The notes beneath the pieces are model-generated. The model was not told the origin of the DNA. It did not search any database and worked only from the letters and a program-made list of their open reading frames with translations. From Limosilactobacillus gorillae (GTDB lineage Bacteria; Pseudomonadota; Alphaproteobacteria; CAAGCB01; CAG-977): a DNA stretch of 64,000 nt. The stretch spans positions 1,516-65,515 of the forward strand of contig CAVCSV010000005.1 in NCBI GenBank assembly GCA_963604715.1, given 5' to 3'. Positions 1 to 64,000 of this stretch are shown here, piece by piece; position 1 is the first letter of the stretch; the number at the start of each line of letters is the position of its first letter. The translations under genes were made by a program, and so were the position numbers.

Positions 1-48
1 CCGACAGATCCGTCGGAAGCATCCGAAGACACTTATAAAGTCCAGCGA

Positions 49-477
49 ATGGTTGCAAAAAGCATCACGGGAGCGCAATATTTGGGATGTAAAAACGAAA
101 ATTTTAATTTTTTCACCATTTTTTCAGTTCCTGTAGCTCTTAGCGAATACGGCAGTCTTCGCAAAGAGGGGGAAGTTTTCCGCCTGCTGCGAAAAGGCAA
201 CACATTCTACTTTGATTTTTCCAGAGAAGTTATCCGTAGCTTGGAACAGAAAAGCATAATCAATTTGACACTGTCAGCGACGATTGTTGCCGTCAACGAC
301 ACAACCGAAACAATTAACTACAAAACACTTGCGGCTTTTGTCAATGGCGAACCTGTTATTTCGGGAAATCTGTCCCTTGCTCCCATGCAAAAAGCGGCAA
401 TCCGCGCTTCCGACGTCAGCATCGCCCAAGCCAAAAACGGAACGCCCGCTTATTTTATGGAAATTATCAAAGAATAA
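49..477 (+). CDS. hypothetical protein (142 aa), no recognisable motif
   Basis: ORF track; moderate length, no overlap with a better ORF; no family recognised. Confidence 0.35.
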   Translation: MVAKSITGAQYLGCKNENFNFFTIFSVPVALSEYGSLRKEGEVFRLLRKGNTFYFDFSREVIRSLEQKSIINLTLSATIVAVNDTTETINYKTLAAFVNGEPVISGNLSLAPMQKAAIRASDVSIAQAKNGTPAYFMEIIKE

Positions 478-537
478 CCATCCGACGGGAAAGCGGAAAT
501 GCTGTTTTCCCGTCTTTTAACTTTAAAAGGAACCGTT

Positions 538-1053
538 ATGAAATCTGCAAGAATTTTTATCGCCATATTGACAATTATTCTGGCTCCGTTGTCGCTTCTG
601 CAGTCATGTGCCGTTTCCGTTGGTAACGCAATCACCGACACTCAAACCGACGCTCCTTCTGTGGGTGCCCTCCTCAGCTTTATTTTTATGTTTGCGGGAA
701 TTGTAGGCTTATCAACGAAAAAATACAGAACAGGAAATATTATTACAGGGACTATGTTTTTTGTGACTGCAATGTCCGTGTATGGTGCTCACGATCAAAT
801 TGCTCAAAATTTTCCCGACTTGATTTTTTACGGATGGCTAAGCCTTTTTGCCGCTATAGTTTATATTTGTCCGTCAAATGAAAAAGCCGAACCTGAAAAC
901 GTTATTGTGTTGAGTGAAAAAATACCTGCCGTTCATTCTGCTCCATCCGAAGATCTAAGTGCAAAATTGGAAAAACTGTTCGCGCTGAAAGAAAAAGGCA
1001 TCTTGAGCCAGCAGGAATTCGACGAACAGAAAGCCGCTTTGCTGAAAAAGTAA
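538..1053 (+). CDS. small membrane protein with C-terminal SHOCT-like motif (KLEKLFALKEKGILSQQEFDEQKAALL)
   Basis: Hydrophobic N-terminal segments; SHOCT-like C-terminus; start moved to internal ATG at 538 preceded by AAGGAA. Confidence 0.5.
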   Translation: MKSARIFIAILTIILAPLSLLQSCAVSVGNAITDTQTDAPSVGALLSFIFMFAGIVGLSTKKYRTGNIITGTMFFVTAMSVYGAHDQIAQNFPDLIFYGWLSLFAAIVYICPSNEKAEPENVIVLSEKIPAVHSAPSEDLSAKLEKLFALKEKGILSQQEFDEQKAALLKK

Positions 1054-1078
1054 AATAATTGTTTTTGACGCACGCAAA

Positions 1079-1107
1079 GGCGGGGGATTTTCCTCCGCCT
1101 TTTTTTA
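1079..1107. terminator. bidirectional Rho-independent terminator (GGCGGGGGA / TCCTCCGCC stem with a T-run) between the SHOCT gene and ctrA
   Basis: Inverted repeat with one G-U wobble followed by TTTTTTT; an A-rich run precedes it, so it can also act on the minus strand. Confidence 0.6.
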
Positions 1108-1181
1108 TGATGCTTAGAACCATTGATACACAAAAGCAACCTGTTGCCAAAGGTTGCTTTTGTAAAATTCAACGCCTGTTG

Positions 1182-1868
1182 TTATCCCTCTTTTTTGGGT
1201 TCGCGCAGGACGTATCCGCGTCCCCAGACGGTTTCGATATAGTCGTCGCCGCCTGTCGCGTCTTTGATTTTTTTGCGCAGTTTGCAGATGAACACGTCGA
1301 TGATTTTCAGTTCGGGTTCGTCCATGCCGTTGTACAGATGATTCAGGAACTGCTCTTTGCTGAGCGTTGTTCCCTTGGACAGCGACAGACGTTCCAAAAT
1401 GCCGTATTCGCGCCCCGTCAGGTGCAAAGGCTTGCCGTTGACGAAAGCGGTGCGGGTGTCCAGATTGACCTCTATCGCGCCCGTGCGGATGACGGATTCC
1501 GAATGCCCTTTGGAACGGCGGACCAGCGCGCGGATGCGGGCGATAAGTTCGGCTTTGTCGAACGGTTTGGTCAGATAATCGTCCGCGCCCGTCGAAAAAC
1601 CTTTGACTTTTTTGTCCGCGCCCGACAGTCCCGACAAAATCAAAACGGGTGTGTTGATTTTCGCGGCGCGCAGGCGTTTCAAAACTTCGTACCCGTCGAT
1701 GTCGGGCAGCATCAAATCCAAAATGATGATGTCGTAGTCGTACAATTTTCCGATTTCCAGTCCGTCCTCGCCCAGAACGGTGGTGTCGACGACCATGCCT
1801 TCTTTGTGCAGGACGGCTTCGATTGTTTGAGAAATCGCCTGATCGTCCTCGACTAATAAAACGCGCAT
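1182..1868 (-). CDS. ctrA: cell-cycle response regulator CtrA (OmpR family)
   Basis: Near-identity over the whole length to CtrA as remembered ([81 protein letters not shown]). True start taken at ATG 1868 (MRVLLVEDD) rather than the longer ORF start at 1940. Confidence 0.92.
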
Positions 1869-1897
1869 AAGAATTCCCTTTTTCGGACAAAATGAAA

Positions 1898-1913
1898 TTA
1901 ACAGCTTATTAAC
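1898..1913. promoter_or_regulatory. consensus CtrA box TTAA-N7-TTAAC, 30 bp upstream of the ctrA start and about 100 bp upstream of fliI
   Basis: Sequence ttaacagcttattaac read directly; matches the established CtrA binding consensus. Confidence 0.55.
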
Positions 1914-2014
1914 TTTATGTTGTATGACTCCGATATGCAAGCCGAAAAAATCAAAAAGCGGGCTTTTTTTATGCGGGAAAACATTATATAAAGAAACAAA
2001 GGGATAAAAAGCCG

Positions 2015-3358
2015 ATGGACGAATGGCACAAAAGTTTGATTGACGACATAGACGCTTTGCCCGAATACCGTTCGCACGGGTCGGTTTCGGCGGTCAAAGG
2101 CATGCTGGTCGAAATGACGGGCGCGCGTTCCGAATTGTCCGTCGGCGACCGATGCACGATTTTGGCGCGCGCGGGCAAAAAAGTCCCCGCCGAAGTCGTC
2201 GGATTCAACGGCGGCAAAGTATTGCTGATGCCGTTTGCGAACCTTGACGGCGTGGGGCCGGGAAACGAAGTCGATTTAAGCAACGCGCATCCCGTTTTGT
2301 ATCCCGACGTTTCTTGGCTGGGGCGGGTGATTAACGCCATGGGCGAACCCGTCGACGGCAAAGGCCCGCTGAAAAAAGGCAAGATTCCGTGCTTGATTCA
2401 CGCGTCCCCTCCGCCCGCCAATTCGCGCGAACGCGTCGCGGGCAAAGCCGATTTGGGCGTGCGGGCGATTAACACTTTCCTGACGCTGTGCAAGGGGCAG
2501 CGTATGGGCATTTTCGCGGGGTCTGGCGTGGGCAAGTCGTCCTTGATGGCGATGATGGCGCGTCATACGCAGCTGGACGTTACCGTTTTGGGGCTTATCG
2601 GCGAACGCGGACGCGAAGCGCGCGAATTCATCGAGGACGACTTGGGCGTCGAGGGCATGAAGCGCAGCGTCGTCGTGGTGGCGACGTCGGACGAAAGCCC
2701 GCTGATGCGGCGGCAGGCGGCTTATGTCGCGATGACGGTTGCCGAGTATTTCCGCGATTTGAACAACAACGTTTTGTGCATGATGGACAGTATTACGCGC
2801 TTTGCGATGGCGCAAAGGGAAATCAGCCTGTCGGCGGGCGAACCGCCGGCGACCAAAGGCTACACGCCGACGGTGTTTGCGGAGCTTCCACGTTTGCTGG
2901 AACGCGCGGGTCCGGGGCGCATCGGGTCGGGGTCGATTACGGGCTTGTTTACCGTTTTGGTGGACGGCGACGACCACAACGAACCGATTGCCGACGCGGT
3001 GCGCGGCATTTTGGACGGGCATATCGTTTTGGAACGCGCGATTGCCGAACGCAACCGCTATCCCGCGGTCAACCTGCTGCGCAGTATTTCGCGTACCATG
3101 CCGGGATGCAACACGGACGAGGAAAACGCCCTTGTCAACCGCGCGCGCGCCTTGATTGCGACGTATGAAGATATGGCGGAGCTTATCCGTTTGGGCGCGT
3201 ACAAGCGCGGGTCGAACGCACAGGTCGACGAAGCGATTTTCTATTATGACAAGCTTGAAGCCTTTTTGTCGCAAAAGAAAAAGGAAAAAGTCGATTTCGC
3301 AACGGGTTATCAGCAGCTGAAAGACATCTTGTCGCAAAAGCCGTCCGGTGCTGAATAA
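2015..3358 (+). CDS. fliI: flagellar export ATPase FliI (type III secretion ATPase family)
   Basis: Walker A GSGVGKS, Walker [13 protein letters not shown]1/T3SS-ATPase architecture; followed by a fliJ-like gene. Confidence 0.9.
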
Positions 3359-3816
3359 TGGCGAAGAACGACCTGAAGACGCTGATACGCGTGCATCAAT
3401 TCGAACTGGACGAAAAACGCCGTCAGCTGGGCAATCTGCTGCGGTTCGAACAATCGCTTGAAAACCGCAAAATCCTGCTTGCCAAACGGTTCAAGGAGGA
3501 AGAGGAAGCCGCCAAAAGCGACCAAACGGCGGCGCTGACGTTCGGGGCGTATGTCGATTGGCACATCGACGAAACAAAGCGGGTCGAGCGCGCTTTGGTC
3601 GATGTTCGGCAGGAAATCGCATTGATGCGCGATGAAATACGGGAAGCGTATCAGGAACTGAAAACCTTTGAAATCACACAGGAAAACCGCGAAAAACGCG
3701 AAGCGGCGGAACTGGAGCGCAAAAACAACGCCGTGCTGGACGAAATCGGCTTGACGCTTTACAGACGCAGACAGGAAGAAGATTCCGCCGAAGAAAAGAA
3801 AAAAGACGATGAATAG
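3358..3816 (+). CDS. fliJ: flagellar export chaperone FliJ-like coiled-coil protein
   Basis: 152-aa charged coiled-coil; start overlaps the fliI stop (TAATG); fliI-fliJ order is conserved. Confidence 0.55.
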   Translation: MAKNDLKTLIRVHQFELDEKRRQLGNLLRFEQSLENRKILLAKRFKEEEEAAKSDQTAALTFGAYVDWHIDETKRVERALVDVRQEIALMRDEIREAYQELKTFEITQENREKREAAELERKNNAVLDEIGLTLYRRRQEEDSAEEKKKDDE

Positions 3817-4030
3817 GACGGCACGGGGAAACAAAAATCGTCATTGCGACGCCGACAGGCGGAAGCAATCCATTTGCAGGTGTTGAGCCGCGCTTGCGGA
3901 ATCAATGGATTGCCGTGTCGCTCCGCTCCTCGCAGAGACGAAGTGAGGCGGTGAGGGTGTCAATGCCTGCACGGGACTGTTGTTTTGCTTTTATGTTTAT
4001 TTCCAATAGAATAAGGCGGCAAAATAAAAA

Positions 4031-4052
4031 GCCCCCTGCGAGGGGGCTTTTT
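4031..4052. terminator. bidirectional Rho-independent terminator (GCCCCCT gcg AGGGGGC plus T-run) shared by fliJ and the convergent cysteine-rich gene
   Basis: Perfect 7-bp inverted repeat flanked by A-run and T-run. Confidence 0.65.
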
Positions 4053-4070
4053 GGGGTGTGCAGACAGCTA

Positions 4071-6666
4071 TCAGTCCTTAAAGACGCAATATCCGTTGAC
4101 ACATGTTTTTTCCGCGGAACAATCGTCGTTGGTTTTGCAAGATTCTGTCGTATCGATTGTTCCCCCTACAACGCATTCGTTTGCAGGCCATTTAGTTTGA
4201 CATGTGTATCCAGCACTACAAGAATTGGAAGTACATTCACAAATGCATCCATGATTAGTTGCTACGCCACGAGGAGTTGTTCCTGAGCAGGTAACTCCCG
4301 AACAACCGTTTACGCATTTTCCACCGGAACATTTTTCGTAACTGGCACAGTCACTATTGGAGGTGCACCCTTCTTTAACGCATTCGTTTGCAGGGACTTG
4401 AGTTCTGCATGTATATCCTGCACCGCAAGAATTGGAGGTACACTCGCAAATGCATCCATGCCCCGATGCTACACCATGAGGAGTGGTTCCGGAACAAGTA
4501 ACTCCCGAACAACCGTTTACGCATTCTCCTCCGGAGCATTTTTCGTAACTGGCACAGTCACTATTGGAGGAGCAACTGTTTTTCTCGCATTTGTTTATGG
4601 GTACATGCGTTACGCACCTATAGCCCGAAGCGCAAGAAGTACTGGTACATTCACATCCTATAAATTTATGACCGTAAGCACGACATTTTGGAGCTTCTCC
4701 GCTGCATGTCGTTGATGAACACAACGGAACACACGAGTGACTGACGCAACCGTCTGAATCTGATTTACAATCTTCACCGGTATAACACTTGCCCGCCTGC
4801 AGGTAGCATTTGCCGCCTTTGCAGTATTCGTAGCTTTCACAGCCGCATTGTTCTTCGCATTTATTGTTAATGCAGGCTTCGTTGCTTGCGCATTGGCTGT
4901 CCGACGTACAGCATCCGCTTTTTTCGACGCAGGAATGATTTTGAATCGAATAGCAGGTGGTGTTCGGGCATGTTACGGAAACGCAAGTGTATGTTGCCGT
5001 ATCGCATTGCTGTGATGAACCGCAATGACTGTCCGATGTGCAGGCGCGGCAGTAACCGTCCGACCAATACGGTTTGGACGACGGGCATCCGCAGGTGCCG
5101 TTCGAACAGACTTGTCCGCCCGAACACGAAACATCCGCGCAGGGATCCGCGCTTTTGCATCCGCCGTTGCCGTTGGCGATTTTTCCCGACGGACAGCCGC
5201 ACGATTCACCCGCGGAACAGGCAACGCATTCTTTGCAGGGACTTGAACCCGAATAGTTGCCCGTACTTTGTGCTTTCATCCCCGCGGAACACGACGGATA
5301 AGTCGACGTTCCCGTCGGACAGGCTTTGGCTTGGCAGTTGCCGCCCGAAATTTCGTAGCCTGTCGAACACGACGAACAAACATAGCATCCGCCCGTCATC
5401 GAACAGTTCGAGCAGTTGGACGTTCCCGATTTGCATGCGGAAGCCGTTGAAAATTCACAGCCGAATTCACAACTGCCGTTTCCGTCGGCAACCATGCCGC
5501 CCGAACAGGTGCAGGTTTCGCCTTTGGCGCAGGGCGTGCAGTATGCGTCGGATTTTCCCGCGTTTTCGCAATAGCTGCCGTTCGGGCAATCGCCGTAGGA
5601 CGAACAGGCGGGTTTGACGCATGTTCCGCTGCTGTTGACGACATAGCCGTCGGGGCAGGTGCATTGCGTGTCGACTTCGCACGCCGCGCAGTACGATTCC
5701 ACCGTGTCGGGGTTCACGCATTGCATGCCCGCGTCGCAACATTTGTCGGTGACGGAAGAACCGCAAACCGTGTCGGCGGAGCATGCAACGGCAACGCATT
5801 TGCCCGAACCGTCGGACAGTTGTCCGTCGGGACAGCGGCATTGTTCGTTTTTGCCGCAGGACACGCATTCCGCGCTTTCCGTCCCGCCGTTTTGGCAGAC
5901 GTTACCCGCGTCGCAGTCGTCATCCGCGACGCATTCATACGACGCGCATCCGTTCGCTGTCGGGAAAGTTCCCGTCGGGCACGGATTGTCGCAGTTGTCG
6001 TTGGATGTGCACGCCACGCATTCGCAAGTGTTCGTGCTGTCGAAAGAGTATCCTTCGCCGCAGGATTTCTTTTCTTTGCAGTAACAGCCGCCCGCGCCGT
6101 CGGGGTAAGTCTTTCCGGGACAGTTGCATTTGCCGAGCGGTTCATAGTCTTTCGCGCATTTTTTGCATGAACAGTCGCTGTTCAGGTATTGCCCCGCGGA
6201 ACAGCTTAAATTCGCGGGACAGACGCACGTTCCGTCGGAACCGAGGACTTTTTCGCCGTCGCAGTTGCATTTCGACCCCGTCGCGCACGTTTCGCATTTG
6301 CCGTTTTCGCATTTTTTTGCCGTGCCGCATGAATTTTCCGTGCATTGGCAGGTATGCGAATGGTTGGCGGCTTCGCAGTCGGGTGTTTCGCCCGAACACG
6401 TCGTCGACGTGCAAACGTCTTCGCATTTGTTGGCGACGCATTTTTGCGTTGCCAAGCAGTCATTGTTTGATGTGCAGACATTCAGTTCGGGACGCGTCCC
6501 GATAGCGGCTACGGTGCCTTTGGAGCTTTCGCCATAGCCCAATTTCACACTTTTTGCGATTCGGAAAGAGGCGGAATCATCTAAAAGTAGGGGGGGGGGG
6601 TAAGGATTTAACAACCGATACGTTCAAAGTGAACGCCGTTGCCAACAGGAAAAGCGTTTTTTTCAT
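4071..6666 (-). CDS. secreted cysteine-rich repeat protein; signal peptide at ATG 6666 is uncoupled from the 847-aa body (4071..6614) by the G11 tract, so the gene is frameshifted (OFF) as sequenced
   Basis: ATG 6666 with AAGGAA Shine-Dalgarno encodes MKKTLFLLATAFTLNVSVVKSL, then the poly-C tract (minus strand). With 11 C the reading frame stops after PPPPTFR. With 10 or 13 C it joins the long ORF (LLLDDSASFRIAKS...). The body is very Cys-rich and ends in three 70-aa tandem modules. Confidence 0.7.
6590..6600. repeat. homopolymeric G11 (C11 on the coding strand) tract inside the 5' coding region of the cysteine-rich gene; candidate slipped-strand phase-variation switch
   Basis: Counted directly: ctaaaagta + 11 g + taagg. 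Confidence 0.8.
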
Positions 6667-6749
6667 AGCATAATTCCTTCAAGATTTTCAAACGCTCCAA
6701 GTATAACACAAAATTCGGGCGGAATTCAGCAAAAAAATGTGTTTTCCCG

Positions 6750-7640
6750 TCAGGCGGCTTGCTTTTTCTTTTTTTTCAGCACAATCAGCAAAACGGATGT
6801 CAGAATCAGCGCGATGCCCGCCGCAATGCGCACGGTCATGGATTCGCCGAACACGAACACGCCGATAAGGACGGCGGTCACGGGTTCCAGCGCACCCAAA
6901 ATCGCGGACAGCGTCGGTCCGATAAGCTTGATGGCGATGGTCATGGTTTCCAGCGAAACGATGGTCGGGAAAAACGCCAAGCAAATGACGCACCCCGCCG
7001 TAAAGGGCGACGTTATCGGCCGCAAATCCAATCCGAACCGCAGGTTGAACAAAAACACGAACAGCCCGAAAAACATCACATAAAACGTCAGCGTCGGGAA
7101 ATGCATTCTTTTCGCCGTTTTCAGCTGTTTCAGGGCAATCATGTAAACGGCGTAGCTCAGCGCCGACAGCAAAGTCAAAACAACGCCGTACAAACTGAGC
7201 GTTTTGCCGTCGTCCGTTTTGTAAAACAGCAGGATACCCGCGCTCATCAGCACAATCGATACGATGGTGCGCAAATCAATGCGTTCGTGGAAAAACACCG
7301 CCATCAAAACGGCGACCATAATCGGATAAACGAACAAAATCGTCGAAGCGATGCCCGCGCCGATAAGCGAATAGCTCATAAACAGGGTCAGAGACGACAT
7401 CGCGAACACGATGCCCAGACAAAACATGACCAGCGCGTCTTTCAGGGAAATTTTCAGCGACACTTTTTTATGAAAGTGCACCCACAGCCCGTACAGGACG
7501 ACCGCCGTCAGATAGCGGTAAAACAAAACGGAATTGACATCCATCCCCGCGGCGTACAACGGCAGGGCGAACAGCGGGTTCGTGCCGTAGGAACAGGTCC
7601 CCAGCATTCCCAAAAACACGCCTTTGTTTTTTCTGGTCAT
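6750..7640 (-). CDS. EamA/DMT-family (RarD-like) 10-TM transporter
   Basis: Ten hydrophobic helices in a duplicated EamA-like pattern; start moved to MTRKNK. Confidence 0.7.
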   Translation of the reverse strand: MTRKNKGVFLGMLGTCSYGTNPLFALPLYAAGMDVNSVLFYRYLTAVVLYGLWVHFHKKVSLKISLKDALVMFCLGIVFAMSSLTLFMSYSLIGAGIASTILFVYPIMVAVLMAVFFHERIDLRTIVSIVLMSAGILLFYKTDDGKTLSLYGVVLTLLSALSYAVYMIALKQLKTAKRMHFPTLTFYVMFFGLFVFLFNLRFGLDLRPITSPFTAGCVICLAFFPTIVSLETMTIAIKLIGPTLSAILGALEPVTAVLIGVFVFGESMTVRIAAGIALILTSVLLIVLKKKKKQAA

Positions 7641-7752
7641 AGCGTCTTCTTCCTTCGGAAAAATCAAAACGCCGTCAAACAATCACAGCCCGCGGCGAAT
7701 GTCAAGCGACAAAAAAGCCGCCGTTTTGCGGCGGCTTTCGAAAACGGAAATA

Positions 7753-8649
7753 TCAGGCGTTTTTGGCGTTGTCCTGTATGAAACGGGTCATTTTTTCAAT
7801 GGCGCGCGTTTCGATTTGACGGACGCGTTCGCGGCTGATGCCCAGCTGTTCGCCCAGACTGTCCAGCGTCGTCGGGTCGTCCTGCAAACGGCGGGCGCGG
7901 ACGATAATGCGTTCGCGGTCGTTCAGCTTGTCCATCGCTTGAGCCAGCAAACGCAAGCGCAAATCGCTTTCCTGTTTGTCGGCGACGGCGTCCTCGATAC
8001 TGCTTTCGTTGCTCAAAAAGTCCTGTTTTTCGGCATAGCCGTCCGTGTAAACGGGCGTGTTCAGCGACACGTCGCCGTTCAAACGGTTGTCCATGGCGAC
8101 GACGTCGTCTTCGGACACGTTCAAATCTTTGGAAATTTCCTTGACGCTGTCGGAATCCAAAGCGGAATCGCCGTACAGTCCCAAGCGCGCTTTGATTTTG
8201 CGCAGATTGTAAAACAGCCGTTTCTGCGCCGCGACCGTGCCGATGCGCACCAAAGACCACGACCGCAAAATGAATTCGTTAATCGCCGCTTTTATCCACC
8301 AAACGGCATACGTCGACAGACGGTTGCCCTTTTCGGGTTCGAATTTTTTGACAGCCTGCATCAAACCGATGTTGGCTTCGGAAATCAAGTCCTCCAAAGG
8401 CAGACCGTAATAACGGTAGCCGAACGCGACCTTTGCCGCCAAACGCAAATGCGCCGAAATCAAACGCTTTGCCGCGTCCAAATCGCCATGATTGCGGAAA
8501 CGGTTCGCCAACATAAACTCCTCTTCCGCCGACAGGACGGGGATTTTGCGAATCGCCGCCAGATAAGAGGTGATGCCGTTTTGAATCACGGGCACCAAAG
8601 AGGTGTTTGTCATTGTTGTATCCATTGTCAAAATCCTTTCATCAGGCAT
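7753..8649 (-). CDS. rpoH: RNA polymerase sigma-32 factor RpoH
   Basis: Sigma-70 regions 2 to 4 with the RpoH-specific stretch (YLAAIRKIPVLSAEEEFMLANRFR..., WWIKAAINEFILRSW); the true start may be an internal Met (MTNTSL). Confidence 0.9.
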   Translation of the reverse strand: MPDERILTMDTTMTNTSLVPVIQNGITSYLAAIRKIPVLSAEEEFMLANRFRNHGDLDAAKRLISAHLRLAAKVAFGYRYYGLPLEDLISEANIGLMQAVKKFEPEKGNRLSTYAVWWIKAAINEFILRSWSLVRIGTVAAQKRLFYNLRKIKARLGLYGDSALDSDSVKEISKDLNVSEDDVVAMDNRLNGDVSLNTPVYTDGYAEKQDFLSNESSIEDAVADKQESDLRLRLLAQAMDKLNDRERIIVRARRLQDDPTTLDSLGEQLGISRERVRQIETRAIEKMTRFIQDNAKNA

Positions 8650-8758
8650 GATGACCCGACCGTCCGCGAATCCGAAACGGATTCCCAGACATCACAATTA
8701 TACACAAACGCCCCTTGGATTCAATAGTTTTTTATATTGTTTTGTATAATTCTAAAGT

Positions 8759-11700
8759 TCAGGCTTCTTTGTTGAAAACACGCGACAACGTCATATACAG
8801 ACGCCCCGCCTCCGATCCCAGCAGAACGGCGGTCAGCACGTCGGCGCGTTCGTTTTCCTGCGCGCGGGACAGAACGCCTTCGAACGTGCCCATATATTGA
8901 GTGATATAGCCGCGGAATTCGGCGTCCGAAGCGAATTGTTCGCTGATTTTGCGCATTTGGTTTTTGTCGATTGCGCGGGACAGATAGCGGACAAAAGCGC
9001 TTTTATCGCCCGAATAGTAGCGTTTCCACAGGTCTTCTTCGACGTTCGGGGCGAACAGGCGCGTCATGTCAACGCCCAAAGACTGCAAACGTTCGATGAT
9101 GACGGCGGCGTCTTTCATAAAGCGGTCGGTGTCGGCTTCTTCCTTACGTTTGTTCAGGGCGGCGATGTATTCCTCCGCCGAACGGGACGCGGAAATCAGC
9201 GATTGAACCTGACGGTTGAACGCGCCGCCCAGCTTCAGCGACTGCGCCGAAATTTTTTCGCCCGATTCCTGAATTTCTTTGGCGTTGTCGCGCAAAACCG
9301 TCAGCAGGTTCTGCAAGCGGGCAAGCGCTTCGTCCGAAGCGGTCGACAGCACGTCCGACTGGTCGATGAACTGTTCGCCCGATTTGCGGACTTCGGCGGC
9401 GATGCGTTCGGAATTGCCCGCGACTTCGCTGATCATGGCGCGCAGACGCTGTCCCGCCAAATCGATTTGAACGACGCCTTTGTTGGACATTTCTTCGAAT
9501 TCTTTGCCGATTTGGTGGACGGTATCGCTCAAGCGGCGGACGCGGGCGTCGGCGTCCTGCGCCGTTTTGTCAAAGTCCGAAGCGCGTTCGCGCAAAACGA
9601 CGCCGCAGTTTTTGACGGCTTTCTGCGATTCTTCGGACAGACGCGAAATCTGGTGCGCTTGAACAAGGAACGTATCGCCCGATTTTTCCAGTTCGCCGCG
9701 CGCGATGACGGATGCCGCCTGCAGCCGTTGGGTTTTGGTTTCGAATTCGTCGCCCGCCGCTTTCAATCCGTCCAAAACCTGCTGAGCAAGCTGCGACAGC
9801 AAATCGGTTTTTTCCTGCAGCATTTGAGCGGTGGCGGCGGAACGCTTGACGGTTTCGTCGGCGGCTTTTTGCGCTTCGTCGTTGCGCTGGCGCAGGTTTT
9901 CGCCCGTGGCTTCCAATTCAAAGCCGATTCGCGACGACGCGGTCAGCAAATCGGTCGTGTTTTGGCGCACGGCTTCGTTGATGTCGCGCAAATGCCGCAT
10001 GACGTCCTGCGCCGCCGCGTTCAAAGCGTCCGTTTGATTGCTCAAAGAGGCTTCGCCCAAGCGGGACTGGGTCGCAATCATATTGGCGACGTCGCCCAAA
10101 TCGACGATGTGCCGCTGCATGGAATCGCGAACCATCATGGCTTGCTGCGTCGATTTCGCGGATTGCTGCTGCAAGCTGTCCGTTTGGGCGGCGATTTCAG
10201 CTTTCAAAGCCTCCATACGTTGTGTCAAAGCGTCGGCGGCTGTCGAAAAATCGGTTTGTCCGCGGCTGATTTGCGCCAAAGAATCGCCGTTTTGCACGCC
10301 GAAATCCTTTATCAAAGCGGTAAAAGCCGTGATTTTTTCGGCAAAGTCCGCCGCCGAATCGGACAGGTGCTTTTGCGCCTGTTCCGTTAGTTCCGCCAGA
10401 TTTTCCGATTGCTTCGTCAGCGATTCGCCGACGGTTTCCAAGTGTGCGACCGTCAAATCGGACGCGTTGGCCAGTTCTTTGGTTTGGACGTTCAATCCTT
10501 CCTCTATCAAGCGGATGCGCGACACCAGACGTTCCAAATCGTTGTCCGCCTGTTCGGATTGTTCACGCAGCAAAGCGGCGACTTTGCCCGTCTGTTCGGA
10601 CAGTTTGTCGGAAGCGTCTGACAGGGTTTGGCTCTGTTTGGCAAACAAAGTATCGATTTTTTGCGTTTTTTCGGACAGGTCGTCCGCCGTGCTCGCCGCC
10701 GTTTCCAACAGCTTGCGCGCGTCGCCGTCCAGCTTGCGGAATTGTTCGTCCAGCTGGGAAACGGCTTTTTCCGCGCGGTTTTTCAACAAATCCGCGGACA
10801 CGTCCATTTGCGTCGTTCTGCGCGTGATTTCGGCGGAAACTTCCTCGGTATAGCCCGCGACGCGCCGCGCAGAAGCGTCCAGCATGTCTTTGTGCGCGCT
10901 CAGCGTTTCGGACAAATCCGCATTGACGGCGGCGGTTTGTTTCGACGCGGAGTCGAACGCTTGAATTCTGTTGCCCAGCGTGATTTCCAGTTCGGCGAAC
11001 TTGTCCGCCGCCGCGCCCGATTTCACCAGCATATCGCGCATGTTTTCGGTCAAAGCCGCAACCGTTTCCGCACAGCGTTTTTCAAGCAGTTCGGCGATTT
11101 GCGTCAAGTCTTCGGACTGTTGTTTCAGGCTGTTTTTGGTTTCTTCGACGCGCGCGGCGGCGGCGGAGATGTATTTTTGCTGCTGGGTCAGCGACGTTTC
11201 GCTGACCAAAGCCTGCGACACCAGCGCGCTGCTTAAATCGGACAGCTCCGCGGAATGTTTCAGCAGGCGCGCGCAGACGGAATCGGCGCGTTCGTCGGTT
11301 TGGGCGACGGTCTTGTCCAAAACGGAAATGCCGGATTCAAAGCCTTCTTTCATCTTATCCAGACGTTCGTTGGCGGAATCCAAAGCCGAAGTCAGCCGCG
11401 CCGTTTGCACGTCCAGCGTTTCGGAAACGGTCTGCGTGTCGTTTTTCATGGTTTTCAAAGCGACGCTCAGCAGCTGCGTTTTCATATCGACGTCTTCGCC
11501 GACGGCGGTCAAACCGGCGCGCGCCGCGTCCGCCTGCGCCGTCAAACGTTCGGATTTGTCCGACAAAGCATCGGAAACGGCGGAAATTTTCGCAACGGCG
11601 GCATCGGTCGCCGCGCCGATTTCGGCAATGTAAGTGTCCAGCGTCGTTTCGACGGTTTTGAACCGCGCGACGGTTTTTTCGGCTTCGTTGTCCAAAGCGG

Positions 11701-12901
11701 CGTTTTGTTCGCCGAATTTGGCGGTCAGCTGAGCCGTCAGTTTGACCAAAGCTTCGTCTTTGGCGGTCAGAACGTCACTTTGGACGGTCAGGGCGTGTTC
11801 GATGTCCGCGACGCGGCTTTCCATCAAATCCGCCGATTTTTCCATATCGGTCAGCACGGTTTGCGCCGTTTTTTGCAACGCCGCCGTTTGGTCGTCCAAA
11901 ACGACGCCCGCGGCGGTCATGTCGTCGCGCGTTTTGTCGCCCGCTTCGCGCAACAGGGACAGATGCGCTTGGATGTCCTGTTTCAAATCGACCGCCTGTT
12001 GCGCCAGTTTTGCGTGAACGTCGGCGGCGACGGCGGTCAAATCGGCGGCGTGTTTGCCGATTTCCAAAGCGGCGATGCCCGTTTGTTCGCTCAGCACGTC
12101 GCGCGCTTTTTCAGACGCGGCGCGCAGGACGGCGCTTTGTTCCCGCACGTCCGCAGTCAATCGGGACAGATTGTCGGACAAGGCATCGCCCGTTTGCCGC
12201 AAAGCCGCCTTTTCCGCGTTCAATTTTTCCCCCGCGGCGGTGACGGCGGCGTCGGTTTCGGCGGCGGCCGTTTGCAAAGCCGCCGCGTTTTCGCGCAACA
12301 GGGTCAAACTGTTGTCGGTTTGCAGTCGGGCGGAGGAGCACAGCCGTTCAAGCTCTTGGGCTTTTGCCGTTATGCATTCGGAACCGTCCGCCAGAATTTC
12401 GGCAAGCGTTTTCGACGCTTTTTCAATGTCCGCGGCATGCGCCGAAAACGTCGTTTCAGCCGAATCGGAACATTCTTTCAGTTTGGCGTAGACCGCGTTC
12501 AGGCTGTCGGTTTGCGTTTTCAGATTGTCCAGAACGCCCGACACGTACAGCTTGTTTTTCGCGCCGGGGTGCGTCAGTTCGGCGATGTAGCGGCGCAAAA
12601 CGTCGGCTTCGCGGACAAAGCGGCGCTCCGATGCGAAATAAGCCGCCGCAATCCAGATGAACGCGACGGGGCTCAACAGTCCCGCCAAGCAACTGAAGTA
12701 TTCGGGCGGGGTCATTTCGTAGCGCGCGCTCCACCACCCCGAAACGCCCAAAAAAGACCACGCCAGAACGCCCCACAGCAGGGTCAGCGCGCCCGCCGCG
12801 ATGACGGCGATGCGGTCTTTTGCCGATTTGGGGGGCAAAGTTTCCTGCGACAGCAACAGCGTTTCGTTTGTTTCGTTTTCCGAAGCCATGGTCTTTTCCA
12901 T
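8759..12901 (-). CDS. 1380-aa membrane-anchored coiled-coil protein (two N-terminal TM helices, about 1100-aa Ala/Glu/Gln-rich rod, conserved 150-aa C-terminal domain)
   Basis: Long ORF; N-terminal TM helices (IAVIAAGALTLLWGVLAWSFLGV, FSCLAGLLSPVAFIWIAAAYF); low-complexity coiled-coil; product unknown. Confidence 0.6.
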   Translation of the reverse strand: MEKTMASENETNETLLLSQETLPPKSAKDRIAVIAAGALTLLWGVLAWSFLGVSGWWSARYEMTPPEYFSCLAGLLSPVAFIWIAAAYFASERRFVREADVLRRYIAELTHPGAKNKLYVSGVLDNLKTQTDSLNAVYAKLKECSDSAETTFSAHAADIEKASKTLAEILADGSECITAKAQELERLCSSARLQTDNSLTLLRENAAALQTAAAETDAAVTAAGEKLNAEKAALRQTGDALSDNLSRLTADVREQSAVLRAASEKARDVLSEQTGIAALEIGKHAADLTAVAADVHAKLAQQAVDLKQDIQAHLSLLREAGDKTRDDMTAAGVVLDDQTAALQKTAQTVLTDMEKSADLMESRVADIEHALTVQSDVLTAKDEALVKLTAQLTAKFGEQNAALDNEAEKTVARFKTVETTLDTYIAEIGAATDAAVAKISAVSDALSDKSERLTAQADAARAGLTAVGEDVDMKTQLLSVALKTMKNDTQTVSETLDVQTARLTSALDSANERLDKMKEGFESGISVLDKTVAQTDERADSVCARLLKHSAELSDLSSALVSQALVSETSLTQQQKYISAAAARVEETKNSLKQQSEDLTQIAELLEKRCAETVAALTENMRDMLVKSGAAADKFAELEITLGNRIQAFDSASKQTAAVNADLSETLSAHKDMLDASARRVAGYTEEVSAEITRRTTQMDVSADLLKNRAEKAVSQLDEQFRKLDGDARKLLETAASTADDLSEKTQKIDTLFAKQSQTLSDASDKLSEQTGKVAALLREQSEQADNDLERLVSRIRLIEEGLNVQTKELANASDLTVAHLETVGESLTKQSENLAELTEQAQKHLSDSAADFAEKITAFTALIKDFGVQNGDSLAQISRGQTDFSTAADALTQRMEALKAEIAAQTDSLQQQSAKSTQQAMMVRDSMQRHIVDLGDVANMIATQSRLGEASLSNQTDALNAAAQDVMRHLRDINEAVRQNTTDLLTASSRIGFELEATGENLRQRNDEAQKAADETVKRSAATAQMLQEKTDLLSQLAQQVLDGLKAAGDEFETKTQRLQAASVIARGELEKSGDTFLVQAHQISRLSEESQKAVKNCGVVLRERASDFDKTAQDADARVRRLSDTVHQIGKEFEEMSNKGVVQIDLAGQRLRAMISEVAGNSERIAAEVRKSGEQFIDQSDVLSTASDEALARLQNLLTVLRDNAKEIQESGEKISAQSLKLGGAFNRQVQSLISASRSAEEYIAALNKRKEEADTDRFMKDAAVIIERLQSLGVDMTRLFAPNVEEDLWKRYYSGDKSAFVRYLSRAIDKNQMRKISEQFASDAEFRGYITQYMGTFEGVLSRAQENERADVLTAVLLGSEAGRLYMTLSRVFNKEA

Positions 12902-13036
12902 TCGTCAAGGGTGATTTTTTTATCCCTCAGAATTCCCCAAATTTGCCTTTTCGTCAAGGATTGTATTGACGTTTAAAGGCGATATGATTAAAAAAGTATC
13001 CAAAGGATAACCCTATCGGTCGGAGATTTTTACGAT

Positions 13037-16000
13037 ATGACGGAAAAAACAAAGCATTATCCCGACGTTTCGGCAAAGGCGGATTTTCCCGCGCTGGAAC
13101 GCGACATTCTGGATTATTGGCGCAAGGACGACACGTTCGCCAAATCCATTGCCAACCGCGACGCGGGGGCAAAGGGATCGAACGAATACGTTTTTTATGA
13201 CGGTCCTCCGTTTGCCAACGGTTTGCCCCACTACGGGCATTTGCTGACGGGATATGTCAAGGACATCGTTCCCCGCTATCAAACGATGCGCGGTCACCGC
13301 GTCGAACGCCGTTTCGGCTGGGACTGCCACGGTTTGCCCGCCGAAATGGATACGGAAAAATTCCTGGGCATTTCGGGGCGCGCCGCGATTTCCGCCTACG
13401 GCATCGGCAAATTCAACGAAACCTGCCGCGAACGCGTGCTGATGTACACCAACGAATGGAAACAGACGGTTACGCGCCAAGCCCGCTGGGTGTCGTTCGA
13501 CAACGACTATAAAACGATGGATTTGAACTATATGGAATCCATCATCTGGGCGTTCAAGGAACTGTACAAAAAGGGATTGATGTACGAGGGCGTGCGCATC
13601 CAGCCGTACAGCTGGGCGGCGGAAACCCCCGTTTCGAACTTTGAAACGCGCATGGACAACTGCTACCGCGAACGCGAAGACCCGTCCGTGACCGTGATGT
13701 TCCTGCTGAATCCGATTGAGGGCGAAACAAAACCCGTCAAAGCTTTGGCGTGGACGACGACCCCGTGGACTTTGCCGTCGAACTTGGCGCTGTGCGTGAA
13801 CAAGGAATTCGACTACGATTTCTACGAAGAAGACGGCGTGCAGTACGTTCTGGCTTCCGCTCTGGTCGGTCGCTACAAACGCGAACTTGCCAACGCGGTC
13901 AAAGTCAAAACGGTCAAGGGCGCGGAGCTGGTTGGACGCACTTATCAGCCGTTGTTCCCGTATTTCGAAGGCACGAAAAACGCGTTCCAAATCATTCAGG
14001 CGGACTACGTTTCGACCGAAGACGGCACGGGCATCGTTCACATCGCCCCCGGATTCGGCGAAGACGATATGATTGCCTGTCAGCCCTACAACATCCCTGT
14101 TGTCTGCCCCGTGGACGGCAAAGGCTGCTTTACCAAAGAAGTCCCCGATTACGAAGGCATGCAGGTTTTCGAAACCAACGAACCGATTATCAAACGCCTG
14201 AAAGCCGAAGGCAAGCTGGTGCGCAAGGAAATGTACAAGCACAACTACCCGCATTGCTGGCGCACGGACACCCCGCTGATTTACAAGGCGATTAACAGCT
14301 GGTTTGTCAAAGTCACGGCTTTCCGCGACAAAATGGTTGCGAACAACCAGACGATTAACTGGATTCCCGAACACATCAAAAACGGGGCGATGGGCATGTG
14401 GCTGGAAGGCGCGCGCGACTGGTCGATTTCGCGCAACCGTTTCTGGGGCGCGCCGATTCCCGTGTGGAAATCCGACGACCCGAAATATCCGCGCGTCGAC
14501 GTGTACGGTTCGATTGCCGAACTGGAAAAGGATTTCGGCGTGAAAGTCACCGACCTGCACCGTCCGTTCATCGACACTTTGGTTCGTCCGAACCCCGACG
14601 ATCCGACGGGCAAATCCATGATGCGCCGCGTCGAAGACGTTTTGGACTGCTGGTTCGAATCGGGTTCGATGCCGTTCGCGCAGGTGCATTACCCGTTCGA
14701 AAACAAAGACTGGTTCGAAAACCATTCGCCCGCGGATTTCATCGTCGAATATCTGGCGCAGACCCGCGGCTGGTTCTATACGTTAATGGTGATGAGCACC
14801 GCTTTGTTCGACCGCGCGCCGTTCAAAACGTGCCTGTGCCACGGGGTCGTGCTGGACGAAAACCAGCAAAAGCTGTCGAAGCGTTTGCGCAATTATCCCG
14901 ACCCGACGGACGTGTTCAATACGCTCGGCTCCGACGCTTTGCGGTGGTTCTTGGTGTCTTCGCCGATTTTGCGCGGCGGCAATCTGTCCATTGACCGCGA
15001 GGGCAAGGAAATCGCGAAATCGTCGCGCAAAGCGTTGATTCCGCTGTGGAACGCGTTCTACTTCTTTACCCTGTACGCGAACGCCGAGGGGTTGAAAGCC
15101 AAAGAACTGTACGCGCCGAAAGACATCCTTGACCGCTACATTCTGGCAAAAACGCGCGATTTGGTCAAAACGCTGACCGAAGAGCTGGACGCGTGCGACA
15201 TTGTCAGCGCGTGTTCCGCCGTTGCGGATTTCTTGGAAATCATGAACAACTGGTACATCCGCCGTTCGCGCGCGCGGTTCTGGGACGTTTCACAGGGCAC
15301 GGAAGCGTTCGACACGCTGTACACGGTTTTGGTTACGCTGTCCAAAGCGTTGGCGCCGCTGCTGCCGCTGACGTGCGAATACATCTACCGCGCGTTGACG
15401 GGCGGGGAAAGCGTCCATTTGACGGATTATCCCGATTACAACGCGTTTGCGGCGGACGACAAACTGGCGGCGGACATGGACTTTGTGCGCGCCGTGTGTT
15501 CGACCGCCAAAGCGATTCGCGAAGACCGCAAACTGCGCAACCGTCTGCCGCTGGCTTCGATGACCGTTGCGGGCGCGAAAGCCGACGCTTTGAACGCTTA
15601 CGCCGAATTGATTGAGGACGAAGTCAACGTCAAAAATCTGATTTTGGCGCAGGATGTTTCCGAACTGGCGAACCAAACGCTGTACATCATTACGCCGCTG
15701 GTCGGCAAACGGCTGGGTCGGTATATGAAAGACATCCTTGCCGCGTCCAAAACGACCGAATGGCGCAAAAACGCCGACGGCACGCTGTCGATTGCGGGAC
15801 AGACGCTGAACCCCGACGAATTCGAACTGCGTCTGGTGCTGAAAGACGGCAAAGCGGGACAGGCTTTGCCCGACAACACGGCGGTTGTTGTTCTGGATAC
15901 GGAAATCCGTCCCGAATTGGAACGCGAGGGCATTGCCCGCGACTTTGTGCGCGTTGTTCAGCAAAAACGCAAAGACAGCGGTTTCGACGTGTCCGACCGT

Positions 16001-16174
16001 ATCGAAGTGATGTACGATTCCGATTCTTCCATTATTCCGGAAGCGTTGAAAGAACACGCTGATTACATTGCCGAACAGGTCTTGGCGGTTAAATTCGCCG
16101 AACAGAAAGGTTTGGCGGGCGATGTCGGGGAAGTCGGCGACGGCAAAGTAACCTATACCGTCAAAAAAGCGTAA
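13037..16174 (+). CDS. ileS: isoleucine--tRNA ligase, type 2 (eukaryote-like)
   Basis: HYGH motif (PPFANGLPHYGHLLTG), GWDCHGLP, KMSKS variant KLSKRLRNYPDP; 1045 aa. Confidence 0.93.
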   Translation: MTEKTKHYPDVSAKADFPALERDILDYWRKDDTFAKSIANRDAGAKGSNEYVFYDGPPFANGLPHYGHLLTGYVKDIVPRYQTMRGHRVERRFGWDCHGLPAEMDTEKFLGISGRAAISAYGIGKFNETCRERVLMYTNEWKQTVTRQARWVSFDNDYKTMDLNYMESIIWAFKELYKKGLMYEGVRIQPYSWAAETPVSNFETRMDNCYREREDPSVTVMFLLNPIEGETKPVKALAWTTTPWTLPSNLALCVNKEFDYDFYEEDGVQYVLASALVGRYKRELANAVKVKTVKGAELVGRTYQPLFPYFEGTKNAFQIIQADYVSTEDGTGIVHIAPGFGEDDMIACQPYNIPVVCPVDGKGCFTKEVPDYEGMQVFETNEPIIKRLKAEGKLVRKEMYKHNYPHCWRTDTPLIYKAINSWFVKVTAFRDKMVANNQTINWIPEHIKNGAMGMWLEGARDWSISRNRFWGAPIPVWKSDDPKYPRVDVYGSIAELEKDFGVKVTDLHRPFIDTLVRPNPDDPTGKSMMRRVEDVLDCWFESGSMPFAQVHYPFENKDWFENHSPADFIVEYLAQTRGWFYTLMVMSTALFDRAPFKTCLCHGVVLDENQQKLSKRLRNYPDPTDVFNTLGSDALRWFLVSSPILRGGNLSIDREGKEIAKSSRKALIPLWNAFYFFTLYANAEGLKAKELYAPKDILDRYILAKTRDLVKTLTEELDACDIVSACSAVADFLEIMNNWYIRRSRARFWDVSQGTEAFDTLYTVLVTLSKALAPLLPLTCEYIYRALTGGESVHLTDYPDYNAFAADDKLAADMDFVRAVCSTAKAIREDRKLRNRLPLASMTVAGAKADALNAYAELIEDEVNVKNLILAQDVSELANQTLYIITPLVGKRLGRYMKDILAASKTTEWRKNADGTLSIAGQTLNPDEFELRLVLKDGKAGQALPDNTAVVVLDTEIRPELEREGIARDFVRVVQQKRKDSGFDVSDRIEVMYDSDSSIIPEALKEHADYIAEQVLAVKFAEQKGLAGDVGEVGDGKVTYTVKKA

Positions 16175-16188
16175 AGTCATAAACGAAA

Positions 16189-16222
16189 AGCCCCCTTGCC
16201 GCTGCGGCAGGGGGGCTTTTTG
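16189..16222 (+). terminator. Rho-independent terminator after ileS (GCCCCCTTGCCGC / GCGGCAGGGGGGC plus T-run)
   Basis: Long inverted repeat followed by TTTTT. Confidence 0.6.
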
Positions 16223-16297
16223 TATGAAAAATCAATAAAAAATAAACCAATTTTTGGCAAAATAGCGGCGATGTCATTTGTCGCAAGGGGATGGAAT

Positions 16298-18727
16298 ATG
16301 AAATTGACCCGTACCGCTTTGAAAGTTTTGACCGCCCGTTACCGCGCCGTGTTAATCCGTTGTCTGGCAGGCGTGCTGACCGTATCCGCCGCCCAAGCCC
16401 AGAGCTTGACCGACGGAACGCTGACCGAAAACAAGACGTTTGACGGCGGCAGCGGGACTTCCGTCAGTTCGGGATTGAACATTGACGGCGACAGTCAGTA
16501 TACGCTGACGTTGGACGGGACATGGACGTTCAAGGGCAGCAACGATTATGTTTTTTCGAATTTGAAAGAATTGAACGCGGCGCGTGTCGATATAGACGCG
16601 AATTTCAAAATTTCGAATTCGGAAGTGAATTTTACACAGCAGACGCAAATCAAAGCGGGCGCGACGCTGACTTTGGAATCCGTTACGGGCAGTTTTTACG
16701 ATATTTCCGCGGCGGGGACGCTGATTGTGGACGATGCCAGCAATATTACCCTGACAAACGCGCTGATGGTCGGCACAATCAAAAACGGCGGAACGATTAC
16801 GCTGGATACGTCCAACATCGCTTTTGATTTCAATACGGTGATTGATTCATACGACGACGACACAAACGGAACGCTGGTTGTAACAGGGGAAAAAGGGGCG
16901 ATATTTTCCAGCACGCTGACAAACAAACTGACGGTCACCACGGATTCGAAAGCGACGTTCAATACGACGTCAAACCTGCAAAGCGACACCCTTGCCATCA
17001 GCGGACAGCTGATTTTTACGGAAGAATCCTCGTCCTTTAACGCAAACAATTACAGCTGGAGCGGTACGGGCGTGGTTAAAATGGCAAACGGAATGACGTT
17101 TCAGGGGGATTTCGGTTCGGTCAGCGTTTCTTTAAACGGGGATGCCGCCGCAACGGGCGATATTGCAACGGGAAACGTATTCTTTTTGGGCGCAAACACG
17201 CTGGATTTGGGAAAACGGACTCTGACCGCGGATGAAATCATCGGTTATGATAATTCATCACAACCAAGCGTTGAAGCCTCAGGAGGGGTGGCAAGGAGCG
17301 GTGTCTCTACGGGGATTATCAAAATCACTTTGCCCGCGACGGGAAACACGTCGTCGATTTTGAATGCGGATGTATCAACGGTCACGATTGCGCTGGATTT
17401 GTCGGCTTTGCAAAAGAAAAAGGTGGAAAAATACATTCTTGTCGAAAAAGACAAAGAGTTGACCGATGTCTTTCTGGAGTACGACAGCAAAAAGTATGTG
17501 ATTTCGTATACCGGGTTTGAACGCAAGGACGCCAAAAATATCACCAGTCTGACCGAATTGACGACCGAGGGCGGCGGTACGGTTTACATCGGATTGAAAA
17601 TGGGGTCGGGCGAACAGGCGGTTGATGATTTGATTGACGGCGGCATTCCTGTTACGCCGGCGGATGAAATCGCGGGCGACATTATTGACGAACTGGACAA
17701 CGACGACATCAATGACGCGCTGGACAACGCGGATTTGAAAGACAAGAAAAACATCCTGCGCGAAGTCGGATTGGATACCGCCAACACGCATATTGCCGTT
17801 TCGGCGGCGCGCACGGTTTTGGACACGGTATCCGCCCGCTTGACGAACATTGCGGAAACGCCGCGCTACAGCCCGTACTATGAAAACATTCGGCATAACA
17901 AAACAAGAATGTACAAAGGACGCAACGGCGGCGACTATGTCGCGGGCAGGGCGAGCCTGTGGGTGCGCGGGCTGGTGAACAAAACGAACTTTGACGGCGA
18001 ACATGCTTTTGACGCGGATTCGACGGGTTTCGCCGCGGGGCTGGAGGGTTCCCCGTCAAACGATTGGAAAGTGGGCATCGGTTACGCCTACACGTCGACG
18101 GATGTCGATGCCGACAGGTCGAAAACGGATGCGAAAACAAACGCCGCTTTCCTGTACGCGCGCTACAAACCGGAAAGCTTTTACATCAACACCGTCGGAA
18201 CGTTCGGGCATACCGATTTCAAAGATACGACGAAAATTCTGAAGCTGAAATCCGACTATTCGACGGATACGGTTGCGGTGCAGGCTGTCACAGGCTATGA
18301 TTTCGGAACGTTTTCGCCCGAAATCGGCGCACGCTACACCGCCGTTCATCAGGACGATTACAAAACGGGACTGAATTTGAACGTCAAATCCAAAACAATG
18401 GAATACGCAACCGCAATCGCGGGATTCCGCGCGGGAATGACGCGATACCTGCGTTTGAACAGAAAAGTGGCAATCCGTTCCGAACTTAAAGCGCTGGCGA
18501 CTTACGACTGGTTGCGCGACGATGAAACGCGGCTGGTTGCAATGCCTGACAATTCGGCGACGTATGTGATGAAAGGCGAAGCTTTCGCCCGTTTCGGCGG
18601 CGAAGTCGGCGCGGACGTGTTCCTGACGTTCGGCGGCGCGGGCGAAATCGTGCTGACGTATGACGGCAAATTCAAAGAGGATTATCAGGACCATACGGGC
18701 ATGGTCAGTCTGAAAATCAATTTCTGA
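16298..18727 (+). CDS. classical (type Va) autotransporter with extended signal peptide, repetitive passenger and C-terminal beta-barrel translocator ending in F
   Basis: Signal peptide MKLTRTALKVLTARYRAVLIRCLAGVLTVSAAQAQ; Thr/Asn/Gly-rich passenger; about 280-aa C-terminal domain with alternating beta-strand pattern and terminal KINF. Start moved from 16196 (inside the ileS terminator) to ATG 16298, which has a Shine-Dalgarno. Confidence 0.75.
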   Translation: MKLTRTALKVLTARYRAVLIRCLAGVLTVSAAQAQSLTDGTLTENKTFDGGSGTSVSSGLNIDGDSQYTLTLDGTWTFKGSNDYVFSNLKELNAARVDIDANFKISNSEVNFTQQTQIKAGATLTLESVTGSFYDISAAGTLIVDDASNITLTNALMVGTIKNGGTITLDTSNIAFDFNTVIDSYDDDTNGTLVVTGEKGAIFSSTLTNKLTVTTDSKATFNTTSNLQSDTLAISGQLIFTEESSSFNANNYSWSGTGVVKMANGMTFQGDFGSVSVSLNGDAAATGDIATGNVFFLGANTLDLGKRTLTADEIIGYDNSSQPSVEASGGVARSGVSTGIIKITLPATGNTSSILNADVSTVTIALDLSALQKKKVEKYILVEKDKELTDVFLEYDSKKYVISYTGFERKDAKNITSLTELTTEGGGTVYIGLKMGSGEQAVDDLIDGGIPVTPADEIAGDIIDELDNDDINDALDNADLKDKKNILREVGLDTANTHIAVSAARTVLDTVSARLTNIAETPRYSPYYENIRHNKTRMYKGRNGGDYVAGRASLWVRGLVNKTNFDGEHAFDADSTGFAAGLEGSPSNDWKVGIGYAYTSTDVDADRSKTDAKTNAAFLYARYKPESFYINTVGTFGHTDFKDTTKILKLKSDYSTDTVAVQAVTGYDFGTFSPEIGARYTAVHQDDYKTGLNLNVKSKTMEYATAIAGFRAGMTRYLRLNRKVAIRSELKALATYDWLRDDETRLVAMPDNSATYVMKGEAFARFGGEVGADVFLTFGGAGEIVLTYDGKFKEDYQDHTGMVSLKINF

Positions 18728-18840
18728 CAAAGAAACGCTTTGTTTTTCGCAAAGGGCGGCGCGGCAATGTGCCGCCTGTGATTATTCCTTTGCTTTTTGA
18801 CGTGTTTTCTGCCACAAATAGACGTGCAAGGAGAAGCGGC

Positions 18841-19146
18841 ATGGCTGACGAAGACGATTATTCCAAACAAAGCTTTGAAAAAATCAAACAGATGTACGAC
18901 GAATTTCATCGCGCGCGTCTGCTGGAATATATCGAACTGGTCAATTCCCCCAAAAAACTGTTCTGGCTGAATTTCTTTTCGGGCTTGGCAAAAGGGTTGG
19001 GGCTGACCATCGGAACGGCGATTGTGCTGACTCTGCTGTTCAAAGCGATGCAGCATTTGATTTCCTTGAACATTCCGTATTTGACGGTGTGGATTTCCGA
19101 TTGGATCGGACAGGTTTCGACTTTGTTGAAAGCGACGGGCAAATAA
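18841..19146 (+). CDS. small membrane protein (DUF5665-like)
   Basis: 101 aa with one hydrophobic helix; AGGAGA Shine-Dalgarno before ATG 18841. Confidence 0.4.
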   Translation: MADEDDYSKQSFEKIKQMYDEFHRARLLEYIELVNSPKKLFWLNFFSGLAKGLGLTIGTAIVLTLLFKAMQHLISLNIPYLTVWISDWIGQVSTLLKATGK

Positions 19147-19165
19147 CCGTCCCGAGGGGGAAAAC

Positions 19166-38289: not shown

Positions 38290-39201
38290 ATGGCTGATAA
38301 AGAAATTCCGGCGGCGCTTTCTTCGTTGTACGAAGCCCTTTTGGCGTATCAGGATACGCAAGAGGGGCTGGGGCGCGTCCGTTCGCTTGCCGAAGCCGTG
38401 TGGGGCGCGGATTGGCGCGCAAAACTGCCGACGATTGTTCAGGACTGCCCCGAAAGCAACCAAGCCAAAGTCAAAACGAATCTGGACCGCGCGTTAAGAT
38501 ACGAAAAAGCGGGGTCGATGTGGACGGAAGCGTCCCGTTTGGCGGATCCCCGCCGTCCGATTGACGTCGCCAAAGCCAAAGAGCAGCTGCCCGAAATGCA
38601 GAAATGGCTTGCCGTGTTCGGCAAAGCGGGGGCGGATTTGCTGGCGCGTCTGGTCAAAAGAATCGGCGACGCCGAATCTTCCCAGCCCGTTGCCGCCGCC
38701 GACGGTTCGGTCAATCCTTACGGGTTGACCATTGACCAGCTGTGGAACTTCGACCATTTTATGCGGCTGAAAACCTACTATGACCAAACGATTTCCCGCA
38801 CCAGCGCGCGCTGCGTCCATTTGGGCGGACTGGAGCTGACGCAGTATCCGTATTTCGGCTACATCCTTGATTTGCTGGACGAAATTCTGACGTTCGGCAT
38901 GGAAATCATGACGCCGCCTTATGCTGCCATTGTGCGCGACCGCTACAAAGGCGGCGACGCCGCTTTGCGCAAGCTGCTGGCGGAATTCAAAAAAGAATTC
39001 GAAGACAACGCTCCGCCCGAAATGCTGTCCGAAGAGGAAGAGTCTTTGGACGAAGTGAAAAACCGTTTGGGGTCTTTGGCTGACAATTCCGAACCCGAAG
39101 GCGACATCGGTCCCGCGCCCGACGGATTTGTCGCCCCCGACGAACAGCAGGCTCAGCCTGACCAGCCCGCGCAGTCCGCCGCGGGAACATCGACTGCTTA
39201 A
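38290..39201 (+). CDS. hypothetical protein (303 aa)
   Basis: ORF track; acidic C-terminus; no motif recognised. Confidence 0.4.
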   Translation: MADKEIPAALSSLYEALLAYQDTQEGLGRVRSLAEAVWGADWRAKLPTIVQDCPESNQAKVKTNLDRALRYEKAGSMWTEASRLADPRRPIDVAKAKEQLPEMQKWLAVFGKAGADLLARLVKRIGDAESSQPVAAADGSVNPYGLTIDQLWNFDHFMRLKTYYDQTISRTSARCVHLGGLELTQYPYFGYILDLLDEILTFGMEIMTPPYAAIVRDRYKGGDAALRKLLAEFKKEFEDNAPPEMLSEEEESLDEVKNRLGSLADNSEPEGDIGPAPDGFVAPDEQQAQPDQPAQSAAGTSTA

Positions 39202-39211
39202 GGAAAACGAA

Positions 39212-40453
39212 ATGTTCCGCTTTTTGCTTCACTCAACAACCGTTTTGGCGACTCTCGCAGGACTGTTCGGATTGACCGCGTGTCAAACCCAAAACATCCG
39301 CGCGGGACGTCCGCTGGTCAATCTGGTGCGTCCGACCGATTTGCCGACGGAACCGAAAACAACGCGCGCGGCGCAGATGATAAGCTTGGAAACGCCTTTG
39401 CGCTGTACAATCGAGGAAACGCAAAAGAATATCATGACCGCCGTTCCGTTCAGACAGGAAGCGTTCAAACTGGAACGCGCGGAACAAAGCGACACGCTGC
39501 CGCTGTTCGAAGTCAAAGGCTTTTCGTTTGACGGACAAACGGCGGAAAAAGTGTTTTACAAGTTGCTTAGCGGCGCGAAAATCAAAGTCATCGGCGTTGA
39601 CGGTCCGTTCCCCGAACTTGCCGCCGAAAACATCACGGGCGAACTGTCGGACGTGATGGAAATGATTGCTTCCGCCGCCGATGTGTATTACCGCTACGAC
39701 GCCAAGCAGAAAACGCTGTTCGTCAGCCGCGAAGTCGGCTGGAACATGTTTGTTCCCGACCGCCGCGAAGTGATGATTGCCGTTCTGGATTCCCTGCGCG
39801 GGGCGGGCATGCACGATTTGTCCGTCAACTGGGAGGAAAACGTCATTTCCTTCAAAGGCGACAAAGGAACGGAAGCCAAGGTGCGCCAGCTGATTGATTT
39901 GTTCGACAAAGAACCGAATCTGATTGTGTTCAACGTGCAGGTTTTGCGCGTCAAACCGCTCAGCCCCGCCAAAGAAATCAACTGGCAGGATTTAATCGAA
40001 ACATTCGGCGCGGGAACGATTCGCGTTTCCGTCAACGGCGTTTTGGGGCGGTCGCTGGTTACGGCGCACAAAATCAACGCGCAGAGCTTGAGCCGTTTTT
40101 TGACGCCGCGCGCGCAGTTCGCCGTCGTGTCCGAAGGCATGTTCATTGCCGCCGACAAATGGCGCGCCCGTTTCGACGTCGGACGGTGCGGCTATATGTC
40201 GATGCCCGAAGCGCAGCTGTCTTTGATGGCGCAGACAGAACTTTACGGCGACCGCGGCGAACGGATGAAAACCGTCTTGACATTGGATTCGATGCAGGGC
40301 GAAATAACGTCGTTCAAAACGAAAAACACGCTGGGGGACAATATTTTGCTGATAGGCATTCCGGCGTCGTCTTTCGCCGATTCGCTCAAAGGCTATGAAA
40401 CAGTCGTCGTGCTGACGCCGCACATCATCCGCTTGGTCAAAGAAATCGTTTAA
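39212..40453 (+). CDS. secretin-family outer-membrane lipoprotein (short, about 414 aa)
   Basis: Lipobox LTAC; secretin N-domain-like segments; C-terminus matches the secretin signature (IGIPASSFADSLKGYETVVVLTPHII). Start moved to ATG 39212, which has a Shine-Dalgarno. Confidence 0.55.
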   Translation: MFRFLLHSTTVLATLAGLFGLTACQTQNIRAGRPLVNLVRPTDLPTEPKTTRAAQMISLETPLRCTIEETQKNIMTAVPFRQEAFKLERAEQSDTLPLFEVKGFSFDGQTAEKVFYKLLSGAKIKVIGVDGPFPELAAENITGELSDVMEMIASAADVYYRYDAKQKTLFVSREVGWNMFVPDRREVMIAVLDSLRGAGMHDLSVNWEENVISFKGDKGTEAKVRQLIDLFDKEPNLIVFNVQVLRVKPLSPAKEINWQDLIETFGAGTIRVSVNGVLGRSLVTAHKINAQSLSRFLTPRAQFAVVSEGMFIAADKWRARFDVGRCGYMSMPEAQLSLMAQTELYGDRGERMKTVLTLDSMQGEITSFKTKNTLGDNILLIGIPASSFADSLKGYETVVVLTPHIIRLVKEIV

Positions 40454-40465
40454 AAGGAATAAATC

Positions 40466-41230
40466 ATGTCCGATCAGGATCAACATTATCCGCATCCGCC
40501 CGTTTCCCCCGTTTACGGACAAGTTCCTCCCGCGCCGGTGGGGATGCCGCGCCCGATGCCGATGAAAATGCCGGCGGGGATGAAAATGCCGCCGCGTCCG
40601 ATGGGCTATCCCATGCCGGCGGGGATGAAAATGCCGCCGCGTCCGATGGGCTATCCCATGCCGCAACCCGTTGCGCCCCAGCCTGCCGTTCAGCCCGTCG
40701 AAGAGGAAATTCCCCCCGCCGCCGAAGAAGAGGCGGCAGAGGAACTGCAGGCCGACGAAAACGGCATTATCGACGATTTGGACGAAGAAATCCCCGTCGA
40801 ACAGGAAGAAGAGGAATTCGAAAATCCTTACGACAAAAACTTTGCGTCCGATTTGGGATTGCCCCCCGCGTTTATCAGAACGCCGATGATTTTGTTCTTT
40901 TTCCTGATGTTCACGTTTATCGGCGCGGGGTTGGGATTCTTTTACGGGACGATGGATTCGCGCGGCGCGGATGAATTGCCGGGTGTTGTAACGAACGCCG
41001 AAATTCCCAAGGGACGCCCCCGTTGCGGCATTGCCCAAAAAGGGCAGGGCTGTGTGTTTTATGTGATGAATGCTCAGCGCAAAGAATTGGAGGCGCGCGA
41101 TTTTTTCGGCATTGCGTCGGATATGCTGCAAATGCCGAAATTCCAAATCGAAACGGCGAACATCCGTTATGCGACGACGCGGATTCCCCCCGGCTACATC
41201 GCTTTGCTGAACATTCCGCCGTTGCAGTAA
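40466..41230 (+). CDS. proline/methionine-rich bitopic membrane protein (MPAGMKMPPRPMGYPMP repeats, acidic segment, one TM helix, periplasmic C-domain)
   Basis: ORF track; one hydrophobic helix (MILFFFLMFTFIGAGLGFFYG). Confidence 0.45.
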   Translation: MSDQDQHYPHPPVSPVYGQVPPAPVGMPRPMPMKMPAGMKMPPRPMGYPMPAGMKMPPRPMGYPMPQPVAPQPAVQPVEEEIPPAAEEEAAEELQADENGIIDDLDEEIPVEQEEEEFENPYDKNFASDLGLPPAFIRTPMILFFFLMFTFIGAGLGFFYGTMDSRGADELPGVVTNAEIPKGRPRCGIAQKGQGCVFYVMNAQRKELEARDFFGIASDMLQMPKFQIETANIRYATTRIPPGYIALLNIPPLQ

Positions 41231-41273
41231 AGACGGGCTTTCCATCAAATATTTTTGACAAAATTTTTTACAA

Positions 41274-41310
41274 AGGCCTTGTTATGTGTAAAACAAGCCC
41301 TTTGTTTTTT
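41274..41310 (+). terminator. Rho-independent terminator (AGGCCTTGTT / AACAAGCCCT plus T-run)
   Basis: 10-bp stem with one mismatch, followed by TTTGTTTTTT. Confidence 0.5.
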
Positions 41311-41473
41311 AACAAATTACGGGAATCGACGCTTTTGACGGCGGTTTTGCTTTTTTGTCAAAATTTTTGAAAAATTTTTCAAAAAAGTGTTTGCAAAATT
41401 TTAAAAAACAGGTGTAAGATGTCTTTAACAGATTTGGGAAGACCAAGTCGCAAAAACTTAAAGGAGTGAGTCG

Positions 41474-41680
41474 ATGTCATACGGATGGAAAGATTATTGC
41501 GAAATTGCAGACGCGTTGAACGAGGCTTATCCCGATCAGTCTTTGACGAACATGAAGCCGGAGGAATTGATTCGTCTGGTCAAATCTTTGCCCGATTTTC
41601 AGGACGATTCCGAACCCAGCGAACTGGTTTTGGACGCGATTTGGAACCGTTGGGTTTATGTCGGTTATCCCGAAGAATAA
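41474..41680 (+). CDS. iscX: Fe-S cluster assembly protein IscX (YfhJ) homolog
   Basis: 68 aa; remembered alignment to E. coli IscX (W.D..EI..AL..AYPD, DF.DD, .L.AI...W). Confidence 0.6.
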   Translation: MSYGWKDYCEIADALNEAYPDQSLTNMKPEELIRLVKSLPDFQDDSEPSELVLDAIWNRWVYVGYPEE

Positions 41681-41707
41681 AATTTTTTGATATAGAAAGG
41701 TACTGCT

Positions 41708-43366
41708 ATGGCTGAAAAAAGAACAGAGTTCGAATCTCTCGGCGGTAATAACTTGGACGGCATCGGCGGCAATGCGAAAAAAATCACATACACCGCAGAA
41801 GACGGAACCAAAAAATCGATTCAAATCGACTGCGGGATGAAGTTTTCCGACAAAGCCTTGACGGGTGTCGACAACTACATCGCTCCGCTGGAATGCGACG
41901 ACTTGCTGCTGACGCACGCTCACGCAGACCATATCGCGGGGATTATTCACCATATTCAGATGAATCCCGAACGTCCGCTGAACATTTACGCCGACAAATT
42001 CACGCACCAGTTCATGCTGGCGGAAATGACCAAGCAGGGATTGCCCATCGACAACATGCCGAAATTTCACGATGTCGAAGACGGTAAGAAATTCAAAGTC
42101 AACGGCTTTGAAGTCGAACCCGTTCCCGTGACCCACTCGGCGCCCGGCGCGGTGGCGTTCGTCGTCGAATCCCCCGACGGTACCCGTATGATGGACCTGG
42201 GCGATTTCAAAACGACCAAAGCCGAATTGGGCAAAGGCTGGGACGACAAACGCATCGGTGAAGTTTTTGCCAAAGGCGTTGACGTTTGCTTCTGCGACTC
42301 CACGTCCACAACGTCCAAAGAAGTCACGCCGTCTTATGACATGGTGACCAAAGGCTTCAAAAAGATTTTGCGCGAAAACCCGAACGCCCAGATGATGGTC
42401 GGCACGATTGCCCGTTCCGCTCAGCAGATGATGGCTGACGTTATCGCGGTTGCCGAATACGCCAAAGAAACGGGTACGAAACCCCGCACGTTCATTCTGG
42501 ACGGCGCTTCTTTGGTTCAGGTCAACGAATGCCTGAACAAAGCGGGCATCGGCATGACCCACGCCTGCCAGCAGCGCACGGGCGTCCGCGTCAACATCAT
42601 CGACGCCAAAGACCCCGCCGCCCGCGCTATTCCGCCCAGCGAACGCATCTATATGGTGACGGGCACGCAGGGTGAAGAAATGGCGTCCATGGCGCGCGTT
42701 TCCCGCGGCGAAAACAGAAACATTCATCCCGCGCACGGCGTTCCCAATCTGTGCGTCAACCAGCAGGCGGTCATTCCGTCGGGCGACAACCAAGCCGTCG
42801 TTGACCAGATGATGACTGCTTTGGAAGCGCAGGGTTGGAAAACGATGATTCCGCAGCGCGGCGCTCCGTTCGTCGAAGGCGAAACCTACTACGTTTCCGG
42901 TCACGGTCGCGCAGGGGATATGGAAAAGGTTGCCGATTTGGCTGCCGCCAACCAGCCCGCTGACCGCAAGACGACGTTCATCGGCATTCACGGCGACGAA
43001 AAACAGACCACGGCTACCGAAGAAATCTTCAAAGGCAAAGGTCAGAAAGTCGACCACATCACGAATGCGCAGAAAATCGTTGTGTCCAAGGGTAAAGTCG
43101 AAGTTTCCCCGACCATCGGCAAAGCCAGCCGTATCGCGGTCATTGACCAGAACGACGACTTTATGAACCCCGATTTCCGCTACATCAAACAGGCGTTCAA
43201 CCCCGTTGCCAAGAAATGGGAAGACGTCAAGGAAATCGAATACAAGAAGATTTTGCTGTCCAAAACCGAACGCAAGAATATGAACAAAGGCAAAGGTAAA
43301 GGCGGCAAGAAGGGCGGAAAACGTCATAATATCGCGATGATGGCGAAAATGGAACGCACCCGTTAA
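41708..43366 (+). CDS. metallo-beta-lactamase-fold hydrolase, RNase J-like (beta-CASP), with Lys/Gly-rich C-terminal tail
   Basis: LGG...IGGN N-terminus and HAHADHIAG motif as in RNase J; 552 aa. Confidence 0.5.
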   Translation: MAEKRTEFESLGGNNLDGIGGNAKKITYTAEDGTKKSIQIDCGMKFSDKALTGVDNYIAPLECDDLLLTHAHADHIAGIIHHIQMNPERPLNIYADKFTHQFMLAEMTKQGLPIDNMPKFHDVEDGKKFKVNGFEVEPVPVTHSAPGAVAFVVESPDGTRMMDLGDFKTTKAELGKGWDDKRIGEVFAKGVDVCFCDSTSTTSKEVTPSYDMVTKGFKKILRENPNAQMMVGTIARSAQQMMADVIAVAEYAKETGTKPRTFILDGASLVQVNECLNKAGIGMTHACQQRTGVRVNIIDAKDPAARAIPPSERIYMVTGTQGEEMASMARVSRGENRNIHPAHGVPNLCVNQQAVIPSGDNQAVVDQMMTALEAQGWKTMIPQRGAPFVEGETYYVSGHGRAGDMEKVADLAAANQPADRKTTFIGIHGDEKQTTATEEIFKGKGQKVDHITNAQKIVVSKGKVEVSPTIGKASRIAVIDQNDDFMNPDFRYIKQAFNPVAKKWEDVKEIEYKKILLSKTERKNMNKGKGKGGKKGGKRHNIAMMAKMERTR

Positions 43367-43381
43367 TCCGATTTGAAAAAA

Positions 43382-43410
43382 AAGAGCGCCTTGCGAAAGG
43401 CGCTCTTTTT
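43382..43410 (+). terminator. Rho-independent terminator (AGAGCGCCT tgcgaa AGGCGCTCT plus TTTT)
   Basis: Perfect 9-bp inverted repeat plus T-run. Confidence 0.7.
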
Positions 43411-43521
43411 GTATCGAAAACGGAACCGACGGCGCGGGGCGGATAGACTATAACCTAATGGCTGGATTGTCGAATTCACCGCGGAAGACGTATATTCTTC
43501 CGACACGGAAAGGAGGACGCC

Positions 43522-44391
43522 ATGAAGGTCAAAAAGCTGGATTTAAACGCAGGTTGGCAAATGTCCGCTTTGGGATTCTGCTTGTGGAACATCGGCGAAA
43601 AAGCAAGTCAGTTCCCCGCTCAGGCGGATTTTTTGCGTTACGCGTTTGACGTGGGATTTCGTATTTTCGACGCGGCGGAAAGTTACGGCAGGGGCGGCGC
43701 GGAGGAAGTGGCGGGCGAAGCGTTTTGCCAAATGCGCGATGAAGTCAAGCTGGGGTCTAAAGTGTCCCCCGTTTCCATCGATGCAGACGATGTGTATGAC
43801 AGCGTTATCCGCGCGTGCGAAGAAAGCTTGCGGCGGCTTCAAACCGATTATTTGGATATGTATACGCTCCATTCCCCCGAAAACGACGAGGATTGGCAGG
43901 AAATTTTGGACGCTTTTCTGGACTTGAAAGCGGCGGGGAAAATCAAAAACTTCGGTGTCAGCTATTTCGATGCGGAGGATTTGACCGAATGGCTGAAACT
44001 GGACGGGGCGGAACAAACTGCCGTTTGCGAAAGCTATTTTTCTTTGGCGAACAGGGCGTATGAGTGCGATTTGCTGCCGTTGTGCCGACAAAAGGGCATT
44101 CCGCTGATTTCCTATCCGCGTCTGGCAATGTACAGCAATGCGTTTCAGTCCCCCGTTTTAAAGCGAATTGCCGCGGACAGAGGTGTAACACCCGCCCAAA
44201 TCGCGCTGGCGTGGCAACTGTCGTTTTCGGGTGTCGGCGCATTTGTCATTCCGACTTCACAGGCGGAAATCCGCGCGTTTTGGGACAGTCAGGGAATCGC
44301 GCTGAAGCGGGACGAACTGCGCGCCCTTGACGCGCAATTCCCCCGACCGTGCAAACAAATCAGCCGCCGCGAGCAGCGCGCATCCGTTTAA
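43522..44391 (+). CDS. aldo/keto reductase family oxidoreductase
   Basis: AKR-typical blocks (FDAAESYGRG.AEE, HSPEND, IPTSQ). Confidence 0.8.
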   Translation: MKVKKLDLNAGWQMSALGFCLWNIGEKASQFPAQADFLRYAFDVGFRIFDAAESYGRGGAEEVAGEAFCQMRDEVKLGSKVSPVSIDADDVYDSVIRACEESLRRLQTDYLDMYTLHSPENDEDWQEILDAFLDLKAAGKIKNFGVSYFDAEDLTEWLKLDGAEQTAVCESYFSLANRAYECDLLPLCRQKGIPLISYPRLAMYSNAFQSPVLKRIAADRGVTPAQIALAWQLSFSGVGAFVIPTSQAEIRAFWDSQGIALKRDELRALDAQFPRPCKQISRREQRASV

Positions 44392-45103
44392 TGAACGCTT
44401 TTGCCGCCGCTTCGGGCGCGGGATTGTCTTTTAAGACTTTGACGACGTCGGCTTTGGTCAGCCCCGAAAATTTGACCAAAGCGGCGATGTATTCGCCTTT
44501 TTGGCTCAGCACGTTGTCTTTATTTTTCAAAATGAACGCTTCGACTTGTTCTTCGTATGCCTGCCAAGGGGAGTACGTTCCGCTTTTTTTTGCCAGATTG
44601 ACGTGAAATTCGTTGTCGCCGTAAGCGTAGTAGTAGCCCAGCGGGTTGAACTGCGTCGCGAAATCGAACGGCATCCACACGATTCCCAGCACCATTTTGA
44701 CCAGATTGACGGGCAGCATCACCGTTGACGTCGGGCTGGTCGTCGCGGCGTTGGCGCCGACATCCCACACATCCGACGAAACGTTCGCCGTCTGTTGACT
44801 TGACCAGCTGACGGAGCTTTCGTGCGACGTCATATTTTTTTCCTTGGGCGGCAGGGGATAGACCAACAGCTCGACGTCGTTGTATCCCGCGGCGCGCACG
44901 GTCAGATTCATGCCGACATTTTTCAAAGTATGCGTCGTCGCCGTTTCGGAAACGACTTCTCCGTCCTTTAAAATTTCGGCGGGAACGTTCGTGGAAATCA
45001 GGATTTCTTCTTTCGGTTTTTCGTCCGCGCTTTCGTAATGGGTCAGCGCGCATCCGCTCAACGCCAGCGCGCCCGCCGTCAGCAGTATTTTTCCGATTTT
45101 CAT
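44360..45103 (-). CDS. lipoprotein of unknown function
   Basis: Start at ATG 45103 with GGAGG Shine-Dalgarno; MKIGKILLTAGALALSGC lipobox. Confidence 0.5.
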   Translation of the reverse strand: MKIGKILLTAGALALSGCALTHYESADEKPKEEILISTNVPAEILKDGEVVSETATTHTLKNVGMNLTVRAAGYNDVELLVYPLPPKEKNMTSHESSVSWSSQQTANVSSDVWDVGANAATTSPTSTVMLPVNLVKMVLGIVWMPFDFATQFNPLGYYYAYGDNEFHVNLAKKSGTYSPWQAYEEQVEAFILKNKDNVLSQKGEYIAALVKFSGLTKADVVKVLKDNPAPEAAAKAFIKRMRAARGG

Positions 45104-45304
45104 GGCAACCTCCGCATGATTGAAAAAAAACATTATACTACGGATTGTAACCGAAAGCCAAGCCTTGAGGCGTTTTTTTAAAAAACTGACTCTTTATGCG
45201 GGAAAGGCTTTGATTTTTTTTTCAAAGTGTGGCAAATATAAACGTGCTTGAGAATTCAATCGCGTCTGATTTGACGCAAGCTTAACAATTTAAGGAGAAA
45301 ATAC

Positions 45305-46315
45305 ATGGCAGTTCGCGTTGCGATTAATGGTTTCGGCCGTATCGGTCGTTTGGCTTTCCGCGCTTTGGCGGAATCCGGCCGCACGGACGTCGACGTCGTT
45401 GCGATTAACGACCTCGGTTCGCCGAAAGCCAACGCTCATTTGTTGAAATTCGATTCCGTTCACGGACCTTTCCCCGGCGAAGTTTCCGCCACCGACGATT
45501 CGATTACCGTCAACGGTAAAACCGTGAAAGTCTTGGCTGAACGCGATCCGCACAACCTGCCCTGGAAAGAAATGGACATCGATATCGTGTACGAATGCAC
45601 GGGCATCTTCACCGACGCCGAAAAAGCGAAAGTCCATCTGGAAGCCGGCGCAAAACGCGTTCTGGTGTCCGCTCCGTCCAAAGGCGCCGATTTGACGGTT
45701 GTTTACGGCGTGAACGACGACAAGCTGACCAGTGAACACAAAATCGTTTCCAACGCGTCCTGCACGACGAACTGCTTGTCCCCCGTTGCCAAAGTTTTGA
45801 ACGAAAACTTCGGTATCGTCCGCGGCTACATGACGACGATTCACTCCTACACGGGCGACCAGCGCACGGTTGACACGTTGCACAAAGACCTGTACCGCGC
45901 CCGCGCCGCCGCTTTGTCGATGATTCCGACGACGACCGGTGCCGCGAAAGCCGTCGGTCTGGTTCTGCCGGAATTGGCGGGTAAACTGCAGGGTTCCGCG
46001 ATTCGCGTTCCGACTCCCGACGTGTCCGTCGTCGACCTGAAAGTCGAATTGGCGAAAAACACGACCGAAGAAGAAGTCAACGCCGCGATGAAAGCCGCGT
46101 CCGAATCGGGTCGCCTGAAAGGCATTTTGGGCTACAACGACCTGCCGCTGGTTTCGTCCGACTTCACGCACACGAAATTCAGCTCCATCTTCCACGCCGA
46201 CCAGACGAAAGTCATCGACGGCAACTTCCTGCGCATCCTGAGCTGGTACGACAACGAATGGGGCTTCTCCAACCGTATGTCCGATACCGCCGTTGCGATG
46301 TCGAAGTTCATCTAA
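45305..46315 (+). CDS. gap: glyceraldehyde-3-phosphate dehydrogenase
   Basis: INGFGRIGR, SNASCTTNCL active-site motif. Confidence 0.95.
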   Translation: MAVRVAINGFGRIGRLAFRALAESGRTDVDVVAINDLGSPKANAHLLKFDSVHGPFPGEVSATDDSITVNGKTVKVLAERDPHNLPWKEMDIDIVYECTGIFTDAEKAKVHLEAGAKRVLVSAPSKGADLTVVYGVNDDKLTSEHKIVSNASCTTNCLSPVAKVLNENFGIVRGYMTTIHSYTGDQRTVDTLHKDLYRARAAALSMIPTTTGAAKAVGLVLPELAGKLQGSAIRVPTPDVSVVDLKVELAKNTTEEEVNAAMKAASESGRLKGILGYNDLPLVSSDFTHTKFSSIFHADQTKVIDGNFLRILSWYDNEWGFSNRMSDTAVAMSKFI

Positions 46316-46390
46316 GGTTTTTTACCGCAAAACGGCTTCCTCCCTCAAAGGAGGGAGCCGATTTTGTTTATCTGCAAGGAAAATAAAAAA

Positions 46391-47581
46391 ATGGCTAAAT
46401 TCAATACGATTAAAGATTTGGACGCCAAAGGCAAAGTCGTTTTCGTCCGCGCCGATTTGAACGTCCCGTTCAAAGACGGCAAAGTCACCGACTCGACCCG
46501 TATCGACCGTTTCGTCCCGACCGTCAAAGCGTTGACGGAAAAAGGCGCGAAAGTCGTTATCGCTTCGCACTTCGGCCGTCCCAAAGGTCAGGTCGTTCCC
46601 GAAATGTCGCTGGGTCAGATTGTTCCCGACGTCGAAAAAGCTTTGGGTCAGAAAATCGTTTTCGTTGACGACTGCATCGGACCGAAAGTCGAATCCGCCA
46701 TCAAAGCGATGAAAGACGGCGACGTCATCATGCTGGAAAATCTGCGCTTCTATGCCGAAGAAGAAAAGAACGACGCGGATTTCGCCGCCAAATTGGCGAA
46801 AGACATCGACATCTATGTCAACGACGCGTTTTCGTGCGCCCACCGCGCCCACGCTTCCACCGAAGGCATGGCGAAACTGAAACCGAACGCCGCGGGTCTG
46901 CTGATGCAGGCGGAATTGGAAGCTTTGGACGCCGCTTTGGGCAACCCCGTCCGCCCCGTTTGCGCGATTGTCGGCGGCGCGAAAGTGTCCACGAAGCTGG
47001 ACTTGCTGGGCAACTTGGTCGCCAAGGTTGACAAACTGGTCATCGGCGGCGGCATGGCGAACACGTTCCTGTTTGCCAAAGGCGTTGCCGTCGGCACGTC
47101 CTTGTGTGAAAAAGAAATGGCTGACACCGCCCGCGAAATCATGAAAAAGGCGGAAGCGGCGAAATGCGAAATCATTTTGCCCGTTGACGTCGTTGTCGCC
47201 AAAGAATTCGCCGAAAACGCCGAAAACGAAACGGTTGACGTGAACGCTGTTCCCGCCGACATGATGATTTTGGACATCGGTCCGAAATCCGTCGCCGAAA
47301 TCGTCAAAAAGCTGGGCGAATGCAAGACCGTGATTTGGAACGGTCCCGTCGGCGCGTTTGAAATCAAACCGTTCAACAAAGCGACCTTTGCGATTGCCGA
47401 AGCGGTTGCCGATTTGACCGCCAAAGGATTGAAATCCATCGGCGGCGGCGGCGACACGGTTTCCGCGCTGAAACACGCGGGCGTTGCCGACAAACTGTCG
47501 TATTTGTCCGCCGCGGGCGGCGCTTTCCTGGAATGGATGGAAGGCAAAGTCCTGCCGGGCGTCAAAGTGTTGGAAAAATAA
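46391..47581 (+). CDS. pgk: phosphoglycerate kinase
   Basis: Canonical PGK blocks ([19 protein letters not shown]); start at MAKF. Confidence 0.95.
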
Positions 47582-47598
47582 GATTTTTTCAATCAAAA

Positions 47599-47632
47599 GA
47601 CCGTCCTTGGAAACAAGGGCGGTCTTTTTTTG
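47599..47632 (+). terminator. Rho-independent terminator after pgk (AGACCGTCC loop GGGCGGTCT plus T7)
   Basis: 9-bp stem with one wobble, followed by TTTTTTT. Confidence 0.7.
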
Positions 47633-47771
47633 TCAAATAAAACTTGTTTAGTTTCAATCTGTTAAGATTTTTTGTAAAGGACGTTTCGAAAAAACGTTTC
47701 TTTTCTTTTGAAAACGGGATATAGTGAATCGTCGGATTAGTGTGTCCGCCGTTGTAAAAGGGAGCTTTGAA

Positions 47772-57940: not shown

Positions 57941-60571
57941 TTAAAATACGCTGCCGATTTCAGGCATGTTGTCGTCGATTTCCTCGATTTGATTGATGCG
58001 GCTTTGCACCCGCTCGGCTTTGTCCGCCGTTTCCTCGTTCGCCGAATCGTCGTTTTTGCGCGCGTCGTCCGATCCGTCCAAAGTGCCTTTGATTTTGCCG
58101 CGCCAATCTTCGCCGATTTTGAACGCTTCCAAAACGACGTCGCGGTCTTTGGGCGATGCGGGTCTGCCTGTTTTATGGTTGACGCGCACCAAACGGATGC
58201 CCGCGGGAACACGGAACGGAATGCGGGGTTCATCCTTTAACGCCGTGTCGACGAACTGCTTGAAAATCGGGGAGGCGACCGTGCCGCCCAAGTCGTGCTT
58301 GCCCAGCGTGCGCGGGTCGTCGAAGCCGACGAAAACCACCATGACAAGGTCGGGGGTAACGCCGACGAACCAAGCGTCCAGCGAATTGTTCGACGTTCCC
58401 GTTTTCGCCGCGAACGTCCGTCCCAGACGGCGCAGGTTCGACGCGCTGCCCCCCGGCGCCAGAACGCCCGTCATGATATTGATGATTTGGTACGCGCTGC
58501 GCGGGTCCTCGATTTGTTCGCGGATGTCGGGGATTTTCGGCGCGGGCTGTCCGTCCCACATTGTGTCGCGGCAGTTTTCGCACGGACGCGTGTCCGAATT
58601 GTACACCGTCGCTCCCGTTCTGTCCTGAATGCGGTCGATTAAAACGGGTTCGATTTTCTTGCCCCCATTGACCAGCATGCCGAACGCCGTCGCCAAGCGC
58701 AGAACCGTCGTTTCGCCCGAACCGATGGCAACCGACATCTGCGGCGGCAAATCGTCCGAAATGCCGAACTTTTTGGCATATTCGACCACTTTGTCGATGC
58801 CGATGGCGCGGGCAAGACGAATCGTAATCAGGTTGCGGGATTTTTCAATCCCCATGCGCAAAGTCGTCGGACCGTAAAAGCGTTTGGACACGTTTTTCGG
58901 TTTCCATTTGCCCATGCCGTTGCCCTGTTCCATGACGAACGGCGCGTCCAAAACCAGCGTCGACGGCGTAAAGCCTTCGTCCAAAGCCGCCAGATACACG
59001 AACGGCTTGAAGCTTGACCCCGGCTGACGTTTCGCCTGCACGGCGCGGTTGAACTGCGATCGTTTGAACGAAAATCCGCCGACCATTGCCAAAACGCGCC
59101 CCGTGTGCGGGTCAAGGACGACCATCGCGCCTTCGACTTCGGGGATTTGGCGCAAAGTGTAAGTGTTGTCGGGATACGGCACGCGTTTTGCGCCGAATTT
59201 GACGGGTTCGACCCAAATCACGTCCCCCGCTTTCAAAACCTCGGACGGCGCATTGATTTCGGGACCCAATGTCTGGTCGGGCATGTTTTTGCGCGCCCAT
59301 TTCAGTTCCGCCAAAGGAATCGTTCCCGTCGTTTTGTCGGTCAGTCCGATTTCGGCGGCTTCATGGGTGACGTTTGTCACAACCGCCGTTTTCCACGTTT
59401 CGGGAACGTAAGACACGGCGGGAACGGCTTTCAGCGGTTCCAGCCATTTCGGGTCGGGCTGCGGGATTTCTTCGGCGATGTCCGATTCCGCGCTTTCCGC
59501 TTCATCCGCGGCGGTTTCGTCCGTCGCAGTTTCCTCGACCGCGGGCTGTTCGACGGGTTCGGGATCGGGAATCGCATCCAAATCGATGTGCGCAATCGGC
59601 GCGCGGAATCCGTGACGGCGGTCGTAGTTCAGCAATCCTTGGCGAAGCGCGTCGGACGCGTATTTCTGTTTTTCGGGGTCAAGCGTCGTTCTGACCGCCA
59701 AACCGCCCTTGTACAAAATGTCTTCGCCGTACTTGGAAACCAAGTCGCGGCGGATTTCTTCGGCAAAGTATTCCCCGTCAACGGCGGTTTCGCCGCTTGC
59801 CCGTTTGGCAAGGGTAATCGGTTCCTGCGCGGCGTTTGTCGCTTCTTCTTCGGAAATGTAGCCGTCTTCCGCCATACGGGACAGCACCCAGTTGCGGCGC
59901 GCGACGGCTTCGTCGTAACGCTTGTCGGGGTCGTAGTTGTTCGGTCCTTTGGGCAAAGCCGCCAGAAAAGCGTCCTCCGCAACCGTCAGTTCGTCCAAGG
60001 ATTTGTTGAAATAGTTAAGTGCCGCCGCCGCGACGCCGTAGGAATAATGCCCCAGATAAATCTGGTTCAAATACAATTCCATAATGTATTCTTTGGTAAA
60101 CGCGCGTTCGATGCGGATGGCAAGAATGGCTTCCTTGATTTTGCGTTCGAAAGACGCTTCGTTGGTCAGCAGAAAGTTCTTGGCGACCTGCTGGGTAATG
60201 GTCGACGCGCCAATCATGCGCCGTCCGCGTCCGATGTTGCGGATGTTTTGGAAAACCGCGCGGGTGATGCCCATGAAATCCACGCCGCCGTGGCTGAAAA
60301 ACTTTTTGTCTTCGGCGGAAATAAAGGCGTGAATCAGCTGTTTCGGAATCGCTTCGTAAGGGACGAAGACGCGTTTTTCGGACGCGTATTCCGCCAGCAG
60401 CTTGCCGTCCGCGGCGTACAGGCGGCTGGTAATCGGCGGTTCGTACGTCGCCAGCTGGCGATAGTCGTCAACGCTTCTGCCGTAATGGGAAAAAATCAGC
60501 AGCAAAGCGATAAGCCCCATAATCGCCGCCAGCATGGCGTAGCTGAGCAAAGTTGAAAAAATCTTGGACAT
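57941..60571 (-). CDS. mrcA: penicillin-binding protein 1A (bifunctional glycosyltransferase/transpeptidase)
   Basis: N-terminal TM helix, GT51 motifs (EDKKFFSHGGVD, RAFTKEYIMELYLNQIYLG), transpeptidase SxxK/SxN/KTG motifs. Confidence 0.9.
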   Translation of the reverse strand: MSKIFSTLLSYAMLAAIMGLIALLLIFSHYGRSVDDYRQLATYEPPITSRLYAADGKLLAEYASEKRVFVPYEAIPKQLIHAFISAEDKKFFSHGGVDFMGITRAVFQNIRNIGRGRRMIGASTITQQVAKNFLLTNEASFERKIKEAILAIRIERAFTKEYIMELYLNQIYLGHYSYGVAAAALNYFNKSLDELTVAEDAFLAALPKGPNNYDPDKRYDEAVARRNWVLSRMAEDGYISEEEATNAAQEPITLAKRASGETAVDGEYFAEEIRRDLVSKYGEDILYKGGLAVRTTLDPEKQKYASDALRQGLLNYDRRHGFRAPIAHIDLDAIPDPEPVEQPAVEETATDETAADEAESAESDIAEEIPQPDPKWLEPLKAVPAVSYVPETWKTAVVTNVTHEAAEIGLTDKTTGTIPLAELKWARKNMPDQTLGPEINAPSEVLKAGDVIWVEPVKFGAKRVPYPDNTYTLRQIPEVEGAMVVLDPHTGRVLAMVGGFSFKRSQFNRAVQAKRQPGSSFKPFVYLAALDEGFTPSTLVLDAPFVMEQGNGMGKWKPKNVSKRFYGPTTLRMGIEKSRNLITIRLARAIGIDKVVEYAKKFGISDDLPPQMSVAIGSGETTVLRLATAFGMLVNGGKKIEPVLIDRIQDRTGATVYNSDTRPCENCRDTMWDGQPAPKIPDIREQIEDPRSAYQIINIMTGVLAPGGSASNLRRLGRTFAAKTGTSNNSLDAWFVGVTPDLVMVVFVGFDDPRTLGKHDLGGTVASPIFKQFVDTALKDEPRIPFRVPAGIRLVRVNHKTGRPASPKDRDVVLEAFKIGEDWRGKIKGTLDGSDDARKNDDSANEETADKAERVQSRINQIEEIDDNMPEIGSVF

Positions 60572-60584
60572 ATCGCATTACCCT

Positions 60585-61829
60585 TTAATTAAAATTTGCC
60601 TTGTGCTTTTCGGCAAAGTAGTCGTCAATCGCGCGGACGGTCGCTTTCGCCAGTTTTTCACGATACGGCGCCTGACGCAACAGTCTTTCCTCTTCCGCGT
60701 TGGAAAGGTAGCCCATTTCGATTAAAACGGACGGCACGTCGGGCGATTTCAGCACCGCAAACCCCGCGAAACGGTGGGAATTCGGCAGCACTTTGATTTC
60801 CTTGCGGATTTCACCCATCAGCTTTTCGGCGAAAAACGACGAACGGTTGTTGGTTTCGCGCCGCGCCAAATCAATCAGAATGTCTGTTACTTCCTGCGTT
60901 TCGTTTGATAAATCGATTCCCGCTATCAAGTCAACCTTGTTTTCCTTTTCCGCCAGTTTTTCAGCCTCTTTGTCGGACGCTTTTTCGGACAGGGTGTAAA
61001 CGGACAGCCCGCGGGTTTGCGGCTTTTTGATACTGTCCGCGTGAATCGAGATGAACAAATCCGCGTTGACGGAGCGCGCAAAACGCCGCCTGTCGTACAA
61101 AGCGATGAAAATGTCGGTTTCGCGGGTCAGCTTCACGCGGTAGCGCCCCGTCTTTTCCAGCAAAGCGCGCAGCTGCTTGACCATGGCAAGGGTCAGATGC
61201 TTTTCGTACACGCCCGAAACGCCGATGGCGCCGGGGTCTTTGCCGCCGTGTCCGGGGTCAAGCACGATAAGCGGCTTGACTTTGGGCTGTTCGGCGGGTT
61301 TCACGGCGGGCTTTTGCTCCGCAACGGAGTTGTCGTACCATTCGGCAGTGACCTGCTTCAAGGGCTGGGACCGTCCCAACAGTTCCAAATCGACGACCAG
61401 CCGCCATTTGAAGCCGCTTTGCGGAGCAAGGACGAACGATTTTTTGATTACGGTTTCCCGCGCCGTTTCCAAAACGATGCGCGCCGCATTGCCGTTTTTG
61501 CCGAAACGCACATTTTTTAAATAAGCAGGCAGAGCGCCGACGCTTTTTTCCGAAATGCCGTTTGTCGTGTCGGACAAATCGATGACGACGCGGGACGGGT
61601 TTTGCAGGGGAAAGATTTTAAAATCCGCCTTTTCGGACAAATCGATGACGATGCGCGCGGCGGATTCGCCCTGATTGCCGAATCGGACGCCCGTCGTCCG
61701 CCCCGCCAGACAAGGCGCGCAAAAACTCAGGAAAACAAATGTTCCCAGAGCCATAATCCGCGTTAATTTTTGTATCCAGACCGTCATGCCGATTCGTGTT
61801 TTTTCAAAAAATATAGCATACCCTAACAA
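60585..61829 (-). CDS. amiC: N-acetylmuramoyl-L-alanine amidase, AmiC-like (two AMIN domains plus Amidase_3)
   Basis: AMIN-like repeats (VRFG...RIVIDL; VRFGKNGNAARIVLE) and Amidase_3 catalytic block (LDPGHGG.DPGA, ISIHADS). Confidence 0.85.
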   Translation of the reverse strand: MLGYAIFFEKTRIGMTVWIQKLTRIMALGTFVFLSFCAPCLAGRTTGVRFGNQGESAARIVIDLSEKADFKIFPLQNPSRVVIDLSDTTNGISEKSVGALPAYLKNVRFGKNGNAARIVLETARETVIKKSFVLAPQSGFKWRLVVDLELLGRSQPLKQVTAEWYDNSVAEQKPAVKPAEQPKVKPLIVLDPGHGGKDPGAIGVSGVYEKHLTLAMVKQLRALLEKTGRYRVKLTRETDIFIALYDRRRFARSVNADLFISIHADSIKKPQTRGLSVYTLSEKASDKEAEKLAEKENKVDLIAGIDLSNETQEVTDILIDLARRETNNRSSFFAEKLMGEIRKEIKVLPNSHRFAGFAVLKSPDVPSVLIEMGYLSNAEEERLLRQAPYREKLAKATVRAIDDYFAEKHKANFN

Positions 61830-62128
61830 AATATGATTGTTCTTTGGTTAAGAGATGGTTATTCTATCAGCGCTGAAAGTCAATTTTTTTATTGCGCCTC
61901 CTGCGGCAACAGGGCTGTACGGCACGGCGGCGAAACGATAAAAGCAGCGTTTTAAACAGTTTTTTCGGGAAACCGAAGCGCGTCGGAAGGGATTTTTTAA
62001 AGTGCGTCAGTTTTCAAATTCGGATTTGAAACATACGATTGCCCCGCTTTTTGCGCTCGGGTTGACCGACTTGGCACCCATTATGTCGGCGGACATGCTT
62101 TACGCCGACGCTCGGAGAATTAACTTTA

Positions 62129-64000
62129 ATGACAAAGAAAATGCTAATAGACGCGACCCATGTCGAAGAAACGCGGGTCGTTATCGTGGACGGTACGAAG
62201 CTTGACGAACTGGACATCGAAACTTCGACCAAAAAACAGCTGAAAGGCAACATCTATCTGGCGAAAGTCGCGCGCGTCGAACCGTCGTTGCAGGCGGCTT
62301 TCGTGGATTACGGCGGCAACCGCCACGGCTTTTTGGCGTTCAACGAAATCCACCCCGACTATTATCAAATCCCCGTCGCCGACCGCGAAGCGCTGAAAGA
62401 AGCGCTGATGCAGGAAGACAAGGACGACGACCGTGAAGACGAACACGAATCGGCGGAAAACGAAGAATCCGACGAACGCGTCGTTGAAACCGTCAGCGAA
62501 AACGAAGCCGACGAAGTCGCCGCCCGCCGCTTCAAACAAATCAAAAAATACAAGATTCAAGAGGTCATCCACCGCGGACAGGTTTTGCTGGTGCAGGTGA
62601 TTAAGGAAGAACGCGGCAACAAAGGCGCGGCTTTGACGACGTATCTGTCTTTGGCGGGACGCTATTGCGTTTTGATGCCGAACAACGCGCGCGGCGGCGG
62701 CGTTTCGCGCAAAATCACCAACGCGGCGGACAGAAAACGGCTGAAAGGCATTGTTTCGAAACTGCCTTTGCCGACGGGCATGTCCGTCATCGTCCGCACG
62801 GCGGGCAAGGAACGCACCAGCTTGGAAATCAAGCGCGACTACGATTACTTGATTAAAACGTGGGTGCAGATTCGCGATACGACGATGGAATCGTCCGCTC
62901 CCGCTTTGATTCACGAAGAGGGCAATCTGATTAAGCGCGCCCTGCGCGACATGTACACCCGCGACATCGAAGAAATCCTCATCGAGGGCGAAGCCGAATA
63001 CAAAATGGCGCGCGACTTTATGAAAATGCTGACCCCCAGCCACGCCAAAAAGGTCAAGCTGTACAAGGATGAAACAATCCCCCTGTTTTTCCGCTATCAG
63101 GTCGAATCCCAGCTGGAAGCGTTGCACAGCAACATCGTTCAGCTGAAATCGGGGGCGTATCTGGTTATGGACCAGACCGAAGCTTTGGTGGCGATTGACG
63201 TGAACTCGGGTCGCGCGACCAAAGAACGCAACATCGAGGAAACCGCGCTGAAAACCAATCTGGAAGCCGCAGACGAAATCGCGCGCCAGCTGCGTTTGCG
63301 CGATATGGCGGGGCTGGTCGTCATCGACTTTATCGATATGGAGGAAGCCCGCAACAACCACGCTATCGAACGCCGCATGAAAGAAGCGCTGAAACGCGAC
63401 CGCGCGCGCGTTCAAATGGGACGCATTACGGGATTCGGACTGATGGAGCTGTCGCGTCAGCGCCTGCATTCCAGCTTTATCGAAACCAGCTATTCGGTTT
63501 GCCCGCACTGCCGCGGCAAAGGCATGATTCGTTCGACCCAATCCGCGTCGATTCACACGCTCCATGTGTTGGAGGAAGAAAGCATGAAGCTGCGTTTCAG
63601 CGAACTGCACATGACGGTTCCGCCCGAAACGGCTTTGTATGTTTTGAACTACAAACGGCGTGATTTGAACGCGATTGAAACGATGTACAACGTCAAAATC
63701 TTTTTGGAAGCGGATGCGTCTTTGGTGTTCCCGACAGACTACCGCATGGAACGCGTCGTGCGCGAGGAAGACGTTGCCGCCGCCGTTGCGGAAACCGCCG
63801 TTGAGCAATCGGACGAACAAACGGAAAAGGCGGACAAAAAAGACCGCCGCAACCGCCGCGGACGCAACCGCCGCGACCGTCAACCTGTCGTCGAAATGCC
63901 CGAACAGCCCGAAGAACCGCAGGATGACGCCATTATCAAAGAAGACGTTATTGCCGAGGAAGACTATACGGGCGAAGACGTCATCAAAGCCGACGAGGTG
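62129..64000 (+). CDS. rne: ribonuclease E, 5' partial (continues beyond the window), alpha-proteobacterial type with acidic insertion in the S1 domain
   Basis: MTKKMLIDATHVEETRVVIVDG, GNIYLAKVARVEPSLQAAFVDYG, then the DNase I-like and Zn-link (CPHCRGKG) regions; not in the ORF track because there is no stop within the window. Confidence 0.9.
   Translation, partial: MTKKMLIDATHVEETRVVIVDGTKLDELDIETSTKKQLKGNIYLAKVARVEPSLQAAFVDYGGNRHGFLAFNEIHPDYYQIPVADREALKEALMQEDKDDDREDEHESAENEESDERVVETVSENEADEVAARRFKQIKKYKIQEVIHRGQVLLVQVIKEERGNKGAALTTYLSLAGRYCVLMPNNARGGGVSRKITNAADRKRLKGIVSKLPLPTGMSVIVRTAGKERTSLEIKRDYDYLIKTWVQIRDTTMESSAPALIHEEGNLIKRALRDMYTRDIEEILIEGEAEYKMARDFMKMLTPSHAKKVKLYKDETIPLFFRYQVESQLEALHSNIVQLKSGAYLVMDQTEALVAIDVNSGRATKERNIEETALKTNLEAADEIARQLRLRDMAGLVVIDFIDMEEARNNHAIERRMKEALKRDRARVQMGRITGFGLMELSRQRLHSSFIETSYSVCPHCRGKGMIRSTQSASIHTLHVLEEESMKLRFSELHMTVPPETALYVLNYKRRDLNAIETMYNVKIFLEADASLVFPTDYRMERVVREEDVAAAVAETAVEQSDEQTEKADKKDRRNRRGRNRRDRQPVVEMPEQPEEPQDDAIIKEDVIAEEDYTGEDVIKADEV

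Follow-up and report, generated by a model that had tools for sequence, protein, structure and literature searches.

What is the state of a gene whose signal peptide and long cysteine-rich body are both intact and lie in different reading frames on either side of a run of 11 cytosines? This question is raised by the minus strand of the window, by which we mean the whole 64-kb stretch of DNA analyzed here. A preliminary description had proposed that the gene switches between ON and OFF by slipped-strand mispairing and is now OFF. Tract-length differences among relatives, a census of frame states, and intact bodies under selection support that proposal, and we put at roughly 0.8 the probability that a translational phase-variation switch, also called a contingency locus, operates here and is currently OFF.

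Signal peptide, homopolymer, and flanking elements

The features of the locus are collected in Table 1. The signal peptide divides into MKK / TLFLLATAFTL / NVSVVKS, with a KK n-region, an 11-residue hydrophobic core, and a c-region, VVKS, that places Val at −3 and Ser at −1. It has the properties of a Sec (SPase I) substrate, namely a positive n-region, an h-region whose length falls between 7 and 15, and small residues at −3 and −1; the lipobox cysteine is absent from it. The predicted signal-peptidase cleavage site is placed by the −3/−1 rule only. The 12-mer of highest hydrophobicity in the whole protein is the signal peptide, and because a hydrophobicity scan of the whole protein found no other hydrophobic segment, no alternative start could supply a signal peptide, as had been claimed.

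Table 1. Features of the locus and their positions in the window.
Feature	Position	Strand	Details	Basis
Conserved upstream element AATTCCGCCCGAATTTTGTGTTATACT, candidate promoter with extended −10 TGTGTTATACT	6700..6726	−		Alignment
Shine-Dalgarno AAGGAA	6679..6674	−	7-8 nt 5' of ATG 6666	Direct reading
Start codon of the switch ORF, ATG	6666..6664	−		Direct reading and script
Sec-type signal peptide MKKTLFLLATAFTLNVSVVKSL	6601..6666	−		Direct reading and script
C11 homopolymer (plus-strand G11), putative switch	6590..6600	−		Direct reading and script
Present OFF product MKKTLFLLATAFTLNVSVVKSLPPPPTFR, then stop	6577..6666	−	29 aa	ORF list and script
Family hallmark motif LLLDDSASFRIAKSVKLGYG	6531..6590	−	Mature N-terminus	
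Cys-rich body, +1 frame	4071..6590	−	839 aa and stop; predicted strings of small disulfide beta-hairpin modules	
C-terminal tandem modules	4170..4638	−	207-nt (69-aa) period	Tandem Repeats Finder and protein view
Intrinsic terminator hairpin CCCCTCGCAGGGGG, then CTTTTTATTT	4032..4045	−	26 nt past stop codon	

In the mature protein, the C11 tract accounts for a proline run from +2 to +5. As it stands, translation continues as PPPPTFR and ends at a stop seven codons past the last residue of the signal peptide. Removal of one C in silico (C10) yields an 864-aa fusion reading ..KSLPPPLLLDDSASFRIAKSVKLGYG.., and addition of two (C13) likewise joins the signal peptide to the body, making C10 and C13 the in-frame lengths at this locus. 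The fused product includes ..KSLPPPLLLDDSASFR.. Direct reading and a script bore out each of these elements of the preliminary description, from ATG, AAGGAA, and signal peptide to C11 and PPPPTFR-stop, and the in silico edit of the tract did the same for the fusion at C10 or C13.

The ORF list gives the long frame as 4071..6614, an 847-aa product starting at TTG in the +1 frame. Its first eight residues are not real protein and come from reading the signal-peptide region out of frame. We rejected the idea that ATG 6666 opens a regulatory leader and that the protein truly begins at TTG 6614, because relatives fuse signal peptide and body in one frame.

Alignment of the region from −90 to the ATG at 16 loci in unrelated genomic sites shows that the upstream element takes the form AATTTTGCCACAATTGTGTGTTACAGT, with the perfect palindrome CACAATTGTG, in most paralogues; GGAGG or AAGGA is kept in the paralogues at the same spacing from the ATG. 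A strict sigma-70 scan upstream of ATG 6666 gave no −35/−10 pair, so we infer a promoter role from conservation only; the element is probably a promoter. OFF copies retain both the shared element and the ribosome-binding site. The alphaproteobacterial host named earlier is supported by the titles of the metagenome-assembled genomes (MAGs) and by the neighboring CtrA, FliI, and RpoH genes. No second paralogue was found in the window by tblastn. A polymorphic toxin, with a constant N-terminus, a variable C-terminal tip, and an immunity gene, was considered and dropped because a different set of unrelated housekeeping genes lies downstream at each locus.

A family of cysteine-rich proteins in gut Alphaproteobacteria

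The protein comes from a small multigene family that lacks annotation and is found in uncultured human-gut Alphaproteobacteria, and at least six paralogues occur in one MAG. All members have in common a signal peptide, in some cases a Pro run, LLDDSASFRIAKSVKLG, and Cys-rich modules. Approximately 45 homologues have a body preceded by a signal peptide and a Pro run, and in most of them the three lie in one frame; approximately 30 homologues keep the signal peptide as MKKS..FLATAFLLNASVAKS in frame with the body. Clusters at 90% identity mix full-length and N-terminally truncated members. The "truncated" gene calls prove to be frameshifts located exactly at the tract (C11 in L001, L002, L031, L034, and L035; C10 in L003; C15 in L030). 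In one sub-branch (L007 and L032), the run is instead G12 or G9 and falls within the signal peptide's hydrophobic core (..LLGGGGIP..). Literature searches on the family, on RF32-type gut alphaproteobacteria, and on simple-sequence-repeat (SSR) phase variation among gut commensals turned up nothing specific, and we found no description of this family.

The fused protein contains 136 cysteines (15.7%), the first at mature residue 42, with only 12 CXXC motifs, and it ends in ..CVNGYCVFKD. AlphaFold2 predicts a chain of small disulfide-stapled beta-hairpins, with pLDDT values of 70 to 90 across residues 40 to 560. Structural matches to EGF, TNFR-CRD, and furin-like modules are weak and generic, the best being NELL2 EGF1-6, LRP2, factor X EGF, TNFR family CRDs, and R-spondin Fu repeats; in Pfam, at E up to 1, the only match was a sub-threshold Dumpy DPY hit. 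The label "EGF-like" fits only as a generic term for small disulfide modules. The C-terminal tandem array likewise differs from its first portrayal as three near-identical 70-aa modules: approximately two copies of 69 aa share 81 to 85% DNA identity, and a third copy upstream is clearly more diverged. Compared with the orthologue L001, the repeat region has undergone rearrangement.

At the mature N-terminus, the hallmark motif is carried even by the most remote family members, with F9, A12, V15, K16, L17, and G18 invariant in alignment A1. This N-terminal tag can also be given as LLDDSASFRIAKSVKLGYG. Its low pLDDT suggests that it is probably unstructured on its own; a role in export or anchoring is a guess. 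Neither a C-terminal anchor nor a beta-barrel was found in the protein, and no secretion gene is conserved next to the family loci.

The tract stands out from its background

In the 5' coding region, a G/C homopolymer of approximately 8 or more is long enough for hypermutability. As in contingency loci, a repeat of this kind lies between signal peptide and body, and it is the sole G/C run of at least 7 in the 64-kb window, where the next longest measures 6 and runs of at least 11 would be expected 0.015 to 0.05 times by chance. Across 260 kb of related DNA from the family loci, all 20 G/C runs of at least 8 fall in the family 5' cassette, one of them in a remnant cassette. No ORF is broken by any other homopolymer of at least 7 in the window: the T9 run at 45214..45222 is intergenic. 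A general homopolymer-error problem was accordingly rejected for the window, the A7 flags at 46385 and 52128 being ordinary gene boundaries.

Tract length and reading frame change together among relatives

The preliminary description had suggested comparing tract lengths in related genomes. At the tract position, relatives carry C10, C11, C12, or C15 (G9 or G12 in the sub-branch), and tract length and frame state both differ in three syntenic pairs at 94 to 99.8% identity. In the closest, L009 is C10 and ON, whereas L025 and L026 are C11 and OFF; these loci are 99.84% identical over 3,063 nt (four mismatches, one gap) and 99.47% identical over 5.5 kb. L036 (C11, ON) and L030 (C15, OFF) share 98.2% identity over 5.3 kb with identical tract flanks, and L029 (C12, ON) and L031 (C11, OFF) share 94%. 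In the sub-branch, L032 (G9) and L007 (G12) differ in length and are both ON. The length of the repeat thus differs between close relatives and toggles the frame of an otherwise intact ORF, as it does in contingency loci, and frameshifts in the family occur at the tract and nowhere else. Some pairs have a length in common: the OFF length C11 is found in both the window and L001, an orthologue 95% identical to it, and C10 in both L003 and L004, so the tract is not randomized between every pair of strains.

Twelve of the 18 tract-bearing loci are OFF and six are ON, whereas all 12 tract-less loci are ON. This association gives a Fisher p of 3e-4 in a census that is OFF-enriched, truncated gene calls having been fetched on purpose; the two unbiased scans alone give p = 0.005.

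All of these comparisons use consensus sequences of short-read metagenome assemblies, and long G/C homopolymers are prone to error in library PCR and base calling, so the true tract might be in frame everywhere, with C10, C11, and C15 as assembly errors. Coverage of the OFF contig L026, at approximately 2.4x, lends this some weight. Of the loci compared, L001 and L032 trace to ERZ26858475, L003 to SRR2249209, L034 to SRR2246329, and L035 to SRR2191446. Such an explanation would nevertheless have to make 12 of 18 tract-bearing loci wrong across projects and assemblers (SPAdes NODE_, MEGAHIT k127/k141, and scaffolded METAG sets), the 12-14x contigs of the L001 sample among them, and would demand an error of +4 bases in L030. 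A consensus reports the majority length and should resist PCR stutter, independent assemblies concur (L025 with L026, the window with L001), and the other homopolymers of at least 7 in the window leave their genes unbroken. We therefore judge a sequencing or assembly artefact to be quite improbable.

The changing lengths bear equally on the idea that the DNA tract is stable and the OFF template is read through by RNA-polymerase slippage or by +1 slippage of tRNA-Pro on CCC-C, the frameshift then being a device for constitutive low-level expression rather than a DNA switch. Stuttering of polymerases on homopolymers is established, as is +1 slippage of tRNA-Pro on CCC-C; the window requires exactly +1 on a run of CCC codons, and its C11 OFF state is shared with L001 despite 5% divergence. 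Programmed frameshifts, however, keep one direction in orthologues and usually come with a stimulatory element. The family shows no single conserved direction of programmed frameshifting or transcriptional slippage: an offset of 1 occurs in the window, L001, L003, L004, L025, L026, L030, and L034, an offset of 2 in L002, L005, L031, and L035, and many relatives need no shift. An Rfam scan of the window found no stimulatory element, and the DNA tract itself differs in length between near-identical loci. A 1989 title cited in PMC3960869 couples ribosomal frameshifting with slipped-strand mispairing for gonococcal P.II (opa) in E. coli, which, as far as a title goes, speaks for recoding at such repeats. 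Overall, we regard recoding in place of a DNA switch as improbable; it may add leakiness on top of one.

Selection on OFF copies

The window and its closest relative L001 are both out of frame, as would be expected of a decaying gene with a single inactivating frameshift and an incidental homopolymer. Between these two OFF alleles, though, 340 codons align with no gap at dS 0.155 and dN 0.024 (dN/dS 0.16), and seven other pairs give dN/dS values of 0.19 to 0.55. OFF bodies are intact over 723 to 832 codons in the relatives and over all 839 in the window; promoter element, ribosome-binding site, and terminator are all kept; family frameshifts are confined to the tract; and in-frame alleles are known for the same loci. 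A plain pseudogene is thus highly improbable. OFF bodies are, judging from these substitution patterns, under purifying selection, and such continued selection on OFF alleles that retain their upstream element and ribosome-binding site is what contingency loci display.

A model for switching

Under phase variation, the family-wide promoter element would transcribe the gene, and the length of the poly-C tract alone would decide if the Sec signal peptide and the approximately 840-aa Cys-rich body are connected. The tract sits just past the predicted signal-peptidase site and codes for a dispensable linker of three to five prolines (Pro3-5), and slipped-strand mispairing during replication would add or remove C residues. 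At C10 or C13, the window locus would produce a secreted, disulfide-bonded protein; at C11, the 29-aa peptide would be made, and the body would be left with neither signal peptide nor ribosome-binding site. Contingency loci switch reversibly at approximately 1e-2 to 1e-5 per generation, and slippage here would likewise be frequent and reversible within a population. Several paralogues per genome each have their own tract, and a population could therefore display varied combinations of these proteins. The protein may be exported beyond the periplasm or exposed at the surface, and the selective agent may be external, such as host IgA, phage, or predators.

Comparison with known systems

The slipped-strand mechanism is textbook; the cargo and the host are new. 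Opacity, as defined in Pfam, is an eight-stranded outer-membrane beta-barrel; no Opacity profile matches the window protein at E up to 1, and our model consists of disulfide-rich hairpin modules. The Neisseria Opa system is nevertheless similar in its logic, with several paralogues that each have their own tract and with frame, not transcription, deciding expression. Opa proteins form a multigene family of exported proteins with a CTCTT repeat in the leader-peptide region, and slipped-strand mispairing switches the copies independently (PMC3960869). The family described here has a C (or G) homopolymer where signal peptide and mature protein meet rather than a pentamer, its products are approximately 840-aa Cys-rich modular proteins with no Pfam match rather than small outer-membrane beta-barrels, and its host is a gut alphaproteobacterium rather than a betaproteobacterial pathogen.

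PilC, a pilus-tip adhesin of Neisseria, is said to have been described by Jonsson et al. in 1991 with a poly-G tract in the region coding for its signal peptide. The L007/L032 sub-branch has the same design, with a G tract within the signal peptide that sets the reading frame of a large exported protein; PilC itself is unrelated, and the window tract lies after the signal peptide, whereas that of PilC lies within it. In the gut bacterium Campylobacter jejuni, intragenic G/C homopolymers of approximately 9-11 mutate by indel and generate ON/OFF phasotypes at many loci (PMC8355987). The family here, mostly C10-C12, falls in the same range of lengths. The Campylobacter tracts belong for the most part to genes for glycosylation, capsule, and flagellar modification and are dispersed over the ORFs, unlike those described here, which occupy one defined position in one protein family.

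Giardia's variant-specific surface proteins (VSPs) offer a likeness by analogy only, in the 15.7% Cys content, several paralogues, variable C-termini, and human gut habitat. Hallmarks of VSPs are frequent CXXC motifs, a C-terminal transmembrane helix, and a CRGKA tail; the window protein has neither helix nor tail and few CXXC motifs, and no VSP profile matches it in Pfam at E up to 1. VSP control is post-transcriptional or epigenetic, as opposed to the SSR frameshift seen here. According to PMC6341118, VSPs are a large, variably expressed family of Cys-rich extracellular proteins in a gut organism and make up a protease-resistant coat.

Implications

To our knowledge, nearly everything worked out about slipped-strand phase variation comes from pathogens, among them Neisseria, Haemophilus, Campylobacter, and Helicobacter. 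In the present case, that device would govern an entire family of exported Cys-rich proteins that are unannotated and eukaryote-like and belong to uncultured commensal Alphaproteobacteria of the human gut. Gene callers mis-annotate this family systematically, with many entries starting at an internal GTG or ATG or at the signal-peptide region in the wrong frame. ON/OFF phasotypes could be read from metagenomic reads and then related to host state, IgA coating, or phage load. The strictly conserved N-terminal motif is a candidate tag of a new kind for export or anchoring, and the protein, given its very high disulfide content, offers a candidate protease-resistant surface architecture in a Gram-negative commensal.

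A more speculative view, which we hold only tentatively and think rather unlikely, is that uncultured human-gut Alphaproteobacteria follow a strategy that parallels the one seen in Giardia VSPs, with a protease-resistant, disulfide-knotted family of coat proteins or adhesins, displayed combinatorially, in which every paralogue would have its own poly-C or poly-G switch, a 5' cassette of promoter element, signal peptide, tract, and LLDDSxSFxIAKSVKLG tag would be shared and portable, variable C-terminal modules would be shuffled between copies, and the N-terminal tag would be a new export or anchoring signal. If this were true, phase variation and antigenic variation would be combined in a commensal.

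The reading frame of the Cys-rich gene

The minus-strand Cys-rich gene of the window is out of frame at a poly-C tract that separates its signal peptide from its body. The Shine-Dalgarno sequence, start codon, C11 run, PPPPTFR stop, and fusion with 10 or 13 C claimed in the preliminary description were all confirmed by direct reading, the ORF table, and a script: removal of one C yields an uninterrupted 864-aa protein (..VVKSLPPPLLLDDSASFRIAKSVKLGYG..), and addition of two C likewise restores continuity. The fused protein bears out the claim of a Cys-rich body, with 136 Cys residues (15.7%), of which the first is mature residue 42, and a prevailing spacing of 4–5 residues; its N-terminal signal peptide is its only strongly hydrophobic segment. 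Instead of the three near-identical 70-aa tandem modules described earlier, the C-terminal repeat comprises approximately two copies and a diverged third. Apart from the tract, G11 on the plus strand, no G or C run in the 64-kb window reaches 7, and simple models predict 0.015–0.05 runs of 11 or more there; the other window homopolymers of at least 7 lie within unbroken ORFs or are intergenic. Two further genes within 12 kb, encoding 1,380-aa and 843-aa proteins, contain no long homopolymer.

Features of the window gene and of fetched loci carrying family homologues (L numbers); ON, signal peptide and body in one frame; OFF, out of frame
Locus	Feature	Position	Strand	Description
Window	AAGGAA (Shine-Dalgarno)	6679..6674	minus	direct reading of 3900..6900
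Window	ATG start	6666	minus	opens MKKTLFLLATAFTLNVSVVKSL, then tract
Window	C11 run (plus-strand G)	6590..6600	minus	direct reading
Window	short ORF	6577..6666	minus	29 aa, closes after PPPPTFR (ORF table)
Window	long ORF	4071..6614	minus	one base downstream in phase relative to signal-peptide ORF (ORF table)
Window	C-terminal repeat	4170..4638		207-nt (69-aa) period, copies 81–85% identical
Window	terminator hairpin	4045..4032	minus	3' of stop codon
Window	upstream element	6700..6726	minus	most degenerate copy, CCGAATTTTGTGTTATACT
Window	1,380-aa protein	8759..12901	minus	Ala/Glu/Gln-rich, N-terminal membrane segments, probably coiled-coil
Window	843-aa protein	16196..18727	plus	autotransporter-like
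L001	tract			C11, out of frame, syntenic with window
L001	remnant 5' cassette	1886..2060		signal peptide, C12, LLLGDFASFQIAKDVK, stop
L001	249-aa gene	2060..2809		hexapeptide-repeat (acetyltransferase-like), absent from window
L002	tract			C11, out of frame
L003	tract			C10, out of frame
L004	tract			C10, OFF, unbiased scan
L005	tract			C11, OFF, unbiased scan
L007	tract	~3955..3966		G12 inside signal peptide (..LLGGGGIP..), ON, unbiased scan
L009	tract			C10, ON, unbiased scan
L025, L026	tract			C11 each, OFF, unbiased scan
L029	tract			C12, in frame
L029	ECF-sigma region	51..1312		paralogue lies 3' of ECF sigma factor
L030	tract			C15, out of frame
L031	tract			C11, out of frame
L031	ECF-sigma region	1..1191		paralogue lies 3' of ECF sigma factor
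L032	tract	~1540..1550		G9 in signal peptide (LLGGGI)
L033	tract			C11, in frame
L034, L035	tract			C11 each, out of frame
L034, L035	gene	1501..3807		same 768-aa body
L036	tract			C11, in frame

Tract length and frame among relatives

In most homologues, the signal peptide, PPP(P), and body share one frame. Several others have odd called starts (MKLGYG, MGYGDSS, MDLCTSTTC, MQNLTPPPLLDDS, MYVADRIFGGNIPPPPMTFDDS), and in the DNA of each the signal-peptide ORF is intact and the frame is lost at the same poly-C tract. Further loci (L004, L005, L025, L026, L009, and L007) came from two unbiased scans of collections. Where the run is missing or interrupted (e.g. TCTTCCTCATCACCGCCG, TCCCCCTCCCCCA), 12 of 12 loci are in frame; overall, the census stands at 12 OFF and 6 ON with the tract against 0 OFF and 12 ON without it (Fisher p = 3e-4; p = 0.005 when limited to the unbiased scans).

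The comparison of tract length across related genomes showed that it differs between syntenic pairs (C10, C11, C12, or C15), flipping the frame. L009 (C10, ON) matches L026 (C11, OFF) at 99.84% over 3,063 nt, with four mismatches and one gap, and L025 (C11, OFF) at 99.47% over 5.5 kb. L036 (C11, ON) and L030 (C15, OFF) are 98.2% identical over 5.3 kb, with identical bases flanking the run on both sides, and L029 (C12, ON) and L031 (C11, OFF) are 94% identical and share an ECF-sigma neighbourhood. Each length is one consensus value per assembled locus, and lengths may be mixed within a population. Assembly error is unlikely as a general cause of the out-of-frame tracts: many independent assemblies are concordant, one of the differences amounts to four bases, and consensus calling gives the majority length.

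The OFF bodies remain open over 723–832 codons, and OFF and ON copies alike carry a good RBS and, 5' of the gene, the element AATTTTGCCACAATTGTGTGTTAcAgT. The window and L001, each with C11, align without gaps over the first 340 codons of the body, giving dS 0.155, dN 0.024, and dN/dS 0.16; seven further pairs give dN/dS of 0.19–0.55. Of the 20 G/C runs of at least 8 in 260 kb of retrieved DNA, 19 fall at the family junction; the twentieth, C12 at L001 1951..1962, lies in a remnant 5' cassette of the family (MKTTFPSATAAFALNVSAVQSY, C12, LLLGDFASFQIAKDVK..). Sequence comparison argues against the OFF copies being pseudogenes or the product of a general error.

A programmed frameshift in one fixed direction is unlikely, because the offsets needed differ among loci and at some are nil. 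Slipped-strand mispairing in the homopolymer best explains the tract, and the comparative evidence from relatives supports the earlier proposal of ON/OFF switching with the window OFF. The homopolymer lies directly after the predicted signal-peptidase site, where the proline count of the mature N terminus is free to vary; in the window, C10 or C13 is ON and C11 OFF. On CCC-C, slippage at the RNA or ribosome level may nonetheless leave the OFF state leaky. Surface exposure and a function at the surface are putative, suggested by the signal peptide, by modules of a disulfide-rich extracellular type, and by the fact that a contingency switch is present at all.

One sub-branch (L007 and L032; syntenic, 87%, a one-codon difference, both ON) carries the homopolymer as poly-G in the signal-peptide hydrophobic core rather than as poly-C after it, an independent switch placement within the same family. 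The window's genome probably has a copy of this type too, because L032 and L001 share one sample.

Single 90%-identity protein clusters hold full-length members (AKSYPPPLLLDDS..) alongside many N-terminally truncated calls. Public-collection entries start at an internal GTG/ATG (MDLCTSTTC, MCSPNPC, MGVGTK) or else begin further 5' and read the signal-peptide region out of frame (homologous proteins P0094, MVLWIQFFWRTRYEK..., and P0085, MQNFSPPPP...). Many family database entries are mis-called because of the frameshift at the tract, and will give wrong family statistics and wrong signal-peptide predictions.

A shared upstream element and a possibly portable 5' cassette

The element AATTTTGCCACAATTGTGTGTTAcAgT lies approximately −75 to −45 from the ATG at unrelated sites (L003, L004, L029, L031, L012, L032, L007, L010, and L030), with the window copy at 6700..6726, and contains a perfect 10-bp palindrome, CACAATTGTG, adjoining an extended −10-like TGTGTTAnnnT. 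It may serve the paralogues as a shared operator or promoter, in which case the family would have a second, transcriptional layer of control. Immediately 5' of the paralogue at L029 and L031 come the gene for an ECF sigma factor and two short genes (86 aa; 154–161 aa), possibly an anti-sigma pair, and a second TTGCCACAATTGCCA copy lies ~28 nt 5' of the shared element; a regulator dedicated to the family may be encoded here.

In L001, the syntenic closest relative of the window at ~95% identity, EamA and the Cys-rich gene are separated by an insertion that contains the remnant cassette, followed by the 249-aa gene. The remnant suggests that the 5' cassette was duplicated or recombined as a unit. 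L034 and L035 share the body (P0030) and the downstream Fur, SH3, and dUTPase genes, whereas upstream L034 has an NMO-family gene and L035 has RpoH-EamA, as in the window; their signal peptides differ too. This difference reflects either paralogue recombination at the cassette or chimeric assembly across a repeat.

A narrow family in gut Alphaproteobacteria

The Cys-rich protein has no significant Pfam or NCBIfam match, and no PDB sequence matches the family profile. Among 5.8 billion clustered proteins, ~45 clear homologues were found, all unannotated, and exhaustive HMMER with the conserved N-terminal 330 residues gave only 51 representatives at E ≤1e-3 among 1.84 billion, so the family is real, if narrow. 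It occurs in uncultured 'Alphaproteobacteria bacterium' MAGs recovered from human gut samples (HGM16787, HGM16788, UBA2903), with one NCBI record named 'Acetobacter sp.', and the window neighbours (CtrA-like regulator, FliI, FliJ, EamA, RpoH, IleRS, autotransporter) are consistent with an alphaproteobacterium. One MAG alone carries at least six paralogues, at sites unrelated to one another.

All members, the most distant included, have a signal peptide, the motif x-L-[DN]-[DE]-S-x-S-F-x-[IV]-A-[KR]-[SA]-[VI]-K-L-G, a short spacer, and Cys-rich modules. The C-terminal thirds vary, with a handful of recurring end types (among P0001–P0045: ..CVFKD, ..CRCMVYDTTSKFIN, ..CCEACVGRL, ..KQYYCSNYR, ..ITQCVYN, ..GKWVPGACY, ..GTAPIW), and the joining of these ends to different middle modules suggests cassette shuffling. 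In the distant member P0129, a Thr/Asn-rich beta-helix-like region replaces the C-terminal Cys modules.

The switch is close in mechanism to that of PilC, which has poly-G in its signal-peptide region. The nearest system in mechanism is that of Neisseria Opa, a multigene family whose repeats lie in the region coding for the leader peptide (PMC3960869), and the closest gut example is Campylobacter, with intragenic G/C tracts of G9–G11 (PMC8355987); the Cys-rich protein belongs to none of these families. The Giardia VSPs, a variable, Cys-rich, protease-resistant gut coat (PMC6341118), offer a biological analogy only, with a different control mechanism and, by the Pfam scan, no sequence relationship. 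The kind of mechanism is already known; the novelty lies in the family, in its portable 5' cassette, and in the clade of its hosts. The finding adds no new principle, but a solid, testable new family of contingency genes in a commensal of the human gut.

What the first reader, a model, noticed from the sequence alone, without database searches (positions are those of the whole stretch)
39212..41230. Orphan lipoprotein secretin with a Pro/Met-rich membrane partner, but no pilus or T2SS/T3SS genes nearby
The 414-aa mature protein has an LTAC lipobox, secretin N-domain-like segments, and the secretin C-terminal signature (LLIGIPASSFADSLKGYETVVVLTPHIIRL). The next gene encodes a bitopic protein with MPAGMKMPPRPMGYPMP repeats and a periplasmic domain. 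Lipoprotein secretins occur in bundle-forming or toxin-coregulated pilus systems. An isolated secretin beside T4SS components is unusual. It could be the outer-membrane conduit of an unrecognised machine or a filamentous-phage pIV-like remnant
Basis: partly seen in the sequence, partly recalled or inferred. Interest (0 to 1): 0.5.

Follow-up and report, generated by a model that had tools for sequence, protein, structure and literature searches.

The report
Gate-less secretin relative beside T4SS genes
The gene encodes a real but very diverged and shortened relative of the secretin outer-membrane channels that has lost its central gate loops. It is conserved with three partner genes beside type IV secretion genes in more than 200 species of uncultured gut Alphaproteobacteria, so a pilus-type portal may have been reused by a type IV secretion system.

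Summary
Both ORFs are real. ORF A (39212-40453, 413 aa) has an LTAC lipobox. ORF B (40466-41230, 254 aa) has one transmembrane segment and a perfect 45-bp tandem repeat.

Pfam, NCBIfam and PDB sequence searches give no secretin hit for A. However:
- An AlphaFold model (pLDDT 82) matches only secretins in Foldseek, best the lipoprotein secretin BfpB (E 1.8e-10).
- A family profile reaches PF00263-positive secretins, and profile-profile alignment to them covers the whole protein (prob 99.9, E 2e-36).
- The alignment shows about 50 residues missing. Gate 1 is cut from about 30 to about 12 residues, Gate 2 is deleted, and the loop before the last strand is shortened.

A is not isolated. HTH-giant protein-U-A-B is syntenic across 82 loci out of 209 species hits. 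A VirB6-like array lies upstream in 42/44 loci, and VirB10/VirB11 lie downstream in 29/54.

Its closest canonical relatives sit inside virB operons next to a pilus ATPase, platform protein and pilin-like genes. No pilus, T2SS or phage genes occur in the window.

Best reading: a reduced, probably ungated secretin ring tied to an rvh-like T4SS. Function is inferred, not shown. It is a new variant of a known kind.

The parts
39212..40453 (+). ORF A: 413-aa prelipoprotein, a reduced secretin homologue. Layout: lipidated Cys24, linker, N0, N3, lip, then a double-barrel remnant.
39212..39283 (+). Signal peptide with lipobox L-T-A-C. The Cys24 codon is 39281-39283.
   Evidence: Read directly from the sequence. 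Cys24 is invariant in alignment A1.
39284..39502 (+). Linker region, comparable in position to the LG domain of BfpB. Residues 25-58 are predicted disordered. A conserved element follows (RTT..A..LSLETPLRC, with invariant C65), then two short helices and a hairpin.
   Evidence: pLDDT below 50 for residues 25-58. Invariant columns. LG domain described in PMC12531336.
39503..39751 (+). N0-like domain (residues ~98-180).
39764..39958 (+). N3-like ring-building domain (residues ~185-249). It ends in a long strand that runs into the outer barrel.
   Evidence: Secondary structure of the model; hhalign to A2 secretins.
39959..40111 (+). Compact lip region (residues ~250-300, about 40 aa). It aligns to the lip region of canonical relatives with only a 7-residue gap.
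   Evidence: The size matches the ~36-residue lip of phage secretins (PMC8563730).
40112..40450 (+). Reduced secretin beta-domain (residues 301-413). Seven strands remain, fitting the last three outer and the four inner strands of the secretin fold; the first outer strand, residues 236-249, lies in the N3-like part above.
40160..40219 (+). Gate 1 remnant (residues 317-336). The most conserved motif, W..RFDVGRCG, keeps the first hinge Gly (G324). The loop is about 12 residues instead of about 30, and the second hinge Gly is absent. C326 is invariant.
   Evidence: pIV hinge residues G267/G297 from PMC8563730.
40283..40303 (+). Gate 2 remnant (residues 358-364). A tight turn, LDSMQGE, replaces the ~20-residue Gate 2 loop.
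40466..41230 (+). ORF B: 254-aa bitopic partner. The Pro/Met-rich and acidic N-terminal part is probably cytoplasmic. It has one TM segment and a conserved C-terminal domain.
   Evidence: It follows A in 78/82 loci.
40568..40663 (+). Perfect 45-bp tandem repeat (2.1 copies) encoding MPAGMKMPPRPMGYP. Copy number varies among relatives.
40865..40951 (+). Transmembrane segment of B (residues ~134-162).
   Evidence: Hydropathy; helix 139-167 in the model.
40973..41227 (+). Conserved C-terminal domain of B (residues ~170-254), probably periplasmic, with two invariant Cys (C187, C196). The fold is unresolved; a beta-alpha-alpha-beta shape is weakly suggested.
38290..39201 (+). ORF U: 303-aa protein without signal peptide or TM segment. 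It is directly upstream of A in 81/82 loci. The conserved core is residues ~145-275.
34410..38222 (+). BIG: ~1270-aa repeat protein with no signal peptide or TM segment. Only residues ~25-95 are conserved across clades. The rest is Ala/Gln-rich 23-aa repeats, YYLDENG 9-aa repeats and an acidic Pro-rich tail.
   Evidence: Present in 41/44 loci with enough upstream DNA.
33337..34329 (+). Regulator with two HTH_3 domains; first gene of the conserved unit.
   Evidence: HTH_3, E 4e-26. Present in 43/44 loci.
41270..41310 (+). Hairpin followed by a U-tract after ORF B; the likely end of the transcription unit.
   Evidence: dG -14.2 kcal/mol, z -2.7, 0 of 200 shuffles as stable; sequence.
28568..33212 (+). 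Array of three VirB6/TrbL-like polytopic membrane proteins, plus a 57-aa two-TM ORF at 31641-31814. A strong terminator follows at 33218-33244.
   Evidence: TrbL, E 1.2e-8 and 1e-3, the second below Pfam's cut-off. Cross-hits among the three..
21431..23785 (-). VirD4-type T4SS coupling protein.
   Evidence: T4SS-DNA_transf, E 4e-58.

Best explanation
ORF A is a strongly diverged, size-reduced member of the secretin superfamily.

Architecture. It has the layout of type IVb-pilus lipoprotein secretins: lipidated Cys, linker, N0, N3, lip, and a double beta-barrel. There are no N1/N2 domains and no S domain.

What is kept and lost. The four outer and four inner barrel strands are retained. The two gate loops and most of the loop before the last strand have been pruned.

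Most likely mechanism. A is lipid-anchored in the outer membrane and oligomerises into a secretin-type ring whose lumen is no longer closed by its own gate. Its conserved partners are ORF B (an inner-membrane bitopic protein whose small Cys-containing periplasmic domain would contact the ring or the cell wall) and two cytoplasmic proteins (U, and the N-domain of the giant repeat protein BIG). With them it forms an envelope-spanning module that works with the neighbouring VirB6-rich, rvh-like type IV secretion system. It would serve as that system's outer portal or outer ring. It does not serve a pilus, a T2SS or a phage.

Origin. The family probably descends from secretins of type IV-pilus-like modules embedded in virB operons. 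The pilus ATPase, platform and pilins were lost along the way.

Shown: homology, fold, the deletions, the lipobox, synteny and the T4SS neighbourhood.
Inferred: oligomerisation, membrane insertion, lack of gating, contacts with B/U/BIG, and any role in type IV secretion.
For: Fold:
- The AlphaFold model of A has pLDDT 82.3 and pTM 0.74.
- All 22 Foldseek PDB matches with E <= 1e-3 are secretins. The best is BfpB 9u5s_A at E 1.8e-10, then PilQ, InvG, EpsD and pIV.

Homology:
- The family profile finds 326 proteins. The distant ones (E 1e-13 to 1e-22) are longer proteins.
- Of 10 of these scanned, 9 carry PF00263.
- hhalign of the family (A1) against 23 such secretins (A2) gives prob 99.94 and E 1.9e-36 over 336 columns, reaching the C-terminus.

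Deletions:
- The same alignment has gaps of about 16+4, 20 and 20 residues.
- pIV aligned to A2 (E 6.8e-14), with the pIV residue map in PMC8563730, places these gaps at Gate 1, Gate 2 and the loop before the last strand.
- The model still shows 4+4 strands.

Lipoprotein: Cys24 and the lipobox are invariant. The LG-N0-N3-secretin layout matches BfpB in PMC12531336.

Context:
- U is next to A in 81/82 loci and B in 78/82.
- HTH is present in 43/44 loci, BIG in 41/44 and a VirB6-like array in 42/44.
- A giant VirB10 (TrbI, E 2e-36) and a VirB11-like gene lie convergently downstream in 29/54 and 28/54 loci.
- Two more divergent lineages keep HTH-x-A followed by a short ORF; L093's aligns with ORF B, L092's does not.
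- Terminators bracket the unit.

Origin: canonical relatives lie inside virB operons. An example is VirB8-VirB9-secretin-x-T2SSE-T2SSF-pilin-like ORFs-VirB10-VirB11.

Precedent: N0-domain lipoproteins are already known as T4SS outer-membrane parts, namely DotD (PMC2951367) and Xanthomonas VirB7 (PMC3093366).
Against: - There is no experimental data of any kind.
- Pfam, NCBIfam and PDB sequence profiles do not recognise A.
- The positions of the deletions rest on a profile-profile alignment at 18% identity and on a monomer model.
- Neighbourhood is the only link to the T4SS. A strong terminator separates the VirB6 array from the unit.
- In the window's own clade the downstream neighbours are housekeeping genes (RNase J, an aldo/keto reductase, GAPDH).
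- These genomes do encode a VirB10 with a TrbI domain, which normally forms the T4SS outer-membrane pore. A secretin portal is therefore not obviously needed.
- An ungated 6-9 nm pore would be harmful unless plugged.
- Genome-wide absence of pilus, Tad or T2SS genes was not tested.
Confidence: 0.55

Rival explanations
1. A is the outer-membrane channel of a dedicated export or display pathway for the giant repeat protein BIG. U would act as chaperone or adaptor and B as the inner-membrane link. The pathway would be independent of the T4SS, or would use it only for crossing the inner membrane.
For: BIG, U, A and B form one conserved unit with tight spacing. BIG is a long repetitive protein with a short conserved N-domain and variable, adhesin-like repeats.
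Against: - BIG and U have no signal peptide or TM segment.
- The unit has no ATPase and no polytopic inner-membrane channel. B is single-pass.
- BIG is absent from one divergent lineage that keeps HTH, a 235-aa ORF and A (L092), whose downstream ORF does not align with B. It is absent or too diverged to detect in 3/44 loci.
Confidence: 0.15
2. A is no longer a conduit. The secretin scaffold has been reduced to a periplasmic or outer-membrane-tethered structural ring or anchor. B would tie it to the inner membrane or to peptidoglycan, for example to position or stabilise the T4SS or the envelope.
Against: The lip region and all eight barrel strands are retained and conserved, which is unexpected for a mere tether. 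The LysM idea has no sequence support and rests on a low-confidence model.
Confidence: 0.15
3. A is the secretin of a type IV, Tad or T2SS machine encoded elsewhere in the genome. In that case it is not orphan, just unlinked.
For: The closest canonical relatives are pilus-type secretins. Only 64 kb of this genome and +/-10 kb of the others were seen.
Against: Loss of both gate loops is not known for any working pilus or T2SS secretin. Synteny with the T4SS genes and with U/B is constant over 82 loci, while no T2SSE >500 aa, T2SSF or prepilin gene appears in any flank.
Confidence: 0.12
4. A is a remnant of a filamentous-phage pIV gene, or a decaying gene without function.
For: A is similar in size to pIV. 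One GenBank record labelled 'Bacteriophage sp.' contains a homologue.
Against: That record is unverified and carries the same chromosomal VirB6-HTH-BIG-U-A-B module. There are no relatives in 2.9 million IMG/VR contigs and no PHROG hits. pIV does not align to the family. The gene is intact and conserved down to 34-38% identity in 209 species.
Confidence: 0.02

Closest known systems
Type IVb-pilus lipoprotein secretins (BfpB of EPEC, PDB 9u5s; also TcpC and R64 PilN)
   Same: Both have an N-terminal lipidated Cys and a linker ahead of N0. Both have N0 and N3 only, then the secretin domain, with no S domain. BfpB is the best Foldseek match (E 1.8e-10). The layout matches PMC12531336.
   Different: - Neither PF00263 nor TIGR02520 hits A.
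- The beta-domain is about 50 residues shorter, with Gate 1 and Gate 2 trimmed.
- No pilus ATPase, platform or pilin genes are nearby.
- No BfpG- or TcpQ-like partner was detected.
Unnamed secretins embedded in virB-type T4SS operons with a T4P-like ATPase and platform (loci L090, L095, L096; PF00263-positive, MshL/PilN-like but below the NCBIfam cut-offs)
   Same: These are the closest canonical sequence relatives (profile E 1e-13 to 1e-22; hhalign E 1.9e-36). They are lipoprotein-like, with a conserved Cys near position 20. They lie among VirB genes.
   Different: They keep full-length gates (they align to pIV without large gaps). They are 450-870 aa long, and some carry a TcpQ domain. They are followed by T2SSE/T2SSF and pilin-like genes. 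ORF A's partners U, B and BIG have no detectable counterparts there.
N0-domain lipoproteins of T4SS outer-membrane complexes (Legionella DotD; Xanthomonas VirB7)
   Different: DotD and VirB7 are small and have only the N0 domain. ORF A also keeps N3, the lip and the double barrel.
Filamentous-phage secretin pIV (PDB 7ofh)
   Same: Both are small secretins with N0, N3, a compact lip and no S domain. pIV is a Foldseek match (E 5.9e-5).
   Different: pIV has full gates. It is not a lipoprotein and lies in a phage genome. pIV aligns to the A2 secretins but not to the ORF A family.

Membership tests
Secretin superfamily (Pfam PF00263-type outer-membrane channels) | PF00263 Secretin domain hit at or above the Pfam gathering score | tested here: not met
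   No PF00263 hit even at E <= 1. No secretin NCBIfam hit. No PDB sequence hit with the single sequence or the profile.
Secretin superfamily (Pfam PF00263-type outer-membrane channels) | Homology of the C-terminal beta-domain to PF00263-containing proteins | tested here: met
   hhalign of A1 against A2 gives prob 99.94 and E 1.9e-36 over 336 columns, reaching the last strand. The A2 members are PF00263-positive. The 22 Foldseek matches with E <= 1e-3 are all secretins.
Secretin superfamily (Pfam PF00263-type outer-membrane channels) | N-terminal N0 and N3 ring-building domains | tested here: met
Secretin superfamily (Pfam PF00263-type outer-membrane channels) | Central gate: Gate 1 loop (~30 residues between two hinge Gly) and Gate 2 loop | tested here: not met
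   The Gate 1 loop is about 12 residues, with only the first hinge Gly (G324). Gate 2 is replaced by a turn. The residue map comes from PMC8563730. The result is alignment-based.
Secretin superfamily (Pfam PF00263-type outer-membrane channels) | 12-17-mer heat/SDS-resistant ring in the outer membrane | not testable with these tools
   Only monomer prediction was available.
Secretin superfamily (Pfam PF00263-type outer-membrane channels) | Encoded with an inner-membrane platform and a secretion ATPase (T2SS, T4P, T3SS or phage pI) | tested here: not met
   None in the window or in +/-10 kb of 82 loci, apart from a VirB11-like ATPase of the T4SS. The genome-wide question was not testable.
Type IVb-pilus lipoprotein secretins (BfpB/TcpC/PilN) | Lipobox and N-terminal acylated Cys ahead of N0 | tested here: met
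   LTAC in the window; Cys24 invariant.
Type IVb-pilus lipoprotein secretins (BfpB/TcpC/PilN) | NCBIfam TIGR02520 (PilN family) or equivalent family model | tested here: not met
   no hit.
Type IVb-pilus lipoprotein secretins (BfpB/TcpC/PilN) | Located in a type IVb pilus operon with a BfpG/TcpQ-type accessory protein | tested here: not met
   No pilus genes nearby. hhalign of B, U and A against TcpQ domains is negative.
T4SS N0-domain lipoproteins (DotD, Xanthomonas VirB7) | Lipoprotein with an N0 domain encoded among T4SS genes | tested here: met
T4SS N0-domain lipoproteins (DotD, Xanthomonas VirB7) | Small protein consisting of a VirB7 motif or linker plus N0 only | tested here: not met
   A also has N3, a lip and the barrel strands.
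Filamentous-phage pIV | Phage context (pI/pII/coat genes), or relatives in viral collections | tested here: not met

The most novel reading that the evidence does not exclude
A VirB/rvh-type type IV secretion system in gut Alphaproteobacteria has kept a secretin from an ancestral T4SS/type IV-pilus hybrid and stripped it of its gates. It now uses this ring as a permanent outer-membrane portal or outer ring of the T4SS. The ring would be linked through ORF B to cytoplasmic components (U, BIG). This would be a secretin-containing T4SS, an architecture not described for any type IV secretion system.
Probability: 0.3. Interest if true: 0.8.

Novelty: new variant of a known kind. Interest (0 to 1): 0.62.

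Why it matters
Secretins are regarded as the gated outer-membrane portals of T2SS, T3SS, type IV pili and filamentous phages. T4SSs are thought to cross the outer membrane with VirB7/9/10 instead.

This is an unannotated secretin family. It is invisible to Pfam and NCBIfam, has lost its gate loops, and is conserved beside T4SS genes in more than 200 gut species. Two things would follow if the reading holds:
- The secretin fold can be reduced to an ungated ring.
- Parts of pilus machines have been absorbed into T4SSs further than the N0 domains of DotD and Xanthomonas VirB7.

The T4SS/pilus hybrid operons found among its relatives give a testable evolutionary route. In practice, the family, its partner families (U, B) and the hybrid operons deserve family models so that genome annotation stops calling them 'hypothetical'.

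Tried and rejected
Searches that found nothing:
- Pfam, NCBIfam and PHROG scans of A, B, U and BIG gave nothing meaningful.
- phmmer and hmmsearch of A and its profile against PDB sequences found no secretin.
- pIV against the family profile found nothing, so the link to secretins needs the intermediate A2 group.

Attempts to assign B and U:
- hhalign against the proteins flanking canonical relatives (L007, L090, L091, L095, L096) was negative.
- hhalign against TcpQ domains was negative.
It stays a weak hint only.
- A homologue search with U returned only lineage-restricted, unnamed proteins.

Phage origin: the IMG/VR scan was empty. The single 'Bacteriophage sp.' hit is a mislabelled chromosomal fragment.

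Erythrobacter plasmid homologue: it is a short secretin-like protein with an ordinary signal peptide, next to an unrelated 1304-aa membrane protein. It told nothing about function.

Literature: searches for gateless or minimal secretins, and for the genome behind L096, found nothing. A search on RF32 and gut Alphaproteobacteria secretion systems gave nothing relevant.

Not possible: reading model coordinates (to test a C65-C326 disulfide), multimer prediction, and whole-genome inventories.
Full report
**Observation**

ORF A (39212-40453, +, 413 aa) begins MFRFLLHSTTVLATLAGLFGLTAC. ORF B (40466-41230, +, 254 aa) follows after 12 nt. Both have AAGGA ribosome-binding sites.

- The lipobox Cys24 is invariant in 30 aligned homologues.
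- The 413 aa is the precursor.
- B has one hydrophobic segment at residues ~134-162.
- B has a perfect 45-bp tandem repeat (40568-40663, 2.1 copies) encoding MPAGMKMPPRPMGYP.
- B has a very conserved C-terminal ~85 residues with two invariant Cys.

**Direct family searches fail**

- Pfam gives no Secretin hit for A even at E <= 1, and nothing for B.
- NCBIfam gives nothing.
- phmmer, and an hmmsearch with the family profile, find no secretin among PDB sequences.

The matter therefore had to be settled by structure and by more sensitive comparisons.

**The family**

- A has 156 homologues in the clustered protein collection. All are unnamed and without Pfam domains, and those with a named source come from uncultured Alphaproteobacteria MAGs. 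They form two clades, at 54-99% and at 34-38% identity to the window protein.
- A scan of one genome per species found relatives in 209 species. Almost all are gut, rumen or faecal MAGs labelled Alphaproteobacteria, Rhodospirillaceae, 'Azospirillum sp.', 'Acetobacter sp. CAG:977' or 'Candidatus Scatocola'.
- B has 78 homologues and U has 60, from the same lineage.

**Fold**

An AlphaFold model built on the 30-sequence alignment is confident (pLDDT 82.3, pTM 0.74). Only residues 25-58, just after the lipidated Cys, are disordered.

- Foldseek against the PDB gives 22 matches with E <= 1e-3, and every one is a secretin. The best is the type IVb lipoprotein secretin BfpB (9u5s_A, E 1.8e-10). It is followed by Vibrio PilQ, Salmonella InvG, EpsD, Pseudomonas PilQ and phage pIV.
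- TM-scores are low. I attribute this to domain orientations in a monomer model differing from those in the assembled rings.
- The order of elements matches what was described for BfpB: lipid anchor, linker with a conserved element, N0, N3, then the beta-domain, with no N1/N2 and no S domain (PMC12531336).

**Bridge to canonical secretins**

An exhaustive profile search with the family alignment found 326 proteins. Beyond the family itself, there are hits at E 1e-13 to 1e-22. These are 450-870 aa proteins matching profile positions ~85-330.

- Nine of ten scanned carry PF00263. Some also carry STN and a C-terminal TcpQ domain.
- NCBIfam places them nearest MshL, PilN and GspD, but below all cut-offs.
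- Profile-profile alignment of the ORF A family against 23 of these secretins gives probability 99.94 and E 1.9e-36 over 336 columns, from N0 to the last strand.

ORF A is therefore a true secretin homologue over its whole length.

**What is missing**

From the conserved 'FL..QG.V..S.P' start of PF00263 to the C-terminus, ORF A has about 118 residues. Its relatives have about 170, and pIV has about 165. The alignment puts the missing ~50 residues in three places.

M13 pIV aligns to the same secretin group (E 6.8e-14), and its residue map is published: Gate 1 lies between hinge glycines G267 and G297, and Gate 2 between D321 and N335 (PMC8563730). Using that map:

1. Gate 1. The family's most conserved motif, W..RFDVGRCG, keeps the first hinge Gly (G324). 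The loop is about 12 residues instead of about 30, and the second hinge Gly is absent.
2. Gate 2. The loop is replaced by a tight turn (LDSMQGE).
3. The conserved Pro/Gly-rich loop before the last strand is cut by about 20 residues. From memory, this loop is the amphipathic helical loop that is considered important for membrane insertion in PMC7545093.

The model nevertheless shows eight strands, consistent with four outer and four inner barrel strands. It also shows a lip region of about 40 residues, the size seen in phage secretins.

The gate loops seal canonical secretins, and gate deletions make pIV leaky. A ring of ORF A would therefore probably lack its own gate. This step rests on an alignment at 18% identity plus a monomer model. 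It is an inference, not an observation.

**Context in the window**

| Coordinates | Feature |
|---|---|
| 21431-23785 (-) | VirD4 coupling protein |
| 28568-33212 (+) | three VirB6/TrbL-like membrane proteins |
| 31641-31814 (+) | 57-aa two-TM ORF between the second and third of these |
| 33218-33244 | strong terminator |
| 33337-34329 (+) | double-HTH regulator |
| 34410-38222 (+) | ~1270-aa repeat protein (BIG) |
| 38290-39201 (+) | U |
| 39212-40453 (+) | A |
| 40466-41230 (+) | B |
| 41270-41310 | hairpin plus U-tract |

Housekeeping genes follow: an Fe-S assembly protein, RNase J, an aldo/keto reductase, GAPDH and PGK. No ORF in the window has a T2SSE, T2SSF or pilin domain, and no frame contains a prepilin or Flp motif. 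FliI and FliJ at 2015-3816 are flagellar.

**Conserved neighbourhood**

Figures are from 82 related loci.

| Feature | Loci |
|---|---|
| U immediately before A | 81/82 |
| B immediately after A | 78/82 |
| HTH regulator (loci with >= 9 kb upstream) | 43/44 |
| BIG (same loci) | 41/44 |
| VirB6-like array (same loci) | 42/44 |
| Giant VirB10 convergently downstream (loci with >= 9 kb downstream) | 29/54 |
| 322-aa VirB11-like ATPase beside it | 28/54 |

- The giant VirB10 is 1681 aa, with beta-flower repeats and a TrbI domain at E 2e-36.
- Two more divergent lineages keep HTH-x-A followed by a short ORF. In L093 that ORF aligns with ORF B; in L092 it does not.
- Across clades, only short parts of the partners are conserved: BIG residues ~25-95, U residues ~145-275 and B residues ~170-254.
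- BIG and U have no signal peptide or TM segment.

ORF A is therefore not an isolated gene. It is the core of a conserved unit that lies within or beside T4SS gene clusters.

**Where the family came from**

The canonical secretins closest to ORF A are themselves inside virB operons.

- L096/L097: VirB3-VirB4-x-x-x-VirB8-VirB9-secretin-x-T2SSE-T2SSF-five small ORFs-VirB10-VirB11. At least three of the small ORFs begin like type IV prepilins.
- L095: VirB10-VirB9(+TcpQ)-TcpQ-TcpQ-x-T2SSE-T2SSF-...-secretin(+TcpQ).
- L090: VirB8-VirB9-secretin-x-T2SSE.
- L007 and L091 show the pilus-type genes alone.

The simplest history is this. A T4SS cluster once had an embedded type IV-pilus-like module. In the gut alphaproteobacterial lineage the ATPase, platform and pilins were lost. 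The secretin was kept, shortened, and given new partners.

**Partner B**

The N-terminal ~130 residues are Pro/Met-rich and then very acidic, and their repeat number varies. They are unlikely to be exported. This gives an N-in, C-out topology, with the small Cys-containing domain in the periplasm. This topology is an inference.

- The model of B is poor (pLDDT 58; the C-domain is 60-77).
- No sequence method supports LysM.
- B and U show no detectable similarity to the proteins flanking canonical relatives or to TcpQ.

**Most likely mechanism** (confidence about 0.55 for the whole statement)

A is lipid-anchored in the outer membrane and assembles into a secretin-type ring without its own gate. 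B links it to the inner membrane and, through its cytoplasmic tail, possibly to U and BIG. The module works with the adjacent rvh-like T4SS as an outer portal or outer ring.

Confidence in the parts:

| Claim | Confidence |
|---|---|
| A is a secretin homologue | ~0.95 |
| The gate loops are lost | ~0.7 |
| A forms an outer-membrane ring | ~0.6 |
| A has a functional tie to the T4SS | ~0.5 |

The main counter-arguments:
- Neighbourhood is the only link to the T4SS.
- A terminator separates the VirB6 array from the unit.
- A normal VirB10 pore domain exists in these genomes.
- An ungated pore needs a plug.

**Rivals**

- A dedicated exporter or display path for BIG (0.15). Weakened by the lack of a signal peptide on BIG and of any ATPase or channel in the unit.
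- A purely structural, non-conducting ring or anchor (0.15). Weakened by conservation of the lip and all barrel strands.
- A secretin serving a pilus, Tad or T2SS machine encoded elsewhere (0.12). Weakened by the loss of the gates and the constant T4SS synteny, but not excluded because whole genomes could not be searched.
- A phage pIV remnant or dead gene (0.02). IMG/VR has no relatives and PHROGs gives nothing. The one 'Bacteriophage sp.' record with a homologue (MT835708.1) is an unverified faecal scaffold carrying the same VirB6-HTH-BIG-U-A-B module.

**Comparison with what is known**

- ORF A works most like, and is built most like, the type IVb lipoprotein secretins. It fails their family models and lacks their gates and pilus genes.
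- It shares the 'secretin-derived lipoprotein in a T4SS' theme with DotD (PMC2951367) and Xanthomonas VirB7 (PMC3093366). Those proteins keep only N0.
- Searches of the paper library for gateless or minimal secretins found nothing.
- I class it as a new variant of a known kind: an unannotated, reduced secretin family with a new genomic partnership.

**Limits**

- Everything functional is inferred from sequence, one monomer model and gene order in MAGs.
- No coordinates could be inspected. The idea that the invariant C65 and C326 form a disulfide is untested.

Noticed in passing
L096:131-21989 (NCBI GCA_004295055.1, SHNJ01000034.1); also L095, L090, L097: virB-type T4SS operons carry a complete type IV-pilus-like module inserted between VirB9 and VirB10. 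The module has a PF00263 secretin, a 616-aa T2SSE ATPase, a T2SSF platform and three ORFs with prepilin-like N-termini. In L095, VirB9 and two further ORFs carry TcpQ domains. I do not know of a description of such T4SS/T4P hybrid operons.
   Followed up: partly
L036:4190-9235 (-) and L036:9239-12367 (-); same arrangement in L037, L042, L048 and L052: A giant VirB10 homologue (1681-1886 aa) has about nine beta-flower repeats (PF21785) ahead of the TrbI domain. It is preceded by a second ~1000-aa beta-flower repeat protein and followed by a 322-aa VirB11-like ATPase. The group lies convergent to the A-B unit.
   Followed up: partly
L037:1545-4718 (+): One of the large VirB6-like proteins upstream of the unit carries a T6SS VgrG3-like C-terminal domain (PF21277, E 8e-24).
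   Followed up: no
window 34410-38222 (+): The ~1270-aa protein BIG has 69-bp (23-aa, Ala/Gln-rich) repeats, 27-bp repeats encoding YYLDENGxP, and a long acidic Pro/Glu-rich tail. Only residues ~25-95 are conserved across clades. It has no signal peptide.
   Followed up: partly
window 39212-40453, residues C65 and C326: Apart from the lipobox Cys, two further Cys are invariant across both clades. One lies in the N-terminal conserved element (LETPLRC) and one in the Gate 1 remnant (RFDVGRCG). A disulfide between them is possible but could not be checked without model coordinates.
   Followed up: no
window 31641-31814 (+): A 57-aa ORF with two hydrophobic segments lies between the second and third VirB6-like genes. 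A 71-aa gene sits at the same place in L001 and L002. It could be a VirB3- or VirB2-like small subunit.
   Followed up: no
window 23915-26143 (-): Two ORFs of about 365-375 aa are similarly built, each with an N-terminal pair of TM segments and a C-terminal globular part. They have no Pfam hit and lie just upstream of VirD4. The same pair precedes VirD4 in L034, where the group lies downstream of the A-B unit.
   Followed up: no
GenBank MT835708.1 (L094): A record labelled 'UNVERIFIED: Bacteriophage sp.' from human faeces is a fragment of this alphaproteobacterial chromosome region (VirB6-like, HTH, BIG, U, A, B). It shows no phage genes among the matches.
   Followed up: yes
L006:14848-15981 (Erythrobacter aureus plasmid NZ_CP031358.1): A 377-aa short secretin-like protein (28% identity to A over N0-N3, E 1e-16) has an ordinary signal peptide rather than a lipobox and a similarly short C-terminal domain. 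It lies next to an unrelated 1304-aa membrane protein. Reduced secretin relatives therefore exist outside the gut lineage.
   Followed up: partly
window 47724-53441 (+): A 1450-aa protein with LPD7, RHS and MORN-type repeat hits is followed by a 450-aa ORF without hits. It may be a polymorphic toxin or effector locus.
   Followed up: no
window 16196-18727 (+): An 843-aa autotransporter (beta-domain, E 9e-28) lies between the isoleucyl-tRNA synthetase gene and the T4SS region.
   Followed up: no
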